A DNA stretch of 63,440 bases, the filler included, from Basidiobolus ranarum (taxonomy: Eukaryota), in NCBI GenBank assembly GCA_040143965.1. It is 51 parts of 51 records of this genome, joined end to end, with 100 filler letters (N's around TTAATTAATTAA, not from the genome) between each part and the next. Parts side by side here need not be neighbours in the genome. Positions count along the whole stretch, not along the records: positions 8,767 to 9,917 come from JASJQH010006220.1; 50 more parts are not named here. The stretch is one strand, 5' to 3'. Shown in pieces: positions 1 to 63,440 of the stretch. Each line of letters starts with the position of its first letter. Positions within the stretch are counted from its first letter, which is position 1. A program made the position numbers and the translations under genes. Under the pieces are notes generated by a model that worked only from the letters and a program-made list of their open reading frames with translations, searched no databases and was not told the DNA's origin.

Positions 1-1153
1 GCGACATCCAAGTATTGTTGCCATTGTTCAGATGCAGCAATAATTGCTAAAAGTTCCTTGTCATAGATGTCATAGTTGATTTCTGTGGCAGAGAACTTTC
101 TTGAGTAAAAGGCAACAGGGTGCAGTAAGTTGTCATCATCAAACTGTGATAGTACTGCCTCTAGAGCAAAGTCAAATGCATCAGTTTCAACAATAAATGG
201 CTTGTCTAGCTTGGGATGTGCCAAGATTGATGCTGAGGTAAAAGCACTCTTTAAAGTTACAAATGCTTGTTGGCAAAATGGGTTCCAGCCAAATGGGAGT
301 TCTTTTTTTGTCAGGTTTGTTGATGGAGCAGATATTTTGGAATAGTTCTTAACAAACCGTTGGTAAAAGTTTGCAAATCCAAGGAAAGATTGGACATCTT
401 TCACATTCTTGGGAATATCCCAAAACAGAACAGATTCAACCTTCTTAGGGTCGATGGAGATGCCTGATGGGCTGATGTTATATCCAAGGAATTCAACTTG
501 AGCTTGATCAAATTTGCATTACTCAAGTTTAGCATAAAGCCCAGAGGTTTTCAACTTTTCTAGGACTTGAGAAACATGAATATTATGTTCTTCTTGAGAG
601 CTTGAGAAGATCAAGATATTGTCAAGGTAGATTACCACAAATTGATCAAGATACTCTCTGAAGATATCATTCATCATGTGTTGAAAGACTGCAGGGGCAT
701 TAGTAAGTCCAAATGGCATGACATTGTATTCAAAGTGTCCATAGTGAGTTTGAAAGGCAGTTTTCCATTGGTCTCCAGGTTTGATTCTTACAAGATTATA
801 AGCACCTCTTAGATCAATCTTTGTAAATACCTTGGCTGAAGCAAGCTGATCCAAGAGTGAGTTGATTAATGGCAAGGGGTACCAATTTTTGACTGTAATG
901 CTATTTAGGCCTTGATAATCAACACAGAGACAGAGGGATCCATCCTTTTTCTTAACAAATAAGATTGGAGAGCCTGCTGGGGACTTTGAATGTTGGATAA
1001 ATCCTTTCTCCAGATTTTCTGCAATATACTCTTTCAGAATCTTGAGTTCTGGCTGGGTCAGCCCATATATAGGCCCAAATGGTGGTTGTTTTCCTTCTTG
1101 TAGATCTATAGGGCAATCATATGGGTGGTGAGCTGGGAGTATATCAGATTTCT
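1..1153 (-). mobile_element. Ty3/Gypsy pol fragment (RT into RNase H), degenerate
   Basis: [36 protein letters not shown](D)IL; downstream ETDAFDFAL and PVAFYSRKF; internal stops. Confidence 0.95.
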
Positions 1154-1253
1154 NNNNNNNNNNNNNNNNNNNNNNNNNNNNNNNNNNNNNNNNNNNNTTA
1201 ATTAATTAANNNNNNNNNNNNNNNNNNNNNNNNNNNNNNNNNNNNNNNNNNNN
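1154..1253. other. Artificial contig-joining spacer N44-TTAATTAATTAA-N44 (first of 50 identical copies; last at 62202-62301)
   Basis: Identical 100-nt structure recurs every ~1240-1253 nt; the 12-mer gives stops in all six frames; intervening contigs fall monotonically from 1153 to 1139 bp. Confidence 0.99.
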
Positions 1254-2406
1254 ATTAAGTTCTGCCAAACTGTTGGTAACCAAGCCGAGCTTTACGTCGA
1301 CCGTGGTCAAAAAATTCTTTGCGCACCTGTAGACTTTGCGATCGTAGTAGGATGGAAAGCAATCATCAAGACAATCTTCCCTAAGGTTATTGATGGAGAT
1401 CTTCTTCGATTGGTCCATCTTTCTAATGGATTTAGATTGATCGAAGGTGCATCACTATTAAAACGTGGAGATGTTGTCGATACCGTTTCAGAAATCAAGT
1501 CCATTATCAACACTGAATCTGGAAAAATCGTAGAAGCCAAGGGTGTTGTTATTCGTAACAACAAGCCTGTCATGGAAGTGTCCAGCAAATTTTTGTATCG
1601 TGGCAACTTTACTGATTATGAGAATACTTTCCAAAAAATTGTTGAAACTCCAGTCCGTGTTGTTTTGCAAACTGAAAAGGACATTGCTATCTTAAAAGCC
1701 AAGGAATGGATGAACTGGGAGGAAAATGCCCCTGAAATCACTCCCGGTGCTGATGTTACTTTCCGTTTGAACAGTTTGTTGAAGTACAAGAATAATACTT
1801 TGTATTCTTCTGTTCACACCACCGGTACTGTTACTATGAAGATTTCCACAAAGGAAGTCGTTCAAATCGCTGCTGTTGAATATGAAAGTGGCGAATCCCA
1901 TGGCAATCCTGTAACTGAATATCTCAAACGTGTTGGTCAACCTATTGAACAAGCAGTTAATTTCTCCAATGGCGGGTACTCTGTGATGCCTCAGGGTGAT
2001 GAATTTTCATCTGTATTCAACGCTCCTGCTTCTAATGAGCCTTATGCCATGGTTTCTGGGGATTTCAACCCTATTCACGTCAACCCTTACTTTGCGGACT
2101 TGGCTGAATTACCTGGTACCATAACCCACGGTATGTGGACTAGTGCCTCCACCAAGAAATTCGTTGAAATATTTGCTGCTGACAACTGTCCTCAACGTAT
2201 TACTGCTTATGATGTAAACTTCCAATCTATGGTGCTTCCAAACGATCGCCTTGAGATTAAACTCTCTCATATTGGCATGAAGAATGGAAAGAAGATCATC
2301 AAAGTCGAAACCATCAATCAAAATAATGTCAAGGTTATTGAAGGTATTGCCGAAATTGATCAGCCTGTTACCTCATATGTCTTTACTGGTCAAGGATCTC
2401 AAGAAC
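1254..2406 (+). CDS. FAS1: Fungal type I fatty acid synthase, beta-subunit region (dehydratase/MaoC into MPT start); internal fragment open at both contig ends
   Basis: One open frame from 1254: APVDFAIVVGWKAIIKTIFPKVIDGDLLRLVHLSNGF, SGDFNPIHVNPYFA, LPGTITHGMWTSAS, YVFTGQGSQE. Confidence 0.97.
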
Positions 2407-2507
2407 NNNNNNNNNNNNNNNNNNNNNNNNNNNNNNNNNNNNNNNNNNNNTTAATTAATTAANNNNNNNNNNNNNNNNNNNNNNNNNNNNNNNNNNNNNN
2501 NNNNNNA

Positions 2508-2957
2508 GGTAGTTCAATGGGTCATCAAAGTCCAGTTGGCGGTGGAAGTAGTGACAAGTATGCTGCTCCTGCCAAAGACAGTAGTCCAAGTGGTTATGAA
2601 AGTCCAAACAAGCATGGTGCTTCTGGTGTCACTCGCGATGGTGGCAACAAAGGTAGCAAGGATAATGATAGGTACAAAATTACAACTTCAGGCGGTGATA
2701 CTGGAGGCTCTGGAAAGTCGAGCAACAACACTGGGGACTACACTAAAGGAAGCAAACCAGCATCCCAACCTTCGTGTAATGATATTTGTAACAGCCTAAG
2801 TCTTCTTGGAGTCAAGGTTGACGTTAGCATATGTCTCAGTAAGAAAAACACAGGGCCTACAGCACCAGTATTGTCAGTTAAGCCAGGATGTCCGACTCTA
2901 ATTGCCAATGCTAAGCTACTAGATATTGCCTATGTGGATGTGTCTCTGTGTCACTAA
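2508..2957 (+). CDS. Hypothetical Gly/Ser-rich protein with C-terminal Cys-containing hydrophobic domain; 5'-truncated, possibly secreted or cell-wall
   Basis: Frame open from contig edge; low-complexity G/S/K/N region, then CNDICNSLSLLGVKVDVSICL...GCPTLIANAKLLDIAYVDVSLCH-stop; CpGs retained as in host genes. Confidence 0.65.
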   Translation, partial: GSSMGHQSPVGGGSSDKYAAPAKDSSPSGYESPNKHGASGVTRDGGNKGSKDNDRYKITTSGGDTGGSGKSSNNTGDYTKGSKPASQPSCNDICNSLSLLGVKVDVSICLSKKNTGPTAPVLSVKPGCPTLIANAKLLDIAYVDVSLCH

Positions 2958-3530
2958 GTAAAAGTTAAGGAGGTTGTTTTGCAGGTCAAACCACTCTCTA
3001 TCTACATGAGGTTGAGGTATAGGAAATAAAAGAAAAAATGTGTGGCTTGAGCAATAGCTGATATACTTTGCAGATTTGAAGCCATTTCTATGTAACAAAT
3101 AGGTCTTTATAACTGTAATTGAACATAATGAGAATACTAGGTGAAAGAGTGAACATATTCAGAATTTTAGGTGAATGAGTGAGCCACTTGCTATTAGAAT
3201 GCTCGTAGTCCCTATATATATGTTAGTATACTTGTGGAGATGATAAAGCGAAGCAAACTTCGATTTCAAAAACCTCCATTTTTTTATGCATTGGGGTTGT
3301 GTATCTGAGATTCTATACATTACTTCTTGTGAAGAATGACTTGAGCTCCCTGTCGCTTTACCTCTTTCATTTGTCAGATAGCAGATGATCAGTTCAAGTG
3401 TCAAAAAATTGATATTTAAATGCCGATATAGACAATGTATTGTTGAATTTATACTTTGTGTTCAGTTATTGCAGATGAGTTTTTAAGATATGATGAATGG
3501 AAGCCACCACTGACAAAATTGATACTAAAT

Positions 3531-3580
3531 TGTGGGTATAATTTATTATGTGGGTATAATTTATTATGTGGAATATAATA
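3531..3580. repeat. 18-bp tandem repeat, ~2.7 copies (TGTGGGTATAATTTATTA)
   Basis: Two exact copies plus a partial divergent third. Confidence 0.8.
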
Positions 3581-3759
3581 CTATTAATACATACATCTCA
3601 GTAGATAGGATCTCTATTTAATCTTGATAATGTAATTCTATGTCAATCCTACCAGTCCCNNNNNNNNNNNNNNNNNNNNNNNNNNNNNNNNNNNNNNNNN
3701 NNNTTAATTAATTAANNNNNNNNNNNNNNNNNNNNNNNNNNNNNNNNNNNNNNNNNNNN

Positions 3760-4678
3760 GCAGCAGTTAAACTGATTCTTGGATATTTGAAGGGGACAAT
3801 TTATCTGGGATTAAGATACACATATTCTTATGAGAATAAGGAGCTAATTGGGTTTAGTAATGCAGATTGGGGATTTGATATTGAGAACAGATGATCCATC
3901 ACTGTATATATCATTCTCTTCAGTGAAGTAGCCATATCTTGGAATAGCAGGAAAAAACCCACCATGGCACTTTCAACAACTGAAGCAGAGTAAATAGCAG
4001 CATCATACAAAACAAAGAAGGCAATGTGGTAAAGATGTTGAAATTAGCTTTGCCTAAACACCTATATAGTCATATATAGCTTAGTAATTAGTCATCTTAT
4101 AGTTCACTAAGATATTTTCCATTATTCTCAATTAGAACTTACTTGGAATATTCTTACCAACTTAAAAGTTCTTGGATATGTAAATTTTTCAAACTTGTGC
4201 TAGAAGCCCTAAACTTTGCACACATATTCCTGAGACCTTCCTTAACACATTCTACATATTTGTTTGTTTACATCTTGACAAAACTATAAATGTCAACTTT
4301 CCACCTAATAAATCAATAAGTGAGAACAACCAATTCCTCTAATTCTCCAAACCACTTCCAACAAGATGCCAAATACTTTAACAAAAGGAAACTGTCCAAA
4401 GACTAGGGCATTTTTCAAAGTTCACCCACCATGATTTTCAAGGATAATCCAAGTTGTATTTCTTTAGCTAAAAATGCCAAATATAATGCTAGAAGTAAGC
4501 ACATTGACATTCAACATCACTTTGTTTGGGAAGCTATTGAGAGTAAGCACATCCAATTAGAGTACTATCCAACTGGGGACATAATTGCTGACATCCTTAC
4601 CAATCTATTACACAGGCCAAAATTTGAACAATTAAGATTTAAGTTAGGAACAAGATATATGAATATTAAGTTGAGTGC
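3760..4678 (+). mobile_element. Ty1/Copia RT-end/RNase H fragment interrupted by a solo LTR
   Basis: ISWNSRKKPTMALSTTEAE, KDNPSCI, RSKHIDIQHHF, ADILT; frame restored when 4036-4388 is removed. Confidence 0.93.
4036..4383 (+). mobile_element. Solo LTR, Copia family LTR-A (348 bp)
   Basis: TGTTGAAATTAGC...TTTAACA; 5-bp TSD AAAGA/AAAGG; internal TATAAA. Confidence 0.93.
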
Positions 4679-4911
4679 TGTTAAAGTATTTGGGAGCCTG
4701 TAGGAAGTGGTTTGGAGAATTAGAGGAATTGGTGGTTTTCACTTATTGATTTATTGGGTAGAAAGTTGACATTTATAGTTTTGTCAAGATGTAAACAAAA
4801 TAACGTATAGAATATGTTAAGGAAGGTCCCAGGCACATGTGTGCAAAGTTTGGGGCTTCTAGCACAAGTTTGAAAAATCTATATATCTGAGAACTTCTAA
4901 GTTGGTAAAAA
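4679..4911 (-). mobile_element. LTR-A, partial, inverted, inserted at the host element's PPT
   Basis: Starts TGTTAAAGTATTTGGGAGCC (reverse complement of LTR-A 3' end) right after AGTTGAGTG. Confidence 0.88.
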
Positions 4912-5011
4912 NNNNNNNNNNNNNNNNNNNNNNNNNNNNNNNNNNNNNNNNNNNNTTAATTAATTAANNNNNNNNNNNNNNNNNNNNNNNNNNNNNNNNN
5001 NNNNNNNNNNN

Positions 5012-6163
5012 CTCTGGGGACATGTATTTGACACTAAAAAATGTGCTATATGCACCTTGGATAGCAAAAAATTTGTAATCAGTGAGTAAAGCTACATCTG
5101 AGGGATATAGCTTTAATTTTGATCCAAATGGCTGTACAATCAGGTATCAAAAAGGGAATTACGTAGCTTCTGGAGCTAAGCAAAATATCTTGTATAAACT
5201 TCATTATATTAGGCCAATATAAGAACAAGTTCATACTGCCACAGCTGAAGAGATAAATGGGAAAATCTGGCATAGGAGATTGGGTCATCTAGGGGCTGAA
5301 AATATGAGAAATTCAATCAAAAACAAGAAGATTTTGGGACTAAATTATGTAATTCCACCGGATCTGGAGCTATGTGAAGGCTGCATATATGGTATGCAAC
5401 ACAGACAGCTGTTTGTGAGCTCTGGAATGAGCAAAATTGTTCAAAAATTGGTCCTGATACCCTCAGATCTGTGTGGCCCAATGCAGACAAAATCCTTAGG
5501 CAGAAAAAGGTATTTTATGACCTTTATTGATGATAAGACAAAGTATACTTGGGTATACTTTCTGGCCAGTAAGGATGAAGCCTTTGATACCTTCAAGAAA
5601 TTCAAAGCAATGGTGGAGACTGAAACAGGTCTCAAGACTAAGATTATCCATACTGATAATGAAGGGAAATATACCTCAAAACTCTTGTCTAACTTCTGCT
5701 CAACACATGGGATAAAACAGCAGAATACAGTACCATATTCTTCACAGCAGAATGGAGTAGCAGAACATGCAACCAGATCAATAATGGAAAAGGCAGGATC
5801 AATGCTTCATGATCAAGATTTACCAAAATAGTTCTGGGCTGAATTGGTTGCAACTGCAGTATATATTAGGAATATATGTGCTTCAAGGTCACTATTAGCT
5901 ATGACACCTTATCAAGCTTGGTCAGGAAGTAAGCCTGATGTGGCTAAACTCAGAGTGGCTGGAAGTACCACATATACAATGATTCCAGACCACAAGAGAT
6001 CAAAATCAGACCAAAAAAGCCAGAAATGTCTTTTTTTTGGGATATTGTGATGGGACAAAAGGGTACAGAATTTATGACACTGAAAAAGAGTCTAATCAAG
6101 TCTAGGGATGTGGACTTTGCTCAAAAAGAAAAATTTATCACTCAAAGCAATCCAGGATCAACA
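5012..6163 (+). mobile_element. Copia GAG-pre-integrase plus integrase, degenerate
   Basis: WHRRLGHLG, CEGC, SDLCGPMQ, FIDDKT, TDNEG, QQNGVAE. Confidence 0.95.
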
Positions 6164-6263
6164 NNNNNNNNNNNNNNNNNNNNNNNNNNNNNNNNNNNNN
6201 NNNNNNNTTAATTAATTAANNNNNNNNNNNNNNNNNNNNNNNNNNNNNNNNNNNNNNNNNNNN

Positions 6264-6975
6264 TTGCTCAACTATTGATTTACTACATAATTGGGGGATT
6301 AAAATATCTTCACTTGCACTATCACTGGAAAGGAACACATCTGGTAAAATGATCAATGCTTCATCATTACTTGAGTTAGTTTCAAATATGTTAATGCCTG
6401 CCAAAGCATATAGTGGATCACTAGACTGCTCATCAATTAAGTCCTCTGTTCTTGCTGGTTTTTTTCCTTTTGTGCCAGCAGGCTCTTGCTTAGAAGCCAA
6501 TTCTGATTTAGATTTTGAATGCTTTTTGAATGGCATTGAAATTTTCAGATGGTAAACTTGGGGTAATGAAATTGCTTACAAACTTCTTATACCAAACCAA
6601 AATTGCCATCCATAACCAAAAATAACTTGTAAATCCCCCAATGACTCATCTGCAATGCTGTCTCAGAATTGGCTGATGATATTGATGGGCTATACCTAAA
6701 ATACCCCCCTTACATAAAAGATGTTCTTTTTTCTACAATATCCTAGTCATGCTGCAACACAAACATTCAAAGAAGCCCAGCTATTGTTCTCACAAATTCT
6801 TGTGCTATGAAAGCTGGAGGCTTCATAGTAAAAACCACAAGCATGGTCACTGTACATAGACACCAGCTGCACAAAGCCTGGTGATTATCAACTGTAATAA
6901 GTGCACAAAATAGACTTTAGTTTTGCCTACTGAGTCCACTGGCTGTGCTTTGCCTCAGAGTTTTGATAACACAGC
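6264..6975 (+). mobile_element. CMC/EnSpm element internal piece: ORF2 5' end (minus), divergent spacer, transposase 5' end (plus)
   Basis: Matches 26264-27410; ORF2 MPFKKHSKSKSELASK at 6536(-); transposase ATG at about 6749(+). Confidence 0.85.
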
Positions 6976-7051
6976 TGTCACAACAAGGAACTGGACAGTG
7001 ACTGGAAACAAAAACTAGAGGCTAGAAAGTAGGAGGGTACTTAGGTGTAGA
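6976..7051 (-). mobile_element. LTR end (family LTR-G), interrupted by LTR-B
   Basis: TGTCACAACAAGGAACTG... is the reverse complement of 43041-43115 (...TTGTGACA). Confidence 0.65.
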
Positions 7052-7415
7052 TATTGGGAAAATATGGGCTGTTTGGAGGGACTTTAGAAAAGTGGAGTTG
7101 TAAATAGCTTTGTGAGATAATTATTTATTGTCCAGAAGTGAAGCATTTATACATTTTGGTGGAAATACAGAAAACTAACACTGGGGTTGAGTTCAGAACA
7201 TCTGTGGCAGTACAATGAGCTATCTTTAGGGCAATTTGGACAAGTTTGAAATTTCCAATATGGAATTGCTAATTCTCACATTGTTCACATATATATATAA
7301 TATATGTTTGATTTTCAGCAAAGTGATTTTTGACTAAGTAATGTTAACTAACTTATATGTGATATATGAAATAGTTGGGTGTATAAAGATTGAGATTACA
7401 AATATTATAAAGACA
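7052..7415 (-). mobile_element. Copia LTR-B, near complete
   Basis: Begins TATTGGGAAAATATGGGCTG; matches 40560-40937. Confidence 0.9.
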
Positions 7416-7515
7416 NNNNNNNNNNNNNNNNNNNNNNNNNNNNNNNNNNNNNNNNNNNNTTAATTAATTAANNNNNNNNNNNNNNNNNNNNNNNNNNNNN
7501 NNNNNNNNNNNNNNN

Positions 7516-8202
7516 ATTAGTCCCAAAGGTAAAGGTAAGCAAAAAGCCACACAAACACCACAAAGCACCCTCAGTAGTGTCACACTACAAGGATGTACAA
7601 AAATAGTCAAAGTGCTTGAGGGGTATTTTCAAAAGTATGAAGGGAAAAATGCTGTGCAAGTATGCGGAAAGTGGCTTCAGAAGAAGAACATTCAACTTGA
7701 CATTCAGTCTGGTGGTGACCATGCAGATATCTGGGAAGAACTTAATACATAGTGGCACAATATCACAGGGTATCCGCAAGATAGCTGGAAGAATGTTGAT
7801 TCAGCAACAATAATACAATGGTGGGCTTTGATGGAGATATTGACACAAACTCATGTTGGGTATGAGCTAAACCTTGGGTATGGAGAACTCTATAAAAATA
7901 TTCAAGAGAATAGATCAAAGAGACTAGGGATTTTGAAGGTGACAAATTAGCATTCAAGTAGTAATTGTGTAAAATTTGAGTTACGTTTTTGGCACATGTG
8001 TTGATCCATAGTTCTCTGAGATTTTAGCCAATCATTTGCAACTATTTTGTGAGATCTTGAAATTTCACTCCTGAAACTGAAAAAATTGATTAAAATCAAA
8101 TCTAACTTGATGATTTTAGGACAGTAAGTAAATGGTCAATCCCAAATGGATTAAAATTGTGATGGTTTTCCTACAATAACAATCCTCAAATATCTGTTAG
8201 GG
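7516..8202 (-). mobile_element. CMC element ORF2 C-terminus (read on +) and ORF2-side terminus
   Basis: Plus frame ISPKGKGKQKATQ...WWALMEILTQTHVGYELNLGY...KVTN-stop continues ORF2 of 54864-55786; ends ...TCTGTTAGGG against Copia gag. Confidence 0.85.
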
Positions 8203-8666
8203 ATTATCAAGTCTGGAAAATTAAAATGAACATGCTGCCGCAAGAAAAAGCACTTTGGGACATTGTTATAGGAGAAGAAAAGAGTGCAAAACTATCTGAA
8301 ACAAAAGTTTTACTCCAGGTTAAAAAAGAACAAAGTGCCTTAACACAATTTGTCTTAATGTTAAAGACAAATTGCTAATTCAATGTTCAAGAGCTAAAAC
8401 TGCCAAAAAGGTATGGAAAGCCTTGGAAGACACCAACCAAACAAGTTCTGCTGCCAACAAGGTGCTTCTAAGAAGACAATTCTTTAACTCAAAGACAAAG
8501 CCAGGTGAAGACATTAAATCACTCATTAATAGAGTTACTGTTTTAGAGGATGAAATGGAATGCTTTGGAGTACTTACCACTGATCAAGATATCATAGTTA
8601 CAGTTCTGAAAAGCCTGCCACACAAGTTTCAGAGCCTAGTAATGGCTCTAGAATCAAGATCTGAAA
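8203..8666 (+). mobile_element. Copia gag fragment
   Basis: YQVWKIKMN...ALWDIV, TAKKVWKAL, LRRQFFN, VLKSLPHKFQSLVMALE. Confidence 0.9.
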
Positions 8667-8927
8667 NNNNNNNNNNNNNNNNNNNNNNNNNNNNNNNNNN
8701 NNNNNNNNNNTTAATTAATTAANNNNNNNNNNNNNNNNNNNNNNNNNNNNNNNNNNNNNNNNNNNNGACTGGAACCTATCTTGCCAACAAGCATTTGTAA
8801 CTTTAAAGAGTGCTTTTACCCCAGCACAAATCCTGGCACATCCCAAGCTAGACAAGCCATTTATTATTCAAACTGATGCATCCAACTTTGCTCTAGGAGC
8901 AGTACTATCACAGTTTGATGATGATAA

Positions 8928-9209
8928 TGTTGAAATTATTTAGGTAGAAATATTGGTCTGGCCAGGATTTGAACCTGGGACCTCCTTCAATGTAGTAAGG
9001 TGCTCTAACCACTGAGCTACCAGTCCTTGTATGCTATGCCTATATTGCTAGGGAACCTTAACCTAGTCTGTCAATGTATGGTACTTTGGCATTTCAACTA
9101 TAAAAGCAACTGATTGGCCTTAGACTTTGTGTTCAGATGCAGTCACCATACTCCATATTTTCCCCTTTAGGAATTACTGCTTGTACCACAAGTCACCAGA
9201 CTTTCAACA
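8928..9209 (+). mobile_element. Solo LTR (282 bp, family LTR-E) containing a tRNA-like sequence
   Basis: Perfect 8-bp TIR TGTTGAAA...TTTCAACA; flanks GATAA/GTCAA are each one change from GACAA in the uninterrupted homolog (contig 1); TATAAAA at 9099. Confidence 0.88.
8954..9026 (-). pseudogene. tRNA-like sequence (73 nt) inside the LTR; isotype unreliable (nominal anticodon ACA)
   Basis: GGACTGG-TA-GCTC-AGTGGTTA-GAGC-A-CCTTA-CTACATT-GAAGG-AGGTC-CCAGG-TTCAAAT-CCTGG-CCAGACC-A; perfect D and T stems, one mismatch each in acceptor and anticodon stems; A and B boxes present. Confidence 0.88.
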
Positions 9210-10017
9210 GTCAACTTACTGCACCTTGTTGCCTTTTACTCAAGAAAATTCTCTGCCACAGAAATCAACTACAACATCAATGACAAGGAACTTTTAGCAA
9301 TTATTGCTGCATTGGAACAATGGCAACAATACTTGGATGGAGCAAATCACAAAATCACATTTTATTGTGATAATATCAATCTTCAGTATTTTAGTACAAC
9401 CAAAGTTCTCAACCATCATTGAGCAAGATGGTCCTTATTTCTTGCCAGTTTTGATTTTGTGATTACATTTTGACCAGGTAGCCAGCAAGGAAAGCCTGAT
9501 GCCTAATCATGTAGAGCAGAATATCAGCCTAAAGGATGGGATGAGGACTTTGGCCAGCAAAATACTTCCTTAATGAAGCCCCACCAACTTCAAATTAGTG
9601 CAACTGCCCTTTCTCTTCCTAGTTCAAGCACATTCCATTAAGACATCTGCACACTCCAATCTGAAGATCCATTGTTAATATTAATCAACAAAGCCCAGGA
9701 AACACCCAAAGACCTCTAAAGCTTAAACCTGTACCACCATTTCTCTATCAACAATGATCTCTTGCTTTATAAGAAGCACCTTTACATTCCAGACCAAGCT
9801 TCCAGACTCAAATTCTAGCCGCAAACCCACAACTCTCTACTGGCAGGACACTTTGGTGTTGCCAAATCATATATGTTGGCATCCAGGGATCATTGATGGC
9901 CCAAAATGCTTGCATTTNNNNNNNNNNNNNNNNNNNNNNNNNNNNNNNNNNNNNNNNNNNNTTAATTAATTAANNNNNNNNNNNNNNNNNNNNNNNNNNN
10001 NNNNNNNNNNNNNNNNN

Positions 10018-10124
10018 CAAAATGTATAAATGCTTAATTTCTGGTCAATAAATAATTATCTCACAAAGCTATTCACAACTCCACTTTTCTAAAGTTCCTC
10101 CAAACAGCCCATATTTTCCCAATA
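10018..10124 (+). mobile_element. LTR-B 3' end
   Basis: Ends ...CATATTTTCCCAATA, then Copia RT sequence resumes. Confidence 0.88.
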
Positions 10125-10573
10125 ACAGGATGGAGAATTGCAAGCCAGCAGCAACTCCCATGGATCCAAGTGTGAAACTAGTCAAAATCCTATCAAAAAG
10201 GATGAAAATTGGCCAAATATGGCTCAAAATATGTGATTTGAAAGCCATGAGTTCCCTTAGCAATATATGGTAGGTAGTTTGATTGACGCTATGACTGGAA
10301 CCCAGCCAGATACCTTGTTTGCAGTAGGATGAGTCAGCCAACATGTGCAAAATCCAGCATCTGAGCATTATGCAGCAGTTAAGTGGATTTTCAGATATTT
10401 GAAGGGGACAATTGATTTGGGATTAAGATACACATATTCTTGTGAGAATAAGGTTCTAGTTGGGTTCAGTGATGCAGATTAGGGATGTGATATTGAGGAT
10501 AGAAGATCCATCACTGGATATGCCTTTCCCTACAGTGAAGCTGCCATATCTTGGAACAGCAAGAAACAATCCA
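10125..10573 (+). mobile_element. Copia RT C-terminus / RNase H start, degenerate
   Basis: MENCKPAATPMD, AVKWIFRYLKGT, GFSDAD, DRRSITGY, ISWNSKKQS. Confidence 0.92.
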
Positions 10574-11168
10574 CCCTAACAAAAATAAAATCAATCAGAT
10601 CTGGATTGGTTCCACACTTCTAAATTGCAAAATCATCCAAAAACGGTCACATTATTGGTGGCTTGCATTCTGCCAAGGATTTTGATGGTGTGATGGTGTT
10701 TTCTTGATGGTATTACAACAGTGTTCATACATGTTTAAATATTGATCAACATATTTGTCATGCCTTATTAATTTCCAGGAATTTTTACAAAACATAATTT
10801 TCAAATGGCAAGTTACTGGGTTTACTGCTGTAGGAATTCAAATTAATCTACATCTCTTTATTTATTTTAGGCTTTGTATTCCAGCCATAATGAGAATCAA
10901 AAAATGCAAGAACAACATTGTGTTTAGTCTCTACATATGCACATACTTGACTGATCAGACATAACTCAACAACATCAATAAACTTCACCAGCAAACTAAC
11001 CATGGGAAAATTGCTAAACATCTGAAATTTCAAATAGCACTGACATTTGGCAAATAGCTGACTCTTATTACCATTGACAATGACAATAAGCTCTTGGATT
11101 TTGGCAAATTTCCATAAAGAATTCAGTCAATATATCCCCAACTTGCAGTCAACAAATGTCCTGCCACA
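10574..11168 (-). mobile_element. CMC element transposase-side terminus and transposase C-terminus
   Basis: Starts CCCTAACAAAAATAAAAT; 11100-11168 is the reverse complement of the end of transposase contig 41204-42346. Confidence 0.85.
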
Positions 11169-11268
11169 NNNNNNNNNNNNNNNNNNNNNNNNNNNNNNNN
11201 NNNNNNNNNNNNTTAATTAATTAANNNNNNNNNNNNNNNNNNNNNNNNNNNNNNNNNNNNNNNNNNNN

Positions 11269-12419
11269 TTGATTGGCAACTGTGGCTTGCCACAGACCTG
11301 GTACAAGTGGAAAACAGTTGTCAATTGTATGACTTATAATCCTTCAGTAATTAAACTACCTTCATGTCCAAATGGTTATTTGGCTTTCACCAGTGAACTG
11401 AAAAACCTGAAGTCAGGTACTGTTTGCACACAATTGACAATCACTGAATCAGGTAAATATTGTTCATACTCAGCTTACATACCATCAATTCCCTGTCTTA
11501 AAGTTGTGATGAAATCACCCAAAAATATATTAGTGATCCAATACCAAAGTACTCACCATAACGCTGATGATATTACCAATATAATGGATGGATATCACTA
11601 CCAGAATCTGAAAAGTCAAGGTTTATTTGAGAACACATATGATCATGCATTTGCATTGGTTCTGGATGGTTTCTCACTAAACAAATATACCACCAGAAGA
11701 ACTTGGTGAGGAATAATTTAAATTAGCTTAAATTTTTTCCTTCTGTATGATATAAGAGTCATACTGTTTTGATACTATCCATCATATCTGGACCTAAATC
11801 ACCAGTGCTTATAGATAGTTTCTTGGAGCTTTTGATTTCAGAGTTTGAACAGTTATTTATTGGGGTTCTGATGGGTGAATATTTTATTAATGCTAATATC
11901 ATTTTATGCATTGGTGACACTCCTGCCATCAGTAAACTTGGAGGTTTTGTGGCCACAATGCACTATCTGGCTGTAGATTCTCTCAAACCAATGGAGTTTA
12001 CTCTATCAGGCATATGCATTACTACTATCCAAATGAAACACCAAACTCCATGATTTTACCATAAAGAGCCTAGTCAGATATCAATATGCTGACTGATATC
12101 AATTTACCAAATAGTCAGTCTAACATCAAACTTGTTATTAGCCATAAGCCTAAGATTATATTGCTAAAGGGGATCAGCTGGAGCCAGAGCTTGCCATTAG
12201 GCACTATGAACCTGCCATTCAACAATATTTCAATTCTACTTACTCAGCTATATAGTGGAAAATTTAATTTGAATGAGCCATTTGAGATAGAAAAAATGTT
12301 TGAATTGATTGGGAAAATGCATCAAAACATCAAGAAACCATCATATTTTACCAGGACTCCCATCAATATCCACTCATATAGGTATTTATTCAAATGCAAA
12401 GACTGAAAGTATTGGATTT
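11269..12419 (+). mobile_element. CMC/EnSpm Tnp2-family transposase core, frameshifted
   Basis: CPNG, LVLDGFSL, IISGPKSP, SFLELLI, IGDTPAISKLGGF. Confidence 0.92.
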
Positions 12420-12519
12420 NNNNNNNNNNNNNNNNNNNNNNNNNNNNNNNNNNNNNNNNNNNNTTAATTAATTAANNNNNNNNNNNNNNNNNNNNNNNNN
12501 NNNNNNNNNNNNNNNNNNN

Positions 12520-13670
12520 GCAATAGTTTTACCAGTATCGAACCGAGGAGGATCGAACAATGGTAAGATACCAAGAATCTGCCAACCATTAGCGGGTGTA
12601 TACCAGGCAATACCTAAACTTCTGAAACCACGATCGGCGAACTCTGACACAACATCATCATACTTCTGAGCAATAGCGGGATCCAATGTTCCAGCCTTTT
12701 GAACCATACGGAGCACAAATGGTGGGGCTCCCTTGACAGCAATGCATGTGTTACCTTCGGGATCGATTACCTTAGCAGTGACCATCTTAGAGACGGGATC
12801 GAAAGGTTGGAACTCTAGCATACGATATTCTCTCATTCTTCTACGAGCTTGAGGATACTTTCCAAGGGCCTTGACAACAGCTTTATCAATAGCATCCATA
12901 CCCTTCTTCTTACGTGAAGCGGCCAATGCTGAAACAAACATCAACATCTCATCGTCAACTCCTTCAACACAGTAGGGATCATGAAGAGTAAGCTTATTCT
13001 GGGTGAGAGTACCGGTCTTATCTGAGCACAAGATTTCAACACCAGCAAGAGATTCGATAGCAGTCAACTTTTGATCATTAGCTTGCTTCTTAGCCAAGAA
13101 AGCAGCACCAACAGCCATAGTAGTGGTTACTACAGCTGGAAGACCGACTGGAACACCAACTACTGCGATGATCAAAGCATACTCCAAAAGCTTAACGATA
13201 CCGAGAGAACGATAGAAACCGGAACTCCAAATGATTAACAACCACAAGATGACGAGCACGAGAAGAACGGTACCAATATTGTTGATAACCTCAGTGAAAT
13301 GTCCAACACCATTCGATTTACCAGCAAGAGTAGCAGCACGTCCAACGAATGTCTTTTCACCAGTAGCAGTAACAACAGCATAGCAACTACCACGCTTGAT
13401 AGCCGAACTACTGAACAAATCATCACCAGGTCCCTTAGATGCTGCCAATGACTCACCAGTCAAAGCAGCTTGATCGACCTGTAGACGTGAATCTTCACCA
13501 AGAATACGAGCATCAGCGGGGACAATACAACCATCTTCAACCAGAATGATATCTCCTGGAACAAGAGAGTTGGCCTCAACTGGTCCTTCCTTTCCGTCTC
13601 TTACAGCAACAGCAGACAAGGCGAGTGTCTTCTTCAACTGATCAATAATATTACCGGCTTGATATTCTTG
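12520..13670 (-). CDS. PMA1: Plasma-membrane H+-ATPase (P3A), internal fragment open at both ends
   Basis: [65 protein letters not shown]. Confidence 0.97.
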
Positions 13671-13770
13671 NNNNNNNNNNNNNNNNNNNNNNNNNNNNNN
13701 NNNNNNNNNNNNNNTTAATTAATTAANNNNNNNNNNNNNNNNNNNNNNNNNNNNNNNNNNNNNNNNNNNN

Positions 13771-14921
13771 CGTCATGCCAACCAAGCTACTGATTACATT
13801 GAACAGCCTAATAATGAGAACCATTTGGAAGGCAAACCAGATGAGTTAATCTTTACATACCCTAACAGTAGTCACCCATTCGCAAGTGACTACATCCACC
13901 CAGGAGAAATTAAGAATATATGCAATGATTTCCCATATCGTATCCAACGTCCTCGAAACTTTACTCTACCTTTAGGCCCCTCAGATGTTGTTAAGATCTT
14001 TGTTTGGAGACAGCAGATGTACAACGACAATGTTCATTGGGAAGAACAAACGGAGATGTGCCCATTTCCTCCAGAGCTCCAGAATTTCTTCGATAACTAT
14101 CGGAAATTACATGCTAGCGAGAAGATTGTTTGGAAAACAGGGTATGCGCCATGCTGGTTGTGGACTCACACTGAAGGTACCAATAGCCTGAATATTTGCA
14201 AAAACGGGATCAAGTATACTCTTACATCCAATTATACCGAATTCAGAGATGCTGATATCCTATATATGGACTATCCCTTCTATCACGGATTGTATAAAGC
14301 CCCATATTGGCATCTTGAGTTAATGCCACCTCGATTGGCACATCAGCGATGGATCTTCAAATTTGGCAGAGAGTCTATCGGATACTACTCATTTGTGTCT
14401 TTAGCTTCGTTTTTGCAGCAATTTGACTTTACTTTGGGGAGCCCCAAAGAATTGTTTGATCTTTCATATCCATTGCAGGAAATCTCCGAGGACTATGCCT
14501 TGGAGCTTGCTCACATCACCCCAGGTATTCCGCTTGATGCCAAACCTACCAACTATATTGCTTGGATGGTAGGCAATTGTTCACCTAAAAACAATCGCAA
14601 TGAAATCATCCAGGAGTTGATTGAGAAGATTAATGGCCATTCTTACGGCAAATGTCACAACAACAGAGAGATCCCCAAGGCAATTATTGAAAAGTATCAA
14701 AGCTACCCAGCTGACTGGGAATGGATCAAAAACAACACCCTTCGCCCTTACCCATTTTCCTTGGTGGTGGAGAATTCCAACTGCATCGGATATGTCACTG
14801 AAAAGATTTATGATGCTCTCAGCAGCGGTGCCATTCCGGTTTATTACGGTGCCTCTGATATAGACTCCTATGTACCAAACAACAGCTTTATCAATATGCG
14901 AGACTTCTCTACCATTGATGA
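13771..14921 (+). CDS. GT10-family alpha-1,3-fucosyltransferase-like protein, open at both ends
   Basis: AWMVGNC...NNRNE, HSYGKC, FSLVVENSNCIGYVTEKIYDALSSGAIPVYYGA, PNNSFINMRDF. Confidence 0.92.
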
Positions 14922-15021
14922 NNNNNNNNNNNNNNNNNNNNNNNNNNNNNNNNNNNNNNNNNNNNTTAATTAATTAANNNNNNNNNNNNNNNNNNNNNNN
15001 NNNNNNNNNNNNNNNNNNNNN

Positions 15022-16172
15022 CACCCAAAATGACCTCAGATAATGACAAAAAAGCAATTTTCTCCTGATCCAATCATTCAAATTTATTCAAACCAGAACA
15101 ATGAAGAAAATAGCATTCCTATGAATCCTTCAACCAAAGTTTTGCCTACTGAAATGCCCAATACAATGCCAGAAGTTGTAGTGCCTTTATCCCAAACCAA
15201 GAGATCAAATTGGGTCAGAAATAGCCCTGATTACTATGTCAATGAGTCCCAAAATTGGGTCTCTGCCAGCACAGCTCAAATACAATAACCCCAGACTGTA
15301 AAACAGGCCCTGAATGGCCCTCACACAAAATCTTGGAGATCTGCAATGGCTGATAAGTACCAGGTTTTGATTGCTAATCAAACTTTGATTTTAACTAACT
15401 TACCTGATGATAGAAAATCAATTGGCTGCCAATGGGTGTGTAAAGCTAAATACATCCCTGATAGCAATATAGAAAGGTACAAGGCTAGACTATTAGCCAA
15501 AGAATATCCCCAAACACCAGGAATAGATTATACAGAAACTTTTGCTCCTGTAGCAAAGTTTAATTCAATTAGATTCATTTTAGCAATTTCAGGTAAATAT
15601 CAGTTTATTATACATCAAATGGTTGTTGAAACTGCTTTTTTGAATGGTGAGCTTGCTGAGGAGATATATATAGACCAGCCAGATGGATTTGTGGATCCAG
15701 AAAACCCTAAAAAAGTTTGCAGACTCCAGAAAACACTCTATGGCTACAACAATCTCCAAGAGCCTGGAATAGTAAGATAGACACTTTTTTGGAAACACTC
15801 AAATTCCAAAAGTGTAATGCTGACTATAGTATCTACTTCAGGCCAGATAAGACAAACCCAGTTTTATTAGCCTTATATGTAGATGACCTTATTGTAGCAA
15901 CCAGCAACTTGAAGACTTTGGAGAAAACAAAATCTAGCTTATGTGCCAAATTCAAAATGACTGATCTTAGTAATCTGACATACTATCTTGGAATCCAAAT
16001 TAAGATTGATAGAACTACCAAATCAATAACTTTAAACCAGTCTAAGTATATCCTAGATATACTAGAGAAGTTTAAAATGGAAGAATGTAATCCAGTATCT
16101 GCCCCAATGGAGACAAATCTTAACTTGGCCAAAAATGGCTCAAATCAGATGTTCTTTGATTCAAATGAAAGC
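15022..16172 (+). mobile_element. Copia reverse transcriptase, frameshifted
   Basis: RYKARLLAK, DYTETFAPVAK, TAFLNGEL, QSPRAWN, LYVDDL. Confidence 0.95.
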
Positions 16173-16272
16173 NNNNNNNNNNNNNNNNNNNNNNNNNNNN
16201 NNNNNNNNNNNNNNNNTTAATTAATTAANNNNNNNNNNNNNNNNNNNNNNNNNNNNNNNNNNNNNNNNNNNN

Positions 16273-17422
16273 CTACTTCATATGATTCTGTAGATATTGG
16301 ATCTTGTGAAATAAGTTTAAGGGAAGATGGTGGAAAGTTCTTGGGTAGTAAGGCTCCAGTGTTATCTTGAAGTACATAAGATCCTCCAGTGGTTCTTCTG
16401 ATAATCTTGAAGGGACCTTCATACTTGGGATCAAGTTTGGATTGGCAGATGGGATCTAAAGTCATGACAAAAGAACCTTCAGGAAAACTAGTGGTCTTGT
16501 GCCTAGAAGTGTGCTTAGATATCATCTTCTGTTGACTATTTTTGCTTCTTGAGTTGATTCCAGGGTAGACTATGTCTGTTAGAAATTGAAGGTGTTTGTC
16601 TAAGTCTTCAGTGTTGATTGGTTTGAGTAGAACATCTTGATAGTTCTGTAGTTGGTTGAACATTCTTCCAAATATAAGTGAGAATGGAGCGGATCCATGG
16701 AGTGCAGCAAACTTGGTGTTGATAGCATTTTGAACCATTGGGATTGACTTGTCCCAATTCTTCTTGACTCTGTTGATGGATTTTTGGATTATGTTCACAG
16801 AGATTTGAACATGTCTTTCTGCAGGTCCATTAGCTTTAGGATGATAGGGAGTGATCAGTCTGTGATCAATGGCAGAGTTATGGCAGAGCTTTTGATAACT
16901 TAGTTAACAAACTCAGTTCCATAATCAGATTGAATGATTTTGGGAAATCCAAAGAGGCAGAATAGCTTGAATAAGGCTTGGGCAATGGTGGTTTCAAATT
17001 TGTCTGGTAGTGCTTTGAGAAAAACAAAACATGTTCAAACATCTACTATCACCAAGAGGTAGTGATTTCCATCATCACTGGTTGTGAAAGGTCCAGCTAG
17101 ATCAATAGCAATATGATCCATAGAGAGTTCAGCATGTATTACAGTCAAAAGGTGAAAATCCATGGGATGTGATATTATAATGTTGACATGCTCTGCAAGA
17201 CTTTACATGATCAAGGCTGTCAGACTTGATGTTGGGCCAGTGGTATCCATTGGAGTGCAACTTCTTCATAATGTATCAGCTTTAAAGTGTCCTAGTAGGT
17301 GACATTGCTGAATGAGATTATTCCTTTCATTTTGTGGTGGGCAAATTCTGGAATCTGGGTCTTGCTGGGGGATTGAGTTGGTAGTAGTTGTAAGTTTGCT
17401 GATTACATCAGTAATCACATGT
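16273..17422 (-). mobile_element. Ty3/Gypsy integrase with GPF motif, probably followed by a chromodomain
   Basis: LLGHFKAD, YHWPNIK, CRACQ, IAIDLAGPF, QSDYGTEFVN, YHPKANG, KLDPKYEGPFKI; ends ESYEV at contig edge. Confidence 0.9.
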
Positions 17423-17522
17423 NNNNNNNNNNNNNNNNNNNNNNNNNNNNNNNNNNNNNNNNNNNNTTAATTAATTAANNNNNNNNNNNNNNNNNNNNNN
17501 NNNNNNNNNNNNNNNNNNNNNN

Positions 17523-18561
17523 AAGTAGATACTATAGTCAGCATTACTCTTTTGGAATTTGAGTGTTTCTAAAAAAGCGTCTATCTTGCTATTCCAAGCT
17601 CTTGGAGATTGTTTTAAGCCATAGAGTGTTTTCTGGAGTCTGCAAACTTTTTTAGGGTTTTCTGGGTCCACAAATCCATCTGCCTAGTTTGTATACATCT
17701 CCTCTGCAAGCTCACCATTCAAAAAAGCAGTTTTAACATCTATTTTGTTGAAATTAGCATTGTCTCAACACCTATATAGTCATATATAGCTTAGGACTTA
17801 GTTATCTTATATTTCACTAAGATATTATCCATTATTCTCATAAGGAATTTACTTCAGATATTGACACCCACTTAGAAGTTCTCAGATATATAGCTTTTTC
17901 AAACTTGTGCTAGAAGCCCCAAACTTTGTGCACTTGTTTCTGGGACCTTCCTTAACACATTCTACATGCTGGTTTGTTTACATCATGACAAAACTATAAA
18001 TATCAACTTTCTACTCAATAAATCAATAAGTGAAAAGCCATCAATTCCTCTAATTCTCCAAAACACTTCCAGCAGGCTCCCAAATACTTTAACAGTAGGT
18101 TGGTTAAAATCTAAGTTTAATTATCAATCAAAGTCTGGTACTCATCAGCCATTGCAGATCTCTAAGATCTCACATGAGGGCCATTCAGGACCTCCTTTAC
18201 AGTCTGGGGTTCATTTGTTTGATCTGTGCAGGCATAGGCCCAATTTTGGGCCTCATTAATATATTAATCAGTGCTATTTCAGATCCAAATTTATTTCTTG
18301 GTTTGGGATAAAGGTACTACAGCTTCTGGCATTGTATTGGGCATTTCAGTAGGCAAAATTTCAGTTGAAGGGTCCACAGGAATGCTATTTTTTTCATTGT
18401 TTGGGTTTGAATCAATATAAATAATGGGATCAGGAGAAAATTGATTTTTATCATCATCTAATGTCATTTTGAAGACAATTTCTCATTTTCATTAAATAAA
18501 GCATCCCTAGACTTGATTAACTTGGAAATTTTGGTATCATAGAGTCTGCAGGCCTTGGTTT
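17523..18561 (-). mobile_element. Copia linker/RT fragment with LTR-A replacing ~213 bp
   Basis: Same family as 15022-16172 (LQKTLYGLKQSPRAWN). Confidence 0.9.
17746..18094 (+). mobile_element. Solo LTR-A without TSD
   Basis: TGTTGAAATTAGC...TTTAACA; flanks TATTT/GTAGG. Confidence 0.92.
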
Positions 18562-18672
18562 TATTGGGATAATATGGGCTGTTTGGAGGAACTTTAGAAA
18601 AGTGGAGTTGTGAATAGCTTTGTGAGATAATTGTTTATTGTCCAGAAATAAAGCATTTGTACTTTTTGGTGG
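18562..18672 (-). mobile_element. LTR-B 3' end
   Basis: Begins TATTGGGATAATATGGGCTG. Confidence 0.88.
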
Positions 18673-18772
18673 NNNNNNNNNNNNNNNNNNNNNNNNNNNN
18701 NNNNNNNNNNNNNNNNTTAATTAATTAANNNNNNNNNNNNNNNNNNNNNNNNNNNNNNNNNNNNNNNNNNNN

Positions 18773-19430
18773 TTGTTAGCAGTGACACATCCTAGCCTTC
18801 TGCATTCTTCCCTAACATATGCCAAATCAGCCATAGTCTTCTCATATTTTACAAATGGTGCATGCCTCTTAATCCAAAGCCTTTTGTCATAGTGTCTCCC
18901 TGGATGTAGCCAACTTAACGTAATGATGTTTGCTTCACAGTCTGTCAAAGCCTGGAACTTTACACAGTGGGCTTTGTACTTGCCAGAATAGAATAGCTTT
19001 TGGTTGCTTTTGGGCCTTTAATTCTGACTGGAAATGTGTCAAGAATACTTCTGATATGAACTCTACAGGGAAATACTCCAGGAAATGGAAGGAAATTAGT
19101 GTCTCTAAATCTTTTGTCCCAGGCATCTTCAACATCATTCATCACTGAAGCTAGATAATTCTCACTTACCTGAAGCCCGGTATGGAAGCTTCTCCCACTT
19201 TTGCTACCATTAATAGTGCACTGAAATCTGATTGGACAACAGTTTTTGTAGTTACAAAACAAATTGACTAGCTGCTTTCTAGTAGGTAATGGAGTATATG
19301 AGCTACAGTATTTCTCAAATATAGCTTCTAAGATGGTGAAAGGAAAGCCAGTAGTTGCTTTTGGATTAATGAGGAATGACCATTTAGAGTAGATGGAGAG
19401 CATGATATTAATCTTGTATTGAGCTGGCAT
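18773..19430 (-). mobile_element. PIF/Harbinger-ISL2EU (IS5-like, DDE_Tnp_4) transposase, frameshifted, 3'-truncated
   Basis: SILDTFPVRI, then shifted frame QKLFYSGKYKAHCVKFQ, HPGRHYDKRLW, MADLAY. Confidence 0.85.
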
Positions 19431-19787
19431 GATACTGATTGATCTGGCACGTGCAAGTTATTTATCTAAGAATTTCAATTATCATGGTAAAATTCCCTAC
19501 ATTCTGTATAATAAAATTTCTGTTTGTGTTTATTATCCTAATTATTTCAATTATGTGTAATTGCATGGAAATTATATAATAAACTGCATCAGCAAAGTTA
19601 ATCATAGTTTGATCCAAATCAATTTATTTAGTGCATATATCAAAATGGCTCAAAGCAGAATGCATTATGCTTGATCACACTATAGGAAATTAACTTTGAC
19701 ATTTTAACCAATAATATAAAAAGATCCCTAATTCTGATTGAAACCAATAAAGTCTAACATCATAGATATATATGGTAGTTATGTATC

Positions 19788-19921
19788 ATGTCAAAGCAGA
19801 TTCTTCCTGATTCACAACCTACTTTGGTACAGGAAACCACCACTTCCAAAATTTTGCACGCGCAGTCAAATGAAGGTGTGGGTGGCGCAAAGCAGCGCAC
19901 GCCTAATGATTTTACAGATGC
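19788..19921 (+). CDS. Possible 5' end of a divergent companion ORF (Myb/SANT-like?)
   Basis: MSKQILP...KQRTPNDFTD, open to contig edge; resembles the R-x-x-N-F-T start of Myb/SANT-like domains; very short. Confidence 0.3.
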
Positions 19922-20021
19922 NNNNNNNNNNNNNNNNNNNNNNNNNNNNNNNNNNNNNNNNNNNNTTAATTAATTAANNNNNNNNNNNNNNNNNNNNNNN
20001 NNNNNNNNNNNNNNNNNNNNN

Positions 20022-21170
20022 CTAGTTGCTTCCAAATGCTGCATTAATTGCGATATTGTGGCATTATTGCTTGTCATGGCCTGTATAGCAACTTCATAGT
20101 TTTTACTTATGATTGCATACAAATCATTATGGTGTTCTGCCTGTGATTCCCTTATTGTAATAATTCTATCCAAATTTTCTACAGAGGGTTGTTCAATAGT
20201 GGGCAAAGTAGCCAATTTGGAAGTTGATGTTCTTGACGGTGTTTTGGTTGAACCTTGCTCCACTATTGATTTACTACATAATTGGGGGATTACAATCTCT
20301 TCTCTTGCTCTATTGCTGGAAAAGAACACATCTGGTAAATTGATTAATGCTTCATCATTACTTGAGTAAGTTTCTGGCATGTGAATGTCTTCCAAAGTGG
20401 ATAGTGGATTGCTAGACTGCTCATCAATTAAGTCCTCTGTTCTTGCTGGTTCTTTTCTTTTTGTGCCAGCAGGCTTTGGCTTGGGAGCCAATTTTGACTT
20501 AGATTTTGAATGCTTTTTGAATGGCGTTGAAATTTTCAGATGGTAAACTTGGTGCAATGAAATTGCTTAGAAACAGCTTATATTAAACCAAAATTGCCAT
20601 CCATTACCGGAAATATCTTGTAAATCCCTGGATGACTCATCTGGGACACTGTCTCAGAATCAGCTGATGATATTGATTGGCTATAACTAAAATACCACTC
20701 TTACAAGCGAGGTGTTCTTTTTTCAACAAAATCCTTCTCATGCCGCAACACAAACATTAAAAAAGCCCTGCTATTATTGTTGCAAATTCTTGTGCTATGA
20801 AAGCTGGAGGCTTCATAGAAAAAATGATCACAAGCACAGTCACTAAACAAAGCCACCAGCTACACAAAGCTGGAGTACAACAACAGTAATAAGTGCACTA
20901 AATTGACTTTAATTTTGTCTATTGAGTCCACTGACTGTAGTTTGCCTCAAAATTTTGATTACACTGCCAAAAGTCAAGATATTATGGAGTTACCACAGTT
21001 ATATGACCAGAATGATGTAACTCAAAATGCTACTTTGGTCAGAACAGTAAGTCCAGACAACTTTGAAGACTTGCTGCTAGATGTTAACCTTGGTTATTCC
21101 AGTACCAATGGTAGTATGTCAGCAGTTGAAGAAGAATACAATGGTTTTGTTATGGACTCTTTGTTATTGG
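20022..21170 (+). mobile_element. CMC element: ORF2 N-terminal half (minus) and transposase 5' end (plus)
   Basis: ORF 19970-20557(-) and SPDNFEDLLLDV...; matches 26264-27410. Confidence 0.88.
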
Positions 21171-21270
21171 NNNNNNNNNNNNNNNNNNNNNNNNNNNNNN
21201 NNNNNNNNNNNNNNTTAATTAATTAANNNNNNNNNNNNNNNNNNNNNNNNNNNNNNNNNNNNNNNNNNNN

Positions 21271-21393
21271 CAATAGTCCTATTTCATAGTAAACTATAAA
21301 TAGCACATATTCAATTCAATAAAACTTAAGTGTCTAATTCACAAATCCAAATCTTGTCCAAAACACTTCCAAATCCCCTAAACACTTTTATCA
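21271..21393 (+). mobile_element. Copia LTR-D 3' end
   Basis: Reverse complement of 53139-53262; ends TTTTATCA. Confidence 0.8.
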
Positions 21394-22177
21394 TATACTT
21401 TCCTGCTACAATGTTATATCTCTTTAGGAAACCAACACTATGTTCTACTCTTGCTCTAAAATGGAAAAAAATGTCATTATAAAGCTTTTACCTCTCTGTG
21501 AGTATCCCTCCTCTGTGCCTCTTGTTAGCTCTGACACATCCTAACCTTCTGCATTCTTCCCCAACTTATGCCAAATCAGCCATAGTCTTCTCATATCTTA
21601 CAAATGGTGCATGTCTTTCAACCCAAAGCCTTTTGTCATGGTGTCTCCCTAAATGTGGCTCACTAAACCTATCGATGTTTCCTTCCAAATCTGACAAAGC
21701 CTGGAACTTTACACAGTGGGTTTTGTACTTGCCAGAATAGAATAGCTTTTGGTTGCTTTTGACCTGTTAGTTCTCACAGGAAATGTTTCAAGAATACTTC
21801 TGATATGACTTCTTTGGGAAATACTCCAGGAAATGGAAGGAAATTAAATCTCTAAATCTTTTGCCTCAGGCACCTTGAGCATCATTGATCACTGAAGCTA
21901 GATAATTCTCACTTGCTTGAAGGCTGGTATGGAAGCTTCTCCTGGTTTTTTTACCATTAATGGTGCACTGAAATCTAATTGGACAATAGTTTTTGTAGTA
22001 ACAAAACAAATTGATTAGCTGCTTTCTGGTAGGTATTGGAGTAAATGAGTCACTGCATTTCTCAAATATAGCTTCTAGGGTGGTGATAGGAAAGCCAGTA
22101 GTTGCTTTTGTATTAGTGAGGAATGACCATTTACAGTACATGGAGAGCATGATATTGATCTTGTATTGAGCTGGCAC
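21394..22177 (-). mobile_element. Second copy of Harbinger/ISL2EU-like transposase, degenerate
   Basis: Homologous to 18773-19430; extends to HFRARVEHSVGFLKRYNI (third catalytic-residue motif). Confidence 0.85.
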
Positions 22178-22265
22178 AATACTGATGGATCCAGTGCACG
22201 TGAGTTATTTATCTCAGAATTTCAATTATCATGGTAAAATTCTCTACATTCTGTATAATAGAATT

Positions 22266-22419
22266 TTGTCAGACACTTCCTGAATAGTGCTGAATGTGTT
22301 TTCTGGTTCACTAACTGTAATTTAAGGTGAAAAATTTGCTTTTTCATCAAATATCACATTGTTGCCCTTGATTATCTTCTGATTAGTGGTATCAAACAGT
22401 CTGTAGGCCTTGGATGCAT
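22266..22419 (-). mobile_element. Copia post-integrase fragment
   Basis: SKAYRLFDTTNQKIIKGNNVIFDEK; matches ~57840-57993. Confidence 0.75.
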
Positions 22420-22815
22420 NNNNNNNNNNNNNNNNNNNNNNNNNNNNNNNNNNNNNNNNNNNNTTAATTAATTAANNNNNNNNNNNNNNNNNNNNNNNNN
22501 NNNNNNNNNNNNNNNNNNNCTTGAATTCCTGTGTTAAGAATATATGCTAGTGTTGATTTTTGTGTTGGCAATTTTGAAATAGATGTAGCTCCAACAATAT
22601 TTGATCAAATCTTATGTTTCTTGCATGGTTGCAAAGCTCTAGTTGAGGTGTTCTTGATTACAGCTTGAATTGCTTTAATAAGTGATGTATTAATGAGACT
22701 ATGAGCAATTGAATATTCTTGTTCTTTTTCTTGATTGGGAAAATATTATAAGATAGCAATAGATAATATTCTTCCTGGCTATTATGTGCAAGATATAATT
22801 GGAATATTTCCAACA

Positions 22816-23271
22816 CTACACTGTAGGTCCAGAACTGGATATGTGTTTAAGCTAGCAGGTGGGCCAACAAGCTGAATTAGCAAGAAACAGCAAACTGTTG
22901 CATTATCAACTACAGAAGCAGAATATATGGCAAGCTCTATGGCTGTTCAAGAAGCTATATGGCTAAGGATTCTTCTCAAGGAACTAGGATATGATCAGGT
23001 TAATCCGACCCCAATATATCAAGATAATGTTAGTTGTGTTCAGATCATTAAGAGTCCTGAGCATCACTCGAGAATGGAGCATATTGACATAAGACATCAT
23101 TTTATGCAGGGCAAGTTCAAGACAAAGAAGTGAACTTCATCTATTGTAAAACTGAAAACATGCTTGCAGATATACTAATAAAACCACTCAAAACTTCAAG
23201 CTTTGAGAAGTAAAAGCAGGAATAGGCATTAGTGAATATGAGCACAATGCTGAATAAGAATTAAGGGAAGG
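22816..23271 (+). mobile_element. Copia RNase H end plus PPT (LTR-C family)
   Basis: SKKQQTVALSTTEAEYMA, YQDNVSC, HIDIRHHF; PPT TAAGGGAAGG abutting the LTR. Confidence 0.92.
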
Positions 23272-23589
23272 TGTTGGATAATTAATCTTTCTTCAACATC
23301 ATAGTTGACTTTAGTTATGATCCATATATCAGAAACAGAAAGCAACGTACCTATTGCCCCTATATTCTAAATAGGAATATCTCTATATCTATATTACAAG
23401 TATGTCTTATTACCCCCACTTATCTATTTTATCTTATTACACATATTCCTGAATATCTCAAACAATTGATTTACTTTTCTACCATATAAGTTACCACATA
23501 CTCTTAAGAATAAAGTAATTGAAAACACAATATCATAAGTTGCTTCTAATACTCAAAGTCTACCACCATTATGTCAAGATCCTCCAACA
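23272..23589 (+). mobile_element. Copia LTR-C, 3' LTR (318 bp)
   Basis: TGTTGGATA...CCTCCAACA; second copy at 33951-34267. Confidence 0.9.
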
Positions 23590-23768
23590 AAGAGAAAGCT
23601 CAGGAGAGACTACTAAAGGCAGTTACAGGCTACTGTGTGACTAGAAAGGACTTAACCAGCTCAAAGGANNNNNNNNNNNNNNNNNNNNNNNNNNNNNNNN
23701 NNNNNNNNNNNNTTAATTAATTAANNNNNNNNNNNNNNNNNNNNNNNNNNNNNNNNNNNNNNNNNNNN

Positions 23769-24411
23769 GCAAAACTAAAGTCAATTTAGTGCACTTATTA
23801 CTGTTGTTATACACCAGGCTTTGTGCAGCTGGTGGCTTTGTACAGTGACCATGCTTGTGATTATTTTTCTATGAAGCCTGCAGCTTTCATAGCATATGAA
23901 TTTGTGACAATAATAGCAGAACTTCTTTAAACATTTGTGTTAGGGCAGGAGAAGTACAGTAATGAAAAAAGAACAACTTTTACACAAGGGTGGTATTTTA
24001 GGTATAGCCCATCAATATCATCAGCTGATTCTGAGATAGTTGCACAGATGAGTCATCAGAGGATTTTTAACATATTTCCCATAAAGGATGGCAATTTTGG
24101 TTTTTTATAAGTTGTTTCTAAGTAATTTCATTCCACCAAGCTTACCATCTGAAAATTTCAAAGTCATTCAAATATCATTCAAAATCTGAATCAAAATTGG
24201 CTTCCAAGCCAAAGCCTGCTGGCACAAAAGAAAAAAAACCAGCAAGAACACAGGACTTGTTTGATGAGCAGTCTAGCAATCCACTATCCACTTTGGAAGT
24301 CATTAAAATGCTGGAACCTAACTCAAGTAATTATGCAGCATTAATCAATTTACCAGATGTGTTCCTTTCCAGCAACAGTGCAAGTGAAGAGATTGTAATC
24401 CCCCAATTATA
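23769..24411 (-). mobile_element. CMC element: transposase 5' end (minus), spacer and ORF2 5' end (plus)
   Basis: ASKPKPAGTKEKKPARTQDLFDEQSS. Confidence 0.87.
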
Positions 24412-24916
24412 TCCTAACAGAAATTTGAGGATTGTTATTGTAGGAAAACTGTCATAATTTTAATCCATTAGGGATTGACTGTTTACTTACCATCATAAAA
24501 TCATCAAGTTAGATTTGATTTTAATCGGTTTTTTCAGTTTCGGGAGTGAAATTTCAAGATCTTACTCAATAGTTGTGCATGATTAGACACAATCTCAGTG
24601 AACTATGGAATAACACATGTGCAAAAAACATAACTCAAATTTTACACAATTACCACTTGAACTCAAATTTGTCACCTTTGAAATCCCTAGTCTCTTTGAT
24701 ATATTCTCCCAAATATTTTTGAAGGGTTCTTCATACCCAAGGTTTACCTCGTACCCAACACAAGTTTGTATCAATATCTCCATCAAAGCCCACCATTGTA
24801 TTAATGTTGCTCAATCAACATTCTCCAGCTATCTGGCACACACCCTGCAGTATTGTATCACTCTGTATTAAGTTCTTCCCAGATATCAGCATGGTCAACA
24901 CCAGACTGAATGTCAA
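24412..24916 (+). mobile_element. CMC ORF2-side terminus nested in another copy's ORF2
   Basis: TCCTAACAGAAATTTGAGG (terminal C>T) interrupts ...IVIPQL. Confidence 0.85.
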
Positions 24917-25016
24917 NNNNNNNNNNNNNNNNNNNNNNNNNNNNNNNNNNNNNNNNNNNNTTAATTAATTAANNNNNNNNNNNNNNNNNNNNNNNNNNNN
25001 NNNNNNNNNNNNNNNN

Positions 25017-26163
25017 CCAATCAATTTAAACTTTGATCCTATCTTAAATGGCTCATTCATATTGAATTTACCCCTATATAGCTGAGTAAGTAGTATTGCA
25101 ATGTTGTTGAATAGTAAGTGCATAGTGCCTGATGGGATGCTCTTGCTCCAGCTGATCCTCTTAAGCATTATAATCTTAGGCCTATGGCTATATCAAGTTT
25201 GATGTTAGACTGACTATTTGGTGAATTGATATCAGTGATGATTTTGAAATCTGACTGGGCTCTTGATGGTAAAATCATGGAGCTTAGTGTTGTATTTGGA
25301 TAGTAGTAATGTGTATGCCTGATAGCGTAAACTCCATTGATTTGACAAAATCTATGCAACAGAGTGCATTGTGCTTGTGAAAACCTTCAAGTTTACTGAT
25401 GGCAGGAGTGTCACCAATACATGCAATGATATTAGCTTTAATAAAATATTCACCCATCTGAACCCCATTAGATAACCATTTAAATTCTGCAATCAAAGGC
25501 TTCAAGAAGCTATCCATAAGCACTGGTGATTTAGGTCTAAATATGATGGATAGTATCAAAATATTATGACTCTTATAGCATTCACAAGGAGGAAGATTTA
25601 AGTTGATTAAAATTGTTGGCCAGCAAGCCTTTCCAATGGTACATATGTTTAGTGAGAAACCATCCAGAGCCAATGCAAATGCATGATCATACATGTTCTC
25701 AAAGAAACCTTGACCTTTCAGATTCTGGTAGTGATATCCATCAAGTATATTGGTAATACCATAAGCTTTATGGTGAGTACTTTGGTATTAGATCAATGAT
25801 CTATATTTGGGTGATTTCATCAAACCTTTAAGATAGGGAATCAATGGTATCAAAGCAAAATTTGAATAAAATTTACCTGATTCAGTGATTGCCAATTGTC
25901 TACAAACAGTATATGACTTCAGGTTTTTCAGACCACTGGTGAAAGCCAAACAACCCTTTGGACATTAAGGTAGTTTAATTACTGAGGGATTATAGGTCAT
26001 ACAATTGATAGTATTTTCCACTTGTATCAGGTCTGTGGCAAGCAACAGTTGCCAATCAACTGTGGTAAAAGTGTAATAGAACCAATGAACACCTGGTTGC
26101 TAAGATTGGATTAAACTCTCCACTCCTCAATAATCAAAGCTGCTTCCTATACAGTAAGTGTTA
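25017..26163 (-). mobile_element. CMC Tnp2 transposase core, degenerate
   Basis: ALALDGFSL, CWPTILINLNLPP, IGDTPAISKL, GTMHLLFNNI. Confidence 0.93.
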
Positions 26164-26263
26164 NNNNNNNNNNNNNNNNNNNNNNNNNNNNNNNNNNNNN
26201 NNNNNNNTTAATTAATTAANNNNNNNNNNNNNNNNNNNNNNNNNNNNNNNNNNNNNNNNNNNN

Positions 26264-27410
26264 ACACAACTGGTAAATTGATTAATGCTTCATCATTACT
26301 TTGGGTAGTTTCTGGCATGTTAATGTCTTCCAAAGTGGATAGTGGATTGCTAGACTGCTCATCAATCAAGTGCTCTGTTCTTGCTGGTTTTTTTTCTTTT
26401 GTGCCAGCAGGCTTTGGCTTGGAAGCCAATTTTGATTTTGATTTTGAACACTTTTGAATGGCATTGAAATTTTCAGATGGTGAACTTGGTGTAATGAAAT
26501 AGCTTAGAAACAACTTAAAATAAACCAAAATTGCCATCCTTAACCAGAAATATCTTGTAAACCCCCTGATGATTGATCTGTGACACTGTTGCAAAATCAG
26601 CTGATGATATTGATGGGCTATACCTAAAATACCACCCTTATGTAGGAGGTATTCTTTTTTCACAATATCCTTCTCATGCCACAACACAAACATTTAAAGA
26701 AGCCCTGTTATTCTTGTCACAAATTCTTATGCTATGAAAGCTGGAGGCTTTGTAGAAAAAATAATCACAAGCATGGTCACTGTACAAAGCCACCAGCTGC
26801 ACAAAGCCTGGTGTATAAACACAGTAATAAGTACACTAAATTGACTTTAGTTTTGCCCATTGAGTCCTCTGACTGTACTTTGCCTCAAGGTTTTGCTAAC
26901 ACTGCCAAAAGTCAAGATACCGTGAAGTTACCACAGTTATATGACCAGAATGATGTAGGTAGAAATGCATCTTTGGTCAAACCAGTAAGTCCAGACAACT
27001 TTGAGGACTTGCTGCTAGATGTTGACCTTGGTAATTCCAGTACCAATGGTAGTATATCAGAAGTTGAAGAAGAAGACAATAGTTTTGTTACAGACTCTTT
27101 GTTATTGGCAAACATTAGTCCACTCATAAAACTTACTGTAAAGGAAGCAGCCTTGATTATTGAGGAGTGGAGAGTTCAATCCAATCTTAGCAACCAGGTG
27201 TTTATTGGTTTTCTTACACTTTTGCCACTGTGGATTGGCAACTGTTGCTTGCCACAGACCTGGTACAAGTGGAAAACACTTGTCAGTCATATGACTTATA
27301 ATCCTTCAGCAATATACTACCTTCATGTCCAAATGGTTGTTTGGCTTTCACTGGTGATCAGAAAAACCTGAAGTCATGTACTGTTTGCACACAATTGGCA
27401 ATCTCGGAAT
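26264..27410 (+). mobile_element. CMC element: ORF2 5' end (minus), ~211-bp divergent spacer, transposase N-terminus with C2H2-like finger
   Basis: ORF 26676: MPQHKHLKKPCYSCHKFLCYESWRL(C/H)RKNNH...LPQTWYKWK runs into the Tnp2 core seen in other contigs. Confidence 0.9.
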
Positions 27411-27510
27411 NNNNNNNNNNNNNNNNNNNNNNNNNNNNNNNNNNNNNNNNNNNNTTAATTAATTAANNNNNNNNNNNNNNNNNNNNNNNNNNNNNNNNNN
27501 NNNNNNNNNN

Positions 27511-28618
27511 GTTTGCTGGGTTTCCTATGAGATTTCTACTTTCATGTGCCCAAGCAATTTCAGGTTGTTGTATAGGCTTAATGGTCTGGGTGATCTTCCA
27601 GTCTGCTAGATTATCATGGTGATGTTCATATGTATGGTGTGGGATAGATGGAAATCCCATATAAGAATGGATGGAGGGAGCAGCATGTGGCTGTAGCTCA
27701 AGTACAGCATTCTGAAGGTTGTGTATCATTGTTGAGTGACTCTCTAACTGTTGACTAGTTGCTTCTGAATGCTGCATTAATTGCAATATTGTGGTGTTAT
27801 TGCTTGTCATGGCCTGTATAGCCACTTTGTGGTTTTTACATATGATTGCATACAAATCATTATGGTGTTCTGCCTGCAATTCCCTTGTTGTGATAGTTCT
27901 ATCCAAGTTTTCTACAAAGGGTTGTTCAATAGTAGTCAACATAGCCATTTTGAAGTTGATGGTCTTGATGGTGTTTTGGTTGAACTTTGTTCAACTTTTG
28001 ATTTACTATGTAATTGGGGGATTACAATCTCTTCACTTGCACTATCACTGGAAAGGAAGACATATGATAAACAGAATAATGCTTCATTGTTACTTGAGTT
28101 AGTTTCTGGCATGTTAATGCTTTTCAATGTGGATAGTGGATTGCTAGACTGCTCATTGATTAAGTCCTCTGTTCTTGCTGGTTTTTTTCCTTTTGTGCCA
28201 GCAGGCTTTGGCTTGATAGCCAATTTTGATTTAGATTTTGAATGCTTTTTGAATGGCATTGAAATTTTCAGATGGTAAACTTGGTTTAATGAAATTGCTT
28301 AGAAACAGCTTATAATGTACCAAAATTGCCATCTATACCAGAAATATCTTGTAAATCCCCTGATGACTCATCTGTGCCACCATCTCAGAAACATCTGATG
28401 ATATTGATAGGCTATACCTAAAATACCACCCTTATGTAGGAGGTGTTCTTTTTCTGCAATATCCTTCTCATGTTGCAACACAAACGTTTAAAGAAGCTCT
28501 GCTATTATTGTCAAATTCTTGTAATGTGAAAGCTGAAGGCTTTATAGAAGAAATAATCACAAGCATGATCACTGTAAAAAGCCACCAGCTGCACAAAGCC
28601 TGGTGTATAATAAAAGTA
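27511..28618 (+). mobile_element. CMC element: ORF2 N-terminal ~250 codons (minus) and transposase start
   Basis: ORFs 27936-28259(-) and 27463-27948(-); overlaps 54864 contig at HSYMGF..HHHDNLA. Confidence 0.88.
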
Positions 28619-28656
28619 CCCTAACAGAAATTTGAGGATTGTTATCGTAGGAAAAC
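28619..28656 (+). mobile_element. CMC ORF2-side terminus nested in transposase 5' region
   Basis: CCCTAACAGAAATTTGAGGATTGTTATCGTAGGAAAAC. Confidence 0.85.
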
Positions 28657-28756
28657 NNNNNNNNNNNNNNNNNNNNNNNNNNNNNNNNNNNNNNNNNNNN
28701 TTAATTAATTAANNNNNNNNNNNNNNNNNNNNNNNNNNNNNNNNNNNNNNNNNNNN

Positions 28757-28861
28757 AAATTCCGATTGAGAATAATTGATAATATCTTAGTGAATTACAA
28801 GATAACTAAGTACTAAGCTATATATGACTATATAGGTGCTTAGGCAATGCTAATTTCAACA
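28757..28861 (-). mobile_element. LTR-A 5' end
   Basis: ...GGCAATGCTAATTTCAACA. Confidence 0.88.
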
Positions 28862-29227
28862 ATATTGACACAAACTTGTGTTGGGTATGAGCTAAACCCT
28901 GGGTAAGAAGAACTCTATAAAAATATTCAGGAGAACATATCAAAGAGACTAGGGATTTCAAAGGTGACAAATTAGCATACAAGTGGTAATTGTGTAAAAC
29001 TTGAGTTATATTTTTTGCACATGTGTTGATCCATAGTTCTCTGAGATTTTAGCCAATCATTTGCATCTATTTTGCAAGATCTTGAAATTTCACTCCTGAA
29101 ACTGAAAAATTGGTTGAAATCAAATCTAACTTGATGATTTTATGATGGTAAGTAAATGGTCAATCCTAAATGGATTAAAATTGTGATGGTTTTCCTACAA
29201 TAACAATCCTCAAGTTTCTGTTGAGGG
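28862..29227 (-). mobile_element. CMC ORF2 3' end and ORF2-side terminus, nested in a transposase copy
   Basis: Matches 7838-8202; ends TTTCTGTTGAGGG. Confidence 0.85.
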
Positions 29228-29902
29228 TAATGTGACAACCTGTGAGCACATTTAAAAGATCCCTTGGTTGGAAGGTTAATATACTTCAAAGTATCTTTAA
29301 CCCCTTGTATTACAACCATCACTGATTTTGATGATACATTATTAATCAGATTAGCATATGGTAATACTGACAATATCACATGCAGCATGATTTTACTGCA
29401 GGTGCACTCCACTGGAAACTCCCAGAATGTATAGAAGGGCCTATAATCACTAAGCATTGTGAAAGATGCAGCAGGGAATGTATTGAATACCAGCATAGAT
29501 TAGTCTATCCTCTTTAAACCTGTAATCAGGTGTTTCTAATCCAGTTATGAAATCTTCTCACAGTTGCTGTATCTGTGTGAGATCTGCCAATGTGAGTTGA
29601 TGCCATAAGAATGTATTAACAATGGACTTGTTCTTGGTGATAGTGTCAGATTGTGCTGTATATGTCATATTAGATAAAGTATTCTAAAATTTATGCGGCA
29701 CAATTTGGCACTAACCATCACCCTCCTGCATGCTCAATTTCAATCACATTTACTCTAATATATTGATCCAAGGTCCAATAAATGCTGGCACAATGGAACA
29801 AGTCCAATCTCTGTGTCCATGGATTGGGCAGGGAATGTGTTGAATACCGGCATAGATTCAGTCTATCTTCTTTAAACCTGTAATAAAGTTTTTCATATCC
29901 AA
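29228..29902 (-). mobile_element. CMC transposase C-terminal region, rearranged
   Basis: RPFYTFWEFPVECTC (WxFPMER-type motif); ~75-bp segment duplicated at about 29470 and 29828. Confidence 0.85.
29624..29805. mobile_element. 182-bp MITE-like element
   Basis: Perfect 10-bp TIR GGACTTGTTC/GAACAAGTCC, flanked by AAT on both sides. Confidence 0.75.
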
Positions 29903-30524
29903 NNNNNNNNNNNNNNNNNNNNNNNNNNNNNNNNNNNNNNNNNNNNTTAATTAATTAANNNNNNNNNNNNNNNNNNNNNNNNNNNNNNNNNNNNNNNNNN
30001 NNTTCACCAGTACAGTGTGTATGATTTTCGATTGTTACAGTAAAGAATGAACACTTACAATTCCAGAGGTAACCAAGTCTTTATGAACGAAAATCTGACC
30101 ATTTTCTTGTAATACAATTATGCTATCGATTAGACTCCGCCATGTAACATGATCCATGCCATGCGAAGTATTAATATGTCTCACTGCTATTTACGGTCTG
30201 ATCATTTAAAGTCTGCTCCCTTGATTGCCGTTTCAGGTCAATCTTGGGATGCCACCAATCATCAAGATTCACTGAACCAGCCACTTGTAAGACAGACGTC
30301 ATCGTCTTACATCAAATCACATTGGATCAATATCCTCATTCGTATGAAATCAAGATACATGTATCTGCAAAGTTAGTGCTAGCATGATTTCCCATGTATA
30401 TTACATCAATAATATACAGTTCTGGCAAGTGCTCTGGGGAGTGTTTATTTCAAACTAATAGTACATATGTGGATTTAAGAAAATAAGTATACAATTTAGC
30501 ATTGGGAATATCTACAATCAGTAT

Positions 30525-31148
30525 TTAAATACTCACTGCATAGGGTATAGACGGGTAGTTTAGAGGATCAGGGTAATCAAGAGCATCGGGATAGCCAAGA
30601 GACTCTGGGTAACTTGGTGGATTATCTTCATATATGGCATCGTACTCGGGTAACAACTCAATCTCTACAGGCGCAACAGCATTGTGGGTAACACTGTTGT
30701 TGATTCTTCGCACAATGCATATGGGCAATATAGCTTTTATATACCTCATTTGACCATTCAATTTAACGGTAATTTTGGTCTGGAGTTGATGTGAGACTTC
30801 TACATAGGGAGAAATCGAATCGAAATGAACATTCTTGTAGGATCTATCTATTCCGAGTGAAAGGGTGCTGGATACTGCGTCTCTGGATATATTCTTGTGA
30901 AGAGTACTCACAAATTTATTGATACAGCAATTGACTCCAGTAGGATCATCCTCCGGATCTCTATAGGTCGTAGTCTCATATACACCTGCCCAGACACTAA
31001 TTAGCTTACAACTGCCACCTCGAACGTTGTGCTTGAGTGTGATAGGAATGGTGTCGCTGGGAATATACTCGTGTTTAGGGATAATTATCTCATAATCAAC
31101 CATATCCTTCCAGGTGTTTTCAATATGAGTGTTGCACACTGCAGACAT
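30525..31148 (-). CDS. Alpha-arrestin (ART-type adaptor) C-terminal domain with PY motifs; probably 5'-truncated
   Basis: NTWKDMVDYEIIIP, DTIPITL, VHFDSISPYVEVSHQL, LPICIV; tail LPEY and PPSY. Confidence 0.85.
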   Translation of the reverse strand: MSAVCNTHIENTWKDMVDYEIIIPKHEYIPSDTIPITLKHNVRGGSCKLISVWAGVYETTTYRDPEDDPTGVNCCINKFVSTLHKNISRDAVSSTLSLGIDRSYKNVHFDSISPYVEVSHQLQTKITVKLNGQMRYIKAILPICIVRRINNSVTHNAVAPVEIELLPEYDAIYEDNPPSYPESLGYPDALDYPDPLNYPSIPYAVSI

Positions 31149-31248
31149 NNNNNNNNNNNNNNNNNNNNNNNNNNNNNNNNNNNNNNNNNNNNTTAATTAA
31201 TTAANNNNNNNNNNNNNNNNNNNNNNNNNNNNNNNNNNNNNNNNNNNN

Positions 31249-32394
31249 TAGAACAAGCAAATCAAGTAAGCACTGATAGAGATCATCTACTTGTGTCTGC
31301 CCTATCAGTAACCACTAAAGAAGACTCAGAAATGGGGCGCATTGAATCAGGAGCATCCCAGTATATGTCAAACAGGAAATATTGGTTATTCAGCTTAAAA
31401 CTAATCCAAACAAGGAAAGTCTACTTAGGTGATGACTATGCACTAGATGCAATTGGTAAGGGCACAGTTGTACTGAATTTTGAGCAAAATATAGCTAAAC
31501 CATCTGCAAAATTAGATGATATACTCTCTGTACCAAATGTTGCCAAGAATCTACTCTCAGTAAGGCAAGCAACAGCTCAAGGACTCAATTTTGCATTCAG
31601 TAAGGCTGGATGCACTATCACAGATCAGAATAATATCAAATTAGCTACTGGGAGCAAAACTCAAAACTCTTACAAGCTAGTAATCAACAAATTGCATTCT
31701 GAGCATGCAAACTTGGCCATAGCTGGTGAAATAAGCTGTCAAATATGGCATAGAAGATTAGGTCACATTGGGGAACAAGCACTGACCCAAATGATTCAAA
31801 ATCAGCTTCTTTCAGGCCTGGGAATTGGAAAAATTACCCAAATGGATATGTGTGAAGGTTGCATATCTAGAAAACATCGTAGACAGCCATTTTCAAGCTC
31901 TGGAGAGATCAAATCCACTCAGAGTTCTGCCCTGATTCATTCTGACCTATGTGGGCCCATGGAAAATGTCTCATTAGTTGGGAAAAGGTACTTTATGACC
32001 TTTATTGATGACAAAACAAGATATACTTGGGTATTCTTTCTCAAATTAAAATCTGAAGTCTAGCCACATTAAAGCACTTCAAAGCAATGGAAGACAAAAA
32101 ATCCGCACAACAAATAAGGGTACCAAGGAGTGATAAAGGTGTGGAATACTGCTCTAAAGACTTTGCTAGTTTTTGCTCTAAACATGAAATTAAGCAAGCA
32201 AACTACTGTACCTTATACTCCACAGCAAAATGGAGTTGCAAAACAAGCTCATAGGACCAAGGTGGAGATGGAAAGATCAATGTTACATGATCAAAAGTTA
32301 GATTACCATTATTGGGCTGAATCTGTCTCCACTGCAGTCTATATCAAAAACAGATGCCCAACAAGATTGCTACATTGTTCTACTCCAATTGCAG
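31249..32394 (+). mobile_element. Copia protease, GAG-pre-integrase and integrase, degenerate
   Basis: IESGASQYM (for DSGAS.HM), KNLLSV, WHRRLGH, CEGC, HSDLCGPM, TPQQNGVA. Confidence 0.95.
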
Positions 32395-32494
32395 NNNNNN
32401 NNNNNNNNNNNNNNNNNNNNNNNNNNNNNNNNNNNNNNTTAATTAATTAANNNNNNNNNNNNNNNNNNNNNNNNNNNNNNNNNNNNNNNNNNNN

Positions 32495-33165
32495 AAGTGC
32501 AGATTCTTAGAACTGTTTAAGCAAGGTATATCAATAGTGCTGATCTAACTACTACATGTCTTGGGAATAGCAGTGGGTTGCTATGTTATGGTAGGGAGTA
32601 GGTTTTGCTAGGCAGCTAGGCTTGGTGTTCTGTAGATGCTAGTGGATACTAGGCTTGGATAGAAATGAGAGGGGAATATTGAATTTGATGAGGAACACTT
32701 AGAAATGTTGAGATCCTCTATTTGTTGAGACACACACTAAACCAAAAGGTTCAGTTAGCTTTATTTATACTTTTTGATTGCATAGTGAATTAGTCAGTGG
32801 CAGGATATTAGATGACTAATTCTGATAAAAGAAAATGTGATTGGATAGATTGATATGTGAGTCATGCAACAGCTGAAGGCTTGGCAGTGAAAGATCATTG
32901 GTTATGAGTCTTGCGACTCATATTGACTTGTGTCTAGGCAGGTGACTCAGAGATTAATACTGATTGGATAAAGATCATATGATTAGTCATATGATCAGAT
33001 AGAAGGGACATGCAAATAGATGGTTAGTCAGGTGATAAGTCACATCATAAAGTTACTGGATATGGTCAGGTGACTAGTTAGTGATAATAAGAAACTAAAC
33101 TTATATTCATGCAAGTTGTATAGATATGGCATAAGTTAAACAACTTTGTATGTTGGTGCACAACA
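32495..33165 (-). mobile_element. Putative long LTR (family LTR-F) inserted in Gypsy RT
   Basis: Minus strand starts TGTTGTGCACC at a sharp junction with RT; TATAAATAA at 32761-32769(-); CpG-depleted non-coding; single copy, other end unseen. Confidence 0.55.
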
Positions 33166-33639
33166 ATGACCAATTTGTGGTAATCTACCTTGATGATATC
33201 TTGGTCTTCTCAAGCTCACAAGAACATAATATCCATGTTTCCCAAGTTGTAGAAAATTTGAAAACCTCTGGGCTCTATGCTAAACTGGAGAAATGTGAAT
33301 TTGAGCAAGCTCAAGTTGAATTCCTTGGATATAACATCAGTCCATCAGGCATCTCCATGGACCCTAAGAAAGTGGAATCTGTTCTATCTTGAGATATTCC
33401 CAAGAATGTGAAGGAGGTCCAATCTTTTCTTGGATTTGCAATCTTTTACCAATGGTTTGTAAAGAACTACTCCAAAATATCTGCTCCCTTAACAAACCTT
33501 ACAAAGAAAGAACTCCCATTTGATTGTTACCCATCTTGCCAACAAGCATTTGTAACTTTAAAGGGTGCTTTTACCTCAGCACCAATCCTGGCACACCCCA
33601 AGCTAGACAAGCCATTTATTGTTGAAACTGATGCATCCA
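33166..33639 (+). mobile_element. Ty3/Gypsy RT C-terminus to RNase H
   Basis: VIYLDDILVFS, KCEFEQAQVEFLG, VQSFLGFA, ETDAS. Confidence 0.95.
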
Positions 33640-33739
33640 NNNNNNNNNNNNNNNNNNNNNNNNNNNNNNNNNNNNNNNNNNNNTTAATTAATTAANNNNN
33701 NNNNNNNNNNNNNNNNNNNNNNNNNNNNNNNNNNNNNNN

Positions 33740-33950
33740 TGTGTTGGCTTCTTTGTTTCAGTGTCAGAATCTGTACTTTCTTCCTCAGAAGTTTCTTCTT
33801 CTTCATCTGGTTGAACTACTTCCCAGACATGTTTCCCTTCAAGCACAAGTAGCATTGTGAATTTCCATTTATGGAAATCTTCCCCATTGAATATTGGAAT
33901 ATTAGTAATCTCCTTTTAGGAAGGAGACTCTAATTCACTCACTGCTACCA
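33740..33950 (-). mobile_element. Copia PBS (TGGTAGCAG) and gag N-terminus
   Basis: PBS at 33942-33950 directly after LTR-C; IPIFNGEDFHKWKFTMLLVLEGKHVWEVV. Confidence 0.88.
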
Positions 33951-34267
33951 TGTTGGAGGATCTTTACATAATGGGGGTAGACTTTGGGTATTAGAAGCAA
34001 CTTATGATAAAGTGTTTTAGTTACTTTATTCTTAAGAGTATATGGTGACTTATACAGTAAAAGAGTAAACCAATTGTTTGAGATATTCAGGAGTTTGTGT
34101 AATAAGATATAATAGATAAGTGGGGGTAATAAGACATACTTGTGATATAGATATAGAGATATTCCTATTTAGAATACAGGAGCTATAGATATGTTGCTTT
34201 CTGCTTCTGATATATGTATCATAACTAAAGTTAACTATGATGTTGAATAAAGATTAATTATCCAATA
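33951..34267 (-). mobile_element. Copia LTR-C, 5' LTR
   Basis: Reverse complement of 23272-23589. Confidence 0.9.
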
Positions 34268-34269
34268 AA

Positions 34270-34834
34270 TACTGAAATTTCAAACATGTCCAAATTGCCC
34301 TAAAGATAGTTGATTTTACTCCTGCAGATGCTCTGACCACAGCCCCAGTGTTATTGTTCTATATTTCCACCAAATTATATAAATGCATTATTTCTGGACT
34401 GTAAATTTTTATCTCACAAGTTAATCACAAATCCACTTTTCTAAAGTTCTTAAAAAAAAAGTGGTTAAGAAAGCTGATAACAGATTTAGGCTATTCTGAA
34501 TATTCACCAACTACAGTGTTTTATATATAGCTTAGTGTTTAGTTATCCTATATTTCACCAAGATATTGCCCATTATTCACAATCAGAATTTACTTGGAAT
34601 AGTTTTAGCAACTTAGAAGTTCTCAGATATATAGATTTTTTAAATTTGTGCTAGATGTCCCAAACTTTGCACACATGTTCCTGGGACCTTTCTTAAAGCA
34701 TTCAATACATTAATTTGTTTAAATCTTGACAAAACTATAAATGTCAACTTTCAACTCAATAAATCAATAAGTGAAAACCACCAATTTCTCTAATTCTCCA
34801 AATCACTTTCAACAGGCTCCCAAATACTTTAACA
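34270..34834 (+). mobile_element. Mosaic: diverged LTR-B piece (~34270-34450), Copia RNase H scrap, 5'-truncated LTR-A (~34523-34834)
   Basis: Similarity to LTR-B and LTR-A copies; WLRKLITDLGY; ends CCAAATACTTTAACA. Confidence 0.8.
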
Positions 34835-34984
34835 CTTCAATGGCTTTAAAAAACATACACTGTACTTTTTCTTTGGCTTAATAGNNNNNNNNNNNNNNNN
34901 NNNNNNNNNNNNNNNNNNNNNNNNNNNNTTAATTAATTAANNNNNNNNNNNNNNNNNNNNNNNNNNNNNNNNNNNNNNNNNNNN

Positions 34985-35210
34985 TCCCTCTGGTTGATCC
35001 ATGTATATATCTTCATTAATTTCTCCATTAAGAAATGCTGCCTTAACATCCTTTTGTGCAATCAGCAATCCTTAGTGGGTAGCAATAGCTAAAGTTACTC
35101 TGATTGAGGTAAGCTTAGCAATGAGAGAAAATGTTTCATCATAGCCAATGCCATGTTGCTGAGCATAGCTGTTTACTACTAATCTTGCTTCATACCAGTC
35201 AATAGATTGA
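34985..35210 (-). mobile_element. Copia RT fragment
   Basis: YEARLVV, YDETFSLIAK, DVKAAFLNGEI. Confidence 0.88.
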
Positions 35211-36128
35211 CCCTAACAGAAATTTGAGTATTGTCATTGTAGGAGAACTATGACAATTTTAATCCATTTTAGATTGACCATTCACTTACCATCATAAATT
35301 CATCAAGTTAGGTTTGATTTTAGTCATTTTTTCTGTTTCAAGAGTGAAATTTCAAGAACTTGCAAAATAGTTGCGCATGAGTGGCTACAATCTCAGAGAA
35401 CTATGGATCAATACATGTGCAAAAAAAGTAACTCAAATTTTACACATTTACCACTTGAATGCTAAATGGTTACCTTAGAAATTCCTAGTTTCTTTGATAT
35501 ATTCTCCTGAATATCTTTGTAGAGCTCTTCATACCTAAGGTTTAGCCCATATCCAACAAAAGTTTGTATCAATATCTCCATCAAATCCCACCATTGTATT
35601 AATGTTGCTGAATCAATATTCTTCCAGCCATCTGGCAGATACCCTAAGATATTGTGCCACTCTCCCTAACAGAAATTGGAGGATTGTTATCATAGGAAAA
35701 CCGTCACATTTTGAATCCATTTGGGATTGACCGTTTACTTTCCATCATAAAATCGTCAAGTTAGATTCAATTTTAATCAAATTTTTCAGTTTTGGGAGTG
35801 AAATTTCAAGATGTTGCAAAATAGTTGCAAAAGATTGGCTAAAATCTCAGAGAACTATGGATCAACAAATGTGTGAAAAACGTAACTCAAATTCTACACA
35901 ATTACCAATTGAATGCTAATTTGTCACCTTTGAAATCCCTAGTCTCTTTGATATACTCTCCTGAATATCTTTATATAGTTTTTCATTCCCAAGGTTTAGC
36001 CCATACCCAACACAAGATTGTGTCAATATCTCCATCAAAGCCCACCATTGTATTAATGTTGCTGAATCAACATTCTTCCAGCTATCTGGCGGATACCCTG
36101 CAATATTGTGCCACTCTGTATTAAGTTC
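35211..36128 (+). mobile_element. Two nested CMC ORF2-side termini (starts at 35211 and 35664)
   Basis: CCCTAACAGAAATT at both; the second interrupts the first ~450 bp in. Confidence 0.88.
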
Positions 36129-37472
36129 NNNNNNNNNNNNNNNNNNNNNNNNNNNNNNNNNNNNNNNNNNNNTTAATTAATTAANNNNNNNNNNNNNNNN
36201 NNNNNNNNNNNNNNNNNNNNNNNNNNNNAGGTTTTGTGAATCCTTGGCAGTTATTTGTGCTTATTTAAAGAGTAATGATGAAGATCGAGAAAGTCATATA
36301 CAAAATAAAAAGTCGAGTGAAATCTGTAGAATACGAATCTACTAGAGATTGGGAAGATTTCTAGTATGAGAGCTGATAATCTTTAATTCAGTGCGTTTTG
36401 AGCAGAAATTGGAAAAGAGATTCAGTATCTTTAAATTCATAGCGTCCATCGGCATAAGTAAAGTGCTTGTTGTACTTAAACATCAGAGTCTAAACACCAA
36501 GTATGCATTCTCCACCTGCTTGCCTGGTTGGCAAAGAAGTACGGTCATACCATTTAATATGTAAAGGTAAGCTATTTAGATATCTTCGATCTTAGATAGA
36601 TGCTGCTTGTAAATCCAATGTCAGATCTCAATATTTCATGCTTGGGAAAGTTTGTATACCAGCGTAGAGGCCTAGGTCAGTATAGTTTTGGAAACTTGGA
36701 AAATAATCGAGAAAAATGATAATGCGCAGATTTTACTTGTTTTGAAAATAAATTTTTTGGTTGTGTTTTATTATATTAATCAGGGCATGATTCCTCTAGT
36801 CAAGGGGTAACTAATTAAGTGAAGAAGAGAATCTGGGTGACATAGTTCCCCGAGATAAAATAAGAGCAAAAAGTTTTGAAGTGAATTCTTTGATAGAAAC
36901 ACTCTTTATTTGAATTTTGAAAGTAAGAAAAGTTACAACTTCTCCGTCAATAGTAATGTTTTGATAATTCTGGTATCCATGAGGTTCTTCGTTATATAGG
37001 ATATATTTTGAAGCCTATATTTCTACGCAAATTGATCAAATTCTTTAGAAATGCAGCAATTCCGCTATATCTCATCATTTATTACCTGATGACAAATCTG
37101 CTATAGTTAGCTACAAAACATAGTTTAAACACATTTCAGAGCTTTACACTATGCCAGTTTAGGATATCTCAGTGATGGATTTCTAGAAGATTGGTAGCTG
37201 TTATAAACTTGACAGGCCACAACTGGTGTGCGAAAACAGCTGGTGTGCGAAATAAGCATCTTTCTAGATTCAAATTCCACTTTCATGTGTATGTTATTAT
37301 TATATTGATTGGATTAATAAACGTAACACATTAATGCAATTAGTCACTTATTGATAGCCCAAATTGTACTTGNNNNNNNNNNNNNNNNNNNNNNNNNNNN
37401 NNNNNNNNNNNNNNNNTTAATTAATTAANNNNNNNNNNNNNNNNNNNNNNNNNNNNNNNNNNNNNNNNNNNN

Positions 37473-38334
37473 GTCTATCTCTGCAGCTATGGCAGTGTTA
37501 ACTTGTTCATATATTGGCCTAATATAATGTGGTTTATACAAGTTATTTTGCTTAGCTGCAGAAGATACAAAATTCCATTTTCAATCCCCAATGGTACAGC
37601 TATTTTGATCAAACTAAAGCTATATCCCTCAGATGTATCTTTACTCACTTACAACAAATATTTTGCTAGCCCAGCCACATATAACATGTTTTTCAGTGTC
37701 AAATACATATCCCCAGAGATGCCCTAAGAGTCACTTCAATTTCTCCCACTATCAGAGCTTCTAGTAGCCAGTCATCTCCCATACAAACCTTCTTGTAATG
37801 TCAGTTTTGTGTGTCTTTACTCAGTTTTTTTGATTAGAGCATTGTTGAGAGGCTGCAGAATCTATACATCACAACCTACAGTCTTGTTGAGAGGTCAATG
37901 ATAGAGCAGGAATGAATAAAACTTCCTCTTTGGTTGAAACCCGATTTGCTTGTTCTGACTACTCATTTTTGATTTAATTTCTTGAATTCTAATATCTTAC
38001 CTAGTATCCCAGCTTGTTACAACCATTGCATAAACCTGGATTCCTTCTTTTGTACTGTTTATACTTTACAAAGCTATGCTTACCAGCTCCAAAAAGGGCC
38101 ACTTCCTGACATCCTCTTTCCAAATTTTTACTTCTAAGTTATTGATCCATTAGCCTTGCCACCATATATTCCAAACACAACTTGTCAGAGCTTGGTTCCA
38201 AACCTGTGACCAAGTTTGAACACTGTTCTGGTAGACTACTTAGAAGAGTCAAAACAACATCTTATTCCTGTAAAGTTGCACCAATATTTTCCAGTTGTTT
38301 TGCCAAGTATCTCACATTTCCAATAGGAGTAACC
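37473..38334 (-). mobile_element. Copia gag-end/protease/pre-integrase, highly degenerate
   Basis: Left part is the reverse complement of 5012-5250; degenerate knuckle and protease region. Confidence 0.75.
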
Positions 38335-38506
38335 TGTCATGATTCTGATTTTTGGCATACTGATCTACTACAAATAGAATGCCTCTATTATTAGATTTTG
38401 ACATCATATGTGCTGTGCCATCCCTTCTCAGCAATCTGGTGTCAGTTCATCCAGATTACCGTATATGGAAGTCATGTTCTTTGGAACATTCCATGAAACC
38501 TAACCA
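38335..38506 (+). mobile_element. LTR 5' end (putative LTR-G)
   Basis: TGTCATGATTCTGAT...; shares the boundary with 59550-59723 while flanks differ. Confidence 0.7.
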
Positions 38507-38616
38507 TGTTGAAGTTTATTGTCTTTATCATATATGTTATCTCTATCTTTATACACCTAACTATTTCATATATCACATATTAGTTAGTCAACATTATTTA
38601 GTCAAATATCACTTAG
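38507..38616 (+). mobile_element. LTR-B 5' end
   Basis: TGTTGAAGTTTATTGTC. Confidence 0.88.
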
Positions 38617-38881
38617 NNNNNNNNNNNNNNNNNNNNNNNNNNNNNNNNNNNNNNNNNNNNTTAATTAATTAANNNNNNNNNNNNNNNNNNNNNNNNNNNN
38701 NNNNNNNNNNNNNNNNATGACATATTTTGAGACATATAGGGCATATTTTCATCATTTTTGATGGGATTTTTGTCTAGTTTCACACCTGGATCCATGGGAG
38801 TTGCTACTGGCTTACAATGCTCCATCCTGTAACATCTGAGAATGTCTGAGATTATTTTAGATTGATTCAGAGTGATAGATT

Positions 38882-39229
38882 TGTCAAAGTATTTGGGAGC
38901 CTGTTGGAAGTGGTTTGGAGAATCAGAGGAATTGGTGGTTTTCACTTATTGATTTATTGACTAGAGAGTTGACATTTATAGTTTTGTCAAGATGTAAGCA
39001 AACTAACGTGTAGAATATGTTAAGGAAGGTCCCAGGAACATGTGTGCAAAGTTTGGGGCTTCTAGCACAAATTTGAAAAATCTATATATCTGAAGACTTC
39101 TAAGTTGGCAAAAATGTTCTAAGTAAATTCCGATTGAAAATAATTGATAATATCTTAGTGAATTATAAGATAACTAAGCACTAAGCTACATATGACTATA
39201 TAGATGTTTAGGCAATGCTAATTTCAACA
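38882..39229 (-). mobile_element. LTR-A, 3' LTR of an element nested in another Copia RT (38717-38881)
   Basis: Preceded on minus strand by PPT TTGAGGGAGAG (39230-39240); defines LTR-A orientation. Confidence 0.93.
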
Positions 39230-39240
39230 CTCTCCCTCAA

Positions 39241-39860
39241 CTAAATAGTCGTATAAACTAATCCCAATAAAGGTCTAAATTTCTCAAATTTCTGTCTAGC
39301 TAATGGTTTGGTTAATATATCAGCAATCATGTCTTCTGTAGAACAATAAGTTAAGTCAATAAACTTATTCTCTATAGTCTCTCTAATGAAGTGATGCTTA
39401 ATTTCTATATGTTTGCTTCTATTATGAAACATTGGATTTTTAGCTAATTTGATACAACTTTGATTTTCTTGAAATATTGTAGTTGGTGAATTTTGAGAAC
39501 AATCCAAATGTGTTAAGAGTTTTGTTAACCATATTGCTTCTTTTGTTGCTTCACAGGCAGCCATGTATTCAGCTTCAGTTGTTGAAAGTGCTACGGTAGG
39601 TTGTTTCTTGGAATTCCAAGAAATAGCTCCATTACAGCAAAGAAACAAGTATCCTGTTGTAGATCTCCTGTCTTCAATATCTCTTCCCCAATTTGCATCT
39701 GAATATCCCATCAGATCAAAGTTTGATCCAGAATATGTGTATTTTAAGCATAGATCCACAGTACCTTTCAAATATCTGAAAATCCACTTAACTGCTATGA
39801 TTTGATCAGATCCATAATTTTGAAGATATTGGCACATAACTCCCACAGAATATGCAATAT
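39241..39860 (-). mobile_element. Copia RNase H of the LTR-A family, intact frame
   Basis: GYSDANWG, DRRSTTGY, SKKQPTVALSTTEAEYMA, SKHIEIKHHFIRE, ADILTKPL. Confidence 0.96.
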
Positions 39861-39960
39861 NNNNNNNNNNNNNNNNNNNNNNNNNNNNNNNNNNNNNNNN
39901 NNNNTTAATTAATTAANNNNNNNNNNNNNNNNNNNNNNNNNNNNNNNNNNNNNNNNNNNN

Positions 39961-40559
39961 ATTGGGTCATCTACTTGAGCTGTATTTAGTGTTTGATGGA
40001 AGGGAGGTCTGAAAGTAGATGATGAGGGAGAGAAGAAAGGAGCCATATTTCTTTGTTGTTGTCTTTCAAACAACCAGTTGTCACATTTAATTGCCTGGTG
40101 GATAGCATCAGTCAAGGTCACTGGGTCAGCAATAGTATGTGAAGGATCCTTAATATTTTCTTGGAGTCCATATTGGAATTGGTTGATCAGAGCAGATTCT
40201 CCCCAATTGAGATCACAGGGAAGAAGGCAGAATTTGGCAGCATAAGGTGATGCAGGCTTTGCCCCTTGTTTAAGTGCACAGAGCTTGGTGGCTGAAGTTC
40301 TTCCCTTATCTGCATTTCGAAATGTGGCTTCCAATTCAGCAACAAAGGCAAGGACATTTAAAAGAAGTGGAGATTGACTTTTCATCAAAGAAGCAAACCA
40401 AGATAGAGCTGTTCCTGATAATAGTGTTCCCACTAAGCCTACTTTTGCTTGGTCAGAGGGATAACAATGGGGATGTAGCTGGATGATGAGCTTTACTTGG
40501 TTAAAAGAATCACAATAGTTTTGGCAAGTGCCATCAAGCTTATTTGGTAGGGAGATCTT
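39961..40559 (-). mobile_element. Ty3/Gypsy gag (retrotransposon capsid)
   Basis: LLSGTALSWF, LKQG, LNWGESALINQFQYGL. Confidence 0.88.
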
Positions 40560-40937
40560 TATTGGGAAAATAGGGGCTGTTTGGAGGAACTTTAGAAAAG
40601 TGGAGTTGTGAATAGCTTTGTGAGATAATTATTCATTGTCCAGAAATAAAGCATTTATACATTTTGGTGGAAATACAAAAAACTAACACTGGGGTTGTGT
40701 TCAGAACATCTGTGGGAGTAAAATGAGCTATCTTTGGGGCAATTTGGACGAGTTTGATAATTCCAATATGGAATTGCTAATTTTCACATTATCTACATAT
40801 ATATATAATATGTGTTTCAATTTTCAGCTAAGTGATATTTAACTAAGTAATGCTAACTAATTTATATATGATATAGGAGATAGTTAGTTATATAAAGATA
40901 GAGATAACAAATACAATACAGACAATAAACTTCAACA
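40560..40937 (-). mobile_element. Complete Copia LTR-B (378 bp), 3' LTR, TG...TA termini
   Basis: Minus strand: RNase H tail (40950-41103), PPT AGTTGAGTGGGAG, TGTTGAAG...CCCAATA. Confidence 0.92.
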
Positions 40938-41203
40938 CTCCCACTCAACTAAACATTCATTTATCTTAATCCTAACTTGAATCATAATTCTTCAAGTTTT
41001 TGCTTGGGTACTGGTTTGGTAAGGATGTCAGCAAGCATGTCCTCAGTTGGACAGTACTCTAGTTGGACATGATTATTTCCAATAGCTTCCCTAAGAAAGG
41101 GATNNNNNNNNNNNNNNNNNNNNNNNNNNNNNNNNNNNNNNNNNNNNTTAATTAATTAANNNNNNNNNNNNNNNNNNNNNNNNNNNNNNNNNNNNNNNNN
41201 NNN

Positions 41204-42346
41204 TCACTACTATCCAAATACAACACTAAACTTTATGGTTTTACTGTCAAGAGCCTGGTCAGATTTCAACATGATCACTGATATCAATTCACCAAGTAGT
41301 CAGTCAAACATCAAACTTGGTATTAGCCGTAAGCCTAAGATTATATTGCTAAAGGGGATCAGCTGGAGCCAGAGCTTCCCATTAGGAACCATGCACTTAC
41401 AATTCAACAACATTCCAATAATCCTTACTCAGCTATATAGTGGCAAATTCAATATGAATGAGGCTTTCAAGATAGGATCAAAGTTTGAATCAATTGGGAA
41501 AATGCTTGAAAACATCAAGATACCATCATATTTTACCAGGACTCCCATCAATATCTACTCATCTAGGTGTTTATTCAAATGCAAAGCCTAGAAGTATTGG
41601 ATTTGTGTATATTTAAGTAGAATTTTGAAAAGATTTCTGTCTGATAAGTATTGGCAACACTGGGAGTTGTTTGTTGATATTGTTAATATATTCTTACAGC
41701 ATCATCTCACATTGGCAGATCTCAGGCAGATATAGCAACTGTACAAAGATTTTGTAATTGGATATGAAAAACTTTATTACAGGTTTCAAGAAGATAGACT
41801 GAATCTATGCCAGTTTTCAATACATTCCTTGCTGCATCTTTCACAATTCTTAGAGATTATAGGCCCTTGCTATACATTCTGGGAGTTGCCAATGGAGCAC
41901 ACCTGAGGTGAAATGATGCTCCATGGGAAATTGTCAATATTTCTATATGCTAATTGGATTAACAATATATCAGCAAAATCAGTGATGGATGTAATGCAAA
42001 GGGTTAAGGAGACTCCAGAGTGTATTAACCTGCCAACAAAGGGCTCTTTTCAATGTGCTCATGGGTTTTCACATTCTGTGAGCACAATAACAGCAACAAA
42101 GCCCAATTCATGGACACAGAGTAAGTACCTTTATATTTGGACTAATTTGATTGTGTGATAATCTGACGGTATTTTTAGGAAAGCTGCAAGACAGACTTCT
42201 TGGTGAGATAGATGGAGATACGCAGTATTATTGTTTTAGCCATGGGGTAATCTATTCAAGCAATGACACATCTACTTGTGGCAGGACATTTGTTGACTGC
42301 AAGTTGGGGATATATTGGCTGAATTCTTTACAGAAATTTGCCAAAA
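41204..42346 (+). mobile_element. CMC transposase C-terminal half
   Basis: SFPLGTMHLQFNNI, GPCYTFWELPMEH; end overlaps 11100-11168. Confidence 0.9.
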
Positions 42347-42446
42347 NNNNNNNNNNNNNNNNNNNNNNNNNNNNNNNNNNNNNNNNNNNNTTAATTAATT
42401 AANNNNNNNNNNNNNNNNNNNNNNNNNNNNNNNNNNNNNNNNNNNN

Positions 42447-42851
42447 TAAGCTCCCACCCAAATACCAAGCCTTTGCTGATGTCTTTGACAAGAAGAAATC
42501 TGATATACTCCCAGCTCACTGCCCATATGATTGCCCTATAGATCTACAAGAAGGAAAACAATCACCTTTTGGGCCTATATATGGGCTGACCCAGCCTGAA
42601 CTCAACATTTGGAAAGAGTACATTGTAGGAAATCTGGAAAAGGATGCATCAAACATTTGAAGTCCCCAGCAGGCTCTCCAATCTTATGTGTTAAGAAACA
42701 GGATGGATCCCTCCATCTCTGTCTTGATTATCAAGGCCTAAATGGCAATACAGTTAAAAATTGGTACCCCTGGCCATTAATCAACTCACTCTTGGATCAC
42801 CTTGCTTCAGCCAAGGTGTTTAGAAAGCTTGATCTAAGAGGTGCTTACAAT
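42447..42851 (+). mobile_element. Ty3/Gypsy RT N-terminus
   Basis: [49 protein letters not shown]. Confidence 0.93.
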
Positions 42852-43115
42852 CCACCAATACCCAAATACTTGAACTTGCCACAGTATATTCCCTATTCAG
42901 TATATAATGTTTCACCCTGCAATATCTATGTAAGCCCCTTGCATTCCTTAATCAGACCTTGGTCTGCTCAACACTAGTAATCAATAAAGGTTCTTGCCAA
43001 AGTATCTTTCTTGTCCAGTCTTGTCTTGTTTGTCTTGTGGTCTATACCCAAGTGCTCTCCTGCCTTCTAGCCTCTTGTCATATTTCCAATCCTTGTTCAG
43101 TTCCTTATTGTGACA
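42852..43115 (+). mobile_element. LTR 3' part (LTR-G)
   Basis: TATATAA, AATAAA, ends TTGTGACA; same end as 6976-7051. Confidence 0.65.
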
Positions 43116-43444
43116 TATAGAGCTGTAGCAACAGATTCCACCCAAAAGTTTTGAGATAAATTTGTGCATTTAGCATAAATCTTGCCAATTCTAATATAAT
43201 TCTGTTAGCACTTTCAGCAACTCTATTACATTGAGATGAATAGGTGATGTAGTGGGGTAGCATTACTACCCATTGGCAGGTTGACTTATTTCCACTCTAA
43301 GCTCATATCATTACTATTACACAATTTCTATTTTATGATCCTTATCTGACTTACCCATATTCTCTAGCCAATCATATCACACTATTAGTATTATCCCCCA
43401 TTACTTCAGATTTATAAGTATTAACCCACATTAGCCCTATTATT

Positions 43445-43589
43445 TTCTGGAAAATTCTACAATCTTCCGGAACATTCAACAAGATTCTTGGAATATTTGA
43501 TGATTGATTGAGTTTTGACCAATCAAAACTTGATTTTGCCGGAACATTCCATGACTTTCTGGATTATTCTACAATCTTCCGGAACATTC
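43445..43589. promoter_or_regulatory. Cluster of heat-shock-element consensus motifs in a 33-bp direct repeat, within a putative LTR
   Basis: TTCnnGAAnnTTC at 43445, 43465 and 43577; GAAnnTTC at 43542; function untested. Confidence 0.55.
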
Positions 43590-43747
43590 NNNNNNNNNNN
43601 NNNNNNNNNNNNNNNNNNNNNNNNNNNNNNNNNTTAATTAATTAANNNNNNNNNNNNNNNNNNNNNNNNNNNNNNNNNNNNNNNNNNNNAACCGAAACAT
43701 TCCTAAGTTACCTAACACAACGGAAAAGAAAAAATACAATGTCAAAA

Positions 43748-43818
43748 TGCATACTCGGGGAATCGAACCCCGGTCTACCGCGTGGCAGGCGGTAATTATA
43801 CCACTAAACCAAGTATGC
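43748..43818 (-). tRNA. tRNA-Gly(GCC)
   Basis: GCATACT...ACCGC-CTGCCAC-GCGGT...GGTTCGATTCC...AGTATGCA; T-run follows. Confidence 0.96.
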
Positions 43819-43944
43819 AACTTAATAGTTGCCGAGTCGGATGAATATTACTCATTATCATTGAGAAGTAGACGTTACAATAGGCACTACCGTAACATGA
43901 TTAGTTACATTCAAATATCATTCAACTTGCTGTAAATACAAAAC

Positions 43945-44017
43945 GGGCGTATGGCCAAATGGATAAGGCGCCTGACTACGGATCAGGAGATTCCAGGTTC
44001 GATCCCTGGTATGCTCG
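43945..44017 (+). tRNA. tRNA-Arg(ACG)
   Basis: GGGCGTA...CCTGA-CTACGGA-TCAGG...GGTTCGATCCC...TATGCTCG. Confidence 0.96.
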
Positions 44018-44230
44018 TTCTATTTTGCATCGCATAAACGTTTTACATTCTATACAGCCTAGTGTTGTAGATTCTCCAGGAAAGAAAAGAATGTTGGGAA
44101 TACTCATTCTTTTCATTGCACAGTGTATCGGATTATCAAAAGCTAGAAATTCTACCGAACTGTACATTTGCTCTCACTTCTTATCTGATGTCACAGTAAA
44201 CTACAGATGTAAAGATATTCAAAAATAGTT

Positions 44231-44302
44231 TTCCCCATCGGGGAATCGAACCCCGGCCGTCTCGGTGAGAGCGAGAAATCCTAACCACTGGACCAATGAG
44301 GA
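44231..44302 (-). tRNA. tRNA-Glu(CTC)
   Basis: TCCTCAT...TCTCG-CTCTCAC-CGAGA...GGTTCGATTCC...ATGGGGAA. Confidence 0.96.
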
Positions 44303-44603
44303 ATTGTTAATGATATTGAAACGTAAATGATTATTATCTTTCACTGAATATACTCACTCGGTATTTCTATGATGGAATAGTTAAGTCCTTTTCATGTACC
44401 ATTGAGTATGTATTTGTGACCTTGACATTGTAACAAAATGCTTAAACGTGACATAAAATAACATGAGAGTGACTGAATATAGAGCATCTAAGATAATAAC
44501 TGGGTTCAATGAGGGTGTATTAACAACAATGAATCTCCATTATATAGCAACGCAAACTTTTGGTTAGTAATAAATACGTGACAATCAATACGCGTACTAT
44601 AGA

Positions 44604-44677
44604 GCTCGCATAGCTCAGTTGGTTAGAGCGTGGTGCTAATAACGCCAAGGCCGCAGGTTCGACCCCTGCTGTGAGCA
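44604..44677 (+). tRNA. tRNA-Ile(AAT)
   Basis: GCTCGCA...TGGTG-CTAATAA-CGCCA...GGTTCGACCC...TGTGAGCA; T-runs follow. Confidence 0.96.
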
Positions 44678-44932
44678 AATAATCTTTTGCCTTTTTTCAC
44701 AGTTGCACTATGGCATTGCTAATATAAACTTCGGGCTACACCTGATAAGTAATGTCCAATTGTTATATATCTTATGATTAGAATCAGTTTTATATCTGGA
44801 GTTATTTTATGGAGCAGAGAAAGTAATCTAAANNNNNNNNNNNNNNNNNNNNNNNNNNNNNNNNNNNNNNNNNNNNTTAATTAATTAANNNNNNNNNNNN
44901 NNNNNNNNNNNNNNNNNNNNNNNNNNNNNNNN

Positions 44933-46074
44933 GATTTGAGGTGAAAAGTTTGCTTTTTCATCAAAAATCACATCTCTGCACTAAATTAACTTCTGATTTT
45001 TGGTATCAAACAGTCTGTAGGCCTTGGATCCATCACAGTAACCAAGAAATAGGCATTTTGTTCTTTTGGGTTCCAATTTTGAGCAATTTCAGAGCTAGAA
45101 TCAGGCAATATGCTGTGTAACCAAAGATCCTGAGATGATCTACATTTGGTTTTATCCATATAGGGCTTCAAAATGAGTAGAATCTTGTAGCAATCTTGTA
45201 GGGCATCTGTTTTTGATATAGACTGCAGTGGTGACAGATTCAGCCCAATATGGGTAATCTAACTTTTGATCATGTAACATTGATCTTGCCATCTCCACTA
45301 TGGTCCTATTAGCATGTTCAGCAACTCCATTTTGCTGTGGAGTACAAGGTACAGTAGTTTGTTGCTTAATTCCATGTTTAGAGCAAAAACTAGTAAAGTT
45401 TTAGAGCAGTATTCTCCCCCATTATCACTCCTTAGTACCCTTATTTTTTGTGCCAATTCTTGCTCTACCATTGCTTTGTAGTGCTTGAACATAGCTAAGG
45501 CATCCGATTTTGATTTGAGCAAAATACCCAAGTATATCTTGTTTTGTTATCAATAAAGGTCATCAAGTACCTTTTCCCACTCAGTGAGATGTTTTTCATG
45601 GGCCCACATTGGTCATAATGAATCAGGGAAAAATTCAGAGTGGATATGATCTCTCCAGAGCTTGAAAATGGCTCTCCGTGATGTTTTCCATATATGCAAC
45701 CTTCACACAGATCCAATTTAGTGATATTTTCAATTTCCAACCCTGAAACAAGCTGATTTTGGATTATTTGGGTCAGTTTTTGTTCCCCAACATGGCCCAA
45801 ACTTTTATGCCACATTTGACCACTTATTTCACCAGTTTTGGCCTTGTTTGCATGCTCAGAATGCAATTTGTTGATCTCTAGCTTTTATAAGTTTTGAGTT
45901 TTGTACCCAGTAGCTAATTTGGTATTATTCTGATCTGTTATAGTGCATCCAGCTATACTGAACATGAAATTTAATCCTTGAGTTGTTGCTAGGCTTACTG
46001 AGAGTAGATTCTTGGCTATATTTGGTACATAGAGTACATCATCTAATTTGCAGATGGTGTAGCTGAATTTTGGT
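44933..46074 (-). mobile_element. Copia pre-integrase/integrase, degenerate
   Basis: WHKSLGH, CEGC, LRSDNGGEYC; same family as 31249-32394. Confidence 0.94.
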
Positions 46075-46174
46075 NNNNNNNNNNNNNNNNNNNNNNNNNN
46101 NNNNNNNNNNNNNNNNNNTTAATTAATTAANNNNNNNNNNNNNNNNNNNNNNNNNNNNNNNNNNNNNNNNNNNN

Positions 46175-46229
46175 CTCCGAAGAGACTGCGACCTGAACGC
46201 AGCGCCTTAGACCACTCGGCCATCTCACC
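46175..46229 (-). tRNA. tRNA-Leu(CAG), 3' end cut off by contig edge
   Basis: GGTGAGATGGCCGAGTGGTCTAAGGCG-CTGCG-TTCAGGT-CGCAG-TCTCTTCGGAG (long variable arm). Confidence 0.92.
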
Positions 46230-47416
46230 TTTTCCTTGAAAATATTTATATCAAATTAACTTGGGAACAACAATCAAAGCATATGTAATCTCAACTCTCT
46301 GGGCCACGGTGAGAACTGTCAAATGGGGTTGGTTATTTGAAAATCGATGATGAATAGAATCCAGCAAATGTTAGAAAGGAAAGGTGCGTGGAAAAGAGAG
46401 TAATTTGTGAATAATCAGATATTTAATATTGCTATTCATGTACTTGAATAAAGCATCACAAAAGAGGCGAGTATATGTCAACATGCACAACAACACAATA
46501 TCGAACTCATTGACCCCTCTTTGGGAAGTCATAATTGAAGAAGGAAGATTAAGTGTTATTGAAGCAATAAAATTGTTTTTGCTGAAACCAAAGTGAGTAA
46601 CAGGCTTACTTTAATTCACCCTAACAAGATGCTAATTTCTTTTACAAACGGATATAAGTATGCCCTCAGAAAATGAATTCACATCAAATCGAAGATCAGA
46701 TTGTTGAGCTTGACTTTTGCTATTTAAGATCATCACTAGGCTGAGGTTAACAGTTAATAGGACTAAAGTTATAAGTGAGTTTCTCTCCACATGGAGTTAT
46801 GGGATCAATATTATTTGATTTGGGCAACAGAATATCATATTGAAGTATACTTGAAAATTTCAACACGTTGACTATCAATCTGGTTTGTATTGTTTGAATA
46901 TTTGCTACAAAGTTATGTCTGCTTATTAAATCAACAAAGGTAAACGCTTACATTGTGCGTAAAAGTATGCATGCGAATTACTAAAGATAACCAATGCAGT
47001 TAACGGTGGGAAATACCCACTTATTTACCATCCCAGATCGCCACAACATTGTCCAAATTTAGTTCATAATAAAGAGGCTTATTTGGGATCGTAATGGTAA
47101 TATTCTTGTTAATAATTAAATGTTGAACCCTCCAATGCTTTTCGTTTCACGCCGCCCATTGGGATTCTGGTACAAATTCCATAAATCAGGTTACGTTAGG
47201 GTGAAATTAATTCGGTGGATCAAAAAGTATAAGCTCAGTGATGTTACCATGTAAAATATCGGGATAGTAGTATCACTTCGGCTAAACTATGCATTGAAAG
47301 GCTGGAGTTTAGGACCNNNNNNNNNNNNNNNNNNNNNNNNNNNNNNNNNNNNNNNNNNNNTTAATTAATTAANNNNNNNNNNNNNNNNNNNNNNNNNNNN
47401 NNNNNNNNNNNNNNNN

Positions 47417-48558
47417 GAAGCTACATCTGAGAGATATAGCTTTAATTTTGATCAAAATGGCTGTACAATCAGGGATCAAAAAGGGAATTACGTAGCTTCT
47501 GGAGCTAAGCAAAATAACTTGTATAAACTTCATTATATTAGGCCAATATATGAACAAGTTAATACTGCCACAGCTGAAGAGATAAACTGGAAAATCTGGC
47601 ATAGGAGATTGGGTCATCTAGGAGCTGAAAATATGAGAAATTTAATCAAAAACAAGATGGTTTTGGGACTAAATTTTGTAATTCCACCGGATCTGGAGCT
47701 ATGTGAAGGTTGCCTATATGGTAGGCAACACAGACAGCCGTTTGTGGGCTCTGGAATGAGCAAAATTGATCAAAAATTGGGCCTGATACACTCAGATCTG
47801 TGTGGCCCAATGCAGACAAAATCCTTAGGCAGAAAAAGGTATTTTATGACCATTATTGATGATAAGACAAAGTATACTTTGGTTTAGTTTCTGGCCAGTA
47901 AGGATGAAGCCTTTGCTACCTTTGAGAAATTCAAAGCAATGGTAGAGACTAAAACAGGTCTAAAGATTAAGATTATCCGCACTGATAATGGAAGGGAATA
48001 TAGCTCAACACTCTTCTCTAACTTCTGCTCAACACATAGGATAAAACAGCAGACTACAGTGCCATATTCTTCACAGCAGAATGGAGTAGCAGAACGTGCA
48101 AACAGATCAATAATGGAAAAGGCAAGTTCAATGCTCCATGATCAACATTTACCATAACAGTTCTGGGCTGAATTGGTTGCAAGTGCAGTATATATTAGGA
48201 ATAGAGGTCCTTCTAGATCTCTATTAGCTATGACACCTTATCAAGCTTGGTTTGGAAGTAAATCTGATGTGGTTAATTTCAGAGTTTTTACAAGTACCGC
48301 ATATGTAATGATTTCAGAACAGAAGAGATCAAAATTAGACTGAAAAAGCCAGAAATGTCTTTGTTTGGGATATTGTGATGGGACAAAAGGGTACAGACTG
48401 TATGACACTGAAAATAAGAAGATAATCAACTCAAGGGACATGGAATTTGCTGAAGAAGAAAAATTTTCAATCAAAACAATCCAGGATCAATAAAAACAAT
48501 CAAAAATTGATGAAAATTCTTCTTTTTCTCACCAGATCATGATCAGTGAGAAAAACAT
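47417..48558 (+). mobile_element. Copia pre-integrase/integrase
   Basis: WHRRLGH, HSDLCGPM, RTDNGREY, QNGVAERANR; same family as 5012-6163. Confidence 0.95.
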
Positions 48559-48658
48559 NNNNNNNNNNNNNNNNNNNNNNNNNNNNNNNNNNNNNNNNNN
48601 NNTTAATTAATTAANNNNNNNNNNNNNNNNNNNNNNNNNNNNNNNNNNNNNNNNNNNN

Positions 48659-49799
48659 AGTTGGTTTCATTGCCTAAATTTGTATCAGAAGTTGTAGTGC
48701 CACATTCACATCTTAGGAGATCTAATTTGATGAGATCTCCACCTGATTACTACTCTCACACTAGCCAAAAGGAGCCTAGTGCCAATTTAGCCTTTTCTGA
48801 TGAACCCAAATCAGTGCAGAAGGCTATGGAGAGTTGCAACACAAAGTTTTGGAGTGCTGCAATGGCAGAGAGTATCAGTCACTCACAGATAACCAAACTT
48901 GGACTTTGGTTAAGTTACCTGATGATCAAAAATCAATAGGATGCAAATGGGTGTTTAAAATTAAGCAGCAAGCTGATGGCTCTGTAGAGAGATATAAAGC
49001 CAGACTTGAGGCTAAAGAATACTCTCAAATGGAAGGGGTGGACTACAATGAAACTTTTGCTCCTGTAGCAAAGTTTAATTCCAGCAAAAATGTACTAGCA
49101 GTATCAGCAACACAGCTTAAAAATCCATCAAATGGATGTTAAACTGCGTGTTTGAATGGGGACTTGAAAGATGAGATATTCATGGATCAACCAGATGGTT
49201 TTGTAGATCCTGAGCACCCTGAGGACATGTGTAAGATACAAAAATCACTGTATGGACTTAAACAATCACCCAGGGCCTGGTACACTAAGATAGATTCATG
49301 CTTGGAATCAGTTAATTTCTAAAAGAGTATGGCGGATTTTGAGATCTACTTTAAGACAGATAAGGACACTTAGGTGATACTTGCCTTACATGTAGATGAT
49401 CTGATTATAGCTACCAATAATGATGAAGCTCTCAGTAACTCCAAAAGAGATCTATCAGTCCAATTGAAGATGACCAATTTAGGTGAACTTATGTATATTT
49501 TAGGTCTGCAGATCCATACAGATATATTGATTAAATATATCACACTGAATCAATCTAAATACATCTCAGACATTCTCAGACATTACCGGATGGAGAATTG
49601 CAAGCCAGTAGCAACTCCCATGGATCCATGTATGAAACTAGTCAAAAATCCCATCCAAAATGATGAATGTTGGCCAAATATGGCTCAAACTATATCATTC
49701 AAAAGCCCTGAATTCCCTTATCAATCTATGGTAGGTAGTTGGATCTATGCTATGACTGGAACCCAACCAGATATCTCTTGAAGTGGGAGTAGTCAGCCA
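48659..49799 (+). mobile_element. Copia reverse transcriptase, degenerate
   Basis: GCKWVFKIK, RYKARL, DYNETFAPV, YGLKQSPRAW, HVDDL. Confidence 0.95.
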
Positions 49800-49899
49800 N
49801 NNNNNNNNNNNNNNNNNNNNNNNNNNNNNNNNNNNNNNNNNNNTTAATTAATTAANNNNNNNNNNNNNNNNNNNNNNNNNNNNNNNNNNNNNNNNNNNN

Positions 49900-50038
49900 T
49901 TCACTCCTGAAACTGAAAAAATTGATTAAAATCAAATCTAACTTGACGATTTTATGACGGTAAGTAAACGGTCAATCCCAAATGGATTAAAATTGTGACG
50001 GTTTTCCTACAATAACAATCCTCAAATTTCTGTTAGGG
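49900..50038 (-). mobile_element. CMC ORF2-side terminus (CpG-retaining copy) inserted in LTR-B
   Basis: Ends AAATTTCTGTTAGGG. Confidence 0.88.
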
Positions 50039-50177
50039 ATATATATAATATATGTTTTGATCTTCAGCTAAGTGACATTTGACTAAGTAATGTTAACTAA
50101 CTTATATGTGATTTATAAAAAAGTTAGATATATAAAGATAGAGATAACAAATATGATAAAGACAATAAACTTCAACA
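50039..50177 (-). mobile_element. LTR-B 5' end inserted in Gypsy RNase H
   Basis: ...GACAATAAACTTCAACA. Confidence 0.88.
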
Positions 50178-51040
50178 AAAACAACTACAATGGTTGAGAA
50201 CTTAGGTTGCACTAAAATACGGAAGATTCTTGTGATCACAACAAACTGTGATTTTGTGATTTGCTCCATCCAAGTATTGTCACCATAGTTCAAACACAGC
50301 AATGATTGCTAATAGCTCCTTTTCATAGATGTCATAGTTGATTTCTGTGGCTGAGAACTCCCTTGAGTAAAAGGCAACAGTGTGCAGTAAGTTGTCAGCA
50401 TCAAACTGTGATAGTACTGCTCCCAGAGCAAAGTCAGATGCATCAGTTTTAGCAATAAATGGCTTGTCTAGCTTGGGATGTGCCAGCATTGGTGCTGAGG
50501 TAAAAGCACTCTTTAAAGTTACAAATGCTTGTTGGCAAGATGGGTTCCAGCCAATTGGGAGTTCTTTCTTTGTGCTGTTTGTTAATGGGGCAAATATTTT
50601 GGAGTAGTTCTTGACAAACTGTTGGTAAAAGTTTGCAAATCTAAGGAAAGTTTGGACATCCTTTACATTCTTGGGAATATCCCAAGACAGAACAGATTCA
50701 ACCTTCTTAGGGTCCCTGGAGATGCCTGATGGGCTGATGTTACATCCAAGGAATTCAACTTGAGCTTGATCAAATTCACATTTCTCAAGTTTAGCATAGA
50801 GCCCAAAGATTTTAAACTTTTCTAGGACCTGGGAAACATGAATGTCATGTTCTTCTTGAGAGCTTGAGAAGACAAAGCTATTGTCAAGGTTGATTACCAC
50901 AAGTTGGTCAAGATACTCTCTGAAGATATCACTCATCATGTGTTGAAAGACTGCAGGGGCATTGGTAAGTCCAAATGGCATGACATTGTATTCAAAGTGT
51001 CCATAGCAAGTTGATAGGGCTGTTTTCCATTGGTGTGCGG
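50178..51040 (-). mobile_element. Ty3/Gypsy RT-RNase H
   Basis: [38 protein letters not shown]. Confidence 0.95.
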
Positions 51041-51140
51041 NNNNNNNNNNNNNNNNNNNNNNNNNNNNNNNNNNNNNNNNNNNNTTAATTAATTAANNNN
51101 NNNNNNNNNNNNNNNNNNNNNNNNNNNNNNNNNNNNNNNN

Positions 51141-51304
51141 TGCAATAATGTCTAAAAGTACTTTTCTTAAACATACCACATAAGTAAAATAAACTGTTTC
51201 CAAAATGGTAAATAACATCATGCCAGATAGTGCCCAATCATGCCAATTTGTGCTGGCACACTTTTTAGCTGACCTGATCTGGCTCAATAAAATGGAACAT
51301 GTCT
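51141..51304. mobile_element. Terminus of RGACTTGTTCCATT-TIR DNA transposon
   Basis: Ends AATGGAACATGTCT|ATT; reverse complement of 63219-63382. Confidence 0.75.
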
Positions 51305-51504
51305 ATTGAATAACGCATGCCAAATTTGAGCATCAATATTTTCACATGTATGAATACCGTTAAGATACCGTCAAGAAACCGCTGTCACAGCATCAAAATC
51401 CATGGCAGAATGCAAGCCAGCAATATTGTGTCAGTTCTCTGATGGTTTTGCTATTTTGGAGGGTGGGTCCAATCCGGATCAAATCAATTTTATTTTTGTC
51501 AGGG
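51305..51504 (+). mobile_element. CMC transposase-side terminus nested in a transposase copy
   Basis: Ends ATTTTATTTTTGTCAGGG; reverse-complement similarity to 10574 onward. Confidence 0.8.
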
Positions 51505-52281
51505 TATTGTTAATCAGATTAGCATACAGTAATACTGACAATTTCACACAGAGCATTTTTAACTGCAGGTGTTCTCCATTGAAAACTCCCAGAATGTATA
51601 GCAAGGGCCTATAATCTCTAAGCATTGTGAAAGATGCAGCAGGGAATGTATTGAATACCAGCATAGATGCAGTCTATCTTCTTTAAACCTGTAATAAAGT
51701 TCATCCTATCCAATTACAAAATCTTTGCACAGTTGCTGTATCTGCCTGAGATCTGCCAATGTGAGTTGATGCTGCAAGAATAAATTAACAATACTGACAA
51801 ACAATTCCCAATGTGGCCAATACTTATCAGGCAGAAATCTTTTCAAGATTTCACTCAAATATATACAAATTCAATAATTCCAGTCTTTGCTTTTAAATAA
51901 ATGCCTAGATGAGTGGGTATTGATGGGAGTCCTGGCAAAATATGATGGTATCTTGATGTTTTCATGTATTTTCCCAATCAATTGAAACTTTGATCCTTTC
52001 TTGAATAGCTCATTCATATTGAATTTTCCACTAAATAGCTGAGTAAGTAGTATCAGAATGTTGTTGGATAGTAAGTGAATAGTGCCCAATGGGAAGCTGT
52101 GGCTCCTGCTGATACCCTTTAGCAATATAATCTTAGGCTTACAGCTAATACCAAGTTTGATGTTAGACTGACTATTTGGTGAATTGATATCAGTGATCAT
52201 GTTGAAATCTGACCAGGCTCTTGACGGTAAAATCATGAAGTTTAGTGTTGTATTTGGATAGTAGTAATGAGTATGCCTGTT
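51505..52281 (-). mobile_element. CMC transposase C-terminal half
   Basis: SFPLGTIHLLSNNI; matches 41204-41960. Confidence 0.9.
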
Positions 52282-52811
52282 NNNNNNNNNNNNNNNNNNN
52301 NNNNNNNNNNNNNNNNNNNNNNNNNTTAATTAATTAANNNNNNNNNNNNNNNNNNNNNNNNNNNNNNNNNNNNNNNNNNNNCCACTATTCCTTGAATATA
52401 GCATTTAAAAAAATTCCTTGATTCTCAGTAGCTGCTTGGCTGAATCAGCTCTACATGGCAGCCATATTACACTAGGGCTGGCTAAGATAAGGTTATACTC
52501 AATTTAGGCCAAGATAAGCTATTAACTCAGGTCTTTATGGATCACAGCATTCTATTAGTTTTCCAGTCAATATTTGAATCACACCAAAATAGCCAGGTCT
52601 CTTGAAGCAATAGGTCAAAATTGCCACTTTCAAGTAAGTAAGCTTGTAAATCATCCTGGTTGTCTCTTATAAGGATCTGCAAGAGACCTGTTTGACAAAT
52701 GGTGTGTGTTATTCCATTGGCAGCTGAAACACCTGTAGCTAGTGTAGACTAAGAGTTAATTCCAGCTGTATTGGCAAACATAGGAGATGTGTACTTCTGG
52801 ATTCTTACTGA

Positions 52812-53138
52812 GCTTAACAAAAATAAAATGCATTTGATCTGAATGAGATCCTTCTAGTAGAGCTCAGAACCATCAGAGAACCATCAAAATATCATTGGGT
52901 TGAATTCTGCCAGAGATTTGTATGATACAATGGCAGCTTCCTAACATTGTCATGATGGTAAAACACAAGCTGGAATATTGTTCCTCAATATTATGCATTT
53001 CTCAATGAATATCATAAAAATTTTGGAAAAATCAATGTTTAAATAGCAAATAACTAGCTCTACTGCTAATGCATGCATTTGTTTATAAACTTTAGGCAAC
53101 ATATTCCAGTCATCATGAAAATCAAAATTATATGAATT
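52812..53138 (-). mobile_element. Diverged CMC transposase-side terminus
   Basis: GCTTAACAAAAATAAAATG..., similar to 10574-10750. Confidence 0.55.
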
Positions 53139-53490
53139 TGATAAATGTGTTTAAGGGATTTGGAACTGTTTTGGACAAGATTTGGATTTGTGAATTAGAC
53201 ATTTGAGTTCTATTGAATTGTATATGTCCTCTTTATAGTTTACTATGAAACAGGACTATTGGATGCTCTTAGATCATAATAAACATGCCTGTTGAGCATG
53301 GGTGAAAATTTGAGGTGATTTGGAGAAGTTTCGAGAAAATAGTGAAAGTTGTTAAAAGTGATCTAATTGATATTTCTATCAATTAGTGCAATCAACATAC
53401 ATTTTTGATTGACAGAATTGAGTGCTAAATAATAAGAATATGAATAAACTAACTACTAAATAATGAGTTGCTATTTACCTAATTTCAACA
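53139..53490 (-). mobile_element. Copia LTR-D (352 bp), 3' LTR with PPT
   Basis: Minus strand: AGTTGAGTGGGAA then TGTTGAAATTAGG...TTTATCA. Confidence 0.88.
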
Positions 53491-53622
53491 TTCCCACTCA
53501 ACTAATTATTTTGTATTTCTCTNNNNNNNNNNNNNNNNNNNNNNNNNNNNNNNNNNNNNNNNNNNNTTAATTAATTAANNNNNNNNNNNNNNNNNNNNNN
53601 NNNNNNNNNNNNNNNNNNNNNN

Positions 53623-53796
53623 GAAGTAACCGAAGAGAGCAAAGCAAGTGTAAAGGGCGACGTTTCCGTTCTTAGTGGTGTTGTCATCCATCATACCACC
53701 AGCACCCATACCGTTGATAACGTTGTACATACCCGGGCAGCAGAAGCAGACAAGGCCTACCATGAGGACTTGTCCTATTGGACTGTTGATTCTCAT
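53623..53796 (-). CDS. UNC-93-like / DUF895 MFS membrane protein, N-terminus
   Basis: NSPIGQVLMVGLVCFCCPGMYNVINGMGAGG...NVALYTCFALFG. Confidence 0.88.
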
Positions 53797-54665
53797 TGTT
53801 TATTAGAAAGAGAGTAGATTAGGTGTTTTGTCTTATTTCTGTATGAATCCTAGAACTTTTATACTTTCAGACACTCATAATGCTCAGGATTTTCTATTCC
53901 CAATTATCAAGTAATATGCTCATATTTAATATTCACCACTGTAAATTGATTTCTGTGACCTCGTCTATTGGGCCTCATGCCAAATTAGAATGCTGTCTAT
54001 AGGCCTTTTGAGTCTGTATCAGAATAGTCAAATGTTTTCATGTTGTATTCCCTCTAATTGAAATGCTATATACAATTACCATTAAGCCAAAAACGAAGTT
54101 AAAATCCAAGAACAATCGTAAAGTTGAATACCCGAAAAAAGGACATTTCCGTATTGATTGACTACTTTCGGACATCGTGTCAAAATTGGAGCCCAAATTC
54201 TAATACGCGTACCGCATTTGAGTCATCTTATTTATCTAATTAAACGATATATATAGAATTTCCATTATTGCCGGTATTTTCCATGTAGGACGAAACAATG
54301 TTAATTTTTGAAAACTGAGGTAGATCTTACCGCTTTTAGAAATATTTAAGTGTTTTTAAACACCCTGCGGCAATAGGTCCCATCCTCACGATTCAATCGA
54401 AATATTTTGTTTCAAAGCCATGGATAGTATATTAACATTGAATTCTTTAAGCAATTTTGTGTAGAAGATATTTTCAATGATTTGGCAATCATTTTCAGAA
54501 ATCGCCATAGAACATTAAAATTTCTTATTTGAGATGAATTCTCATTTGATATTAAATAATGCAAGTTACCAGCCTATGGCATTTTGACTGAAGGAATTAG
54601 TAACGATGTATTATTTATTAACGCTTAGAATAATTAACTGTGTGTAAGATACTGAACAAATTATT

Positions 54666-54763
54666 TTAGAGACTTTCGATGGCCTCTCCCTTTTCATCAG
54701 AGCCGTCGTTGTTGGTCTCCTTGACATCACGTGCGACAAATAAGGTGAAGGGAATGGAGACGG
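54666..54763 (-). CDS. C-terminus of an upstream membrane protein, possibly an UNC-93-like paralog
   Basis: VSIPFTLFVARDVKETNNDGSDEKGEAIESL-stop; GC/CpG-rich coding-like composition. Confidence 0.55.
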
Positions 54764-54863
54764 NNNNNNNNNNNNNNNNNNNNNNNNNNNNNNNNNNNNN
54801 NNNNNNNTTAATTAATTAANNNNNNNNNNNNNNNNNNNNNNNNNNNNNNNNNNNNNNNNNNNN

Positions 54864-55786
54864 CCATCCATTCTCATATGGGATTTCAATCAATCCCACA
54901 TCATATATATGAACATCACCATGACAATCTAGCTGAGCAGAATATGTGTTGGATCAATAAGCCTACACAACGACCCAAAATTACTTGGGCTCATGAAGGT
55001 AGAAATCTCATAGGAAAACCAGCAAACCAAAAGACTCAGTATGTCAGAGCTGCCATCAATTGCTCTGCTGATGAGTGGTTTAACATTTTGGAAACTGCAC
55101 GGAATCTTGCCCATAATCACCTGGATTTGAGCCAATCATGGAAAAACCATAAATCAGACATTACCCCAAAGGTTCTTGACTTATTTCATGTGGCTTATCC
55201 TGGATTTTTGCAAGCAAATGGCAATTGTGCTAGTATAGGCTTAATCATGAAACATCTCAAAAATAAACATAATTATTGACTTTGAAAAGAACAAAAAGCA
55301 GCCAAAGAGGAACTCAAGGAGCAGGATGTTAGTAAACCCAAGGGAAAAGCAAAGGAGCAAGCCAGCTTAGGCTATACTGACCAACTTGCGTAATTCTTCC
55401 AACCATTATAAAGATCTGCATTTTCAGAGTCAGACATACTGGCAAAAAAGCTGAATTTCATCATGAAACCAGGTACACAAGTTGAAAGAGTGCTAAATTC
55501 AGAAGTTTATCCAACACTTGGCATCTCTCAGCAAGCCAAAACACCAGCATATAAAACTCTTGGCTCTCCAACCTCAACTGGAACTTTTTGAAGTGTTGAA
55601 ATTAGCCCCAAACTTAAAGGCAACCAAAAAGCCAAAAAAACACTTCAAATCATGGTCAGTAGTGTCACACTACAAGGATGTATGAAATGAGGAAAAGCTC
55701 TTGAGAACTATTTTCAAAAGTATGAAGTGAAAAATGCAGAGCAAGTATGCAGAAAGTGGCTTCTGAAGAAGAACATTGGACTTGAC
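54864..55786 (+). mobile_element. CMC element ORF2, central/C-terminal part, degenerate
   Basis: WAHEGRNLIGKP...LDLSQSWKNH...YPGFLQANGN; bridges contigs 27511 and 7516. Confidence 0.85.
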
Positions 55787-56003
55787 CTCTAACAGAAATT
55801 TGAGGATTGTTATTGCAGGAAAACCATCAAAATTTTAATCCATTTGGGATTGACTGTTTACTTACCATCATAAAATTGTCAAGTTAGATTTGATTTTAAT
55901 CAATTTTTTCAGTTTCAGGAGTGAAATTTCAAGATCTCCCAAAATAGTTGCAAATGATTGGCTAAAATCTCAGAGAACTATGGATCAACACATGTGCAAA
56001 AAA
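55787..56003 (+). mobile_element. CMC ORF2-side terminus nested in ORF2
   Basis: CTCTAACAGAAATTTGAGG. Confidence 0.85.
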
Positions 56004-56103
56004 NNNNNNNNNNNNNNNNNNNNNNNNNNNNNNNNNNNNNNNNNNNNTTAATTAATTAANNNNNNNNNNNNNNNNNNNNNNNNNNNNNNNNNNNNNNNNN
56101 NNN

Positions 56104-56209
56104 CAAGTGTTATAGGATCTAGCCATGGTAATTGACAAATTGCACCAAATGGTGAGATAGCAGGCTAGATTGAGCAGCACAATCAGACCTGGTCCAATGG
56201 AACAAGTCT
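56104..56209. mobile_element. Terminus of RGACTTGTTCCATT-TIR DNA transposon
   Basis: Ends CAATGGAACAAGTCT|ATT, then CMC transposase resumes. Confidence 0.72.
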
Positions 56210-57056
56210 ATTTGTCCACATAAAATACTTGCAGTAAAGGAAGCAGCTTTGATAAATACCAAGTGGTGAGTTCAATTAAGTCTTAGTAAGTATGTGAGTG
56301 TTGCTTTCTTACACTTTAACCATAGTTGATTGGCAAATGTTGCTTGCCACAGACCTGGTGCAAGCAGAAAACACTTGCCAATTGTTTGCCTTATAATCCT
56401 TCAGTAATGGAACTACCTTCATGTCCAAATGGGAGTTTGGCTTTCACTGGTGATTTGAAAAACCTGAAGTCATGTGTTGTATGTACACAATTGGCAATTA
56501 CTGAATCTGGAAAATAGTACTCTGATTTGGCTTACATTCTATGGATTCCCTGTCTTGAAGTTTTGATGAAATCTCCCATATATAGATCATAGATCCAATA
56601 TTGAAGTACTCACCATAAAGCCAATAGTATTACCAATATACTTGATGGATATTACTACCAGAATCTCAAAAGTCAAGGCTTTTTTGAGAATACACAGAAT
56701 CATTCATTGCATTGGCTCTAGATGGTTTCTCCCAAAACAAATATTTCATTGGAAAGGTTTGCTGGCCAATATTTTAAATTAACTTGAATCTTTTTCTTTC
56801 TGAACAGTAAGAACATTGTAGTAATTAGATACTATCCATCATATCTGGACCTAAATCACCAGTGTTTAGAGATAGCTTCTTGGAACCTTTGATTCTGGAA
56901 TTGATTTGTCATCTAATGGAAATTGGATGGGTGAATAATTTATTAAAGCAAATATCTTGTACGTGTTGATAACAATCATGCCATTAGTAGTCTTGGAAGG
57001 CTTTGTGGGCACAACACACTATCTTGATCTTACTTTTGTCACATCATTGGAGTTGA
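56210..57056 (+). mobile_element. Old, heavily mutated CMC transposase copy
   Basis: LPQTWCK, CPNG, ALDGF, SGPKSP. Confidence 0.88.
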
Positions 57057-57243
57057 TGTTGAAGTTAGGTAAGTAGCACCACATTATTTATTAGTTAGTT
57101 TAATCATATTCTGATTATTTACCACTCAATTCTATTGGGAGAATATGGGCTGTTTGGAGGAACTTTAGAAAAGTGGAGTTGTGAATAGCTTTGTGAGATA
57201 ATTGTTTATTGTCCAGAAATAAAGCATTTATACTTTTTGATGG
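57057..57243. mobile_element. LTR-D-like 5' end (57057-57132, +) interrupted by LTR-B 3' end (57133-57243, -)
   Basis: TGTTGAAGTTAGGTAAGTAGC; TATTGGGAGAATATGGG. Confidence 0.82.
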
Positions 57244-57343
57244 NNNNNNNNNNNNNNNNNNNNNNNNNNNNNNNNNNNNNNNNNNNNTTAATTAATTAAN
57301 NNNNNNNNNNNNNNNNNNNNNNNNNNNNNNNNNNNNNNNNNNN

Positions 57344-58483
57344 GGAACAAAAACCAACGCAAATATTCCAAAATCAGCTTGCTTCAGGGTTAGAAATTGA
57401 AAATATCACCTAATTGGATCTGCATGAAGGTAGCATTTATGGGAAAACTATATAGACAATCATTTTCAAGCTCTGGAGGGATTATATTTACTCAGAAGTT
57501 ACCTTAATTCATTTAGACCTTTGTGGGCCCCTAAGAAACACCTCACTAGGGGGCCAAAGGTACTTCAGGACCTTGATTGAAGACAAAACAAGACTTACTT
57601 TGGTATTCTATGTCAAATCAAAATCTGAATCCTTACCTTAGTTAAAGCACTAAAATGACATGGTAGAGAAAGAATCAGGACAAAAAATAAGAGTACCCTT
57701 AAGTGATTACGGTAGAAAATATTGCTTTAAAAACTTGGCTGGTTTTTGTCCAAAGCATGCATTCAAGAAACAAGCTACTGAGCCTCAGACTCCGCAGCAA
57801 AATGGAGTTTTCAGAACATGCTATTATCTTAGTTACTGTATTTGATCTATGGCATACAGATCATCTAATACCAAAGATCAGAAAGTAACTCTGTGCAGAG
57901 ATACAATTTTAAATGAAAAAGCAAATTTTGACTCAAGTCACAGTACTCATTCCAGAAAACACAATCAGCACTATTCAGGAAGTGTCTGACAAAGTTTCAG
58001 TGGTATCTGAGCCCAATTCAAACTAAATTCCAACCCCTATAAGATCAGAAAATGACTGAGGACCTAGAAGATCATTCACATGGAGGAGTAAGCCAGGGAA
58101 CTTGCAGAATACTTACAATGATGATATCTATGCTTCTGCAGTATGCTGTGATAAGCAACAGACTGTAGATCAAGTTCCACAGTATCCAGAATCAAAGTTG
58201 TGGGGAAAAGCAATGTCTCATGAGTTGTCATCACTTGAAGTCAATAAAATATGATTTTAAGCTCCTCTGCCATCAGGAAGAAAGCTAATAGGTTGCAAAT
58301 GGGTCTAAAGAGTCAAAAACTAAGCTGATGAAACCATAGAAAGGAACAAAGCAAAATGAGTTGCAAAAGGTTATTCCCAGACTCCTGCAATTGATTTTGA
58401 TGTCACATTTGCTCCAGTAGCTAGGATTAGCTCCATTAGATCAATTCTGGCACTCTCAGCCATCAATAACATTGATCTAAATT
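57344..58483 (+). mobile_element. Copia integrase to RT start, heavily degenerate
   Basis: [31 protein letters not shown]. Confidence 0.9.
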
Positions 58484-58583
58484 NNNNNNNNNNNNNNNNN
58501 NNNNNNNNNNNNNNNNNNNNNNNNNNNTTAATTAATTAANNNNNNNNNNNNNNNNNNNNNNNNNNNNNNNNNNNNNNNNNNNN

Positions 58584-58789
58584 TATAGTAGTTTCACACT
58601 ATTATGGTTTAGATGACCCAAGTACTGATGCCAAGTGATCAAGTTTCCCAAAGTAAATGTTGCAAAGTTAGAAACAGTCTCAGTTATTGGGGCAATATCC
58701 AAGTGATATAGATTCCCAATTCTTGTTCCAGTTGCTACAATCAAGTCCTTTGATTTGTATATGGTTGCTTTTCCTTGGCTGAATTGCCT
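58584..58789 (-). mobile_element. Copia pre-integrase fragment
   Basis: VATGTRIGNLYHL, WHQYLGHLN. Confidence 0.88.
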
Positions 58790-58802
58790 AGGGCTCATAA
58801 CC
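58790..58802 (-). promoter_or_regulatory. Primer-binding site GGTTATGAGCCCT (half-tRNA-iMet type)
   Basis: Directly follows LTR-A ...TTTAACA; complementary to the tRNA-iMet anticodon arm AGGGCUCAUAACC. Confidence 0.9.
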
Positions 58803-59148
58803 TGTTAAAGTGTTTAGGAGCCTGTTGGAAGTGGTTTAGAGAATTACAGGAATTGGTGGTTTTCACTTATTGTTTTATTGAGTAGTATGTTGACATTTAT
58901 AGTTTTAGCAAGATGTAGACAAACTAACATGTAGAATATGCTAAGAGAGGTCCCAGGAACATGTGTGCAAAGTTTTGGGTTTAGCACTAGTTTGAAAAGT
59001 CTATATATCTGAGAACTTCTAAGTTGATAAATATATTTTAAGGAAATTCCAATAGAGAATAATTAATAATATCTTAGTGAATTATAGGATAACTAAGTAT
59101 TAAGCTATATATGGCTATACAGATATTTAGGCAATGCTAATTTCAACA
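58803..59148 (-). mobile_element. LTR-A flanked by PPT (59149-59160) and PBS
   Basis: TGTTGAAATTAGC...TTTAACA on minus strand. Confidence 0.93.
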
Positions 59149-59160
59149 CTCTCCCTCAAC

Positions 59161-59549
59161 TAAATAGATAGAGAAACTAATCCTAATAAGGGTCTTAATT
59201 TCTCAAATTTCTGTCTAGCTAATGATTTGGTTAATATATCAGCAATCAAATCTTTTGTAGAACTTTAAGTTATTTCAATAAAATTATTCTCTATTGTCTT
59301 TCTAATGAAGTGATGCTGAATATCTATATGTTTGCATCTACTATGAAACATGGGATTTTTAGCTAATTTGAGACAACTTTGCTTATCTTTAAATATTGTA
59401 GTTGGTGAATTTTGAAAATAACCAAAATCTGTAAGCAGCTTTCTTACACATATTGCTTCTTTTGTTGCTTCACAGGCAGCCATATGTTCTGCTTCTGTTG
59501 TTGAAAGTGCTACAGTAGGTTGTTTCTTTGAATTACAAGAAATAGCTAC
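59161..59549 (-). mobile_element. Copia RNase H (LTR-A family)
   Basis: SKKQPTVALSTTEAEHMA, KHIDIQHHFIR. Confidence 0.93.
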
Positions 59550-59723
59550 TGTCAAGATTCTGATCTTGGCATACTGATCCACTGCATATGGAACTCTGCT
59601 ATTAGTAGATTATGACATCATATATACTGTGCCATCCCTTCTTGGCAATCTGGTGTCAGTTCATCCAGATTACCTTATATGGAAGTCATGTTCTTTGGAA
59701 CATTCCATGAAACTTGACCAATC
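59550..59723 (+). mobile_element. LTR 5' end (putative LTR-G)
   Basis: TGTCAAGATTCTGAT; matches 38335-38506. Confidence 0.7.
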
Positions 59724-59823
59724 NNNNNNNNNNNNNNNNNNNNNNNNNNNNNNNNNNNNNNNNNNNNTTAATTAATTAANNNNNNNNNNNNNNNNNNNNN
59801 NNNNNNNNNNNNNNNNNNNNNNN

Positions 59824-60962
59824 ATCTTTGCCCAGTGACTGTATCTGTCTGAGATCTGCCAGTGTGAGTTGATGCCGTAAGAATATATTAACAATATTGA
59901 CAAACAACTCCCAATGTTGCAAATACTTATTAGGCAGAAATCTTTACATGATTCCACTTGAATATATATAAGTCCAGTACTTCAAATCTTTCCATTTGAA
60001 TAAACACCTAGATGAGTGGGTATTGATGGGCGTCATGGTAAAATATGATGGCATCTTGACATTTTCAAGCATTTTCCCAATTGATTCAGACTTTGATCCT
60101 ATCTCAAATGGCTCATTCATATTGAATTTTCCACTATACAGCTGAGTAAGTAGTATTGGAATGTTATTGAATAGTAAGCTCATAGTGCCTAATGGGAAGC
60201 TCCAGCACCAGCTGATTCCCTTTAGCAACATAATCTTACGCCTATGGCTAATACTAAGTTTGATGTTAGACTGACTATTTGGTGAATTGATATCAGTAAT
60301 CATGTTGAAATCTGACCATGCTCTTGATGGTGTAATCATTAAGTTTAGTGTTGTATTTAGATAGTAGTAATGAGTATGCCTGCTACAGTAAACTCCATTG
60401 ATTTGACAAAATCTGCAGCAAGATAGTGCATTGGGCCTGTAAAAACCTCCCAGTTTACTGATGGCCGGAGTGTCACCAATACATACAATGATATTAGCTT
60501 TAATAAAATATTCACCCATCTGAACCCTATTAGATAACCATTGAAATTCTGCAATCAAAGGTTCCAGGAAGCCTTCGATAAGCACTGGTGATTTAGGTCC
60601 AGATTTGATGGATAATATCAAAACATTATGACTCTTATACCATTTACAAGGAGGAAGATTTAAGTTGATTAAAATTATTGGCCAGCAAGCCTTTCCAATG
60701 GTATATCTGTTTAGTGAGAAACCATCCAGAGCCAATGCAAATGCATGATCATGCAGGTTTTCAAAGAAACCTTTACTTTTCAGATTCTGGTAGTTGTATC
60801 TATCAAGTATTTTAGTAATACCATCAGCTTTATGGTGAGTACTTTGGTATAGGATCAATGATCTATATTTGGGTGATTTCATCAAAACTTTAAGACAGGA
60901 AATCAATGGTATGTAAGCCAAATATGAACAATATTTACCTGATTCAGTGATTGCCAATTGTG
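59824..60962 (-). mobile_element. CMC Tnp2 transposase core, longest open copy (337 aa)
   Basis: ALALDGFSL, CWPIILINLNLPP, GPKSP, FLEPLIAEF, IGDTPAISKLGGF, CCRFCQING. Confidence 0.95.
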
Positions 60963-61062
60963 NNNNNNNNNNNNNNNNNNNNNNNNNNNNNNNNNNNNNN
61001 NNNNNNTTAATTAATTAANNNNNNNNNNNNNNNNNNNNNNNNNNNNNNNNNNNNNNNNNNNN

Positions 61063-62201
61063 TCTTAGCAACCAGGTGTTTATTGTTATCTTACACTTTT
61101 ATCACAGTTGATTGGTAACTGTTGCTTGCCACAGACTGGTAAAAGTGGAAAACACTTTCAATTGTATGACTTATAACCCTTCAGTAATTGAACTACCTCC
61201 ATGTCCAAATGGTTGTTTCGCTTTCACTGGTGATCCAAAATACCTGAAGTCATATACTGTTTGCACACAATTGGCAATCACTGAATCAGGTAAATATCAT
61301 TCATATTTGGCTTACATACCACTGTTTCACTGTATTAAGGTTTTGATGAAATCACCCAAATATAGATCATTAATCCAAAACAAAAGTAATCACTGTAAAG
61401 CTGATGGTATTCCCAATATACATGTTGGATATCAGTATCATAATCTGAAAAGTTAAGGTTTCTTTGCGAACATGTATGATCATGCATTTGCATTGGCTCT
61501 GAATGGTTTCTTGCTAAACAAATATACCATTGGAGAGGCTTGCTGGCCAATAATTTTAATTAACTTAAATCTTCCTCCTTCTGAATGGTATAAGTGTCAG
61601 AATATCTTGATACTCTCCATCATATCTGGTCCCAAATCACCAGTGTTTATAGCTAGATTCTTGGAGCCTTTGATTGCAGAATTTGAATGACAATCTAATG
61701 GGGTTTGAATGGGTGAATATTTTATTAAAGCTCATATCATTGTATGTATTGGTGACACTCCTGCCATCAGTAAACTTGGAGGTTTTTGCGGACACAATGC
61801 ACTATCTTGCTGTAGATTTTGTCAAATCAATGGAGTCTACTCTATCATGCATGCACATTACTACTATCCGAATACAAAACTAAACTCCATGATCTTACCC
61901 TCAAGAACCTGGTGAGATTTCAACATGATCACTGATATCAATTCCCCAAATAATTGGTCCAACATCAAGCTTGGTACTAGCAGTATGTCTAAGATTATAT
62001 TGCTAAAGGGGATCAGCTGGAGCCAGAGCTTCCTATTAGGCACTATGCACTTACTATTCAAAAACATTCCAACAGTACTTACTCAGTTGTATAGTGGAAA
62101 ATTCAATATGAATGAGCCATCAAGATTGGATCAAAGTTTGAACCATTGGGAAAATGCTAGAAAATGTCAAGATACCATCAAATTTTACCTGGACTTCCAT
62201 C
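61063..62201 (+). mobile_element. CMC Tnp2 transposase core, degenerate
   Basis: GDTPAISKLGGFCGHNALSCCRFC, GTMHLLFKNI. Confidence 0.94.
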
Positions 62202-62301
62202 NNNNNNNNNNNNNNNNNNNNNNNNNNNNNNNNNNNNNNNNNNNNTTAATTAATTAANNNNNNNNNNNNNNNNNNNNNNNNNNNNNNNNNNNNNNNNNNN
62301 N

Positions 62302-63218
62302 AATGATGTAGGTCAAAATGCAACTTAGGTCAAATCAGTAAGTCCAGACAACTTTGAGGACTTGCTGCTAGATGTTGACCTTGGTTATTCCAGTACAGAT
62401 GGTAGTATATCAGAAGTTGAAGAAGAAGACAATGGTTTTGTTACGGACTCTTTGTTATTGGCAAACATTAGTCCACTCATAACACTTACTGTAAAGGAAG
62501 CAGCTTTGATTATTGAGGAGTGGAGAGTTCAATCCAATCTTAGCAACCAGGTGTTTATTGGTTTCCTTACACTTTTACCACAGTTGATTGGCAGCTATTG
62601 CTTGCCACAGAGCTGGTACAAGTGGAAAACACTTGTCAATTGTGTAATTTCTAATCCTTGAGTTATTAAACTGCCTTCATGTCCAAATGGTTGTTTAGCT
62701 TTCATGAGTGATCTGAAAAACCTGAAGTCATGTAGTGTTTAACACTAATTGGCAATCAATGAATCAGGAAAATATTGTTCATATTTGGCTTACATACCGT
62801 TGATTCCCCATCTTAAAGTTTTGATGAAATCACCCATATATAGATCATTGATCCAATACCAAAGTACTCACCGTAAAGCTGATGGTATTAGCAATATACT
62901 TGATGGATATAACTACCAGAATCTGAAAAGTCAAGGTTTCTTTGAGAACATGTATTATCATGCATTTGCATTGGCTTTGGATGGTTTCTCACTAAAAAAT
63001 ATACCATTGGAAAGGTTTGCTGGCCAATAATTTTAATCAATTTAAATCTTCCTCCTTGTGAACAGTATCAGAGTCATAATATTTTGATACTATCCATCAT
63101 ATCTGGACCTAAATCACTAGTGGTTATAGATAGCTTCTTGGAGCCTTTGATTGCGGAATTTGAATGGTTATCTAATGGGGTTCAGATGGGTTAATATTTT
63201 ATTAAAGCTAATATTATA
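62302..63218 (+). mobile_element. CMC transposase N-terminal/core, degenerate
   Basis: Bridges 26676 ORF to the Tnp2 core; ALALDGFSL. Confidence 0.93.
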
Positions 63219-63440
63219 AGACTTGTTCCATTTTATTGAGCCAGATCAGGCCAGCTAAAAAGTATGCCAGCACAAATTGGCATGATTGGGCACTATCTGG
63301 CACGATGTTATTTACCCTTTTTGAAACAGTTTATTTTACTTATGTGGTATGTTTAAGAAAAGTACTTTTAGACATTATTGCACATTCAAAAGATGTTGAA
63401 AGCTTTATTCATAGTGTCTTAAGTCTAGAGCTCTCAATGG
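63219..63440. mobile_element. Terminus of RGACTTGTTCCATT-TIR DNA transposon inserted in CMC transposase
   Basis: AGACTTGTTCCATTTTATTGAGCC, at a position that reads ATT in other transposase copies (ATA here). Confidence 0.75.

Follow-up and report, generated by a model that had tools for sequence, protein, structure and literature searches.

A clean 282-bp insert in the RNase H domain of a Gypsy retrotransposon of Basidiobolus ranarum contains a complete tRNA-like sequence. What kind of element was inserted at this locus, and does the tRNA-like sequence drive its transcription or travel in it as a passenger? We addressed both questions within the whole stretch of DNA in which the locus lies, 63,440 nucleotides of joined parts of assembly GCA_040143965.1, filler included (hereafter, the window; all coordinates are window positions).

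The window has a GC content of 34% and is a nest of transposons. One repeat is present in several copies with a mutual identity of 79-90% (e.g. 11269-12419, 25017-26163, 61063-62201 and 59947-60960(-)), and the ORF at 59947-60960(-) contains a Transposase_21 (tnp2/CACTA-type) domain. Interspersed among the transposons are pieces of host genes: a fragment of a fungal FAS1 beta subunit (1254-2405(+)), a plasma-membrane H+-ATPase (12519-13670(-)) and, divergent from the latter, an ORF resembling GT10 fucosyltransferases (13771-14919(+)). The ATPase fragment shares 79-90% identity with seven Basidiobolus meristosporus CBS 931.73 paralogues and 63% with the matches that come next, which places the window in the Basidiobolus lineage and speaks against a rust origin. 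Stretches of the form N44-TTAATTAATTAA-N44 recur approximately every 1250 bp (for example, at 8667-8766) and comprise 4400 N in all; they cut every long ORF and hide some LTR ends. None of them touches the region 8767-9917, in which the insert lies.

An LTR-type insertion with Copia-like termini

The limits of the insert are given by empty sites. Two paralogous Gypsy copies in the window, at 85-180(-) and 50345-50440(-), read ...GATGATGACAACTTACTG... without interruption; they are parts of the two further copies of this Gypsy region that self-comparison of the window delimits at 5-288(-) and 50190-50550(-). Because both paralogues run uninterrupted across the insertion point, the insert is exactly 282 bp long and its target was GACAA. 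The left and right copies of the 5-bp duplication are each one substitution away from this target (Table 1). Of 290 aligned sites, 14 have changes private to the host Gypsy copy, most of them transitions, and given this divergence the two changes in the 10 bp of duplication, where about 0.5 would be expected, are somewhat high but acceptable. A 287-bp insert without any duplication is formally conceivable as well. The flanks on both sides belong to the RNase H domain of a Ty3/Gypsy polyprotein.

The insert starts with TGTTGAAATTA and ends with TTTCAACA, which gives it TG..CA termini, and its 8-bp terminal inverted repeat, TGTTGAAA/TTTCAACA, is exact. Self-comparison of the 282 bp revealed no long direct repeat, and the insert is thus a single LTR rather than a whole TRIM. 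The terminal motif recurs a third time at 9091-9098, where ATTTCAAC is the complement of GTTGAAAT (8929-8936) and lies just 5' of the TATA box; given this copy, the LTR may be composite.

Table 1. Window coordinates of the 282-bp insert, its internal features and the interrupted Gypsy copy.
Feature	Position	Strand	Evidence
Solo LTR, 282 bp, TG..CA	8928..9209	+ (probable, from the Copia-type TATA motif)	Empty paralogous sites
Target duplication, left copy GATAA	8923..8927	.	Empty-site comparison
Target duplication, right copy GTCAA	9210..9214	.	Empty-site comparison
Terminal 11-mer TGTTGAAATTA; first 8 bases pair with 9202-9209	8928..8938	+	Common to 7 other LTR starts
3' arm of terminal inverted repeat, TTTCAACA	9202..9209	+	Inverted-repeat search
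tRNA-like cloverleaf, 73 nt, anticodon ACA, no CCA, no T-run terminator	8954..9026	-	ARAGORN, Rfam
A box TAGCTCAGTGG	9009..9019	-	Matches TRGCNNAGTGG
B box GGTTCAAATCC	8965..8975	-	Matches GGTTCRANNCC
TATA-box motif AACTATAAA(A), common to Copia LTR-A and LTR-D	9096..9105	+	114 nt from LTR 3' end
Host Gypsy RNase H, N-terminal half	8767..8927	+	RT_RNaseH_2 profile 1-52
Host Gypsy RNase H, C-terminal half, to stop codon	9210..9419	+	RT_RNaseH_2 profile 55-97

The terminal 11-mer links the insert to Copia elements of the same window. TGTTGAAATTA occurs there exactly eight times, always at an LTR start: in five copies of an LTR of approximately 350 bp (LTR-A), in one LTR-D, in one third LTR and in the 282-bp element. 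The polarity of LTR-A and LTR-D is known because their copies follow a polypurine tract. The ORF preceding the LTR-A copy at 39229(-) has as its nearest Atlas clusters 'Gag-pol polyprotein' and 'Copia protein' (score 0.96); no Pfam domain was found in this ORF. ORFs with Copia-type RVT_2, rve (integrase) and gag_pre-integrs domains are present elsewhere in the window. Mobilisation by Copia is indicated by the 11-mer common to LTR-A and LTR-D, together with the position of LTR-A beside a Copia-like pol ORF and a polypurine tract.

The LTR-A copies show two further arrangements. The copy at 58797-59168(-) is preceded by a polypurine tract and immediately followed by a PBS-like GGTTATGAGCCC, which suggests two tandem Copia elements sharing one LTR; we take this PBS-like sequence to be of the initiator-Met anticodon-loop type. 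The copies at 4036-4389(+) and 4679-4911(-) are inverted relative to each other and approximately 290 bp apart.

The exact 8-bp inverted repeat at the ends of the insert and its short length would also suit a MITE, that is, a small non-autonomous DNA transposon with a tRNA-like core. Such an origin is, however, very improbable in view of the TG..CA ends, a terminal 11-mer identical to Copia LTR starts beside polypurine tracts, the Copia TATA motif and a 5-bp duplication of the length typical of Copia. To our knowledge, Transib is the only DNA-transposon superfamily with 5-bp duplications, and its ends differ. The evidence supports an insertion of LTR type, with termini like those of Copia and a target duplication of 5 bp.

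The first-pass annotation of this DNA had described a single copy of a 282-bp insertion in Gypsy RNase H with 8-bp inverted repeats, a decayed 5-bp target duplication and a TGTTGAAATTA start like that of Copia LTR-A and LTR-D. The empty sites, the inverted-repeat check, the profile matches and the exact 11-mer at LTR starts bear out this description, and the 63-kb window contains no further copy of the element (n = 1).

The tRNA-like module

The 73-nt sequence recognised as a tRNA by ARAGORN occupies LTR positions 27-99 and sits 26 bp from the 8928 end. It scores 55.5 bits against the Rfam tRNA model, for which the gathering score is 29 bits; the window's four real tRNA genes reach 59.5-65.8 bits. 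Both internal promoter boxes match their consensus sequences (Table 1). The B-box consensus has only five matches in the 63-kb window, one in each of the four real genes and one in the module. Thus, the first-pass proposal of a 73-nt tRNA fold with A and B boxes, beginning 26 bp from one end of the insert, is upheld by ARAGORN, by the Rfam score and by the two consensus matches. The minimum free energy structure is also a cloverleaf, but with a z-score of only -1.1 thermodynamic folding is uninformative.

Several features set the module apart from a functional gene. Two of its stem pairs are mismatched (3-70 and 31-39), the anticodon is ACA rather than a standard one, and no run of T4 or longer is found within 60 nt downstream, whereas all four real tRNA genes of the window (4/4) have a T4-T6 run within approximately 20 nt. 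The discriminator base is followed by ATA, not CCA, and in the absence of a CCA the module is gene- or precursor-derived rather than a copy of a mature tRNA. Judged by its sequence, the module is a pseudo-tRNA, Cys-like by anticodon.

The four real genes (Gly-GCC, Arg-ACG, Glu-CTC and Ile-AAT) are clustered at 43747-44677 on alternating strands. A further A-box match, TGGCCGAGTGG, is located at 46212-46222(-), where it adjoins an N block; it may mark a fifth tRNA gene cut by that block. In addition, the 11-mer CCTGGGACCTC of the antisense tRNA (8974-8984) recurs in one LTR-A copy (58947-58957), and a 10-mer version of it occurs in another. This sharing could be a coincidence or a faint tRNA-like remnant in LTR-A; a rough chance estimate is approximately 0.03. 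We judge it to be near chance.

We also considered that the tRNA reached the locus in a separate step, as a retro-copied pre-tRNA or a fragment of a tRNA-derived SINE that later entered a tRNA-less LTR, in which case it would be a one-off. The sole direct repeat bracketing the tRNA, the 6-nt ATATTG at 8950-8955 and 9042-9047, fits this history in that it encloses the tRNA together with a 15-nt leader (caatat...acaa), which resembles the regions upstream of the real tRNA genes of the window. However, by our own estimate, chance alone would produce approximately 0.6 such 6-mer repeats in the flanks examined. Furthermore, no SINE tail, A-rich or other, is present around the module, just 26 nt of the insert lie beyond the tRNA, and the 63 kb contain neither a tRNA-derived SINE nor a second copy of the module sequence. 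We therefore hold a two-step origin to be improbable. The first-pass annotation had likewise noted neither a SINE tail nor a separate target duplication around the tRNA and had taken the tRNA to be integral to the element. The first of these points stands, the ATATTG repeat being at chance level, and the empty-site limits agree with the second: the module belonged to the inserted unit, or at least lies within it.

Searches of larger collections were carried out with three queries. A pattern consisting of the LTR terminus, a gap and the B-box arm gave no matches in metagenome and viral contigs, collections that may lack this fungus and do not inform on copy number. A 24-mer of the acceptor and T arms gave none in metagenome contigs and prokaryote genomes, a result with no bearing on copy number. 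Finally, a 34-aa ORF over the tRNA/LTR junction (9009-9110, +) had no matches among 1.84 billion representatives, where such short non-coding ORFs are rarely called.

Polarity of the LTR and the role of the tRNA

The 9-mer AACTATAAA occurs nine times in the window versus 1.7 expected, a count that none of 100 shuffles reached. The eight occurrences outside the 282-bp element fall in LTR-A (six) and LTR-D (two), all of them in LTR sense and 93-102 nt from the LTR 3' end. The ninth lies on the plus strand of the element, at a similar distance from its 3' end (Table 1), with TATAAAA at 9099-9105. When the LTR is read on the minus strand, a T4 run (the complement of 9102-9105) falls in U3 ahead of the tRNA. 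The strand and position of AACTATAAA and the T4 run in the opposite reading favour plus polarity and, hence, an antisense tRNA. On these sequence features, we consider plus polarity likely, with the tRNA probably antisense in U3 and divergent from the TATA box, which is approximately 70 bp away.

The remainder of the LTR was compared in both orientations. Local alignments with LTR-A, LTR-D and the third LTR gave scores within the shuffle range. The polarity assignment depends on a single 9-mer and where it lies, because overall similarity to LTR-A and LTR-D is at shuffle level both ways. Two candidate arguments were discarded. The proposition that the element is simply a copy of LTR-A or LTR-D into which a tRNA was inserted was rejected, its alignment scores being no better than those of shuffles. 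The 11-mer terminus was dropped as proof of plus orientation: the ends of LTR-A are near-palindromic and, by eye, the 8928 end is about equally like the 5' end of LTR-A and the reverse complement of its 3' end.

The antisense placement had already been read in the first-pass annotation from a TATAAAA-defined orientation, and the strand of AACTATAAA and its distance from the 3' end favour that reading. The same annotation had proposed that the family uses Pol III for its transcription. This part of the proposal is not supported: it needs a sense tRNA, whereas the AACTATAAA motif and its position, the sole orientation-informative feature, favour an antisense one. The silencing barrier offered in that annotation as an alternative is a hypothetical role. 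Two points speak against plus polarity: the absence of a terminator just 3' of the tRNA, which suits a sense, Pol III-driven element, and the sense tRNA that the published precedent, Helenus, implies.

Elements with tRNA-derived sequence in their LTRs have been described as Helenus, a group of TRIMs in which the A and B boxes are conserved (Kojima 2024, Biology 13:119, PMC10886601). According to the accessible text of that study, fungal Helenus families occur in Pucciniales (113 families), Agaricus, Coprinopsis and Amylostereum; they show 5-bp duplications, apparent mobilisation by Copia and frequent solo LTRs, and a PBS of the initiator-Met anticodon-loop type is dominant among them (PMC10886601). 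The tRNA of Helenus is usually non-functional and is proposed to act as a Pol III promoter (TRIMp3), a concept that implies a sense tRNA (Kojima 2024, PMC10886601). Fungal tRNA-bearing TRIM LTRs with 5-bp duplications, which the first-pass annotation had called Helenus, are thus correctly attributed, as far as the accessible text goes.

Read on the minus strand, the 282-bp element could itself be a true solo LTR of the TRIMp3 type, mobilised in trans by Copia, with the sense tRNA as its internal Pol III promoter. Its transcript would start near 9026, cross the LTR's final 99 nt and continue into the PBS and the internal region. There is fungal precedent for this combination: tRNA-like LTRs that retain the A and B boxes, show 5-bp duplications, have Copia partners and are often found as solo LTRs (Kojima 2024, PMC10886601). 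The boxes of the module are intact, its 3' side lacks the terminator present in the four real tRNA genes, and the LTR termini are compatible with both orientations. The PBS-like GGTTATGAGCCC found 3' of an LTR-A copy would, if our assignment to the initiator-Met type is right, be of the kind that dominates in fungal Helenus. However, minus polarity turns AACTATAAA into an antisense coincidence, for which approximately 0.004 occurrences are expected per orientation per 282 bp (scaled from the window count), and this at the canonical distance from the opposite end. It also places the T4 run in U3 upstream of the tRNA, where it could halt Pol III within the 3' LTR, short of R. On balance, we regard the minus-strand reading as unlikely.

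Our preferred account, to which we assign a probability of about 0.5, is that the insert is the solo LTR of an element mobilised by Copia integrase, with its own TATA promoter and carrying a captured pseudo-tRNA in its U3. The parent retroelement could have been a TRIM or autonomous. The plus-strand order of the LTR would be the integrase end TGTTGAAATTA, a U3 of approximately 170 nt, the TATA promoter AACTATAAAA and an R/U5 of approximately 105 nt ending in CTTTCAACA. The gene-derived pseudo-tRNA, with intact A and B boxes, would lie antisense in U3, 26 nt from the 5' edge. The whole 282 bp would have integrated as one unit into Gypsy RNase H with a 5-bp duplication, and LTR-LTR recombination would then have left the solo LTR. 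Element RNA would be made from the Pol II TATA promoter. The tRNA would be a captured passenger in U3, the insert-tolerant part of the LTR that is duplicated into both LTRs. A working analogy is provided by retroviral 'double-copy' vectors, in which both LTRs acquire, and tolerate, a tRNA cassette inserted into U3, but these are engineered constructs and not a natural family.

Because it is probably antisense in U3, the tRNA looks like a captured passenger or a TFIIIC site rather than the Pol III promoter of the element. Its intact boxes could still recruit TFIIIC and Pol III, which would create a divergent Pol III unit reading out of the 5' edge of the LTR. It is doubtful, in our estimate, that this unit has become a property of an LTR family of the Basidiobolus lineage, that is, a U3 with a conserved, active tRNA-type Pol III unit divergent to the Pol II TATA box and with the antisense tRNA under selection. 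In such a family, TFIIIC bound to the tRNA might form a chromatin barrier and so keep the LTR promoter open; alternatively, the tRNA might be a source of Pol III antisense RNA across the polypurine tract and internal region of full-length copies.

Relation to known elements and implications

The closest known counterpart of the insert is Helenus, with which it shares several features. It contains tRNA-derived sequence within an LTR (55.5 bits, inside an insert defined by empty sites), and the A box (TRGCY..YGG) and B box (GGTTC) are kept. Also shared are a tRNA that is unlikely to be functional, a 5-bp duplication, Copia-type partners in the same genome and the solo LTR form. The host lineage differs: Basidiobolus belongs to Zoopagomycota, whereas fungal Helenus is described, in the accessible text of Kojima 2024, from Pucciniales and three Agaricomycetes. 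Unlike in Helenus, the tRNA is probably antisense to the promoter polarity of the LTR, an arrangement from which no Pol III-driven element would result. The comparison with Helenus is by description, and with respect to the TRIM structure of that group (two LTRs, PBS, PPT, less than approximately 1 kb) the present element is known as a solo LTR.

Other systems resemble the insert in part. The TRIMs Cassandra of plants and Ajax of nemerteans also have a small-RNA-gene module inside the LTRs of non-autonomous elements; according to the accessible text, their modules are 5S rRNA-derived and in sense orientation, and Cassandra is transcribed from its 5S part (PMC10886601), whereas the present module is tRNA-derived and probably antisense. 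The same text states that 'not a few' LTRs in Repbase contain tRNA-like parts (PMC10886601), and on that account a tRNA piece as an LTR passenger is a known occurrence. The insert resembles these ordinary LTRs in carrying such a passenger; unlike their fragments, its tRNA is complete, with a score like that of a real gene. With tRNA-derived SINEs (SINE2) it has in common a head that resembles a tRNA and contains A and B boxes. In contrast to SINE2, there is no body or tail, and the tRNA lies within an element that has TG..CA ends and a 5-bp duplication, the 3' end of the tRNA being 26 nt from the element's edge.

As Helenus has already been described (PMC10886601), this kind of element is not new. 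The host lineage may be new, and so, probably, may the antisense placement. The words 'antisense', 'opposite' and 'Zoopagomycota' are absent from the accessible text of Kojima 2024 (PMC10886601), and the other literature that we found on Helenus as a TRIM merely cites that study. In the literature accessible to us on TRIMp3 and on Basidiobolus retrotransposons and tRNA, we found no report of tRNA-bearing LTRs in the Basidiobolus lineage.

With a single decayed copy at present, the value of the finding is mainly for annotation. An odd 'tRNA-Cys-ACA' prediction is best regarded as originating from a repeat. In rust fungi, Helenus copies are stated to inflate tRNA gene predictions (Kojima 2024, PMC10886601; accessible text), and, if copies elsewhere in the genome confirm the family, they would do so in this genome as well. 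The probable antisense placement is also a caution, in that a tRNA in an LTR does not alone make a Pol III-driven element. Should a selected, divergent Pol III unit prove to be real, it would constitute a new architectural variant of LTR elements bearing small-RNA genes, and the first in Zoopagomycota. More generally, confirmation by genome copies would extend tRNA-bearing, Helenus-like LTR elements from Dikarya to an early-diverging fungal lineage and would favour the view that LTR elements have captured Pol III genes repeatedly and independently.
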